The position numbers and the translations under genes were made by a program. From the human T2T-CHM13v2.0 reference genome, Homo sapiens, in NCBI RefSeq assembly GCF_009914755.1, contig NC_060933.1: a DNA stretch of 64,000 bases; one strand, 5' to 3'. Position 1 is the first letter of the stretch; every line of letters starts with the position of its first letter. The notes beneath the pieces were generated by a model that was not told where the DNA came from, did no database searches, and saw only the letters and a program-made list of their open reading frames with translations. This document shows positions 1 to 64,000 of the stretch, piece after piece.

Positions 1-1036
1 TTGCAATAATATTGGGTTTGCTGAATCTGTGCTGAGTATGAACAAGCTCTGGCTGATGTTAACAATGTGGTTTTGCTAATCCCTGCTGCATTGTCTCATG
101 GATGGTGACAGTCAGGTCTCTCCTTCACACTCCTCCCTCTTCTCCCAAAGTCACTGGGAAAATTGCTTTGCAGACCATCTGTGCCTCTTTGAGTGACTTA
201 GAGGTTTCAAATTAGTTTCTCCAGGTATTATTTTGAATTCTAGTGGCTTGCTCCAGATCAGGGCAGGACTAAGGGGAGAGGAGAGATGCTCAGGAGGGGG
301 AGAAATATCTGAGTTTGATTGGAGACTCATGATATCTTTGGTGTACAATCAAAATCGGTGAAGGTGGTTCTTGATGTGAACTGTGTATTTTGAGTCCTCA
401 AGGAACACTGCCTATCCCTGCCTGGAAGGAAGGGTCTAGTGTCAGGATAGACTCCCTGGTACTACCTGGGAGGAGCCCCCTCAACCACTCTCCCTGAACT
501 GGAAGGGATGGGGAACATGGTGTCGTCTCCAGCTTGAGCCATAATGTTCACCTTTGTGATATGGGACAAGAGGGCCCTACAGGCTCAGGGTCATCATGAA
601 AGGCAACAACTTTATAAAAGGGAAGAAGGAGTAAGGAAAACCTGCCTGTCCCTAATTATAGAGTTATCATGTCCAACATCTAACCTAAAAATAACAGTGG
701 ACTTGTCAAGCCCTGATCAGGAGGTACTTACTGGGAAAATCTGATAGTCACATTTCAGGGTGGGCTGGTTCTTCTCTATTTGTAATCCCTTCCAGGGCCA
801 TCCTCTGACTTTCTCCACCCTGCCCTGTCTCTGGGGGGCTGACCCACATGGATGGTATCATCTGGGCTCCTTTGCCCTCAGGCATTAGGTTGGGTTCAGT
901 CCATGGGAGGCACTTGGGCGATCGGAGAAGGAGAGAAGGAATAGTCAGGGTAGCTCTTCCCTGCTCCCTTCTTGCTTTAAGATCATGTCATGGCAGGGTC
1001 TGGGTCCTTCTGTGACCATGGTGTGCCAGGCAGCCA

Positions 1037-1258
1037 CAACCTTCACCTCCCAGGTTCAAGTGATTCTCACACCTCAGCCTCCTAAGTAGCTGGAATTACA
1101 GGCACATGACATCAAGCCTGGCTAACTTTTGTATTTTTAGTAGACATCGAGTTTTGCCATCTTGACCAGGCTGATCTCAAACTCCTGGCCTCAAGTGATC
1201 CATCTGCATTGAGCTCCCAAAGTGCTGGGATTACAGGCATGAGCCACTGGCCCCTGCC
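1037..1258 (-). mobile_element. Alu, truncated in the right arm
   Basis: Antisense Alu motifs CTCCCAAAGTGCTGGGATTACAGGC and TTTTGTATTTTTAGTAGA; no poly-T tail. Confidence 0.93.
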
Positions 1259-1296
1259 TCACTAGGCCCTGCCTCACTAGGCTCTGCCTCACTAGG
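1252..1296. repeat. 15-bp tandem repeat x3 (CYCTGCCTCACTAGG)
   Basis: Units at 1252, 1267 and 1282. Confidence 0.95.
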
Positions 1297-1316
1297 CTCT
1301 TAAGAAGAGCATTCCA

Positions 1317-1716
<400 letters not shown>

Positions 1717-3689
1717 TTACACCTCTGTAGTGGTCCCTTCCTTCGAGTGTCTTCTTTGAATTGACTTATTTTTTCCTGCTAAGATCCTGCCTCATAGGTG
1801 CCTGGAGAACAGGCTCCTGCCTTGTTCATCTCCACAACCCCTGGGTCAGACTGCAGAGCCTGGGCTCCTACTGTGTAACAGGCAGCCAGAGTCCATCAGA
1901 AATTGGCTTGAAATTCTCCTATCTCTTGGGCCCTTAGGGTTAGGGCTGCTGCTTTGGGTGTACGGCGCCTGTTTCACTCCCAGGAGCTTAGCCTTGTGAT
2001 TTCTAGAGATGCCAAGTATATTATGTGGCTCACATGGGGGCAGGTGAGAAAAGCTACTGTCAGTGAAGACAAAGACCTTACCCTGCCTTCAAGCTTAGCA
2101 TGTCTAAGTGGAAGCAGGTTTCATGAGAGAAGAAACAATGAACTTTTAGGGTTGGATAGAGTTGGGTTCAAATCTTTGATCCTCCTCTTATACACTGGGC
2201 AGCCTTGGGCAGGCCACTTCTCTCTGAGTCCTCGTATGTAACTGGGAGTGACAATAGTCTCCTCACTCCAACGCCACCATAAGCATTACACATGGTCATG
2301 GACAGGAAGGGCTGGGATGGGGGCCTGGTCCTCATGCCCTTCAAGTGCGCATCCTCAGATCTTTCCCCTCTTGATGCTTGTAGCGGTTTCACAATCTCCA
2401 CCTTCCTCGCTCCCCTACAAAATGGCTTTCATGATACTATATCCCCAGTGCAGCCTTTTGTGATAAGATGGACTCAAAGCCCCAAATTCCATTCCGAGGA
2501 AAAGCCAGTGCTCCCCAAGATCACTCTAAATCCCCAGAGGACTTTCCCCTGGTCACCTTTGGCTCTGAGTGAGTTCCCTTTCTGAATCATCTTTTTATCT
2601 CACCAGTGCTGTTTCTTTCCTACGCTGTTGTGGAGGTGGAAAATACAGCCCTTTTCATTATTTTCACAAAAATAAGCAGACTTTCCCCAAATAGAGTAAA
2701 ACTTGCACTTGGCCATCATAGCCTCTTGGCCTCCAGAGCCCATTTCTTCCCCCTCCTCTCACCTCCTCCCAGGATTCCCCCTGGGAACTCCAAATTCTCA
2801 CTTTCTTGCACTGGGGCTCTGCAGCTTTGTCCAGTCCCCGCTCTGGAATTTTGCAGGACCTACCTTTGCCTGCCTGGGTCTACCGAGTGTACACAAGAAC
2901 AAAAGGGCCTTTAATCTCCCGGCTCCTCTCCCATCCGAGTGCAGCTGTGCCTGTGAACAATGACATTGTCCCTGCAGGACATACCCAGGGTGGGGCACCA
3001 GGTAAGGCCCAAGTGTAAAATTCCACGTGCTATCGACTCACCTGCCATCCTCCTCAGGAGGTTGGACAGAGGTGGGACAGGAGCTGCCCTCTTCAAACCC
3101 AGTCCCAGGTTCTAGTCCCAGCTCTGTGAATGGCTGACTGGGTGACTCCAGGCAGGCTGCAGTCACTCTCCCAGCCTCAGTGTCCCCACTGTTGGCTGAA
3201 GGTCTGGAGCCCCAGCCCTGAGAGGTGCCAGCCTGCGCCCTGGAGGCTGGCAGGCCGGCTGCAGTGCTGCCGTCCTGGCACGGGAGCTCAAGCAGTGCAC
3301 TCTCGCACTGGGGCTGCGCTTTCTTTTGATCACGCTTTCTCCTCACCTTGTCCTTGTGTCACTGGATAGGATCCCATCTGTCATGCTGAGCCATCTGCTT
3401 CCTCTCCTGCCATCTCTGCTGCCCAACTCTAAGTAAATTAAAAAACAAAGAGGCAGGAAGCCGCTGACAGCCGCATTTATCCTCATTTCTGTGGCTGGCA
3501 ATGGGAGCTGAAGGGCTGGCTTGGTGGGTCTGAATTAAAGATTAGAGCAGGTGGGGAGGGAGACAGTCCTGTGGCTGTGACACCTCGACCGCGGATGACA
3601 CCTTGGGTGGCCATGAATGTGGGCAGGGGCTGGGGAGGAAGGGATTCGAGTCAGTGTGAGGGGCAGTGGTGGGACGCTTTGGAGTTGGG

Positions 3690-3870
3690 CAAAACTGGTT
3701 TGTACCATCTCTGTGTATGACCCTGGGCAAGTCATTTACACTGGAAGCCTCAGTTTCCTTATCTGCGAGATGGGCATAATCGATATTACTGACTACACAA
3801 AGTGGTTGGGAGACTCAGTGAGAAGCATATAGTTTCATAGCAGGTATGCAGCCGGTGCTCTACAGAGAGG
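3690..3870 (+). mobile_element. MIR
   Basis: Core TGACCCTGGGCAAGTCATTT...GCCTCAGTTTCCTTATCTG. Further MIR fragments at about 2150, 20040, 20510, 23660, 25890-26170, 28490, 28840, 32210, 46430, 52490, 52960, 54960, 56350, 61830-62140 and 63820. Confidence 0.85.
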
Positions 3871-4159
3871 TATTTCTGAGGGATGCAGGGGACGCACGGA
3901 AAAAGATGGGGTTGGCATGGAGCCACTTGCCCAGGGAAGGGCATTAGGGAGGAGTTTGGTGACCTGTGTCTCCTCCGTGGGCCTCAGTCCCCACATCTCA
4001 AAGATGGGACTAGGACTGTTGGGTCAAACTCTAGGAAAAGAGCTGAAGGGGCAGGAGGCATGGGACAGCTGGGGGCTCAACTTGGAGGACAAGTGGGTCA
4101 GGAGCAGGAGACGCTGGAGGGGTCCGCTGTGGTGGCTTCCCAAGGATGGCTCTGCAGTT

Positions 4160-4470
4160 GATTGTGTTATTGCTTCCCACTGTTTCCTGCCCTCCTTCTG
4201 AGAAGATTGTATAATTTCTCCACCCCACTGACATCAGGTTTGGCCACACAACCAGTTCTGAGCAGAAGCTCCAAGAGCCGTCACACATTTCCATGATTGC
4301 TCTTTCTTTCCTACCATGGGAGCAAAATAAGGTGTTTTCATCTAGTCTAGGTGTTGAAATGAGGGTGGTGTGGGTCAGAGCCAAAGCTGACCCACAGCAG
4401 ATATGGATGTGAGCCAGAAATAAATGTTCACTGTGAGTCACTGACATGTTAGGGTCTTTAGCAGAAGCTG
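4160..4470 (+). mobile_element. Old MaLR LTR (MLT1H/I/J-like)
   Basis: TCTGAGCAGAAGCTCCAAGAGCC and terminal GTGAGCCAGAAATAAATGTT...AGTCACTGA. Confidence 0.65.
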
Positions 4471-5189
4471 TCTGTATAGGCCCCTTGGACTCCAAGCTGA
4501 TCCTGATTTTAAGGAAAAGGTGCAGCCTGACTCTGCCTGCTTTCCTGCAATTTCTGGGTTCAGGCAGACAAAGGACCTTCTCTGGGCCTTGGTAATTTTG
4601 TCTGTAGAATGATTAGCCATGGATAAGTGAAAGTCCATAAGGTGGGGGAGGGTGGAGGACCATGCAACGGTGTCACCCCCAGTCCCAGGGGACCCTCCTG
4701 GGGTGGGCAGGCATGTGGCACAAATGAAAGCATATGTGACTATATTCTCGTCCTTTCCCCACTTCAGAGCATTTCTATTTCTTCCCACAGATCATACCAT
4801 TGCAATGATCATTGCCCAGAACGCAGGCAACTCTACTCCCAAGCCATGTTACCACAATTATAGAGAGGTCATTAAGACACATTCCATGGATATCAGCTTA
4901 GACGTCCCTGAGTCTCAGGGTCTAAGTCTTCTTCCTGGCCTGACCTGATAGAACTCATGATTGGGAAATGGCCAGGCTCTAACTGAGACATAGAGATGTC
5001 CCTCCAGGCAGGCAAACAGCTTAACACAGCTTCAAAATGAAAGCCTTGACATTTATCTAAAGAGAAGGGATAGCTAACGGTGACATTAATCCTCTTTTTA
5101 CTCTCCTGAGATATTTACTTCTGGCCCCAAACTTGATTATTCCATTCTGTAAGACCAGAGCTCTGTAGGTAAGCAGGTCTCCCTGGAGT

Positions 5190-5680
5190 GGACATTTGTC
5201 CTTTGGGAGCCATCCTGGCATCTGAGTGCCCCGCTTATGCTTTGTCAGAGTCTGGCTCTCACAGTAGAAGCAGAAAAGGCTGGACACTTATTTTCCAGCC
5301 TCCCAGCAGTGAGGCCACAGGCACTCGCTCCCATCTGCTCCAGTGACACAGACAGTGGAGGCTCCATGCTGGTGCAGCAGCAGCCCCAGCCTCCAAGGGT
5401 CATGGTGGCAGCAGGGCAGCTGGCGGATCCAGTGCCCAGTGCAAGCAGCTCTGCCGTGTGAGCTGTGGCTAGCAGGACTTGGGGCCGGTAGCAGAGTTCT
5501 TGGTACTCTGCTCTGTGAGAGCTTCTGGCCATGGTCCTGGCCTCTGCCCATTTTCTAATCCTGGTTCTGCATCTGTCCCATGTATTCTGTGAGATCCTCA
5601 CTGTTCTTTCACTAAATTTGCCTTCTGCTTGTTACCAGCAAGAAGGCTGTTTCTATTGCTTGCTAGTAGGAGCCCTGACG
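5190..5680 (+). mobile_element. Old ERVL-class LTR (subfamily uncertain)
   Basis: TTTTCCAGCCTCCCAGCAG block and 3' end TTTCTATTGCTTGC...AGCCCTGAC typical of old ERVL LTRs. Confidence 0.5.
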
Positions 5681-7489
5681 TGGAAAGCAATTTAGCATTC
5701 TGTTACCAGACCAAGCAGGTTAGCAGAGAATTCTTTCTAGCCATGCATGGTTCTATCTTTGCGCAGTGTTTTAGGAAATATATTTTGTTATATTTTCAGA
5801 AATGTTCTAGTGCCCTATATAAATTACTACCCCAAATAGTGGTCCTGCCAGTTCGCTCCTTAACCTGGTCCTTGGCATGGCTGGCACCACCCTGAGAAGG
5901 AGGTTGTGTTGGGACATCACATAGTTGTGGTTTGCAGCAGCTCCAGTCACACTGAAGAGCCACCTCCCATCCTGAGCATTGGATAGGACCAGGGGTGACT
6001 GTCCACAGCTTCACAGGAACTGAAAGACCTCTTGAGCTGGATTAATTAGGTGATATTCACAATGGTGCCTGCAAACCAAATGTATCAGGATCACTTGGGA
6101 AGCCTTTTAAAAAATGCATATTCCATGGTCCCAGCTACAGATTCAGGGAGGCCCAGGGATCTGCATTCTGATGCTCTGATCCAACTCCCTGAGTGCTTTT
6201 CACAGATGGGTAAAGAAGCAGCCAGGTCTCCTGACCTCCAGTCTACTCAGTGACCTCCCCTACAGCTCTTCAAGTAGATTCTGCCCCTCCTAGGCAAGAA
6301 AGCATGATCTAGGTTGGCTGCCAGCAAGGCCAACCTGATGGGGAGGGGGTGCTGCTCCCGGAAAAAACTATGATGAATATGGAATTTATAATCTGGCTAT
6401 TTCAGCAAATATTGGTGTGCTTTGCTGAAAGGTGCACTTTCAGATCAATTCTGCACTGCGTCTTTTTCAAATTATTATTCTAAGCTTGTAAAATTGAGTT
6501 TATTACTGGTGTAAAAATAATAAACTCAGGAATCATTCATTGCTCTCCACTCCCAGGAGTCAGCCTAGTTTTTAAAAAAGAATCAGGAAAGTTTAGGATG
6601 ACCCCAGGTTTCTCAACTAAGATACTGGGGGATGGTGGTGCCCTGCACTGATATGGGAGCTCAGCAGGGGCAGGTGTTGGGGGAGTGAGATATATTGATT
6701 GTGTGGTACATGTTGAATAATCATAAGTATATTGGTGGGCAGAGGCCAAACAGGTCTGGGGCCTGGGGAAGAGGTCTGGTTCAAAAACAACAAGTTAGAA
6801 CTCTTTAATACAGGTGAGATGATTCAGACAGTGTTTTCTGTGAGGAATGAGAACAGTGATCCTTAGCCCCTTTGTCCTTCAGTGGAAAATGAGGCTAGGG
6901 TAGGGAAGGAAGGGTAGGTGGTGAGAGAGGCTGAGGCCAAATAGTTTGTAAATTTCATCTAGCTCCAACATTCTGCTGCTCTGTACCATACATGTTTGTC
7001 AATTCAGTTCAGTCCAGTTCAGTTCAACAGTTCCAGTCACTATGTTGAGCATAAGCCAATTCATCAACTATTTATTGAGCACTGACTATGTTTAAGACCC
7101 TGGGGTCACCAGCAGACCTTAAGTGAACTGAGTGGACGTTCACTTGTCATATTTGGTGATGGATCAGGCAGGGTATGATATTTAATGTCAGGCCTGAAGT
7201 TCAGAGAGGAAGCACAACATTTCCAAGGTCAGAGAGCAAAATGGTGACATGATTCCTGACTCCTAGCCCAGAAGGGGGATTTCTCTGAAGCATGGTACAG
7301 CCAGGAATAGGTAGTAGGATATGAGTGGACAATGTAAAAATATGATTAACACTTGATTATTGGTAGAGGATGGGTTGGCTCTGGAGGCAACAGGATTGCT
7401 GAGTGTCTGGGCTCACTGGAATGATTAGAGTCTCCTGAGATGGATGAATAGAGAAGAGAGTGTTAGGACTCACAGGTCACCCCACTCAA

Positions 7490-7940
7490 CCTTTTACTAT
7501 TTAAAACAGTCTTGCACATCTCTAGTGATAAGCAGCTCATTACCATCCAAGGTAGCTCATCCTTTATTTGGGTAGCTCTGACTCTTGGAATTTGCTTTTT
7601 ACAGTGAAGAGAGATCAAGTCTCCTGCTGCAGTTCCATTCCATCGATTTGTCTTAGCTCAGCCACTGGGCACCACAGATCATGTCTGTTTCCTTTGTCCT
7701 GTGACACCCCTCAAAGACTTGGAGGTGACCCGGATCCATTGAGCTCCAGGTTTGTGCCTCAGATCCCTCAGCCATTATGTCCTTCCAGAATTGGATCCTC
7801 TTCCATCCTGTTCACCCATTCCTGATGTGTTATGGTTTACCATAGTCTCTCTCTCTGAGTGAAGCACAGCACTCCAGAGCTGTGTGATGAATGCATCTCT
7901 TTAATGCTTATTGCAGGACTAGGAGCTGCTTGTACACCAG
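7490..7940 (-). mobile_element. L3/CR1 LINE fragment
   Basis: CATCTCTAGTGATAAGCAGCTCATTACCATCCAAGGTAGCTCATCC...AGCTCTGACT resembles the L3 3' region. Confidence 0.5.
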
Positions 7941-8164
7941 CCTGAGTCACATGACCTTGTGACCCAAGGTCCATCTACCAGTGACCCTCTGCTCCCACCT
8001 CAGGATGTAGGCACCCCCTGATTCCTCTGTGTATATGGGGGAGGGGTAGGACAGGCAGGGCCCAGTGAAAATGGTTTCAACCCTGTGTGAGTGAAAGCCT
8101 GGGCATATAGGAGGTGTTCTAAAAATTAACAGCCCCCAGTGACTTGGCTGGCAAATAGCTTTCA

Positions 8165-8300
8165 TTCCCTTGCTCCTCCAAGTGTGGTTCATGGACCAGT
8201 AGTATCAGCATCTTCTGGGGGTTTATTAGAAGTGCAGTATCTGAGGCCCCATTCCACACTTACTGAATCAGAAACTGTGACTTAAGATCTCTGGGCGACC
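8165..8300. mobile_element. MER5A/B hAT MITE
   Basis: CAAGTGTGGTTCATGGACCAG...AGAAGTGCAGTATCTGAGGCCCC...ACTGAATCAGAAACT. Other MER5 copies at about 6060, 26215-26500, 27420-27605 and 51284-51470. Confidence 0.8.
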
Positions 8301-8311
8301 CATATGCCCTC

Positions 8312-8737
8312 TGTGTTAGGCCGTTTTTTTGCATTACCAGAAAGGAATACCTAAGACTAGGTAATTTATAAAGACAAGAGGTTAATTTGGCTCACGGTTC
8401 TGCAGGCTGTACAAGCATGGCACCAACATCTGCTCGGCTTCGGGGGAGGGCCTCAGGAATCTTACAGTCATGAAGGAAGGTGAAGTGGGAGCAGATATGC
8501 CACATGGCAAGAGCAGGAGCAAGAGAGCAATGCCAGGAGAGCCCTGGACTTTTAAACAACTAGATCTCGTGTGAAATAACAGAACAAAATTTCATTTATC
8601 ACCAAAGGGATGGCATTAAACCATTCATGAGGGATCCACCCCTATGATCCAATCACCTCCCACCCGGCCCTTCCTCCAACACTGGGGATTACGTTTCAAC
8701 ACGAGATTTGGAGAGTACAAATATCCAAACCATATCA
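8312..8737 (-). mobile_element. MaLR solo LTR (MSTB-like)
   Basis: Runs TGTGTTAGGCC...GGCTCACGGTTCTGCAGGCTGTACAAGCATGG...CCAAACCATATCA. Confidence 0.9.
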
Positions 8738-9154
8738 TCTGCTGTTCCTTTTTGTGAATCCTCGGGGTCATTTTGCTTGGCTCAGCCTTCAGGGCTTGTG
8801 GATCATGTCCAGATGATCTTCCTAAAATTCCAATCTGCCCATGTCACTCTGCTGCTTACCTGCTACCAAAGGGTCCCTACTGGTTTCAGGATAAAGTATA
8901 AACTCCCAGTCATCATGATTTGGCTTGTACCTGTCTCAAGGGCCTATCTATCACCCTACTCATACCAAATAACTCATAGTTCTCCCAAAAGGACAGGCTC
9001 TTCCACATCTTGCATTTGTACGTGCTGTCTCCTCTGCCTGGAATTTCTCCCCTAGACTTTCTCCCCTGAAGAACTCTTCCTCAATCTTAATCTCAGCTTT
9101 CACCTCTCTTTCTCCAGGAGCTGCCTGATGTGTGCCTGCATCAAATAGTCCTTC

Positions 9155-9526
9155 TGTGATGGTTCATTTTATGTGTCAACTTGACTGGGCCATGGAGTGC
9201 CCAGTTATTTGGTTAAACATTATTTCTGGGTGTGTCCATGAAGGTGTTTCTGGATGGATGAACATTTAAACTGGTAGGCAGTAAAGCCGACTGCCTTCCC
9301 CAGTGTGAGGGGGCCTTATCCAACCTGTTGAAAACTTGAATAGAATAGAAGACTGAGTAAGAAAGGATTATTTTGCTCTGCCTTTGAGCTGGGACATTGG
9401 TTCTCATGTGCCTTCAGACTCAAATGCAGCCTAGAACTTACACCATTGGCTCTCCTGAATCTCTAGCTTGTCAACAGCATTCTTGGCACTTCGGAGCCTC
9501 CATAACTGCATAAGCCAGTTCTCTAT

Positions 9527-9565
<39 letters not shown>

Positions 9566-9621
9566 TTCTCTCTCTCTGTTTCTCTCTCTCTCTGTTTCTC
9601 TTGGGAACCCAGACTAACGCA
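9155..9621 (+). mobile_element. ERVL solo LTR (MLT2 family) with internal (TC)n at ~9529-9595
   Basis: Starts TGTGATGGTTCATTTTATGTGTCAACTTGACTGG; ends GAACCCAGACTAACGCA. Confidence 0.9.
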
Positions 9622-11150
9622 CTTTCCCTTTAGCAAAGCACTTGACACAAACACACTGGGCTGTCATCACAAATCCACATGTGTTTTCCTTATCAAATTG
9701 TGAATTCCTTGGGGCAGAGTCTGCCTGGCTTATCTCAGAGCCAAGCACACTGTAGGTGCTCAATAAATGCTAAATTGCTGAGGCAGTTACCAAAGGCCCT
9801 GGGTCTGCAGAAGATCTCAGCTGCAGGGAAGGTTGATGAAGCAAGTTTATTCCTTATAGTTCCCTGCCTCCCTACTCCCCAGGACAGGGGTCCCCCTGTG
9901 AAGGGTCCTCAGAGAATCAGCCCTGTCATCATACCAGTAGCAGCCAGTGCCACCACCAAGAAATGCCATGATCCTCAGAGTTTCCTGGATCCTAGTCATT
10001 CTTCAATTCACCCCACTTTTCTGAGCCTGTTGTGAGCTAGGCTTGACTCCCAGAAAGCTGAGATGGAATAGATCTGTAGATCTATTCCCTGTTTTGGAGA
10101 GTTCATAGTCTGGTCAGGAGCATGGGCCCAAATGACTTGCAAACAATGTTCTGGAGGCTTGGGAGAGGGAGCTGTTTACTGGGTAAGATGTCACTACACA
10201 GCCGAAGGGCAGGAATGGCATCCAAAGCAGACAGCACAGCACGAGCAAGGCCTGGTATAGAAAATGGTTATTTAAGCTGGAGCAGAGGGCATGTGAAGTG
10301 GGACAGTGGAAATGTAGGCTAGAGCCAGTTTATGGGGGAGGCCTAAAATGCTAAGAAGATACATTGCCCACAGGGCTTTCATGTGCAGCTGTTCAAGTTG
10401 TACACTGCACAAAGGTGTCATGTCTCAGGGCACCATTTGCTTTGCAAGCAACTTCATTGTTTTGAAAATTAGAAAATATTGTTATTATATATTTTTCACT
10501 TTCAAGATGGGTTGTATTCACATTTATGACAATTTTCTGGCAGATGGAAGTATAATGCCTTGTTCTAACTGTGTTGATTCATATTGTTTCATTTCTACTT
10601 TTGAAGGAGGAACAACTTTTGTAATTGAGAGACCTAGTTTACAAAAATATAGATTGTAGAATGCAGTCCGGAGACATACTCTCAAAAATATCCACGTTTA
10701 AATTCCATTTCTTAGTTCCAATTTGACAGTTTTCTGTAAAATTAGTAGTAGAAGTAAGAAGATACAGGAACCAAAATGCATTTGAAAGCATGGAAGGAAT
10801 TAAAACTTATTTAAAGAAAAATTAAATGATGATATTTAAGAAAATATATTCTTAATGTTAAACAAGTTGGAGATCATTGATGCCAACTTCTTTAAGGAAG
10901 AGAATATGAGAAAAAAAGTCAGAAGACCAATTTTAACTGTGAATTCTGTAATCAGCATGATTATGACCCATATAAAATTTCAAAATCAAGTTGTATATAA
11001 TATTTTTAAATAGAACTTGAATAGAATATTATTTTTAGAAGAAGGGTTTGTAATGCTGAAAAATATTATGGTCTTTCATTCTTCTAAATGACATATAATT
11101 TGAAGAATTTTGATGAAATTGGACTACTGTATGTGAAAATTTACAATGGA

Positions 11151-11511
11151 GAGGAGGTCGCGGCGCCGGAGGCCCCAGAAGGCTCGAAGGCGCCGCGGGC
11201 TGGGGTCGGTGGCTTAGGGAGCCCGTCCGGCCATGGTGGCCGCGGGTAGTGGTTGGCGCGGCTGCGCTGCGGCCCGGGGCAGTGCGGAGCCGGGACAGTC
11301 GCGGCGCTGACGCCCGCGGGCCCCAGCTGCAGATATGAAGCGGAGCCGCTGCCGCGACCGACCGCAGCCGCCGCCGCCCGACCGCCGGGAGGATGGAGTT
11401 CAGCGGGCAGCGGAGCTGTCTCAGTCTTTGCCGCCGCGCCGGCGAGCGCCGCCCGGGAGGCAGCGGCTGGAGGAGCGGACGGGCCCCGCGGGGCCCGAGG
11501 GCAAGGAGCAG
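11151..11511 (+). pseudogene. MAST2: Transduced copy of MAST2 exon 1 (5' UTR plus first 59 codons), CpG island-like
   Basis: 11335-11511 encodes MKRSRCRDRPQPPPPDRREDGVQRAAELSQSLPPRRRAPPGRQRLEERTGPAGPEGKEQ, which I recognise as the MAST2 N-terminus; joined at GAGCAG|CCGCCTGCC to SVA sequence. This is not the MAST2 locus. Confidence 0.93.
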
Positions 11512-11658
11512 CCGCCTGCCTTGGCCTCCCAAAGTGCCGAGATTGCAGCCTCTGCCCGGCCGCCACCCCGTCTGGGAAGTGAGGAGTGTCTCTGCCTGGC
11601 CGCCCATCGTCTGGGATGTGAGGAGCCCCTCTGCCTGGCTGCCCAGTCTGGAAAGTGA
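11335..11658 (+). CDS. Putative chimeric 107-aa ORF (59 aa MAST2 + 48 aa SVA-derived); translation unproven
   Basis: Open from the native MAST2 ATG through the splice junction to a TGA in the VNTR. Confidence 0.25.
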   Translation: MKRSRCRDRPQPPPPDRREDGVQRAAELSQSLPPRRRAPPGRQRLEERTGPAGPEGKEQPPALASQSAEIAASARPPPRLGSEECLCLAAHRLGCEEPLCLAAQSGK

Positions 11659-12920
11659 GGAGCGTCTCCGCCCGGCCGCCATCCCATCTAGGAAGTGAGG
11701 AGCGCCTCTTCCCAGCCGCCATCACATCTAGGAAGTGAGGAGCGTCTCTGCCCGGCCGCCCATGGTCTGAGATGTGGGGAGCGCCTCTGCCCCGCCGCCC
11801 CATCTGGGATGTGAGGAGCGCCTCTGCCCGGCCGAGACCCCGTCTGGGAGGTGAGGAGCGTCTCTGCCTGGCCGCCCCGTCTGAGAAGTGAGGAGCCCCT
11901 CCGCCCGGCAGCCGCCCCGTCTGGGAAGTGAGGAGCGTCTCCGCCCGGCAGCCACCCCGTCCGGGAGGGAGGTGGGGGGGGTCAGCCCCCCGCCCGGCCA
12001 GCCGCCCCATCCGGGAGGGAGGTGGGGGGTCAGCCCCCCGCCTAGCCAGCCGTGCCGTCCGGGAGGGAGGTGGGGGGATCAGCCCCCCGCCTAGCCAGCC
12101 GTGCCGTCCGGGAGGGAGGTGGGGGGGTCAGCCCCCCACCCGGCCAGCCGCCCCGTCCGGGAGGTGAGGGGCGCCTCTGCCCGGCCGCCCCTACTGGGAA
12201 GTGAGGAGCCCCTCAGCCCGGCCAGCCGCCCCGTGCGGGAGGGAGGTGGGGGGGGTCAGCCCCCCGCCTGGCCAGCCGCCCCGTCCGGGAGGGAGGTGGG
12301 GGGGTCAGCCCTCCGCCCGGCCAGCCGCCCCGTCTGGGAGGTGAGGGGCGCCTCTGCCCAGCCACCCCTACTGGGAAGTGAGGAGCCCCTCTGCCCGGCC
12401 AGCCGCCCCGTCCGGGAGGGAGGTGGGGGGGTCAGCCCCCCGCCCGGCCAGCCGCCCTGTCCGGGAGGGAGGTGGGGGGGTCAGCCCTCCGCCCGGCCAG
12501 CCGCCCCGTCTGGGAGGTGAGGGGCGCCTCTGCCCGGCCGCCCCTACTGGGAAGTGAGGAGCCCCTCTGCCCGGCCAGCCGCCCCTTCCGGGAGGGCGGT
12601 GGGGGGGTCGGCCCCCCACCCGGCCAGCAGCCCCGTCCGGGAGGGAGGTGGGGGGGTCGGCCCCCCGCCCGGCCAGCCGCCCCGTCCGGGAGGGAGGTGG
12701 GGGGGTCGGCCCCCCGCCCGGCCAGCCGCCCCGTCCGGGAGGGAGGTGGGGGTGTCGGCCCCCCGCCCGGCCAGCCGCCCCGTCCGGGAGGGAGGTGGGG
12801 GGGGGTCGGCCCCCCCGCCCGGCCAGCCGCCCCGTCCAGGAGGTGAGGGGCGCCTCTGCCCGGCCGCCCCTACTGGGAAGTGAGGAGCCCCTCTGCCCGG
12901 CCACTACCCCGTCTGGGAGG
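11550..12920 (+). repeat. SVA VNTR (~37-50 bp GC-rich units, G-quadruplex potential)
   Basis: Repeats of GCCCGGCCAGCCGCCCCGTCCGGGAGGGAGGTGGGGGGG and CTGGGAAGTGAGGAGC. Confidence 0.97.
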
Positions 12921-13792
12921 TGTGCCCAACAGCTCATTGAGAACGGGCCAGGATGACAATGGCGGCTTTGTGGAATAGAAAGGCGGGAAAGGTGGGGAAA
13001 AGATTGAGAAATCGGATGGTTGCCGTGTCTGTGTAGAAAGAAGTAGACATGGGAGACTTTTCATTTTGTTCTGCACTAAGAAAAATTCCTCTGCCTTGGG
13101 ATCCTGTTGATCTGTGACCTTACCCCCAACCCTGTGCTCTCTGAAACATGTGCTGTGTCCACTCAGGGTTAAATGGATTAAGGGCGGTGCAAGATGTGCT
13201 TTGTTAAACAGATGCTTGAAGGCAGCATGCTCGTTAAGAGTCATCACCAATCCCTAATCTCAAGTAATCAGGGACACAAACACTGCGGAAGGCCGCAGGG
13301 TCCTCTGCCTAGGAAAACCAGAGACCTTTGTTCACTTGTTTATCTGCTGACCTTCCCTCCACTATTGTCCCATGACCCTGCCAAATCCCCCTCTGTGAGA
13401 AACACCCAAGAATTATCAATAAAAAAATAAATTTAAAAAAAAAAAAAAAATTTACAATGGAAATTAACTGCTATGCTGTTGATAGGGCATCAACTTGTGA
13501 GGAGCTAAAACCTTAAATTGTTTTCTAAACTCTCCCATTGATGTTGAGCAATACACTTGCATCAATAATTTACTAAATGTATTTCTGAACACTTTTATGG
13601 CTCTCAGAACATATTTAACTTTGCCAATATTGGTTGCCAATGGAGAACATAGCTTCCTGAAATTAAAATGTATTTTAAATTACTTAAGGTTTGTAATCTG
13701 TCAAATCTAGCAACCAGTTCTAGGGAAAATGAGATATTGGAGCAAGTGAGTGTTAAAATGATTATAATTTGTGTTCATGAAAGCAAGATGCC

Positions 13793-14310
13793 TGTCTTAG
13801 CTTAGATTTCCCTGAAAAGCAGAGGCTAAAACAAAGGTTTGCGGGTGTGTGGTTTATTTGTGGGAACTGACCCCCAGTGAACTGTAAAATGTGAAAAAGA
13901 AAAAAAATCTATCCAAGCTATGCAGCTGGACACCACCCTGAACACCTGCGCTCCATCTGGTGGGACCCTGTGAGGAGCCATGTTGAATGCCTTCCAGAAC
14001 CATCTGCCATGGGGCAGAAGAAGGGTATATTTCTGCACCTGTGCCAATCCCCCTTTGACCAAAGGTTGCTGCCCTGTGAGAGGTTAACTCCCTTGTACTT
14101 CAAAGTTTGCACATTTGTCAGAATGCCGTATGTGGCCACAGCAGAAAAGCCCCAGAAGCCAAAAACAAGAGGGTTGAGGAGGGAACAGGGGCGACTGAGT
14201 GAGCTGCTCTCAGGTTAAACTTGCACACAGCTGGTTGTCTCAAAAACAGCTGGAGTAGAAAAGGTTGCCTAGAGGATGTGAGGTGGGGCATAAAAGGGGT
14301 GCTGTACAAC
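13793..14310 (-). mobile_element. Old ERVL-class LTR inside the hAT element
   Basis: Begins TGTCTTAGCTTAGATTTCCCTGAAAAGCAGAGGCTAAAACAAAGG...TTTATT, an antisense LTR 3' end; ends near TACAACA. Confidence 0.6.
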
Positions 14311-14536
14311 ATATTTAGCAATTTTAAAACAATCATATTCTAGTTCTAATTACAGTGAGTATGAGTTTAAAATTTCTATTTCATTTAACATCCTGTATTT
14401 TGGTTTAATGTACATACGGTACAGAAATTTTAAGTATACAGCTCAATGAATTTCGAGTGTTCTTTGATGTTCTACAATTTTCTTTTTGTTACATATACAA
14501 AATGACTGTTATAATAATGATTATTAAGAAATAATG

Positions 14537-14862
<326 letters not shown>

Positions 14863-15189
14863 TCATGTGGGAAAGGGGCATCTTTTTCTCATTTGCCTTC
14901 TGATGCCATGTGAACCGGCAGTTGGACCTCTGAGGACAGAGATGTGTGCCCTGAACAGGGTAAAGATGGACACTTCCTCACTCAGTACAGAAGGCTTGGG
15001 AAAGTTGTGGTCAAACTGGTTTTTTGTCATTTGAAGATTTATGAAACCTCAGCTAGGAGAACTTGCTATTTTGAATATCTCACAATATGAGGACTCCATT
15101 AAAGCAGGGGAAACTGTATACTTAGCTTTTGGAACATTGAAATTTCCTGCTATACTTCCTTCCACTTCCCTTCTTAAACTTTTTTGCCC

Positions 15190-16529
<1,340 letters not shown>

Positions 16530-16530
<1 letters not shown>

Positions 16531-17060
16531 TTCACATTCCCATTCTTAAAGACCAGTTCCCCTGAACAACTAGTGGTTTCATTGAGGAAAACAGAGCTAT
16601 TATAAGTATTATGGGAATAAAGGGTTTAACACAGGAGTTGGGGCTTATGCAAATCTGGGAGTAGTAGTGACAGTGAGGTTCTAGAAAGGGAATGTTGAAG
16701 CATTGGAGAAACCATTGGTAACCACTTCTGTCTGAAGCCAGGTGCAGCTGGCGGGGACGAGCTTGTGGGAAAGTCTGAGGAACTGCATGCATCTGGCCAC
16801 CAAAGTGCATCCATGGGGTGAGAGTTCACGGGGTGGTCGGCAAAGCTTTGGTGTCCGTTGAAGCTGCCATGCCTAGTGACGCTGCCACTGTGCCTGACTG
16901 GCATTCCCTCCCAGCAGCAGTGGCTTCCCTTTTCCTTCTTCCTTCCAAATTTTGCGTGGGTTTCTCCCATCAGTAATCCCCATCCTGGAAACACACACAG
17001 CAAACAACATACTGGGAAGCATCATTCCAGCCTGAAACAGGAGATGGTGCCAAGTTGACA
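16530..17060 (-). mobile_element. Probable old ERVL LTR
   Basis: Ends GCCAAGTTGACA; adjacent to ERVL internal sequence. Confidence 0.45.
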
Positions 17061-17146
17061 ACAAGACAATCCAGCCCAATGTCCAACAATGGGGGATTGG
17101 TTCAATAAATTACGGTAGGGCCATGTAGTAAAATCCTACACAGCCT

Positions 17147-17569
17147 GCATTCATCAGGGATCAACCAGAGAAACATAACCAGTAGGTTATATATTCATTT
17201 ATTGCTTGTTGCTTGCTTGCAAGGAATTGGCTCACATAGTTGTGGGGTCTGGTTAGGAGAGTTCAAAATCTGTAAGGCAGCCAGCAGGAAAGGCAGGCTG
17301 GGACTCTTGGGCATCATCTGAAGCTGCAGTCCACAGGTAGGATTTCTTCTTCTTCAGAGGACCTCAGGTTTGCTCTTAAGGCATTCCAATAGATTGAGTC
17401 AGGCTCACCCAGATTGTCCAGGATAATCTCCCTTACTTACAGACAACTGATTATGGACCTTAATCACATCTACAAAATGCTTTCATGGCAATATCTAAAT
17501 TAGTGTTTGACTGAATAACTAGGGGACTGTAGCCTAGCCAGTGTGACACACAAAGCTGACCAACCCACA
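17147..17569 (-). mobile_element. MLT2-family LTR inserted in an old L1M 3' fragment (~17070-17900)
   Basis: CAGAGAAACATAACCAGTAGG...GGAATTGGCTCAC...TTAGTGTTTGACTGAATAACT; CAGCC on both flanks. Confidence 0.8.
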
Positions 17570-18099
17570 GCCATAGAAAAGAATCACATAGATCGATATG
17601 TGTAATGTGATAATTGATGCTCTAGAAGAACATTAAATGATATGGAAAGGTATCCAAGAAATATTAAGTTAAAAAGGCAGGTTCTAAAACAGTACGTAGA
17701 GTATTATTTTGTTTGTGTAAAAGGATGTCTAAGTATAGAGAAAGTAGACTAAAATATCACACGAGAATATTCAGAATGGTAATTACTGAGTGCTGAAAGA
17801 ATGGGTAATGAAAACGTTCTCATTTTTGTGTATGCGTATTTCCTAAATCATTTACAATAAATACATGATACTTTATAGTGAGAAAAAGTTTAAATATTCT
17901 ATTTTAGACACATTAGGAAACCTTGCTAATTAAAGAACAGTAGGCCCCTTCGTGGTGTGGGGCGTGGGGGAGGGATTTCCTCTCTCTTCTCCACTCCCTA
18001 AGCTTCTCCTTCTCTATCTACTTGCAGACACCAAAGTTATTTGCAAGACAGAAAGCTCTCAGGTCTTACAATGGAAATCTTTCCCTCTTATTCCTTTCC

Positions 18100-19160
18100 C
18101 TAACAAGTATGCGTGGATGCTGTGGGTGAGACGTTGAAAGTAAGCATTTTAATTTAGTATACACAGTGGAGAGAACCTTTAATATAATATTAATTCACTG
18201 TGCAAACTAGCAAGGTTTAATAACCATGTGAGCCATCGGGAATCCTGGTGTGACTCAAAATGACATCTGCATTAATGGTCTAATTAATAATGCATATGTT
18301 AATAAGAATCTCATTAAAGCCAAAGTACAATTATTCACGTAGGATGCAATTCTTTAGCATCTGTGGGCCAATGTAGTGCTTTGGTGATGCCAGTTGCAAT
18401 TTCCAATGATAGATGACCTTTTAATTCTCATTAATTGATTAAAGAGGCAGTGATTAGTGTAAAAACTCAACTCGTTTGGAAGTACAAAAATCACTGGTAA
18501 GACAATGATGATTACAAATCAGGAGGAACCAGGCAGCCCATCACAGGCATCTGCGTGTGCACAGTGAGTAATAAGAGATGGTAGGCAGGTAAAACAAGGC
18601 CAGTCATCCATGTCTCCCTCACTGCACCACAAGCCTGGGGATTGGACTCTGCTGCTATCAACAGTTTAATAAGAATTATATCAACACTGATTAATTCTTA
18701 TGGAAAAATTATTTTTTAAAGGAAGCACCATAAAGTTAATTGACTAATTTGATTACTTTTCAGTTTCGTTTTCTTCTCAAGTTTTCCCATTCCCATTTTG
18801 GTCTTACTAAAATTATTTCAATCAAACTGTTTCACCATGAAGACTTGGTTTACCAGTCAGTTTGTTTTTTAAAAATTGACTTATGAGAGTGTCATTTTTT
18901 TTTTTCTTTTATGGCCATTATTTCCACCAAGCCCAAGTTTCCTGGGTCGTATCGAGCCAATCAACATAGTGTCAAGAAGATTTGAAGCTTTGGTCAATTT
19001 TTAGTCAATAAAAATTTCCACCCCGTGGACTTCTAGCCCCTGTCAACATTTTATGCTGACTACTGCCACCAGTCATTATGATCACATGTTGGGTAAATGA
19101 CTAAGAGCTTATCTTTATTTCTAAGTTAACCCATGAAAAAAATGTGAGCAAATTTATGAA
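18100..19160. promoter_or_regulatory. Candidate conserved developmental enhancer
   Basis: About 1 kb with no recognisable repeat and dense TAAT/ATTA, TGAT, TGTCA, TTTATGG and CAATAAAA motifs. Conservation not measured. Confidence 0.55.
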
Positions 19161-22100
19161 CTAGGGCAGACATTAAGAGGGAGGAAAGATGGAAGGGAAG
19201 GGGGAAAGGAGAGTGACAAAAACAGAGAAGGAGAGATACAGAGAGAGATGGAGACAGACATCAAAGGGTTGCAGCAGTTCTAGCTTACTGACTTTTCTTC
19301 AAGGTAAAAATTTCTTGGTGTCAAAAGGCAGAGTCGAAACATCTGCTTCTCTGCTCCCCTAATCCCATGGCCTCTGAGTCCCTGCTCTGAGCTAGACCTG
19401 TGCCATGGGGAACAGAACTGAGTAACGTAGGCTATCAGCTCTCAGAGAGCCTCCAATCAAGGGAGCCACATGTGGCAGCAGCTAAGCCATGGAGGCTGCT
19501 CTCCAGGATGAGGGAGCCACTCATATGTATCTCTGTGCCCCCAGCACCTGGCAAAGGGCCTGGCCACAGAACCTGCTCATAAATGAATGAACTTGTCCCT
19601 CTACTAACATGCATTTATGCAGACTTTTCTATGTCCTGGGTACTGAGGCAGGATTCAAGAGTACAGCAGTGAAGCAAGCAGTGCATGGGGAAAGCAGCAG
19701 AGGTTGAGATGAGGCATGCATGTTGAACACATAAACCAGAGCTTAAAAAAAGTAGGCAGGAACATAGTGATTAACTTTTAAGACTAAAGTCCGTGATGCT
19801 AAACTGGCTGGTTTTAGAAGGCAGACATTGCACGACACAGGTGAGCAGAGTGCCTGGTGTCGGGGTGGGGAGGGGGGTGCAATGTTCCACTTGACACTTG
19901 CAATGGTTTCTTCTTTCTCAATTCTTGGGTCTGTGTGCCCGAAGCCATTATCCTATCCTGCCTCCTGGTTTCCTCTCCTGGTAGGCAGCGGGTGCCCAGG
20001 AAGGACTCAGGAAACTTGAGTGCCAGCCCTGCCTCTGAGCACTCACCTCTCCACTGTAAGCCTCAGTTTCCTCATTTGTGAACTGGGGGTTCTAGCTTCA
20101 CTCTGTCTAATGTCCCTTCTCATGGGGTCACCAGTCTTTGCCATTGGAAAGTGCCAGCTGGGCCCTGCTCAGGGTCTGAGGCTTGGTCCAGATAATTAAG
20201 AAAGCCCCTTGGCTGGGGTCACTGTGACTAACAATCTCGGACACCCAGTGAGGGGTTTCATGTACTCCACACCCGATCCAGCTTCTCTTCTCCCTTTGGC
20301 ATTCAATTCTCCCCACTGCAGTCACCATCCTATGCCCGCTTGTCCTGCTAGGATGTTTTTCGCTAAGACTGAATCACGGCAAGGCTGGGGTCTTTCTGTT
20401 GAAGGTAAAGCCGGGTTCCTGGTATCTGCAGAATTGCCTGGGGCTGTGTCCAAAGTCTGACTTGTTCCTATCAAGTTGAGGCCCAACAGACAAGGAGGCC
20501 TAACATTTCTTAGGCATCTGCCGTGTGCCAGGCTCTGTGCTGGACTTTTTAATGTCAAAATCTCAACTGTCAAGCAGAACTGGGTTTATCATTCACATCT
20601 TACAGATGGAGAAACTGAGGCTCAGGGAGTTTTTGTGGCCTGTTCAAGGTCCTGTAGGTACTAACTATCTTAGCACTGCTTCTCGATACCACGGGAGGAA
20701 TTTCGAGCTGGTCCTGGAGTCTGCCCAGCAGCATGATCTCCCTTGGCCTGGAAACATTTTGGGGCCTGCAGGACCTCACCAAGCAATCACCTCTAGGGTT
20801 AGCAGGGGCAGCTGTGCTAATGGGCTCTGTGGGACAGCTCCTGGCTAAACATTTTCCCTTCTAGAGGCCCCATCAGAGAGAGAGACCACTGGAAGTCAGT
20901 GCCTGTAGCCTCTGGATTGGGTTAACCAGGGATACCATAAATCCCCTTGACTGCCGTGCAGCATCTTATTATCTTGGAAAGGAGAGGCCCTAGGAGGTGA
21001 TCTGGCTATGCACCTTCTGTTCAGAGAGGGGAAGCCTCCTGTCCAGAGTCATGGCAGGGCAGGGCTGGGCCTCCTGATTGCACCTGCCTGGTTCTGTCTT
21101 CTTTTCTCCATGGCTTAAAGGCAGGGCTCCAGATTTTTACAAAAGCTTTTCTACCTTTGCTCCTCCTTTTAAATCTTCCTTTTAGAGTCACTTTCTGGTC
21201 CTCCCCTTCCCCCATAAGAACTCCACAGCAATTCACACACCCTGAGGGGTGAATGCATAGCAGATTGCTAAAGCCAGGCTGTAATTATCCATCTGTCTGC
21301 TTTAGGGAAGAATTCACTTGCACCAGGATAAATGCTGATGGGTCTGACACCCCTGATAGTGCTTCCTGAGCATCCACTCCAGCCTCTTTGGGGGTCCTGC
21401 ATGGGGGAGGGTGGGTACAAAGAGATGAATCAAATGGTGCTGCTTCTAGGAGTTCCCAGTCTAGCAGGGGACAAGTGGCCAGGAACAGAGAGAGGCATGG
21501 CAAGTGTCCAAGGAGCAGAGTCGTAAAGCCCTGCAAAGATTGGGTGGGATTTGGACAGTGGGGGGCATTTCATGTGTGAAATCTGCATGAGCAGAGGTGT
21601 GGGAGTGGGAATTGTGGAGAGCGTTTTGGCTCTGTGAGAAGGTGTGGCATGGGAGATGAGGTTGGAAACATATCTGACTATATAAGCCCTAAATCCCTTC
21701 AACCTTGGCCTTGGCCGGAGATTATAAACCAGCTTCCCCAGAAGAGACTGAGACCTTCAACAAGTTTATTTGGTCCCCACAGAGTTTTTGTTTTGCTTTT
21801 ATTTTTTAATATTTTGAGTTAGTTGCCAACCTTTAAAAATCAGAAGATTTAACATGAGAAATGTATTTCCAGCTCTCTAGAAGAATCCAAAGAAATGGCA
21901 ACCCTGGGCCCGCATTTCTGTCTGGCAGACATGACGGGTGTGTATTTGGGAATGTGCATTTTCTGGGGAGAGGGTCTGTGCTCATCAGATCTTTAGAGGA
22001 GTCTATGAGTCTCCAAAAATTAGAACCATGGTTGAAGAAGGATATTTAATGTCATGAAAGATGTTCACAAAATAATAAAAAAAGTTTACAAAGGAATATT

Positions 22101-22565
22101 AACTGTATGATGACATTTTAGAAAAATATATCTATTCATAGAAAATATTGGTTATCTTTGGACAAGGTGATTAAAGGTAACTTTTATTTTTCCCTTTGCT
22201 TCTGTTTGTAAACAATATGTGCAAGAACATCATTTTAAAACTAATTTTTAAAGTAAATCTGAGCTAGGTGACAGTGTTTAAAGCCTTTCAATTTCCCAGC
22301 CACATGCAGAAAGAAATTTGAATTCTTTGGTCTCTTTCTGCTCTGGGTCAGTGAAACTTCCAGCCTTCCCTCCTACTGTATCTTTGGACACTGGGAACCC
22401 TCTGTCCCCTCTGCACACTCCTAGTGTCTGACAGTGACATGTCTCTGACTCTTCCACCCTCTCTCTTTCCTACTGAGCCCCTACTCCTTCTTCCAGGGAG
22501 TGTTACACATCACCCCCTTCATGCAGCCATACCCACTCCACACTGATAGGGCCATCCACACCTTC

Positions 22566-23119
22566 TGTCAGAGGCTTGTGAACCAGAGCAACTCCATCTT
22601 AAATAGGAGCTGGGTAAGATGAGGCTGAACACTACTGGGCTGCATTCCCAGACAGTTAAGGCATTCTGAGTCACAGGATGATATAGGAGGTCAGCACAAA
22701 ATACAGGTCATAAAGACCTTGCTGATAAAACAGTTTGCAGTAAAGGAGCCGCCCAAAACCCACCAAAACCAAAATGGTGACAAGAGTGACCTTTGGTCAT
22801 CCTCATTGTTACACTCCCATCAGCGCAATGACAGTTTACAAATGCCGTGGCAACTTCAGTAAGTCGACCTATATGGTCTAAGAAGGGGAGGCATGAATAA
22901 TCCACCCCTTGTTTAGCATATCATCAAGAAATAACCATAAAAATGGGCATCCAGCAGCCCTCAGGGGTGCTCTGTCTATGGAGTAGCCATTCTTTTATTC
23001 CTTTACTTTCTTAATAAACTTGCTTTCACTTTGCACTGCGGACTCGTCCTGAATTCTTTCTTGTAGGAGATCCAAGAACCCCCTCCTGGGGTCTGGATCC
23101 GGACCCCTGTCCTGTAACA
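22566..23119 (+). mobile_element. MER41A ERV1 solo LTR
   Basis: TGTCAGAGGC...TGTAACA, 554 bp; 4-bp TSD CTTC (22562-22565 / 23120-23123); reads GGGGAGGCATGAATAATCC, lacking the MER41B insert. Confidence 0.93.
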
Positions 23120-23282
23120 CTTCTGCTGTGGCCACCCTCTGTTGCTTGGTCCCTTCCCCACAGGGTTGCTGGTAAAGTATGTGCCTGATCCTGCCACTGG
23201 ACTCTGGGCTTCTAGGGGGCAGGAACCATGGCCTGTTCACGTGTTGTCTTGTTCACAATGCCTTGCATGCAGTATATGATCA

Positions 23283-23652
<370 letters not shown>

Positions 23653-25505
23653 TTAGTCAGAATACATGGATTCAAGTCCCTGTCATGCCTCATAGGCTTG
23701 TGCGACTGACCATGGGCAAGTCTTTAACCCATTTTTCTACTTGCTCCTCTGCAAAATGGGCACACAGGCTTGCTCTCAAGACTAAATGAAATGATGTATG
23801 TGAACGTACTTTAAAAATTATCAAGTACTATACGAATAATCGCTACTGCTGTCATTCAGTTCCACTCCTTTAAGGCAGCTTTTCCTGGATAGTATAGACT
23901 GACTTACTCAGGTTGAATTGGTAAGTTAGTGGTGGAGCTAAGACTAAAAGCCAAATCCTCTATAGGTCACCAACTGTCCTGTTAACAGCAAGTGTTAAAA
24001 GAAACTGGGAAATGTGATCGGGAGCTGGCCGTTGACTTCTCTGGGCAGGTGTCATGGTTTCCCATCAATTACTGCTGGAGGATAAGGGAGGGGATGGTTT
24101 TCACGCTGACTGATCCCCCTGCCATTGCCATGTCACAGCCACCATCTGCCCCTGCCTGACTTAGAAGAAAGTGCAAAATGCTTCGTTTAGCCTCTCTTTG
24201 CTCTTCTCTTTGAGCACTAAGTGTCCCTGCCAGATGCTGAGCTGAGGGCTGGAGCAGGGGGTGGGGGGACCCTTTTGCTTTGTGCTTACAGTGAGATGGG
24301 CAGTTACGAATCTAACCAGAAAGCAGACTGTCACTGGGCACGCTCAATCACACCAGCACATTGGCTCCACAGGGGCCGAAGCCAAAGATGCTGGGCTGTG
24401 GGAAAATGTGTTCCTAAGACTTCTGCAAGGCACCAGCATTGAGTACCATCACTCCAGCCCTTGAAGTGATGCGGTGTGAGTGAAAGGGACATAAAAAGTT
24501 GGTACATTTTGGAGCATAAATTCTGCACCAGGTCAGATACTGCATGTCCTGGAGAGTAGAAAGGGCCTTGCACAGGAAGTTGGGACTTCTCAGTTCTGAA
24601 GCTCCAGCTTTGTGGGCTTGGGTGAGCCACCCAGCCCTCCAAAGTCTCTCTTTCTGTCATCTGTATTGATATGAGGCTTCTTATTGAGCAGATATTAATA
24701 TTTACTGAGTGCTTACCATGTGCCAAGGATACTTCAGTGAACCAAACAGACACAATGCCAGCCCTCAAGCAATTCCTGTTGTTGTGGGATTATAACCATT
24801 CCAGCCCTGCCATCTTTCCAGCCGCAGCCAGCAGATAGGAAAGTGCTTTCTAAACAGAGGTTATGGCTGAGATCCACCGAGGCTTATAAATCAGTTGCTC
24901 TTTCACCATCCAGAAAACTGTTCCTCCAGCAGTTAGATAATTGAGGTTAGTGTCAGGAGGGAAGAGACCTAAATTAATGAAATTAATGAGACCTTCCTCA
25001 TGCTTCAGTTACCTTCTACACATTGAGTTGAATCGAGATGGCAAAGGCTACAAGTTTTGAGCAAGAGTTCATTGTGAAATCAATTGATCACAGACTCCCA
25101 ATGCCGTTCCTTTAACTCTCAGACACTTAATTGATGAATACCTACTGGAGATACAATGTAGACAGGGAGAGTGCCCACAGGGCTCTTATAATCCGTTTGG
25201 TGATCAGACAAGAGAAAGGGCTAGAGGGACTAGGGAGAATAGGGTGCCTCTAACCTGGGCCTGATAGGAGAGAGTCAGGGAAGGTTCCCTAAAAGATGTA
25301 AACTCAGCCTATAAGAGATGTAAACCTATAGTTTAATTAGACCAGGATGAAGGATGCAGGGAGAGGGAACCCTGGAGGAAGGGGTGCTGGAGCCACTCTT
25401 GAGTGGAAAGGCAGGAAGCACTGGATTAAGAAAGATAGGGCAGGAATTGCTGCCAGAAGGAACCATTGCACAAGGGGAGAAACATGCACAGTGGGTTCGA
25501 GAAAG

Positions 25506-25865
25506 GCCTCTTTTACTCTGTTTTATGCTGCTGTAACATAATACCACAGACTGGGTAAGTTATAATGAACGGATATTTTGGCTCATGGTTCTGGAGGCTG
25601 GGAAGTCCAAGATCAAGGGGCCACATCTGGAGAAGGCCTTTTTGCTGCGTCATCCCATGGCAGAAGGCAAAGTGAAGGTGAGAGAGATCAAGAGGGGGGT
25701 GAACCTGTCCTTTTATAAGGAGCCCACTCCCACAATAATGGCATTAATACATTTGCTTTACCTTCATGCCCTAATCCTCTCTCTTTAGTCCTCACCTCCC
25801 AACACTTGCACTGGGGATTAAGTTTCCAACATATGCTTTTGGGAGACACATTTAAACCATAACCA
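25506..25865 (-). mobile_element. MaLR LTR (MSTC/D-like)
   Basis: ATACCACAGACTGGGTAA...TTCTGGAGGCTGGGAAGTCCAAGATCAAGG...AAACCATA. Confidence 0.85.
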
Positions 25866-26697
25866 GCCCTTAGTGGTCCGATCTCTAAATTTTACAAGTG
25901 GAGAAACTGAAACCCAGAGAGGTCTTAAGCTTTCTCAAGGGTAAAATTGAGGATCCATGACTAAATGTTACCCAAGACTCCCTTGAACTCTAATAATTAA
26001 TCATAATTAACTTTTTGGTCCAGGGAGGTTGTTAATATTCCCATTTGACTGTTGAGGAAATTGAGAGAGAAAAATGATCTGGCCAAGGCCAACATAGCTA
26101 GTTAGTGGCAGAGTCAAGATTGGAATTTGCACTCCAAATACTAAAATCCTGTGTGAGTTCTACTATGTCACATTGCCTCCAACACCAATTCTAAAGACCT
26201 CTGAAGCTGTCTACACCAATGATGCTCAGACTACGTGGCACCTGAGAACACGTGGGAGGTTTTAAAACCCCGGAGCACACGCCAAACCCAGAGCAATGAT
26301 TTCAGAATCTCTGGGTCACGGCCCAGGCATCAGTATTTTATGAAACTCTCCAGGTGATCCCAATGTTCCTGTGCCTACATCACTTGGCAATCCTGCTAAA
26401 ATGTAGATTCTGGGGTGTGGCCTGGGCACTGGAATTTTTTAAAGCTCCCCTGGTGGTGTTGATGCCACTGTTCCAAGAAGCACACTTTAATTAGCAGGGA
26501 GTCTACACACTGCTGTATGTCACTTTGGCTGCCTTCTTTCCAGGTCTTCTCTTTCTCTCACTTTCACACATGTGCACCTACCTTCCTCCTGGCCTAGGCT
26601 TTTAAATGTCATGCTTCTAACCAAGAAGAGTTTTCCATCAGGAATGCAGAGCCCCACAGAAGGTCGCTACTCATGAAAACACTGAGTGCACTGCTGA

Positions 26698-27109
<412 letters not shown>

Positions 27110-28229
27110 CACAATATTTAAAGAGACAGTCCTTCTCAGGTTCTTGCAGCTGCTGACCTTGTGCCTGTACAAACCTGAGAGTGAGTGTCTCTTAAGTTTT
27201 GCTTTCCAGGCACCTTGCCTCACTCTAGTCTGAATGGACCCCGGCTCCACCTCTTCCTCCTCCGCCCAGCCTCCCCCTGAAGCCTGCCCATCCTAGAACC
27301 TTCAAGTTTATTTTTACTCTGTCCTCCATTTCCTTCCAGAAAGCAGTTGCTATTCCTACCTCCTCGGCACCTCATTCTTGGGCTCCATCCCACCTTTCTA
27401 GGCACAAGGCAGCTTCCTAAATAATGATTTTCAAAGTGCAGTTCCTGGACCAGCAGCATAGGCATCACTGGGAACTTGTTAAAAGGCAAATCCCCAGGCC
27501 TCATGCCAGACCTACTGAATCAAAACCTGGAGGTGGGGCCCCTCGGTCAGTGATTAACCAAGCCCTCCAGGTGATGCTGATGCCTGCTCAAGTTTGGGGT
27601 CCACTGTCCAGGGGGATGGAGCAGGCAGCAGCCCTGCATTGCAGGCCTGGCTCTGCCCTGACTCCTGGTGACAGAGGTCTCTGGGCCTGTCTCCCCTCCT
27701 TGAGTAAAAGGAGGAGGCGGCTGCAGGATACTCGTGAAAAGGCTCCTTCAGCCCTGACTTTCAGGCCTCCTGCCCCTGGGGATGTGCTCACCAACCTTGC
27801 TCCACTGCAGGCCAAACTGCCCCTGGCAAATGGCTCTCCCTGGGGCGACTCCTGGGCAAGGCTATGTGTAGCAGCCTCCTCTGTCTCCACGGACATCATT
27901 AGCTGAAGAGCCTTGCTGGCTGAGGAGATCGGACCTTGGAAACAGAGTCTAAACAAAAAGAGGCCTTTCTGCAGCCACTGCTGGAGAGGCACTGTGAGCT
28001 GTGGGAAAATGTGGCTCCCCTGCCTAACTCTGCCAGGGGTCAGGGCAACTGGGAAGGGGTTTGGGAAATGCACATTCCTGTGGCTGCTGGCAAAGGTAGC
28101 TCCAAGCAGGCATCACCCAGACCAGCCAGACTCACCTCCTCTCAAGTCCTGCATCCACTGGAGGGAAGGTATCCAGTGGCCTCATGCAGTTCTGCATCCC
28201 TCATTCAGCCTCACGTTCTCAGCAAGAGA

Positions 28230-28481
28230 GCCCTCCGCTTCCAAGATGGTGCCTCGAATGCTGCATCCTCTGGAGGGGGGAGCACTATGTCCTCACATGG
28301 AGGAGGAACAGAAGAGAGAGGGCTCACTCCCACAATCCTCTTTATAGCAGATTAATCCATTCATGAGGGCAGAGCCCTCACGGCCTAAGCACCTCCCATT
28401 AGGCCCCACCTCCCAATACTGTTGTGTTGGGGATTAAATTTCCAACACACGAATTTTGGGGGACACCCTTAAACCATAGCA
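28230..28481 (-). mobile_element. Partial MaLR LTR (MSTD-like)
   Basis: GCTTCCAAGATGGTGCC...ATTAATCCATTCATGAGGGCAGAGCCCTCA...AAACCATAGCA; left part missing. Confidence 0.85.
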
Positions 28482-30035
28482 CCTACTATGTTCTAGGTCA
28501 TTCTGTTTTACCTGTGTTCACTCATTTAATTCTCACAATGTATTATAATAATACTAATGTTGCTATTATTAACAGTGTAAGTACTCTCGGAATACTAATT
28601 TTACTTAGAAAGAAACCAAGGAACAAAGAGGTTAGGTGACTTGCCCTAGTAGCTGCAGAGCTACTAGGTGGATTGGAACCCAGGTGGGCTGGCTCCTAAC
28701 TGGCTTTTAGCCACGAGGCTCTACCCTCTTCCTCTCCACATGTGAGAGTTCACCATAAATTAACACGTTAAACAGAAGGACAGGCACAGAGAGAGTCAGA
28801 AACCCAGGCTCCCTCATGGGGATGTGGCAGGCCAGTTTTCTGCTTTACCCCTCAATTTTCTCATCTGTAAAAGGGGTTAATAATTCCTGTACGGCCACAC
28901 CCCCTCCCAAGGCTGTGGTGAGGATTAAGAGGGTGATGGAGATAATGACTGGGCATGAATTCAAGAGGGAGGGGCCACATGAAATGGTAGTAGGGGCTTC
29001 CATTTACCTGGGCTCACCTGGCCTGCCCAAGCTCATAGGTCAATTGTAACACCCCACTATCTGCCATTTGTATGGCTCTTTACAGACAGAAACCTGAGGC
29101 TCAGAGGGAAGTACCTTGCTCTAGGTCATAAAGCTCAGGTTGTGTAAGGTGAGAAGGAACTCAGCAGAGCCAGCAGCAGCTCCTCTCTCTCTAGTTTGCA
29201 TTATATTTGAAATTTATCACAACAGAAGCAACAGGAGACACGTGAAGACGGCCAGAGTCAGGTCTGGAACCAGGGTGTCTGTGTCCATTGTCCTCATTCT
29301 TAACCGGGGTGCTATGTATGATACACAGTTGGGTGAAGGCTGAGCTTCACTGAGGCTGGAGAGCGCTCATGTTCCCACTCAGGCCCCATCGCCCATCTGC
29401 AGATGGTGGCCCCTCCACAGGTGGGCAATGAGGCCTGAGTGTAGACATCCAAGGGAGATAAGAGGTGCTAAAGTCTGGTGGGCCAGGGAGTTGGCTCTGA
29501 ATCTGCATCTTTGGACCAGGTCATAGGAATCCAACTGTCTGCTCCTTGCTTCACAGCTCCTTCCCTAGCCACTATGAATGGGCCCAGAAAGAACTCAGGC
29601 TGGTGACGATGGGTAATCAGACCTGCTTGTAGAACATTAGAGCTCACTTAGAGCTTCGAATCAGCCTAGAGGCCAATGTCCATCAACTGATGTGGGGAGG
29701 TTGGAGGTTTCTGAGGGAGAGATAGGAGCATTTGCAAGGAAGCAGGACTCCTGAAAAGAAAGGGATAAAGATTCCCAGCCCTATAAGAGTTACAAGTACT
29801 GAAGCATACCTAGTGGCCTGGAGTGGTCCTGAGCAAGGCACAATAACAAGGATGAACCAGGAAGAGGACTCCACACAGAATTCACGAAGGGAGGGAGATG
29901 GCACCAGCTGGCTTACATCTACACTGAGGCAAAGGATGGGAGAGGACATGAAGGTAGGTGGTGCTTTATCCTTCTTATAAATCTAAACATTAATAAAATC
30001 CAGCGCCTCGAACGCTGCATCCTCTGGAGGGGAGG

Positions 30036-31640
<1,605 letters not shown>

Positions 31641-31651
31641 TAACTGGACCC

Positions 31652-32006
31652 TGTATTAGTCCATTTTCACATTGCTGATAAAGACATACCCAAGACTGGG
31701 CAATTTACAAAAGAAAGGGGTTTAATTGGACTTACAGTTCCATGTGGCTGGGGAAGCCTCACAATCAAGGTGGAAGGCAAGGAGGAGCAAGTCATGTCTT
31801 ACGTGGATGGCAGCAAGCAAAAAGAGAGCTTGTGCAGGAAAACTCCCCCTTATAATAACCATCAGATCTCATGAGATTTACTCACCATCCTGAGAACAGA
31901 ACGGGAAAATCTGCCCCCATAATTCAATTACCTCCCACTGGGTCCCTCCCACAACACATGGGAGTTCAAGATGAGATTTAGGTGAGGACACAGCCAAACC
32001 TTATCA
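31652..32006 (-). mobile_element. THE1 (THE1A-like) MaLR solo LTR
   Basis: TGTATTAGTCC...AAACCTTATCA, 355 bp; perfect 5-bp TSD GACCC (31647-31651 / 32007-32011). Confidence 0.95.
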
Positions 32007-32536
32007 GACCCTGACTGACATAGTCTATGTGTGTACTCTAATTTACTCACATATTCTTCTATTGATTGACATTTTAGATTGACATTATTTATGGTTGCTA
32101 GCAAGGCTGCAAGCCTTATTTGTCTGCTGGGCACATATAAGAGCATATTTCTCAGACAAAGACCTAGAAGTGGCTTTGCTGGATGAAAAGGTCTTGTTTA
32201 CTTAATAAAGGGCCAGGGAAAACCAGGCCCAGACAGGGAAAGGATTTACTCAGGCTTACACAGAAAGTCCATGGTGGAGCTGGAATTGGGCACCTGCTCC
32301 CATGCTCTCTGGTTACAAAATGTAGAATTTTCCCTTGCTTCCTTGTCTTTCAGTCAATGCCCATCTTTACCTTGGTATACAGAAATGGCAGAGACTGAAT
32401 TAGGTCAGGGTGATGAGATCTTTAGAGAAAAGTGATCAGCAGAAGGGAGGGCTCAGAGAAGGTGGCCACTGTCACCCTCACCCTCATCAGGGCTTCCATT
32501 CCTAACTCAGAATTGCAGCAAAAGAAACAGGTGGCA

Positions 32537-32858
<322 letters not shown>

Positions 32859-33702
32859 AGGAAAAAGAAAGAGCAAGCAAGCAGAGGGAGGAGGCTTCAC
32901 CTTTCCTAATGCACATAGTCTGGCTAACAATAAGAGAGTAGGCTGGGCTTCTGGTTCCAAAATGGCAGCGTAGAAGCAAGCTGGCTTCACTGCCCCCTAC
33001 GTAGGAAACCAAAAATAAATATACAGTGCCAAGATTATCACCAGTAATATCCCAGAACTCAAGAATGAAGATGAAACAGTTCCTGGGGCCACAGAGAATT
33101 GAAAAATCTCTAAGCAGACAGTAAGAAAAATTGAGCTTCACAATTGTGAACCCCTTCTCCCATTCTTCCCAGCACCAAGAGCATGAAAAAATTTCCCCCA
33201 ACACACAATGTCTACAGTAGAAAAAGTGAGATCGAGGTGGACAACCAGCTTCCCCACCACCTTGGTTTCCCTGGCAGTAGACCTCTGCCTAAACCATGGG
33301 AAGCATCACTAAGTGACCAAAGAGAGAACTATCCCTGAGGACAGGCAGACAGAAAGTGGGGAGGTGAGACAAGCATCCTCATCTCTGGAAATTCTGCTTT
33401 GTAACTTTGCCAAAGGAGACATTAAATCAGAGTGGTGGTTCATTTGCACTATGCTGTAGGAGGTCCATTCCACAGGTCCCCTGGGCACAAACCCCTAGCC
33501 AGGCTTCCCACACTGCTGAGAAACCCCATTTAGGAAGGGCAGTGCTCCAATCATTTACTACAGCCAAAGCAAATGTGGGCTTAAGATGCCATCTAGAGCC
33601 AAAAAGAAGACAGTGATTTAGCAATAAAGAACCTCTAAGCAAATATATCCAATAAAAGCAAAACAAGCTATATGGAGATTAAAATGAATAACGAATCCCT
33701 CA

Positions 33703-34610
33703 ATGCAAAGACATAGACACACATCCACAAGAACCAACAGCAGACAGAGAACCATGAACTCTCCAAATGGACAAAGCAAGGAATCAGTAATGGACCCCAG
33801 CAAGACAATGATGTGTGAGCTCTCTGAGCAACAATTCAAAATAGCAGTTTTAAGGACACTCAGGGATCTTCAAGGTAATGCGGGAAAGCAATTTAGAAGT
33901 TTATTAGAGAGATTCAACAAAGAGATTGAAATAACAAAATAATCAAACAGAAATCTTAAAACTGAGAAATACATTTGCTGAATTGAAAAATTCATTAGAG
34001 GCTCCCAACAGCAAAATAGATCAAGCAGAGGAAAGAATCAGTGAGCTTGAAACCAGGCTATTTGAAAATACACAGTCAGAGGAGAAAAAAATAATGAAAA
34101 GCAAACAAGATATAGAAAATTACCTCAAAAGACCAAATCTAAGCGTTATTGATGTTCAAGATGGAGCTGAGAAAGAGCAAGAGGTGGAAAGCTTATTTAA
34201 AGAAATAATAACAGAAAACTTTCCAAAACTTGAGAAAGATATAAACATCCAGGTACAGGAAGGCCGGAGAACACCAGACAGATTTGATTCAAACAAGGTT
34301 ACTCCAAGGCATATCATAATCAAACTCTCAAATGTCAAGGACAAAGAGAAGATCCTAAAAATAGCAAGAGAAAAGAAGCAAGTAAAATATAAAGTCTTTC
34401 TGGCAAGAGACTTCTCAATGGAAACCATATAGGTCAGGAGGGAGTGACATGACATTTTTAAAGTGCTGAAAGGAAAAAACTACCATCAAAAAATACTGTA
34501 TCAAGCAAAGTTATTCTTCAAAAATGAAGGAGAGATAGACTTTTCCAGACAAACAAAAGCTGAGAGAATTCACCACCACCAGGTTCATCTTACAAGAAAT
34601 GCTAAAGGTT
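33703..34610 (+). pseudogene. Disrupted L1 ORF1p
   Basis: ORFs 33703-33942 and 33983-34432 contain IDQAEERISELE, KRPNL, ENFPKLEKDINIQVQE and TPRHIIIKL; stops and frameshifts present. Confidence 0.92.
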
Positions 34611-35069
34611 TTCGGATAATATCTACTGTAAGGAAAAAAAAGAAAGAAAGAAATGCTAAAGGGAGTTATTCAATCTGAAAGAAAAAAACACTAATATGCA
34701 AAAACAAAACAAAATTTAAAATATTTGAAGGTATAAAACACACTGGTAAAATTAAGTACATGCACAAATGCAGAATACTCTAATATTGTAATTGTGGTAT
34801 GAAATGCACTTATAACTCTAGTATGAAACCCAAAATATAAATCTGTCAAAAACAATAATAGCTACAACAACCTGTTAAGAGACAGGTAATATAAAAATAT
34901 GTAAATTGAAACAACTAACAGTCAAAATGTGGAGGCGATGGAGTTACAATGTAAACTTTTATTTTCATTTTTTCTTTGTTTCTATTCTATGTGATCTAAA
35001 ATAAGATATCTTCTCTTTAAAATAATGTTACATCTATAAGTTTTTTTTTTGTAAACCGCATGGTAATCA

Positions 35070-35507
<438 letters not shown>

Positions 35508-35987
35508 TCAGAAAACAAGCAACAGAATGACAGTAGTGAGTCCTTAGTTGTCAATAATAGTACTAAATATAAAGGAACTCAATTCTCCAATTAAAAGGAA
35601 GAGAGTGGCTGAATGGATAGAAATGAGATCCAACTATATGCTGCCTACAAGAAACCCACCTGTAAAGATAGACTGAAAATGAAGGGGTAAAAAAAGAGTC
35701 CGTACAACTGGAACCAAAAAAAAAAAAAAAAAAGCAGAAGTAGCTATAGCTATAGTTAGATAAATAGACTACAAGTCAGTCAAAGATTGTAAAAAGAGAC
35801 AAAGAAAGTCACTATATAATGATAAAGGGGTCAGTTTCTCAAGCAGATGTAACAATTTTAAATATGTAGGCACTCAACACCAGAGATCCCAAATATGAAA
35901 AGCAATCTAAAGCAAGAGATAGATTGCAATACAATAATAGTAGGGGACTTTAACACCCCACTGTCAGTGATGGAAAGATCATTCAGA

Positions 35988-36180
35988 TTCTCTACAATAA
36001 ATTTTTTAAATTAGCTGGGTGCGGTGGTGCATGCCTGTAGTTCTAGGTACTTAGGAGGTTGAGATGGGAGGATCACTTGAGCCCAGGAGTTCAAGGCTTC
36101 AGTGAGGTAAGATTACACCACTGCACTCCAGCCTGGGTGACAGAGTGAGACTGTCTCTTAAAAAACAAAAATAAACAAAG
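35988..36180 (+). mobile_element. Alu right arm only (AluJ/FRAM-like) at an L1 deletion junction
   Basis: Begins at TCTCTACA plus linker; no left arm. Confidence 0.88.
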
Positions 36181-37363
36181 CCGAAGAATTAATGCCAATT
36201 CTACTCAAACTCTTCAAAAAGATAGAGGAGGAATACTTCCAAACTCATTCTATCTATGAGGCCAGCATTACCCTGATATCAAAACCAGACAAGGATACAG
36301 CAAGAAAAGAAAACTGTAGGCCAATATTTCTGATGAACCAAGATGCAAAAATTCTCAATAAAATACTAGCAAACCAAATTCTACAACACACTAAAGAGAT
36401 CATTAACCATGATCAAGTGGGATTTATCCCCGGTATGCAAGGATGGTTCAACATACACAAATCAATAAACATAATACATGACATTCACAGAACCAAGAAC
36501 TAAGAATGAAAAACATATGACTATTTCAATAGATGCCAGAAAGGCATTTGATAAAATTCAACATCCATTTATGATAAAGACCTTCATCAAACTGGGAATG
36601 GAAGGAATATACCTCAAAATAATAAAGGTCATATATAACAAATCCATAGCCAACATTGTTCTGAACAGGGAAAAATTGAAGGCCTTTCCTCTGAGATCTG
36701 GAACAAGACAAAGATGCCTATTTTTTACCACTTTTATTCAACGTAATACTGGAAGTCCTGGCCAGAGCAAGTAGGCAAGAGAAAGAAATAAAGGGCATCC
36801 CAATTGGAAAGGAAGAAGTCAGATTAGCCTTGCTCTCAGACAACAGGATCTTATATTTAGAAAAACCTAAGGACTCCACCAAAAAAACTGTTAGAACTGA
36901 TAAATGAATTCAGTAATGTTGCAGGATACAAAATCAGCATACAAAATTCAGTAGCATTTATATATGCCAACAGTGAATAATCTGAGAAAAATTGAGAAAT
37001 CTGTTTACAATAGCTATAAAGAATATAAAATACGCAGAAATCAATTTAGCCAAAGAACTGAAACATCTATACAAGGAAAACTATAAAACACTGATGAAAG
37101 AAATTGAAGAGGACACCAAAAAATGGAAAAATATTCCATGCTCATGGATTGGAAGAATCTGTATTGAAATGACAATACTACCCAAAGCAATTTACAGATT
37201 CAATGCAATGCTTATCAAAATACTAATGACATTCTTCAAGAAATAGGAAAAAAAATCCTAAAATCTATATGGAAATTCAAAAGACCCTGAATAGCCTAAA
37301 CAATTCTGAGCAAAAAGAACAAAGCTGGAGGCCTCACACTACCTGACTTCAAAACTTACTGCA

Positions 37364-37687
<324 letters not shown>

Positions 37688-37851
37688 TTAGCATGGTACT
37701 GGCTATACAGATAGGTACAGATACATACATGGAACAGATCAGAGCACCCAGATATAAATCCATGCATTGTCAGTCAAGAACATGCAATAAATATCTTTTC
37801 AATATATGAGGCTGGGAAAACGGGATAACTATATGCATAAGAATGAAACTT

Positions 37852-38376
<525 letters not shown>

Positions 38377-41046
38377 TCAAGCTAAAAAGCTTCTGCACAG
38401 CAAAGGAAACAATCAACAAAGTGAAGAGACAACCCACAGAATGAGAGAAAATATTTGCAAACTACTCATCTGACAAAGGATTAATAACCAGATTGTGTAA
38501 GGAGCTCACACAACTCATTAGCACAAACCCAAATAATATGATTTAAAAATGGATAAAAGATCTGAATAGATATTTCTCAAAAGAGACATACAAATGGCCA
38601 ACAGATATATGAAAAAATGCTTAACATCACTAGTCATCAGAGAAATGCAAATCAAAACCACAATGAGATATCATCTCACCTCAGATAAAATGGCTTTTTT
38701 TTCATTCCCACTGTTGGGAATGCAAAATATATACTTATATACTTAGAAAAACCTAAGGACCTTAGAAAAAATCTAAGCTATATATCCAAAAGAAAGGAAA
38801 TCAATATATTGAAAAGATACCTGCACTTCCATGTTTATTGCAGCACCATTCACAATAGCCAAAATATGAAATCAACCCAAGGGCCCATCAATGGATAAAT
38901 GGATTAAAAAACATGGTTTATATACAGAATGAAATATTATTCAGCCATAAAAAAGAATGCAATCCTGTCATTTGCAGTAACATGAATGGAACGGGAGGTC
39001 ATTATGTTAAGTGAAATAAGCCAAGTACAGAAAGACAAATATCGCCTATTCCCACCCATATGTGGGAGCTAAAAAAGTGAATCTCATTAAGATAGAGAAT
39101 AAATTGGTGGTTGCCAGAGGTTGAGAAGAGTAGTGGGGAGGAGGAGATGAAGAGAGGTTGATTAATGTGTACAAATGTAGTTTGATAGGAGAAATAAGGC
39201 TTAGTGTTAGACCGTTAAGGTGTCTATAGTTTACAATAATCTGTTGTACACTTCAAAATAGCTAGAAGAGAATAATTTGAATGTTTCTGACATAAAGGAA
39301 AGACAAATATTTAAGTGATGGATATCCCAAGTACACTGATTTGATCTTTACAAATTATATAAATGTGTTAAATTATCGCACATACCCCCAGACTATGTAC
39401 ATCTATTATGCATCAATAAAATTTTTAAAAAGGTTCAAAGAACAACAACAAAGCAGGCTGGGCTGGTGAGGAAGACAGTGACATTGCAGGCAAAAAGCTG
39501 CAACTCAGACCTGGGAGGACCATCTACAGACTTCTGGGGCTGTCATGGCCAGCAGATACACAAAGACAGCCAGAGTCACGCAGGCTGGGCTTCCTTCTCC
39601 ACTCAGCAGTGTCTTTGCAATTCTTCTAATGGAAGAAAAGAAAGGTGAGAGGAGAGAAGACCAGAGGCAGGGAGATTCCTGCGAGGCAGATGAGAAACCT
39701 GGGGCAGGGGTAATGCTAGCCCAAGGGGCAGGGGAGACAGGAGGGCAGAGCCCAAAGGCCTGAAGGATGGGTAAGTGCCAGGGAGCTATTTAGATGTGGA
39801 GAGGAGGACAGGGAGAAGCAAGGGTGCCCCGGGACTCATCTGAACCCCTGTGCGTGTGGTACTGCTGTTCACCATTCAGGAGCCAACGTTTAGCTCCTAG
39901 GGTAGGGAACAATTCTGAATTCATTTTTAGATATAGCAAGTGTCAGCTGGAGTTCTTGATGACTTCAGAATTATTACTTTTTGGGTGCAGAAAAAAGTAA
40001 CAAACTATAAAAACCTATTTTTCCCTAAGCCTTTAAGATTAATTTTGAATTTTATTATCCTAACTGTAAATCCAAATTCCCTGAAACAGCCTCATTTACA
40101 ACTCATTTTATTAAATCCCCTTAAGCCTTTTGAAGTGCATTTATATATACATGTGATGCATCTGTTTTTGTTTGGGGCACTTTGGTGCCTAACAAGCAAA
40201 ACCTTTCTAAGCACTTAAAATTATTCTTGTAAATTTAATAAATTAAAGTCATAAATATGGTGAATCTCAGATTTTCATAAACATTCCAACACTATTTACT
40301 AAACTCATCAGATTCTCTTACAACTTTTAATGCAAAATCACAAGTCAAAAATCAGTTACTTAATTACATATTTACAGTGTAATCTCAGATATGCCAAATT
40401 CTCTTACACATCACAAAACCTACAAATATCAAGTATATACAGATCATTCCTAAGTTTAACATAAATGTATTACTATTAATTGACTTCATTATTTATGTAT
40501 TTAATTTATACCTTCCAGGGGTTAAAAAGACACCTTTTCACTGTGGGAACTGCTTTCTTATCCCAAGAAAACTGAGGTTGCCAACCCAGCTACAGCACCC
40601 TCATTTCAGGTGAGCTGAGGTTCTGGGTCAGTCATTACGGTCATGCTATTGGTACCATCTCACAGGCTGCAGGTACTGGTGGCCAGAGGTAGTGGTTGGC
40701 ACTGAAGACTAAAACGTAATCATCCTGGGTGATTCCTCTCAAGCGCTTTTTAATGTGACTTCAGGGGGTTCCAAGCCCAGAGCAGGTCGACTTTCAATTC
40801 AGGCCCCTTAGATTTGAGTTATACCATGACCTAAATTACGTAATTTGAGTTTGCAACACCCCTCCCCTCAACAATTGTGTTGTACCTAGTTTCATCCAAC
40901 TTATCACTTTGTGCAATACCAAATTGAATTCCCTATTTTTTTCTTTTTGACAGGGATATCACTTATAACAAAATTTAAAATAACACCTGATTGGATTCTA
41001 TCTGACTCCATGCCTTTCTTTGCCTGGCTTGATGGTCAGTAAACTA

Positions 41047-41175
41047 ACTCTCTCTCTCTCTCTCACTCTCATATATATATATATCCCTATATAAATATGT
41101 AAAATCTATCTATATAGATATATAGAGATAGATTTTATCTCTATATATCTATATCTCTATATATCTATATAGAGA
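41047..41175. repeat. (TC)n/(TA)n low-complexity tract with internal inverted repeats
   Basis: AAAATCTATCT...AGATAGATTTT arms at 41101-41136. Confidence 0.85.
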
Positions 41176-41482
<307 letters not shown>

Positions 41483-41530
41483 TAATTTTAATGATGTTGC
41501 ATGAAAGGTGGGACAAACCAATGGAGATAT

Positions 41531-41964
41531 TGTGGTGGGCGTGTTGGTCCCTTTAAGAGAGCCTGTGACAGGGTGGAGTTGACTGACAGTTGAATCTATC
41601 ATAGCATTCACCCCAAGGCCATGCTTCCCAGGACTGCTCCCAGCTAAAGACTCAGCACAGAGGGATACAGGTGCTGGCTCCTTCCTGCCTACTACACAAT
41701 TCCTCTAACAGGCTACCTGTCTTTGGTAACTTTCCCTGGCCAAGACCTTTCTCGAGTTGCATGGTATCTGATACTCTTCCTTCCTGACAATCTTTCCTTC
41801 CCATTCTCCTTCCACAGGTGTCAGACCTGCATCATTGTCTGAAGGCTCTCCCCACCTACTCCTACTCCAGCACCCTTTCTCCTTCACAGGTGTTTCTCCT
41901 AATACATCTCTTGCACATTGGACCCTATCCTGGTGCCTGCATCTTGGAGGCCCCACCCTAGCAG
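41531..41964 (+). mobile_element. LTR16-family ERVL 5' LTR
   Basis: CACAGGTGTCAGACCTGCATC...GAAGGCTCTCCC...CTAATACATCTCTTGCACAT; followed directly by internal sequence. Confidence 0.75.
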
Positions 41965-43542
41965 AAGTAGAGTGTCAGAGAGCAGGCAGTAGAATGATGG
42001 GCTTTGGGGCCCCACTTCCTCACTGACTGGCTGTGTTAAGGAGGCTTCCATCCCAAGTGGGACACGTGGAATGTGGGACATTGATAGTCCTTGGCACAAG
42101 GTGGTGGCCCAACTGCTGAAAATTTCACAAGTGGTGACTTGGGAAAATGTCCCAGTGGAGAATAACACCCTGGATGGTACAATAGTACACATACTTGAAG
42201 GAATAGAGGGAACAAGGCCAACAAGAACTGTGGATTTGGCTGGGTTTGACAAAGGTGTGACACCCTGCAGAGGGATAGTGAGAAATTCAGGGCATTTAAC
42301 AAACAGTTAAAGGCTGAATGTGAGAGCCTGAGCTGCCCCTTTGGTAGAGCACAAAGAAATCATTACCTTTGCCATAAAACCAGACTCGGGACTTGATAGA
42401 GTTGCTGAGGGCCATAGATGTTTAGATGTCCAGGGAAGACAGGTCTATTAAGCTAAGGTAGGTCCTGGTTAGGGAAACATAAAATCTTGAAACATGAGTG
42501 GGGACCTCTGGGAGATGTCTGCAAGAATCTGCAGGGTCTGTAGACCCCTCCTGAACTGCCAGCATTTCCAGAGGTGGCCCACCTTTCTGTAGTAGGAGCT
42601 TGCATTTCCTCCTTGTAGGAAGACACTGCAGAAACCTTGCACCCCCCACACCAACCCCTCTCTCCTCAAGGAAGCAGGAGCCCTGTCCTCAGGAGCTGCT
42701 CCCCCTTTGTCAGGCTGCTAACCAGGATTAAATCCTAGAACTTGGCTTGGGACGTGCTGAGTCTGATAAGGGAGGAAAGAGATTACACCTCAAAGGAGGT
42801 GTGAGAATTAGCTAGCATGTAGCATGAGAAGCCAGGAGAGTAGCCCTGGGATTGGATTTTGGGGGTGCTTGACCAGGAGGCTGGAACATGTGACTAAATA
42901 AGAGATAATTTGTTGACCTGGGGGCACTTTTTTGGGACACTGAGACTTAACACCCCAGCAAGGACTCCAGGGTTAGAGGCAAATTCATTGCTAGGGTGGC
43001 TCTTAGAAGAAGACTGGCAATGCTGATGGACAACCTGAGCAAGGTGAAGATGCTGGAGTTACCTTGGCAGGTGGTAGAAGGAGGGTTCAGAGGCTCAGGG
43101 AGGTGAGCATGCTGGAGTCGATATCTTATATGAGGCCGGAAGATCCACCCGAAGATTATGTTCCATGGGATGCCCCAAGGACTTGACATTCACCAAACCA
43201 TCAGGTTTTTTCTGGTGACTGGAGCATCCACACCCCTAAGTGGTGGCTGTCCTCTGCCAACCAGGGTTGACAGGAGGACAGGCAGTCACAGAGCTGGGTT
43301 TGTAGACAGCCATGAACATCATAGGCCTTGAAGTAATAGAGAGGCCAGGTGGTAGCACTTGTGGGGTGGTGATGCAGGCAATATGGTAACAACCAGCCAG
43401 ACTGGAGCTTCCCACCACAGGAAGTTGTAGCGGTGTAAATAGAACATAGGGTCTATTATGGACTGGATGTGTGTTCCCCCTACCATATTCTTTTGTTGAA
43501 ACCCTAACCCTCAGTGTGATGGTGTTGAGAGCTGAGACCTTT

Positions 43543-44252
43543 GAGAGCTCATTAGGTTCAAAGTCATGAGGATGGAGCCCCCATAATGGGATTGGTGCCT
43601 TTATAAGAAGAGGAAGAGACCAGAGCTCACTGTCTTTCTGCCATGTAAGGATACATCAAGAATGCAGCCATCTGCAAGCCAGGAAGAGGGCCTTCTCCAG
43701 GAATAGAATCAGCCAGCACCTTGATCTTGGACTTCCCAGCATCCAGAACTGTGAGAAGTAAGTGTCTGTTGTTTAAGCCACCCAATCGATGGTATTTTGT
43801 CATTGCAACCTATGATTAATTTTAGGTGTCAACTTGACTGGATTGACGGATACCCAGATGGCTGGTGAAGCATTGTTTCTGGGTGTGTCTGTGAGGGTGC
43901 TTCCAGAGGAGACTGAAGTGTGAGGCAGTGGACTGACAGAGGAAGAGCCACCCTTAATATGGGTGGACACTCTCTAGTCAGCTGGGGGCCTGACTTGGAC
44001 ATTCAGGCAGAAGAAGAGGGATTCTCTCTCTCTCCCTTCTGGAGAGACTCTTGGACTGGGAAGTCCAAGATCAAGGTGCTGGCTGATTCTATTCCTGGAG
44101 AAGGCCCTCTTCCTGGCTTGCAGATGGCTGCATTCTTGATGTATCCTTACATGGCAGAAAGACAGTGAGCTCTGGTCTCTTCCTCTTCTTATAAAGGCAC
44201 CAATCCCATTATGGGGGCTCCATCCTCATGACTTTAAACCTAATGAGCTCTC
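43543..44252. repeat. Long inverted repeat: 197-bp arms, 196/197 identical, 316-bp spacer
   Basis: 44056-44252 is the reverse complement of 43543-43739; single mismatch at 43559/44236. Confidence 0.97.
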
Positions 44253-44556
44253 TTTCCTCTTCCAGCCCCTGGACATCAGACTCCAGATTCTTTGGCTTTT
44301 AGACTCTGGGACTTGCACCAGCATCCTCCAGGGGACTGTCTGGCCTTTGGCCTCGAACTGGGGCTGCATCATGGGCTTCCCTGGTTCTGAGGCTTCTAGA
44401 CTTGTCCTGAGCCATGCTACCAGCATTTCTGGTTCTCCAGCTTGCTGATGGCCCATCAAGGGACTTTCTCACCTCTGTAATCATGTGAGCCAATTCTCCC
44501 TAATAAATCCCTTTTCATATATCCTATAGGTTCTGTCTCTCTGAAGATGAATACAC
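43811..44556 (+). mobile_element. MLT2B-like ERVL LTR carrying an inverted MLT1A copy
   Basis: ATTTTAGGTGTCAACTTGACTGGATT start; AATAAA 44502-44507; ends AATACA; TSD CAACC / CAGCC. Confidence 0.88.
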
Positions 44557-44894
44557 AGCCCAAGCTGACTAAGAGAGTGTACTTAGCAGTAAAATACACG
44601 GGCAGCCCACAAAGGTGCTGCTTAACATCTCCTGTAGGAAGAACACATGAATAAAGGAGCAGGAGGCTAAGGATGGCCCCCTAGTAAGAGGGCATGCTTA
44701 CTCACTCGGTTCATAGGCATGAGCCAGTTTTCATATCCAGAGTCCATTGACCCAGGAGGAGGCTAGTCCCTAGGGAAAAGGATTCCAAAACACCACAGCA
44801 AGTATATACTGTGATGACTCCGCCATTTCTCCTCCAAGGGATCTATGCCCACTTACTCCAGTGATTGTACACTGTGGAGCCCCACACGCAGTCA

Positions 44895-45157
44895 CACAGT
44901 CTCTATTGCAACTACTCAATTCTGTCACGGTATGAAAGCAGTTGCAGACAAAACATAAACAAATGAGTATGGCTGTGTTCCAATAAGACTCTATTTATGG
45001 ACACTGACATTTGAATTTACATCATTTTCACATGTTACAAAATATTCTTCTTTTGAGTTTTTTAAATGCTTAAAAATATAAAAATCATTCTTAGCTTTCA
45101 GGCCATACAAAAATGGGCAGTGGGCTGAGTTCACAGGCCATAGTTTGTCAACTCCCA
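44895..45157. mobile_element. MER58B-like hAT-Charlie MITE
   Basis: GCAACTACTCAATTCTG...GGCTGTGTTCCAATAA...GGCCATAGTTTG. Confidence 0.85.
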
Positions 45158-45890
45158 TTCTAGTGTGTTGACATTTGTCAACATTTTTAGTTTAAAAAAT
45201 GAGTATTACAGTCAAAGAAGCTGTACCCTGCTGGGGAGTCACCTTGATCCATGCTGCTCAAGTTCACTCCTGCTTGGGGACAAGATCCTTTGCCTGTGTC
45301 CTCTTTCCTGTGTCTCAAGTTCCCCCCCAATCTTGTTTTTGAGCTCTCAAGAAATCTGGAATCAGTTAACTTCATAAACTCTCTACCCAAGTAAGGCTGA
45401 ATCTCACTATATTATTTGAAGCATTACTGTTCTTATCCGTCCATCACAACCTCCACCACTGCCTCTCACTCCTTAAAACCAAGTCCTGGGCCTTGCTTTT
45501 AGATAACAAAGGTCTAATAGTGTGTTTTCCCAAACAAAGCAATCGTCCACTAAGGTGAATTTAGCGTTCATCTCTAAAATGCAATGACTCTGGCAAGCAG
45601 CTTTTAGAATAATAAATTTAATCCCCACTGTATATGACCAACTTGAATCTTACCACAATCCTATGTGGATAGAAAATAAGGAAATTGAGATGTTGTGAAA
45701 CTGTGTAGAGACCTAGCATTAAGCCAAACACTTCAGTGGATAGAAACTGGTTTGGTTAAACTGGAACCATAAAACAAATGTGGGAATTGCTGTCTTCACT
45801 CTTACTATTCTGTATATAGAAAGTGATTCCACTGACCTGAGGGTTGCAAACTCAAATGTCATCAGATGCCCGATAGAGTAACGTGAGTGA

Positions 45891-46273
<383 letters not shown>

Positions 46274-48699
46274 AACACTTTCAAAATAAAAATATACCCT
46301 TGCATAACAGTATGCTTCTTCAATAAAGCACATCCATGGGACAAATCCAAGCCGTGGGCCATCAGTTTGCAACCTCTTGTCTGTCCTTGCCGTTTAGCTA
46401 ACTGGTTCATGAACAAGGCTGTGAAGAGTGGCATCCTGAAAAGTCCCCCTTTGAAATCTCCAGATGCAAATCCCTTCATGGTAAAGACCAGCAAAATGAA
46501 GCCCAGGACAGGGAAGGGACTTGCCCAAAGCAATACAACCAAACTGTTGTAGCAGAACTGGGATTTGAACCCAGTTCACCTTAAGTCCCAACCCAATGTT
46601 CCTCCTCTCCCTCACCGTGTCTATCTAAAGGAGCTTAAAACTGGAGATGTTAATGCTGGCAAAGTGAAGCCTGTAGCTGCTAATTCCGGCTGCATCACTT
46701 AATTCATCCACCAACTGGCCGAGTGAATGAAAAATGAATCAGCTGGCATTATGAGTAAGTGGCACTCAGCTGCTTTCTGCCGGCCAGAGCTGCCCTGCAT
46801 CTGCAGGTCAGACCCCCATGTGGAATTTAACCATTAGGGCCCACATGACTGCAGGCAGCCAGGCTGAGGAGGGGGAACGGATACTCACAGACTCAGGGTT
46901 TCTTCCGGGGCTCAGAGCCGTGCAGCCACCTCCCCACCCTCCCATGTGAGACTGAGATGATTTAAATATCACAACCACAGGAGCCAAACACACGTTTCAA
47001 TGTCACCCCAATTAGGGGGATTGCAAAGTTGGATGGGCCCTCGAGGGAAGCACCGGCGACACCTGCTAGATGAGAGAACAAGGGCCCCGTTGCCATGGGG
47101 GTGCAGCATCCAATGCCTCGACTCAGGAAAATGGGAACTTTGGGGTCCATCTGTGCTGAATCTTGACAAATCCCAGCCCTTCTGTTGGCCACTGCTGACA
47201 AATGGACAGATAGGATCCCTACTGTGCATATTGGACGGGGTTCTTGTGAGAAATGAGGCACAGTGAAGGTGAAAATACTATGTGAATAGCAAAGCAGTAA
47301 AACATCTTTGCTGTTACTATGAAGCGTCCCTAAGGTAGAAGTTGAATGGGAGGGCTAATAGAAATTCTTTTTAAGGAGTAGGGTACTATTACGGTTGTAG
47401 TTACTACTGTTTCTACCTAAAGGGCTCTATTCTATGAGAGAGAGACAGAGTCTCTCCACATAGCCCCAGAGGCACAGTGAGAAAGTTGAGCCATGGGCAG
47501 TTCAGGCAGCAATGGAGGAAGACTTTTATACAGAGCTATACAAAGACAGAAGGGAGGGACACAGGAAGCAGTGAGCATGCAATCGCTGGGCGTGTCCAAG
47601 CTAAGGCTGGATTTGTCACTGATGCTGTGAGAGCACCCAGGCATCTGATGGAAGGAGGAAATTTCCACGGAATCACCTCTCGGGTCCCTTTCAGGCCTCA
47701 TGCACTGAATTTCAGATTCTGTTGGAGGTAGGGATAAGCGGATGGGAATAAACCAAGAACCTGGAGCTGTGGGTCCAGGCCGGGCTCCATCTCAACTTGC
47801 TGGAGCTCTCCCCTCCCTCCTCCCCAAGCCCCCTCCCAGGCTTCGCAGCCTTAAGAGGAGTGGCTTCACCAGATCAGTGCACCTGGGGTTCTTCCAGTTG
47901 CAAATGCCTTTTCCAGTGGCCTCTCATGGAATGCCATGTGTTGAAGTACGGGGACAGAGTTTCTTGTTCCTTCCCTCCTGGTGACCTTGATGGTCCCTTC
48001 TTGCAATGGAGGGCTTGGAGGAACAGAGTTTGGGAACCATGGCTTGGAAACAACCCCCTTTTGTTGGCTCTGGCAGTGCCTGAACTTCCCACAAGTATTT
48101 GGCTTGCATTCCAACATCACCTGGTAAGACAGGGCCCCCTCTTCACAGAGTCTCAGTTTTGTCACCCAGAGACAGCCCTCTCAGGGCCTGAGCCCCTGTT
48201 CCTCCCCCATCCTCACCTCCTGGGCCCTGAGAACTGAAGATGGGAGTGTGGATTTGCACAGGAAATGACTTGATTAATGTCTCTGTCGATGTCAGAGATG
48301 GAGGATGAAAGGAGGTTGTCAGAATTATGAAAACATGCCCGCATCCCTGGGAAGATCAGTCCCTTTTGATATCCTGGCCTTGCAATTAGTCTGTGGGGAG
48401 CCAGGGCCCTGTGATTCCTGAGGTGTCCTAACCATCTCGGCTGTCTTTGCCACGGCAGCCTGCACTTGGGGCAGGGAGTGGGAGGGAGATGCAAATCAGG
48501 TTTGATAATGCCAGTTCAGCCCCTCCCTCTTTCCCTCCCAGTGCAATACACACTTCAATCTCCTGTTTATAACTTCCTGTTTTGCAAGTGATCTTGCAAA
48601 GGTGATCTTCAGAAAGGTGAGGACAAGTAATACCCAAGATCGCAGGTGAAACTGAATTAGCCTGTTTGCATACCCATTTCTCCTCTGTGAGCTCCTTGA

Positions 48700-49157
48700 A
48701 CACAGGGATGGTGCTTGTCTCAAAGATGGGCACTGTAGGGGCTCCACCCACACCCCTCACATGTCTTTTGCTGGCTCTGTGGACTCCCCTGCCTGCTGTG
48801 TGGTTTTGCTCTCAATGGGCTACACACCTGTGACTCCTTCAGCCACCTGCCCAGGCTACTGGAAACTTTTCCAGTAAACGCAGACAGACTGAAGTACCTG
48901 GGAATTAAACTTTCCCTCAGCTAATGGCTGGCAGGTGTGGGACTGTGATGCCTCACTCCCTGATCCTGGCACAGGACATCCTGAGGCTTAACTTACACTG
49001 CAGAGTGCTGTGTGTGTCAGCCCGAAGCTACCCTCTGTGGGACTCCCTTGCTTGGCTTCTTCCCTCCCTCTCCTGCTTCCACTCCCTTACTGGTTTCCCT
49101 GGGAGGCACCTTCTTGATAAATCACTTGCACATGAATCTTGTTACAGGGACTCCTTC
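48700..49157 (+). mobile_element. LTR16-family LTR, 3' terminus missing
   Basis: TACTGGTTTCCCTGGGAGGCACCTTCTTGATAAATCACTTGCACATGAATC; stops at CTCCTTCTG. Confidence 0.7.
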
Positions 49158-49772
49158 TGTGTCCCTAGCACCTGGGACTGGCCTGATTAGGGCTCAGTGA
49201 TTGTGGTGAAGCTATGGAGAGGACTCTGGAGATGAAGCCGAACTCCTCATCCCGAAGATGAAGAAAGTGAGGCCTGATCTAGAACCTTGGTTCACGACCC
49301 TGGCCTCCAGACACTGTCAAGAGAAGGAATTCAAGGCTCAGTCAGAATATAGTGAAAGTACAGAGATTTATTGCAAAGCAAAAGCATACACTCAAGAAAG
49401 GGGAGTGAGGGTGTGTTCAGAGAGAGTCACTTAAGGGGGGTTGTGGTTTCTAACTTTATGGGTTTCTTTAACCAACGGGTGGAGTATCCATGAAGATTTC
49501 TGGGAAAAGGTGAGGACTTTTTGGAAATGTGGTGCCACCCATTTTTACGCTAAATATGGGTGTTCCAGAACTGTTATGGCACTGGTGGGTGTGTGATTAT
49601 GTTAATGAGCATATAACGAGGTCATTGGTGAAACTGAGGTCAAATCCAGCACCATGTTGGGTTGAGTCGTTCTTAACCAGCTTGGCCACATCCTGGTTTT
49701 CAGGGTCTTATTGGCCCAAGCTTCTGCAGCTATTTCAACAGTTTCCTTTTTGTTATACAGCTATTTCAACAG

Positions 49773-49827
<55 letters not shown>

Positions 49828-50448
49828 CTGCCTGGAATTTTCTCCTATGACCACCTTGTATTATTTCTGTCTCATTATATTAGTAACTGAGGCAGAAAGT
49901 GTTGAGAGCCTCAGGAAGTGAAGGCAGAGGTCCATGAGGGCTTCCAGAAGGGAGAGGTCTCAGCCAAGGTGGGGAGGTAGAGAAGCTGGAGAGTCTAGAT
50001 TATATTAGGGAAGCAGGGAAGAGTGAATTGATCAGAGTCTTCACAACTCAGGTCTGATGGGACATCCCAATTTAGAGGACTTCTTTATCACAATGGCTAA
50101 TCAATGGGCTGGGTACCAGAGTCTGGGAAGGTGGCCTCTGTAGGTGCGGGCTCCCTCCTACCTTCCCAGTGTCACCACAGGCAGGTACTGGATCGTATAA
50201 GGTTAAGAGGAAGCCCAACCCCCTGAGACTCCCTTCTTCCCAGGTTTCTTCCTGGGTCTGTCTGTCACTCCTGCCTGAACTCCTGCAGCTCCCTCTGCAT
50301 CTGGATGACCACCTGCACGAGTGTGGGTACATCTCTTCCCATCTACCTGTGGGATGAGGAGTTGCGCTTCATCTCCAGGGTCCTTTCCATAGCTTCACCA
50401 CAATCACCCACATCCCCATCAGGCCCTGTCCTAGGTACTGGGGACACA
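49158..50448. repeat. Diverged inverted repeat, ~96-98 bp arms
   Basis: Core 49197-49253 vs 50351-50407 matches 53/57 as reverse complement; outer 21 bp match 18/21. Confidence 0.88.
49275..49874 (-). mobile_element. ERV1 (MER4-group-like) solo LTR with (TG)n at 49775-49821
   Basis: GAATTCAAGG...GAGATTTATTGC antisense poly-A region; ends TGTCTCA. Confidence 0.7.
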
Positions 50449-53083
50449 TTTTGGGCAAAAGCCTGACAGTGCCCAGAAAAGGAGGAACTGCTTCTGCATC
50501 AGATAGTCTAGGGGTAGCAGGAAGATGACATTCGATCTGGGCTTTAAGGTGGAAGAAACTGCCTGGTCAAGAATGGTTGAGCTCAACCTGGGAGGAAAAA
50601 TGAGCAGGTACAAAGCCTGGGGAGTGGGAAAGTCTGGCTGTGCTCCCTAAGGCGAGGGTGGGTAGAAGAGGGGCTGGGAGGGGGTTGGGTGCCTACTTTG
50701 ACCATTCTAGCTGAGAAAAGTGAAAAGCAAAAGACGTGGATAGGAAGCTGCATGGCTAGGAAACCTCTTCTCAGAGTGCGTGAAAAGGAAGAAATAACCA
50801 AAGAACAAGCCACACCTGGGGGCACCTGGTGATTGGGCTCAGAGGAGGGGACAAGTTCTGGCCCAGCTCCATCACTAACCGCCGGCATGAGTGTGGGGAC
50901 ATCCCTTCCCCTCTGCCAGCCTCAATGACCGCAAATCTCAAGGAATGTCCAATGAGACCTCAGTCTCAGGCCCTATTCCAGGCTGTGGGAATCCTGAGAT
51001 GAATGAGGCAGTCCCCACCTGAAAGGAACTCCTAGGCCAGGGGAGAAACTAGGGGGAGAAAGATGCTAAATGGTCCATTTCAATATCATGCAGTAAGGGC
51101 CAGGATCTGGAGTGAAAGGAAGGCTGGCTCGACCTGTTTTAAGTGGGGACCATCGGCACTGGGGATGTGAGGCTGGGGGGAGATCATTACACTTCTGGTT
51201 TACAGGTGAAATCCCAAGTCCCACTGTAGCAGCCACCTGGGCCACCCAGTAGTCTTCGGGGTTGGAGAAGATAAAACATTGGATCAGTGGTTCTCAGAGT
51301 CTGTTCCCTGGGGCCAGCAGTATCACGAGCACCTGGGAACTTGTTAGAAATGCAAATTCTTGAGCCCCTCTCCAGATGTGCTGATCAGAAACTCTGGTGG
51401 TGGAGCCCAGCACTCTGGGTATTCTGTAGCCCCCAGGTGCCGGATACATGGTAGAGTTTGAAAGCCACTGCATACAATGATAATTGTCTAGTGGCTTGAG
51501 GGTTTGGTAATCAGTGGCTGGTATTTTCAGCTTGTAGCAGGCAATCAGGTGTTATTGATTAGTTCAATAGGTTCTGGACTTTGTTTTATTTCACTATCTA
51601 CTGCTTGATTTATTAATCCAACTGTTATTGACTTCTGATCCCATGGCACATCCCTTCTCCTGGCTCCAAACATAAGGTGTTTGCAAGCACCTATTTTGTA
51701 GCTGAAGCACGGGCCTTAATGTTAGTTGGTCTCAGTTTTCCCTCCTGTGAAATGAGCTGGGGAGTTGGCGGCATGAGTTCAGAGGATCTGGGTGCTGGTG
51801 ACTGTTCTGAGGGGGCTTATGAACTAGTCTTGCCTTGTGGCTGGTGGGGGCAGAGGCTGAGCAGAGGGCAGAGGGCAGGCAAGGAAGCACTAGGGACCAA
51901 ACACCAGCTCTGCCACAAGAACAGCGCAAGCCACGCGCCGAGTGCATACAGAAGGAGCAGAGCTTCATTCTAACGCGGCGGCGAGGTGCCTGAGTTCCCT
52001 GTGATCTCCATCAGCCCCACGAAGCCAACCCAAATAAACGCACAATCTAAGCAAACCCAGTGAGTGAGTTGTGCAAACACAGCTTCCAGACAAGTCTCCC
52101 AGGACCAAGCTTCCTGCTCTTTTCAATATGGCACTGACCTTAAGCCCTCCTGTGGAAATTCTGGAGTTGCCGCTACTGAGGGATCCTGCCACGGCTTCTG
52201 GGAAGAGGGGGCGTAACACAGAGGCCTCAGGAGGAGAGCAGAGGTCTTCCAGGCAGAAGGAGCAGCTTGAGCAAAGGCATGGGGGCCTGAGAAAGTGGTA
52301 CACACTCTGAGGGGCAGTGAGAAGACCACTGCACTGGCACATGAGGCATAGGAAGGAGGGTGGATAAGGCTGAAGGCAGAGCAGAGAAAGAACTGTAAGT
52401 GCCCTACATTTATCTTCTAAGCCATTTTTTTGCTCTACTTCCTTAGCAGCCAAATGCTTTTAAAAAATGATGGCTTACATCAATCCTTTATTATAAAACA
52501 GATCATAATGGCTAACAGCCATTGACTACTTTCTGTATGCCTTACATGGATGGATTCCCTAAATTCTCACAATCTCCCTAGTCCACAGTCAGTATAGCCA
52601 GGCACGTGGTGTGGTGTCACACCACTGTGTGCTCAAGCACTTACCACACAGAGCAGAAGTGGGGCTGGGGGCTGGCACCTCTGGCTCAGACATCCCTTCC
52701 CCCAACAGGGGGGCATCAGGCTCTTCCTTGTGACTTGGTGGCTCCAGGGAGAAGGGGTTCAGACTGGCGTTCTGATCTGCCCGGGGATTTTGAAGGAAAG
52801 AACTTGGTCACTGTGTGGAGAGAGAGGGATGGGAGAGGGAGGGAGAGCACAAGGGTCCCACTGAAACAGAAGAGGGCTGCACAAGGCAGAGGCAGGTGCC
52901 AGTGTTGGGGCAGAGTCCCAAAGGCCTTTTTACAGCCCATTTTGTTCCAAGCCCTGGCCTGGAGGTCAGGGATCCGGCCTCTAAGTCCAATCCTGCCGCT
53001 GACTCTCTCTGTGGCCTTGAAAAAGACCCCATCCCTCTCTGGGGTCTGTTTCCCGATTGTACCATGACTGGGTTGGACTAGGT

Positions 53084-54244
53084 CAGCAGTTTCCAATCAT
53101 TTCATAAGTAATATTCAAACACATTTATAGGTAGAAATCCATTACATAAAACTGACAAGAGTGACATTATTATAAATTTATGTTTCAGTTCAAATTTATA
53201 AGCACTACTGATTATAAAGTCAACCAATGAGAATAATGAGACTATTTCAATAACCCAAATAATTTGAAGTTGGACATTATAAATAATAGTTGCAATTCAG
53301 TGTCAGCATCAATATCCAATTTATTTCAGTATTTTGATTTGGTTTTTCTACATTATTAAAATCCTGATCCACCCTGAAAAGTAGTGGCAAATGGTAACAT
53401 ATTTTCAAAGCACTTTACCTTACTATCTCAGAATATTCACCAATTAAATGGATCCAGAAACTTCAAGAGGAACAATAGGCAATTATTTTGTTTCAAGGTT
53501 GAATTATTAACAATACCTAAGTCTTGCTCTTATTTTTTAAATGGTGAGTATTACATTTGGAGGGAGATGATGAGTAGGTTTCTTACTTTAAATGTTCATT
53601 GTTTGGCAGAAAAAATACTTTTCAAATGTAGCTGGAAGGATGTTTAGGGTTGTCATTTGAGGAAATCTCATGCCTCAGTGCCTGTGTCTGACAGCTCTTC
53701 ACTGAAACTTTCTGAACAGTCAAATTTGTTCTGTTTTGCCTGTTAAGTCTAAGCTTCAGGATTCAATTTTATCCTAAATGCATTATCTAGTATTGTAAAC
53801 AGGGTAACAGTGTGACCTTACATTGCTAAACGGAGTCCATTTAAGTGAACAAAAGTCAGACTAGTGGAGCCTAGCACTTACAGTAAGCACTGAAGGGTTC
53901 TTCCAGTATGATAACATCAAGACTTAGGGCATTGCCCCCAGTCCTTGGTTTTGGCCCAGCCCTTCTGTGGTGTCGAGCAGGTCTCTAGCTGTGCTGGAAA
54001 GTTAAGTGAGTGCAGCATGCAAGTCACCTTGCAGTGGGCTCACATGGACAGTGTGATGTGCAAGTTCATGTCCAGGCCTGAATTACCCAAGGGAAGCAGC
54101 GTAAGCCTCCTTCCCAGGCAATGGCGCGTCCACTCAGAATCCACATGGAGGCCCCAGGCAGGGCCGGAGAAGCTCTGTCTTGAGATCCACGCAGAATTGC
54201 ATCAGCACATCAGCACGAGTGCGCAGGTTGGCAGGGGCCCCCTG
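53084..54244 (-). mobile_element. Fossil hAT-Charlie transposon with transposase C-terminal remnant
   Basis: Minus 53400-53287 reads MLPFATTFQGGSGF**CRKTKSKY*NKLDIDADTELQL (Charlie LLPF.STY.CE.GFS...K.KYRN.L pattern); CAG...CTG ends; flanks GACTAGGT / GACTAGCA as degenerate 8-bp TSD. Confidence 0.8.
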
Positions 54245-54549
54245 GACTAGCATTTGGGAGCCTGCACAGCATTTTTGTTTCAAGATTTAAAATAAAGAAT
54301 ATCTATTTAGGCAATGCTTGGTGAAGTTACTAAAGGCCTTCTTTGGATCCCTGGGGGCTCCAAACATCCCAGTTTGGAAATGGAAAGCCTGGGCAGACAT
54401 CAGAGGGCTGTGCATGCCTCCATGGGCATCAGCCTTGACAATGAGGGAGTCTATTTTATCCTCCCATCCCCCAGCCCTGGATGTTTCCAGGAGTAGAAAA
54501 CCAAGCCCTCCCCAGCCCCGCACCCCCAGCCTGTGGGATTCCCTTCTAC

Positions 54550-54860
54550 AAAAGTCATTACTGCCTCTCTTGGTCGTCTGCCAGCTCTAAAGTGTCTTTT
54601 TAATTGCATCTAATTTGGCCTCATCTCATTAAATCCTTAATTTAAGCTGGAGTGATCCCTCCAGCGCTGGCTGCCTAATGACAAAGGGACTCGCACTGCC
54701 CTTCCCCCTTCAGCACGGCTCCCCGGTTGGGGCTGCTCTCATTTGCAGGTGGTCTCTCTGGGAGGCTTCTGACAAGTGGCTGTCGTCCTCGCCACGCTGA
54801 GTGTGGAGCTGAGCCAAGAGGGCTTCCCAGGAGCGGTAATTACTGGTAAAGGCTCAACCC
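54550..54860. promoter_or_regulatory. Candidate enhancer island
   Basis: Non-repetitive; clustered TAAT sites, TAATGACAAAG and ATTTGCAG. Confidence 0.35.
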
Positions 54861-55169
54861 TCCACCCCACTGGCACCCTGGCTCACAGGCCCAAAGCTGC
54901 TGCAGCAACAGCATCCAATTCTAGTGGTGCAGGAATGGGAGGAAAGTGAGGAGAAGACATTGAGATTAAACAGTAATAAACATAATAATGACAGTAGCCA
55001 CTGCTAAGCCCAGGACATCATGTTTTAAACACATTATCACACTGGGGAAGGTGTCGCTGGCCACACATTGCAAGTGAGGCCATCCAAATTTGCAGGCAAA
55101 AAGTGGCAGGTCTTAGGATAGAAATGCAGATCTGTCTGGCCTCAGTAGGAGGAATCTTCCTGTTATATC

Positions 55170-55790
55170 TCCTAGTCCAACCTCATCTCCTAACAGGCTC
55201 ACCCTGGTTACTCCCCTCCAGCCACCCAGCCATCTCAGTGTTCCTTGAACAGGCCAGCACGTCCTGCCCCAGGGCCTTTGCACCTGCTGTCCTCTGTGTC
55301 TGGAAGGCTCTTCCCCTGCATATGTATCTGGCTTACTTCTTCTGCCCATCAGATGAAAGCTCAAATGTCTTCTCTTCAGAGAAATCTTCCTTGACCTCCC
55401 CTATTACCCTTCTTCATTCTCCTCACCTTGTTTGTTTTTTGTGATTTTTATTTTTTTTGTTTGAGAGAGGGTCTCGTTCTGTCACCCAGGCTGGAGTGCA
55501 GAGGCATGATCATGGCTCACTGTAACCTGGACCTCCCAGGCTCAAGCAAATCTTCCTACCTTTCAGCCTCTGGAGTAACTGAAACAACAAGTGCATGCCA
55601 CCATGCCAGGCTAATTTTTGTTTGTTTTTGCTGGTAGCACTTATCACTAGCATTTACTAAATTATGCATTTACCTTTCTAAGATGAAGCACTATAAGAGC
55701 ACAAAAATTTTCTGTCCTCTTCACTGCTGTATGCCTAATACCTAGAACAATGACTGGCATATACTAGGTCTTTGATTCATATTTGCTGCT
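55170..55790 (-). mobile_element. L2 3' fragment split by a partial antisense Alu (55445-55640)
   Basis: CAGGGCCTTTGCACCTGCTGT and TTCACTGCTGTATGCCTAATACCTAGAACAATG. Other L2 pieces at about 6590, 8800, 9660-10350, 19500, 25140, 50970, 57610 and 60030-60560. Confidence 0.8.
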
Positions 55791-55817
55791 TGACTGCATT
55801 ACGGACATGTCTAATCT

Positions 55818-56040
55818 AGGGGTGTACAATCTTTTGACTTCCCTGGGCCATATTGAAAGACGAAGAATTGTCTTGGGCCACATAAAAATACACTAACACG
55901 ATAGCTGATGAGCTAAATACAAAACAAAACAAAACAAACAACACAAAAAATTCTTACAATGTTTTAAGAAAGTTTACGAATTTGGGTTGGGCTGCATTCA
56001 AAGCCACCCTGGGCTGCATGTGGGCCACGGGTTGGATAAC
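55818..56040 (+). mobile_element. MER30 hAT MITE
   Basis: AATCTTTTGACTTCCCTGGGCC...AAGAAAGTTTACGAATTTG...GGGTTGGA. Confidence 0.9.
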
Positions 56041-56612
56041 CATTTCAAAAGGATACATGCTTTCTAGCACTTTTCAATGCCAATGGTTGCCAAGATTGAA
56101 ATCTCCCCTAGCGTTCTCTGCCTCAATTCTACAGGCCAGCAGAATCCTTCTCTGAGGATGACCCACAAGAATGCAGCCTAGAGGCCTCAGAGTTAGGGCT
56201 GAGGCTTGTTGCATTGGTGTGGACTTTTTGGGAAGCTGGTTGCTATAGAAACACCCATTGCCTCCTAGAATGGGCTTCCCATGGCTGCTCAGAGCTCTCT
56301 GCATTGCTGGGATCTTCTGAGAGGGAGGCACAAGAGCCAAGGGAGAATATCTTGGGCTTCTAATGCAGTTCCTCCTGGGCAAGTCCCCTCACCTAGCTGA
56401 GCATCAGTTTCCTCATCTGTAAAATGGGTGTTATCACACATACATCACAGGGCTATAGGGAGGATTCAGTGAAATTATGTATGTAAAGGGCTGGATCCCA
56501 GTAGCTGTTCAACAAATTGCACACCTATTCTTGGTTTTATAAAACTCCAAAAAACTTGGAACCTAATTTTATAAAATTCAATCTTTACTTTGAATTTATT
56601 CCCATCAAGAGC

Positions 56613-57121
56613 TGCGGAGGGTCTGAAATTTTTCCTCACTTGCAAGCTACCAGCCACCCTGCTACAGTTTCATGGATGCTGGCAGAAGACATGAGACTCC
56701 AGGGCCAGAGACAAAAGACTTTATTACTCATGGTGTTGCAAGCAGCATGGGCTTCATATTTATATCAGTTCTCCTTGCTCCCCAAGGCCCGTGGGGGGAT
56801 GATGCTGAGCAGCCTGGTGGATGTGGTATGCATAGTGGGTGTGTGTCAAAATTAGGAACTCCAAGTTTAGGAAATCCAAATCTTTCATTATGACCTATAA
56901 GCAAAGCTATCTTTGCCTCAGAGGTGAGACATTATTTTTATTATACAGGACAGCAAATAAATCTGCCTTCTGCTTTGGAGGGAAAAATGATCTCTGTCTT
57001 CCAGGGTGGCTGCTCACTCTACAAACACCCATGAAAAGATAGTCTGGAAAGAAAGCTATCAGTGCCTCCACTTGTAAGATGTGTGGAAACTTGAGAAATC
57101 CGTGGAGCATTGTCTCCCAAT
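56613..57121 (-). mobile_element. ERVL solo LTR (MER74/MER76/LTR53 group)
   Basis: Ends ATTGTCTCCCAA (antisense of TTGGGAGACAAT start); GACTTTATTACTCA antisense poly-A region. Confidence 0.7.
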
Positions 57122-60100
57122 GAGGTCATGTCCAGGAGAGATCTATAAGGAGTGGGGCAACTGTTAAGAGGCTCGCTCTGCAAAGGAGAGTCTCCTTTCC
57201 AGGCTGTTTTGAGTGAGCCTGTGTGGCATGCATTGTGGGCCCTTGCCACTGCCAGCCTCACCTTCCTTAGTGTGGAGGATCCCCAGGTGTGGGAGGGTTC
57301 AAATGAAAGGCAAAGCTGAGGATGGGAAGCTGAGTGCCTTGGAACTGCATGGCTTGCTCAGGGGTTTGGTGCATGGCAGTGACCATCTCTGAAGAACATG
57401 AATAACCTGCTTGAAGACCAGCGCAGCCTGACTCATGGGGCTCCCCCTTCCTATCTGCCCATCAGCAAGCACAGGCAGCAGTCAGGCAAGACAATACCCA
57501 GAGATGAGCTGGCCTGGCCTGGCCCCACTGAAATCTTGCCACCTGCAGGCATGTGTTGGGGGAAACTGCCCACATCACCCTGCTTGAGGAGGGAAAGAGC
57601 CCAGGTCCTCTACAATTCACTCAGCAAACATTCAATAGGCACTGACTGTGTGCCCAGTCCTGAGCTACACTGGGAAGAGAAATGCATCAGACTTGGTCCC
57701 TGCCCTCCTCAGACTGGTTGGGGGGGACAGACGTGGCTGGACATAGGCATTAAAACACAGGGTACTAAGAGCCACATTGGAAGTGGGCAAGGAGGAGACA
57801 TTTCTTTGGGGGAGGGCATTTCAGAGTTGAGTCTTGAGGGATGAATGGCCAGGCATGGGAAGGGGAGGCGGAGCACAGGGAGGGCCCAATGGCACAAATG
57901 GAGGGTAGATTCAGGGAGCAGGAAAACCCTTGAAAGCTATGCCAAGGGATTTCCATTTTAGCCTGCAGGTAATGAGTGGCCACTGAAGGTGGTGGGGTGG
58001 GGGTGTACGTAAATTCTGGTTATTTTTCTTATTACTGAAGTAAAATGTCCTGTTAGAAAAAATTTACAGAATATCAAGTACAAAAGAACAGAATATCAAT
58101 CACCCATAATTCCTCTACCCAGGGAAAACTACTGTTAACATTTAGTGAATTTCTTTCTAGTCATTTTCATATTGGCTTCCAGTGACCCAAACCAGAGTCC
58201 TGGAATGGCCTATTCTTCTGCTAACCTTCACACCCTTTATCTTCTTTTAAAAATGTGAATGTGCAAGACAAATCATGTTACTCTATTTTCTCTAAATTAA
58301 ACTCACAGCCTCCATCCCCTCCCCTACCCCTGTCAGGATGGGGGTACACACTCAAGCTCAGTCATTTCAGAAACTGAAAGAGGCATCTCACCCTCCCCAG
58401 GCCCACAGGGTGCAGGGGAAAGGGGAGAATGGCTCCCAGCCCTCTGTCTGGCAGCTGCCCCTCCTGACCTGCATGTGGTCACTGCCAGCAGCCCTGAGGC
58501 CTCTATGCCATCTGTGGTGCCCAGGAATTTTTGCTGAGCCTGGATGCTGTGGAGGCAGAACCCAGTCTCCTTGGGGACACCCAGCCACTCCCCTCTGAGG
58601 ACTGCCGAGGAGTGGGTCCTGCTCCCAGCCATGGCGAATCTCCTCTCTCACAGGCCAGTTCTGTCTCCCTTCCTCTCTTGCACAGAACCCTCAAGCAGCT
58701 CAGGCTTTTGGTAAAGCAAAAGCCAAGAAGTAACTGATGCACTGATGCCTGCAAGCGTCTCCTCCCAAGTCAAGGAGAGAAAAGGCTGGGTTCTTACTTG
58801 GAACTGAGAGGGAGAATACAGTTAGAGGAAATACAGGCAAATACCTAAATGCATTATTTTCCAGAAACATGCATATATAATTTTTTAAAAATGCACAAGA
58901 CTCTGCTTCATTATAATGGCAGTGCAGAGTGAGCCCCCTTCCTTCTTGAAGGTGGAAGAGCTCTCAGAAAATTCATCATCTTTCCTTGATTCTCCCATTC
59001 CCACTGCAGGGAGTGGAGACTGGGGCTCCCCCTCCCCTCTAGGCTGATGGAGAGGCAGGTAATGAGGCTCCAGGCTGCAGACTAGCTTTCACACTTATTT
59101 CTGATAATTGGTCAGCCCTTTCAAGAGCAGGTGGGTCCTGATGCAGTAATTGGCAGGGGGCAGGCCGGTCACTCAAGGACTGGAAAGGTGTTAATTGCTC
59201 TTTCCCCATCCCCCACATATATTCCTATTAAGGAGGAAACTTGAAGGGTAAGAAATGTCCAGGAGAAGTCCTAAGTACAAAAGGGCAAAGGTTTAGTGCT
59301 TTCCTCTGATACTCCAATGAGGGTAATGTTGATGGGCAGTCATTGGTAGAACTGGGATTCAGAAACTGTGGCTATGAGATCCCAAAGCTTATGGCTTGAC
59401 CACCACGGTGCTGTTTCTTGTTGAATGGAATGGATGGAAGGGAGGGATGGAGCTCAGGTGACTCCTGCAGTCTTTTCCAATTGGGCCTGGGAAATCCCCC
59501 AGGCTGGGGAACCGGAGCCAGGGCTAGGGGCTCAAGCCCCTTTCCCCACGGAGTTCCTCTCAGGAGGTGTTTGTGCAATGGATGGTTCTCTTTAAATAAC
59601 ACTCCAAGCCAACACATTTTCTTCATTGGAAATTACCTTCAGTCCAACATTTTATCAGCCTGACCTGCAGAGTAATTGGAAGCAGGTGGATTTTCCTCAA
59701 ACAACAATCAGTCATGGAGAGAGTACGGATCATGCCCCTCTCAGAGAAGGAGTGGGCCCTGGTCTACAGCATGTGGAAATGCCTCTGGAGCCCAGGCAGC
59801 ATGCCAGCAGACAGAGGCCCCTGAGTATCCGTGTTCTGCTCTGCAGGGGAACAGCAGCCATTCCTGGAGCAGGACAGCCGGGCCTCGCCCCAGTCACGGC
59901 GGGGACAGCAGTACACAAGCACACAAGCACGGAAGCATGCAGGCACACTTACAGCGCCTGAGACTGTGGCCATCCTGAAGAAAGGACTTGGAGACAAGAC
60001 TCTTCTCTCAGTTACAGGCTCCGGCTCTGCTCTCCAGCCACGCACCCAAGCCAGAGGCCCGCAAGTAGTCCAAGCCTTCTCCTCTCTTTCACACCCCATA

Positions 60101-60608
60101 TCCAATCATCCCAGGTCCTGAGTACCACACTTCCTGCCTCCGATAATTCTGTCCCTGCCAATTAATTACTTAGTTCAGGCTTCATCCTCTTATCGGGACC
60201 TCCATAGCGGCCTTCTTATTGGTGTTTCTGACCTTACCCCCTCCTATCAATCCCCTATCTTATAGCCAGAATAACCTTCATGAAATTCAGGTCTGATCTA
60301 ACTGCTCCATTTGAAACCCTTCCATGGTTTCCCATCCCCAAAGCGTAGCATACAAGGCCTTCAGTGTCCTGGCCTCTGCCTCTCTGCTGTTTCAGCTGCT
60401 TATTTCCAGATATGATGTTCTCCAAACATACTATGCCCCCTGGAACCACCAGGCCTTTTTTCCTACTGTTCCTGTTGTCTGGAGTGTTCTCCTCCTTTTT
60501 CCAAAAGCCTGAATCCTACTCATGCTTCAGAGACCATTTCCGGTGGCACCTTATTGAGGAAAGTGAATCCCTGTGTTTTTTTCCCCCCAGCTTTGGGAAT
60601 GTGGTGTC

Positions 60609-61098
60609 TGTAGTAGGTAGAATAATGCCACTTCCCTAAGATGCCCATGTCCTAATCCCAGAAACCTGGGAATATATTGCCTTACATGGCAAAAGGGATT
60701 CTGCAGATGTCATTAAGTTCAGAAAATTGTGATGGGATGATTATCCTGAATTATCTGGATGGGCCCAATTACTCACAAAGGTCCTTATAAAAGGGAGGCA
60801 GGAGTATGAGAGGCAGAGAGGGGGATATGATGTTAGAAGTGGAAGTGGAGTGGAATTGGAGTGATGTGGGGCCACCAGCCAAGGGATGTGGGCAGCCTCT
60901 GGAAGCTGGAAAGGCAAGTATATGAATTCCTCCATACAGCCTCCAGAAAGGGCCACAGCCCTGCTGACACCTTGACTTTAGCCTACTGAGACCCACATTG
61001 CACTTCTGACCCACAGAACTGTAAGATAATACATTTGTGTTGTTTTCCGTCACTAAGTTGGTGATAATTTGTTGCAGCAGGCACAGGAAACTAACACA
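60609..61098 (+). mobile_element. MLT1C/D MaLR solo LTR
   Basis: CCTTACATGGCAAAAGGGA...GCCCTGCTGACACCTTGA...AGGAAACTAACACA. Confidence 0.9.
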
Positions 61099-61423
61099 GC
61101 CTCATATTAGAGTTGGTTCTTCATGAGTCTGTGAGACCCTGGAGGGTAATGGTTGGCCCTTCCCTGTGCCTCTACTCCCAGTACAAGGTCAGACACAGAC
61201 GACACCTAGCAAATGCTGGACAAAGGAGCGAGGGAGGCACTTCCTTTCTCTGGCACCAACAGACCCATTGTGGATATCAGGCCTTTGGGGCTTCATGGGC
61301 TGAGATGAAGTGGAATTGACTTTATTTCATAGCCAGAAGGCATGGTTCCCTGTGTTACTAGCACTACCTTTTTACCCTGCTAAGTCCAAAACCACCAGTT
61401 ATGTTGCCTCAAAGACAACCTCT

Positions 61424-61730
<307 letters not shown>

Positions 61731-62974
61731 GAGACCTCCATTGGGTTATTGAGATCACTTAGCCTTCCTACCCCAGCTCACTTGTAGTAACTCCCATGCA
61801 CGTCAACAAGGACATTTGGCTCAGAGGCTCATGGAACATCAGGGCTGCAGGAGCCTTTACGATGCTCCATCTCACTTCCTTATTTATAGATGGGGAGCCT
61901 GAGAGAGGGAAGGGGTCAAAGTGGTCATACTGTGGCCCAAAAAGAACCCAGGCCAGGCCTCTTTCCCTGTACCTCCCAAGGAACCAGACACTAGAATCGA
62001 CATCCCCATTTTATAGATGAAGAAACTGAGGCATAGAGAAGTTGAGTCACTTGCCCACAGTCAGCCAGTGAGTAAAGCTGATTTGAATTGGTTGAACACC
62101 AGAGTCTCTCCTCTTAATCTCTGCACTATACTGACAGGTGGGGAAACGGAGACCCAGGGAGGGTCCCAGGGGTGATGGCTGCACAGAAAGTGGGTATGGC
62201 AAATGTTTAAATCAGAGCCTGCCAAAAGCACAAGCTAGGAAGTGTCTGGGCTGAAATGAAGGCCTTGGGAGTTTGACTTCTTCAATTAGGCTGTTTGTTT
62301 TTCTGAGTCCAGAGAATAATTTAACTAATGGTGCTGGTTTTCTGACACTATTGATCGGCCAAGATTAAATATGTTTGTCACAGTCAAGTGAACTAATCAC
62401 TTTATTGTATTTCAAATACTAATTTCATCAGATAGATGTTGGGGGGTGCCCCAGGGGGAGGTTCTGGGAGATGAGCATGTGCACAGATCGGGGTGCAGGG
62501 GGAGGGCTGCCAGGCAATCGATGGAGCCAATCTGCCTAGAGGGCTCTGGGACACCAGGCTTTCTGGACGCCTGCAGCTGTGCTGCTCAGACTAGAGGAGT
62601 CTGCATTTTCTCTATCCTCCCCATTGCTGTTCCACGCCCTCTTGAAATTTCTCTTCTCAGGAGAGGCAATTTCTCAACCATTATTGGAAAATGGTAGATG
62701 TTCCTAAATAACTATCCTAAATCACCCCTCATCCAGTAATCCCATAGCTGCTCTGGCTCTGCTGGGTGCAAATGCTGCCTCTCTGAGCCATTAGCCATTC
62801 CAGGGACCACCGATTCATGGCAAAACCTGAAAATGAACTCATCTGTCTTTCAGGTTTGGAAAGGCTTTGCCATTTCCATAGCTCATCATGTTGGACAAGG
62901 GGACCCAGGGCTTATTAAATCACCCTCTGACACAATGCAACTGAGCAAGCCTCCCTGCTCAGGAGAGAGGGCGA

Positions 62975-63247
62975 GTATATACACGTGCACACACATAAAC
63001 ATACATGCCTGCACAGAGGCCCACAGAAACACATGTGGACACACACATGCACACACAAACATGCATGTTCATACACGTGCATGGACGTGCATACATACAA
63101 ATGCACACACATGCACACATGTGCACTATACCCCTACATAGCCCATGCACATATACATACATCCTGCATGAACATATAGCTATGTAATGCATGCACACCC
63201 ACATATGCACACTCACACATGCACACATGTGCATACACTCACATACA
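62975..63247. repeat. Degenerate CA/TG/TA alternating purine-pyrimidine tract
   Basis: ACACACATGCACACAC-type low-complexity sequence. Confidence 0.9.
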
Positions 63248-64000
63248 AGGTTCAGAAGTTCCCAACAGGCAAGATGTTTCTTAAACACATGAAATGGGTT
63301 TGTCCCCTGCACACAGAAGCTCCTAAGACTACTTGGTTGAGAGACTCTGAAGACAAAGTCAATTTCTCTAACTCTGAACACAAGCCTGCCAACAAGTCTC
63401 CTTTCTCATTTTATTGTATTTAATCACACCAAACACAAGCCTCAACTGTACCCCCTGGAGCTGAAGAAAGGTAGGTATCTACCTTAGACTTCTGAGGCTC
63501 AACCCTTTGGTGATTAGATGGGGGACAAGGCCAATTCCCAGCTGAACTTCAGACACTGAGGAATAACCCACCAGAATCATTGTGAACACTCGCTTAAATG
63601 GGTCCAATAAGGAGGGTCATTTCCAGAGGAACACACATGTTTCTACATGGAAGAGCCTTCTTCCACAGCTGCCCATAGAGCCCCTCGGGCTGTCTGGATG
63701 GGCTTAGCTGGCACTCTTCACTGGAGAATTGGGTTATTTTATATGTGCAATGTCTCACATCTGTACAGCTTTCAAATCTATTATCATCCAGCAATTCTGG
63801 AAGCAGATAGGGCTTTGGGATTTACCATCCCTGTTTTATAGATGGGAAAACTGAAGCCCAGAGAGGGAGAGAGACTTGCTAAACATCCAGAGAGTCAGTG
63901 GCAAGTTGGAACTGGAGTTGGACTTCCTGACTGTAAGAGTGGGGACCAGTCCTTTGTAAGTCTCTGGTCAAATCCTACCCAAGCATTCAGAGCTTTGCAA

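What the first reader, a model, noticed from the sequence alone, without database searches (positions are those of the whole stretch)
43543..44252. Near-perfect 197-bp inverted repeat made from an ancient LTR
Seen: 44056-44252 is the reverse complement of 43543-43739 with one mismatch, across a 316-bp spacer. The left arm is the middle of an otherwise complete MLT1A; the right arm is an internal fragment with no LTR ends or TSD, sitting inside the neighbouring MLT2B. Established: MLT1A is an old eutherian family whose independent copies are heavily diverged, so 99.5% identity cannot come from two insertions left alone. Inference: either a recent template-switch inverted duplication, or an older one kept identical by arm-to-arm gene conversion or recurrent inversion of the spacer. 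Standard annotation would show only two MLT1A hits and hide this.
Basis: partly seen in the sequence, partly recalled or inferred. Interest (0 to 1): 0.8.

Follow-up and report, generated by a model that had tools for sequence, protein, structure and literature searches.

The report
Small local inverted duplication of LTR
A 197-base piece of an ancient retroviral LTR was copied backwards into the neighbouring LTR 316 bases away, probably within the last several million years, which makes it a real but ordinary example of a known class of small inverted duplications.

Summary
Arms 43543-43739 and 44056-44252 are 197 nt, differ at 1 site and lie 316 nt apart. Other copies of this LTR family in the same assembly match the arm at only 73-81%.

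The left arm is the source. Its LTR (43453-43815) runs unbroken through both arm boundaries. The right arm is an insertion that splits an otherwise continuous MLT2B-type LTR, with no poly(A) and no long target duplication.

At the one mismatch the copy keeps the family-typical T (6 of 6 informative copies). The source has a derived C, so the difference arose after copying. This also argues against an assembly artefact.

One difference in 197 nt fits an age below the ape/Old World monkey split unless the arms are being homogenised.

The best reading is a single replicative template switch, four-point type 3-2-1-4. Small local inverted duplications are already described: 277 events, median 284 bp, in 1,019 long-read human genomes.

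Presence in apes, polymorphism and spacer orientation in other haplotypes could not be tested here. Interest is low to moderate.

The parts
43453..43815 (+).
   Evidence: It aligns to 8 of 8 independent copies from about 43453-43456 to about 43811-43814 at 72-78% identity. 7 of 8 copies span the outer arm boundary and 8 of 8 span the inner one.
43543..43739 (+). Left arm: the 197-nt segment that served as template
   Evidence: Homology to other family copies continues on both sides of it, so its ends are not breakpoints in this element.
43559..43559 (+). The single arm difference: a derived C in the source arm
   Evidence: 6 of 6 independent copies with a base in this column have T, as does the right arm read in reverse complement. 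2 of 8 copies have a gap here.
43740..44055 (+). 316-nt spacer: the 3' end of the source LTR (to about 43815) plus the 5' part of the MLT2B-type LTR (43822-44055), in original orientation
   Evidence: The source LTR continues across 43739/43740. The 5' MLT2B part has the same orientation as the 3' part and is collinear with intact copies.
44048..44055 (+). Proximal junction: pentamer CTCTT (44048-44052), then 3 nt GGA (44053-44055) with no counterpart in intact MLT2B copies
   Evidence: Sequence read. The alignment to 12 intact MLT2B copies shows no equivalent of these extra bases. No base-for-base continuation of arm homology.
44056..44252 (-). Right arm: the inserted reverse-complement copy of 43543-43739
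   Evidence: It occupies a position where 12 intact MLT2B copies have only 7-13 nt (9 nt in 8 of 12). No LTR ends, no poly(A), no long target duplication.
44250..44254 (+). Distal junction: a second CTCTT, made of the last 3 nt of the arm plus 2 nt of the target. It lies 202 nt after the first, and the arm end and the target share GAG..CTC.
   Evidence: Sequence read. MAFFT places the intact copies' bases at this point against the end of the arm. The interpretation as microhomology or a 2-5-nt target duplication is inference.
44253..44547 (+). 3' part of the interrupted MLT2B-type LTR
   Evidence: It matches other copies over query positions 1-295 at 75-81% and is adjacent to the 5' part in intact copies.

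Best explanation
This is one mutational event, a small local inverted duplication. While this stretch was being replicated or repaired, a growing DNA strand that had reached about position 44052-44055 inside the MLT2B-type LTR left its template. It primed on the like-sense strand 316 nt behind: either its own newly made strand folded back, or the other parental strand at the fork. It copied 197 nt of the neighbouring MaLR LTR backwards (43739 down to 43543). It then returned to the original template at a spot sharing a few bases (GAG..CTC) with the end of the copied tract. The result is a roughly 202-nt insertion: 197 templated nt, 3 filler nt, and a 2-5-nt re-copied target.

In the four-point model this is a 3-2-1-4 event, the type that creates a new inverted repeat without inverting the spacer.

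The event is young. It most likely post-dates the orangutan split and quite possibly the chimpanzee split. After it, the source arm acquired one T-to-C change.

The repeat has no demonstrated function, and the 316-nt spacer should keep it structurally quiet.

Shown: the anatomy, the direction of copying, the polarity of the mismatch and the outlier identity. Inferred: the polymerase mechanism, the exact junction history and the age.
For: - The arms are 196/197 identical, with abrupt ends.
- Direction of copying: the left LTR is continuous through both arm ends against 7-8 of 8 independent copies. The right arm interrupts an MLT2B that is collinear with intact copies. In the four best-continuing genomic places (five rows; L021 and L055 cover the same place), the subject gap against the unaligned query is 6/8, 9/11, 16/18 and 31/33 nt. 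12 of 12 aligned intact copies lack the insert.
- There is no poly(A), no LTR termini and no long target duplication, so it did not arise by retrotransposition.
- The copy keeps the family-typical T (6 of 6 informative copies) while the source has C. The difference is therefore a later substitution, not a copying or assembly error.
- Dating: 1/197 = 0.51% (Poisson 95% interval 0.013-2.83%). P(<=1 difference) is 4e-5 to 4e-4 at human-macaque divergence, 0.011-0.034 at orangutan, 0.15-0.25 at gorilla and 0.30-0.42 at chimpanzee. The divergence values are recalled.
- Literature, passages seen: type 3-2-1-4/1-4-3-2 events create inverted repeats and made up 31% of high-confidence human-chimp events (PMC5453318). 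They are the majority pattern in great apes (PMC7954356). Inverted duplications found within 2 kb of their source number 277 events with a median of 284 bp, mostly have 1-15 bp microhomology, and a replicative origin was suggested for them (PMC12350158).
Against: - No outgroup or second haplotype was available. The empty site, and hence the true microhomology, is unknown, and the age rests on a single substitution.
- Under a strict 197-nt insertion model both junctions are blunt. The shared CTCTT / GAG..CTC could be coincidence: my rough estimate is a few percent given the freedom in placing it. Capture of a fragment by end joining is therefore not excluded.
- 197 nt exceeds the longest 2->3 fragment (128 nt; median 12) in the great-ape template-switch scan, which searched only about +-100 nt.
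- Gene conversion or repeated template switching between the arms could mimic youth.
- The assembly was not checked against reads.
Confidence: 0.75

Rival explanations
1. The inverted duplication is old (it predates the ape/Old World monkey split). The arms have been kept nearly identical by arm-to-arm gene conversion or by repeated template switching between them, possibly with NAHR flipping the spacer.
For: Identity above 99% between arms is what conversion produces in the large sex-chromosome palindromes (abstracts of PMC8981503 and PMC8600007, seen in the search listing). Template switching can also re-homogenise hairpin arms (abstract of PMC8794818). Nothing in the single available sequence can exclude it.
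Against: It is not needed: one difference in 197 nt is expected for an event a few million years old. The arms are only 197 nt. From recalled knowledge, this is near the lower limit for efficient mammalian homologous recombination, whereas the known conversion-maintained palindromes have arms of kilobases. The Warburton set of 166 has arms over 8 kb (as cited in PMC5398296). The spacer in CHM13 is in the original orientation. One unconverted difference persists.
Confidence: 0.08
2. The outcome is the same, but by non-replicative repair. A double-strand break in the MLT2B LTR was sealed by end joining that captured a 197-nt fragment, or a polymerase-theta-type copy, of the nearby LTR in reverse orientation.
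For: Under the strict 197-nt model both junctions lack microhomology, and there are 3 unexplained filler nucleotides (GGA) at one junction. Both are features of end joining.
Against: The source lies only 316 nt away on the same molecule and is itself intact, which favours copying over cut-and-capture. The arm end and the target share GAG..CTC, and the pentamer CTCTT recurs at both junctions. The published class of such events is read as replicative (PMC12350158). Sequence alone cannot separate the two mechanisms cleanly.
Confidence: 0.13
3. It is an assembly or cell-line artefact in T2T-CHM13.
For: Reads could not be inspected. Fold-back chimeras occur in long-read libraries (recalled).
Against: The copy carries a T that the CHM13 source arm does not have, and that T is the family-typical base (6 of 6). 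An artefact made from the CHM13 sequence would be identical to its template. The insert returns cleanly to the original strand inside a collinear LTR, unlike a fold-back chimera. The whole structure spans 710 nt, well within single HiFi reads (read length recalled).
Confidence: 0.02
4. Two independent insertions of the same LTR family that happen to be alike.
For: None beyond both arms belonging to the same family.
Against: Independent copies are 73-81% identical to the arm (39 other scored matches). The right arm has no LTR ends and no target duplication. The arms share this copy's private features: both lack 4 bases that 6 of the 8 other copies have next to the mismatch site.
Confidence: 0

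Closest known systems
Small local inverted duplications in human long-read SV catalogues (SVAN 'inverted duplication' class; Schloissnig et al. 2025, PMC12350158, passages seen)
   Same: The inserted sequence is a reverse-orientation copy of sequence within 2 kb of the insertion point. The size (197-202 nt) is close to the reported median of 284 bp. There is no long breakpoint homology and at most a few bp of microhomology. A replicative origin is inferred.
   Different: That catalogue lists variants that are polymorphic among 1,019 people. It is unknown whether this one is polymorphic or fixed. No chr9 entry at these coordinates was found in the part of the supplement held (the file was cut, and the GRCh38 coordinates I tried were estimated from memory).
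Short-range template-switch mutations, four-point model type 3-2-1-4 (Loytynoja & Goldman 2017, PMC5453318; Walker et al. 2021, PMC7954356)
   Same: [quoted passage not shown] The switch-point order 3-2-1-4 creates a new inverted repeat and leaves the spacer uninverted. A snap-back of the nascent strand is geometrically possible.
   Different: The scale differs. Published events have a median 2->3 length of 12 nt and a maximum of 128 nt, and the search space was about +-100 nt. Here the fragment is 197 nt, copied from 316 nt away. If the CTCTT duplication is real, point 4 lies 2-5 nt before point 1. That ordering was not seen in the 2017 scan but was seen in many events in 2021.
FoSTeS/MMBIR complex rearrangements and fold-back inverted duplications (e.g. 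PMC3907307 and PMC11293582; titles and abstracts seen)
   Same: Microhomology-primed template switching to an inverted template during replication or repair.
   Different: Those events are kilobases to megabases long, often with copy-number change of genes or loss of the chromosome end. This one is a 0.2-kb insertion with no other change within about 2 kb on either side.
Sex-chromosome palindromes maintained by arm-to-arm gene conversion (PMC8327919, PMC8981503, PMC8600007; abstracts seen)
   Same: An inverted repeat with over 99% arm identity.
   Different: Those arms are kilobases to over a megabase long, carry genes and are conserved across species. Here the arms are 197 nt of LTR, on an autosome, with no annotated gene in the window.

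Membership tests
Local inverted duplication (insertion-type SV; PMC12350158) | The inserted sequence realigns in reverse orientation within 2 kb of the insertion breakpoint | tested here: met
   The right arm 44056-44252 is the reverse complement of 43543-43739, 316 nt away. The definition is taken from the methods passage.
Local inverted duplication (insertion-type SV; PMC12350158) | It is an insertion relative to the uninterrupted target, and most of the insert is explained by the local copy | tested here: met
   12 of 12 intact MLT2B copies lack the insert. 197 of about 197-202 inserted nt are templated. The true empty allele at this locus was not seen.
Local inverted duplication (insertion-type SV; PMC12350158) | No long (>=50 bp) breakpoint homology, typically 1-15 bp microhomology | tested here: inconclusive
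   No long homology. Microhomology is 0 bp under the strict 197-nt model, or 3 bp (CTC) with a 5-nt repeated CTCTT under the 202-nt model. An empty-site allele is needed to decide.
Four-point template-switch mutation, type 3-2-1-4 | [quoted passage not shown] | tested here: met
   Order along the + strand: 43543 (point 3), 43739 (point 2), about 44055 (point 1), then the adjacent target base (point 4). The spacer is collinear with both LTRs. The model is described.
Four-point template-switch mutation, type 3-2-1-4 | Short range and short fragment (as catalogued: median 12 nt, maximum 128 nt, template within about 100 nt) | tested here: not met
   The fragment is 197 nt, copied from 316 nt away. 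This limit comes from the scans' design and is not a mechanistic limit. The event works like one but lies outside the catalogued range.
Conversion-maintained palindrome | The arms are more alike within a species than between orthologous arms of different species, and the structure is conserved across species | not testable with these tools
   No primate or other human assembly is available. The ape T2T paper's supplements were unreadable.
Conversion-maintained palindrome | Long arms (kilobases) | tested here: not met
   The arms are 197 nt. The large-palindrome set has arms over 8 kb (as cited in PMC5398296).
Independent solo-LTR insertion | LTR termini present, flanked by a short target-site duplication, and divergence typical of the family | tested here: not met
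   The right arm lacks both LTR ends: other copies extend about 90 nt and about 75 nt beyond it. It is 99.5% identical to its neighbour, against 73-81% for other copies.
L1-mediated event (twin priming or transduction) | Poly(A) tail, 7-20-bp target duplication, L1 sequence | tested here: not met
   None is present at 44040-44270. These defining features are recalled.

The most novel reading that the evidence does not exclude
The inverted repeat is not a passive scar. It would be a small autosomal palindrome that predates the human-chimpanzee split, whose 197-nt arms evolve in concert (by conversion or repeated template switching) and whose 316-nt spacer flips by recombination between the arms, so that both orientations segregate in humans. 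Alternatively, a read-through transcript from the source LTR would fold into a 197-bp near-perfect double-stranded RNA hairpin, far more perfect than inverted-Alu duplexes. That would make it a natural small-RNA, ADAR or MDA5 substrate.
Probability: 0.06. Interest if true: 0.55.

Novelty: new member of a known kind. Interest (0 to 1): 0.25.

Why it matters
As an individual locus it matters little. It lies in a gene-free stretch, no known RNA family matches it, and its wide spacer should keep it from forming hairpins or stalling forks (review passages).

Its value is as a clean, fully resolved example. It sits in the size gap between the 10-100-nt template-switch mutations catalogued between apes and the kilobase-scale FoSTeS/MMBIR rearrangements. 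It carries an internal clock, because the copy has frozen an older state of its source.

Repeat annotation would indeed show it only as two hits to one old LTR family. A genome-wide screen for pairs of old repeats that are too similar to each other would recover this class in fixed form. Together with ape assemblies, such a screen would give the rate and junction spectrum of mid-sized template switches.

Tried and rejected
One search failed for a missing argument and was not repeated.
- Paralogue as outgroup: I looked for a second copy of the locus in the same assembly that could date the event. None exists. The only matches above 81% to 43950-44360 are the locus itself and its own left arm.
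- Published tables: I searched the supplements of PMC12350158 for coordinates beginning 38297 or 38298 (CHM13) and 38273 or 38274 (my estimate of GRCh38, made from a recalled gene position). There was no chr9 row, but the file was cut when stored. The supplements of the ape T2T paper PMC12058530 could not be read, being a PDF without text, and its main text has nothing on this locus.
- Rfam scan of 42500-45500 at E<=1: 0 matches.
- Search for further pieces of the same event within about 2 kb on either side: none.
- Extending the copy inward: the 4 nt TGGA before the right arm match the reverse complement of 43742-43745 if 2 nt are skipped. I judge this too weak to claim, since the chance of such a match is of the order of 5-15% given the free offset (my estimate, not computed).
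- A random-sample census of the genome (at most 2 Mb could be fetched) was considered and dropped as too small to bound the frequency usefully. The 66 loci already in hand served as a control instead.
- Two paper look-ups failed on term syntax and were re-sent corrected.

Full report
**Observation**

The inverted repeat is exactly as described. Arms 43543-43739 and 44056-44252 are 197 nt and lie 316 nt apart. They have one mismatch, at arm position 17: C at 43559, against A at 44236 on the + strand, which reads T in reverse complement. Homology ends abruptly at all four arm ends. A sensitive self-comparison of 41500-46500 finds no other piece of the event. The arms contain no CpG and are 49% G+C.

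**Is it more than chance or family background?**

Yes, on three counts.
- The window's own 3.1-Gb assembly could be searched. Apart from the locus itself and its own left arm (99%), the 39 other scored matches to the arm are 73-81% identical (40 of 2765 first-look candidates were scored, so counts are lower bounds).
- Within the 64-kb window, 28 inverted pairs of 40 nt or more lie within 5 kb of each other. Among the 25 listed, all but this one are 72-93% complementary.
- As a control I scanned the 66 other LTR-bearing loci fetched during the work (213,235 bases). Of 39 inverted pairs of 50 nt or more, none reaches 98%. One 51-nt pair is 96%, 14 are 80-90% and 24 are below 80%.

**Which arm is the original?**

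The left one. The left arm lies inside an LTR that aligns to 8 of 8 independent copies from about 43453 to about 43814 at 72-78% identity. That alignment runs straight through the outer arm boundary in 7 of 8 copies and through the inner boundary in 8 of 8.

The right arm splits a second LTR. The 234 nt before it and the 308 nt after it each match many copies of one family. In other genomic copies the two halves are adjacent. In the four best-continuing genomic places (five rows; L021 and L055 cover the same place), the gap in the subject against the unaligned query is 6/8, 9/11, 16/18 and 31/33 nt. In a multiple alignment, 12 of 12 intact copies have only 7-13 nt (9 nt in 8 of 12) where the window has the 197-nt arm.

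No repeat library was at hand to test them.

**Junctions**

There is no poly(A), no LTR terminus and no long target-site duplication, so this was not a retrotransposition.

Read strictly as a 197-nt insert, both junctions are blunt. However, the window has 5 bases just before the arm that no intact MLT2B copy has. In addition, the pentamer CTCTT occurs at 44048-44052 and again at 44250-44254, 202 nt later, the second time made of the last 3 nt of the arm plus 2 nt of target. The end of the copied tract and the target also share GAG..CTC; MAFFT in fact aligned the intact copies' bases at this point to the end of the arm.

My reading, which is inference, is a roughly 202-nt insertion made of 197 templated nt, 3 filler nt (GGA) and a 2-5-nt re-copied target, with a 3-nt microhomology at the return switch. 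Given the freedom in placing such a repeat, I estimate a chance occurrence at a few percent. This is suggestive and not proof. The empty allele from another species or haplotype would settle it.

**The single mismatch**

In the column of the mismatch, 6 of 6 independent family copies that have a base carry T (2 of 8 have a gap). The right arm, the copy, also has T, and the left arm, the source, has C. So the copy preserves the older state, and the source changed T to C after the duplication.

This has three consequences.
- The mismatch is not an error made during copying.
- The structure cannot be an artefact generated from the CHM13 sequence itself, since the template base is no longer there.
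- Real time has passed since the event.

**Age**

One difference in 197 nt is 0.51%, with a Poisson 95% interval of 0.013-2.83%. I used recalled genome-wide divergences: human-chimpanzee 1.23%, gorilla about 1.7%, orangutan about 3.3%, macaque about 6.5%. I also allowed a 20% lower rate because the arms have no CpG. The probability of seeing at most one difference is then:
- 0.30-0.42 if the arms have diverged as long as human and chimpanzee;
- 0.15-0.25 for gorilla;
- 0.011-0.034 for orangutan;
- 4e-5 to 4e-4 for macaque.

With a flat prior on age and no homogenisation, that is about 70% for an arm divergence below the human-chimpanzee level and about 99% for one below the orangutan level. 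These figures are one minus the values. A young event needs no further mechanism to explain the identity.

**Mechanism**

The geometry is a reverse-complement copy of nearby upstream sequence, inserted with the spacer left in its original orientation. In the four-point template-switch model of Loytynoja and Goldman this is type 3-2-1-4 (mirror 1-4-3-2). That type creates an inverted repeat and made up 31% of their high-confidence human-chimpanzee events (PMC5453318, passages). Walker et al. found these two patterns to be the majority in great apes, and also many events where point 4 precedes point 1 (PMC7954356, passages).

Those scans looked only about 100 nt around mutation clusters. They found 2->3 fragments with a median of 12 nt and a maximum of 128 nt, so this event is larger than anything in them.

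It nevertheless sits squarely within the inverted-duplication class of Schloissnig et al. 2025 (PMC12350158, passages). That class is defined by realignment within 2 kb of the insertion. It comprises 277 events with a median of 284 bp and is the commonest inversion class outside mobile elements. Only 8.8% have breakpoint homology, most have 1-15 bp microhomology, and the authors suggest a replicative origin.

I therefore commit to a replicative template switch: either snap-back of the nascent strand or a switch to the other parental strand at the fork. I give roughly 0.6-0.7 odds for this over capture by end joining, which the possibly blunt junction and the 3-nt filler keep alive.

**Consequences**

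As single-stranded DNA the 710-nt unit would fold into a 197-bp stem. The minimum free energy is -301.8 kcal/mol, against -98.4 +- 5.3 for 20 shuffles (z = -38).

The review passages I read say that risk falls with spacer length. Replication stalled at inverted Alus with a 12-bp spacer but not with a 52-bp spacer in eukaryotic cells, and the eukaryotic Okazaki initiation zone is only 100-200 nt (PMC7999016). A 316-nt spacer should therefore make this repeat stable.

No Rfam family matches 42500-45500 at E<=1. According to the hub's annotation, no gene is annotated in the window. Recombination between the arms could in principle flip the spacer. In CHM13 the spacer is in the original orientation.

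**What could not be done**

The decisive test is presence of the right arm, arm identity and spacer orientation in apes, monkeys and other human haplotypes. It needs sequences that none of the tools hold.
- There is no paralogue in the assembly to serve as outgroup.
- The supplement text held for PMC12350158 has no chr9 row at the coordinates tried. That file was cut, and the GRCh38 coordinates were my estimate.
- The supplements of the ape T2T paper were unreadable.
- I ran no literature search for this specific locus. My four literature searches were about the class of event.

**Verdict**

This is a real, cleanly resolved and probably young inverted duplication of 197 nt of an old LTR into the neighbouring LTR. 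It is a new member of a known and fairly common kind of structural change. It is useful as a worked example and as a template for a genome-wide screen, but not surprising to a specialist.

Inverted repeats as such are abundant in the human genome, but most are short (80th percentile of arm length 36 nt; PMC5398296). I found no published count for arms of about 200 nt at over 99% identity.

Noticed in passing
window 1037-1259 and 1316-1536: Two adjoining inverted matches: 156 nt at 78% with arms 188 nt apart, and 65 nt at 80% with arms 56 nt apart. Together they form an imperfect palindrome of about 220-nt arms around a 56-nt centre, partly inside a masked repeat (1301-1638). It is probably a closely spaced inverted pair of SINE-type repeats, an arrangement said to be depleted in the human genome (recalled).
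   Followed up: no
window 49158-49253 and 50351-50448: An inverted pair reported as 57 nt at 93%. With gaps it extends to 98 nt at 84%, so it is an ordinary diverged repeat pair and not a second young duplication.
   Followed up: yes
L033/L044 (G000:C23 about 153,736,600-153,737,140, +) and L034/L045 (G000:C23 about 153,579,690-153,580,230, -): Two MLT2B copies on contig 23 give identical scores and extents in opposite orientation about 156 kb apart. They presumably lie in the two arms of a large inverted segmental duplication or palindrome.
   Followed up: no
L060:2563-2613 and 3238-3288 (G000:C9 about 148.08 Mb): A 51-nt inverted pair at 96% identity, about 625 nt apart. It was the only pair above 90% among the 66 control loci, and could be a smaller event of the same kind.
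   Followed up: no
window 43559-43566 and the aligned copies: Both arms lack 4 bases that 6 of the 8 other family copies carry just after the mismatch site. This is a private deletion of this LTR copy that was inherited by the duplicate, and it gives further evidence that the right arm derives from this particular left element.
   Followed up: partly
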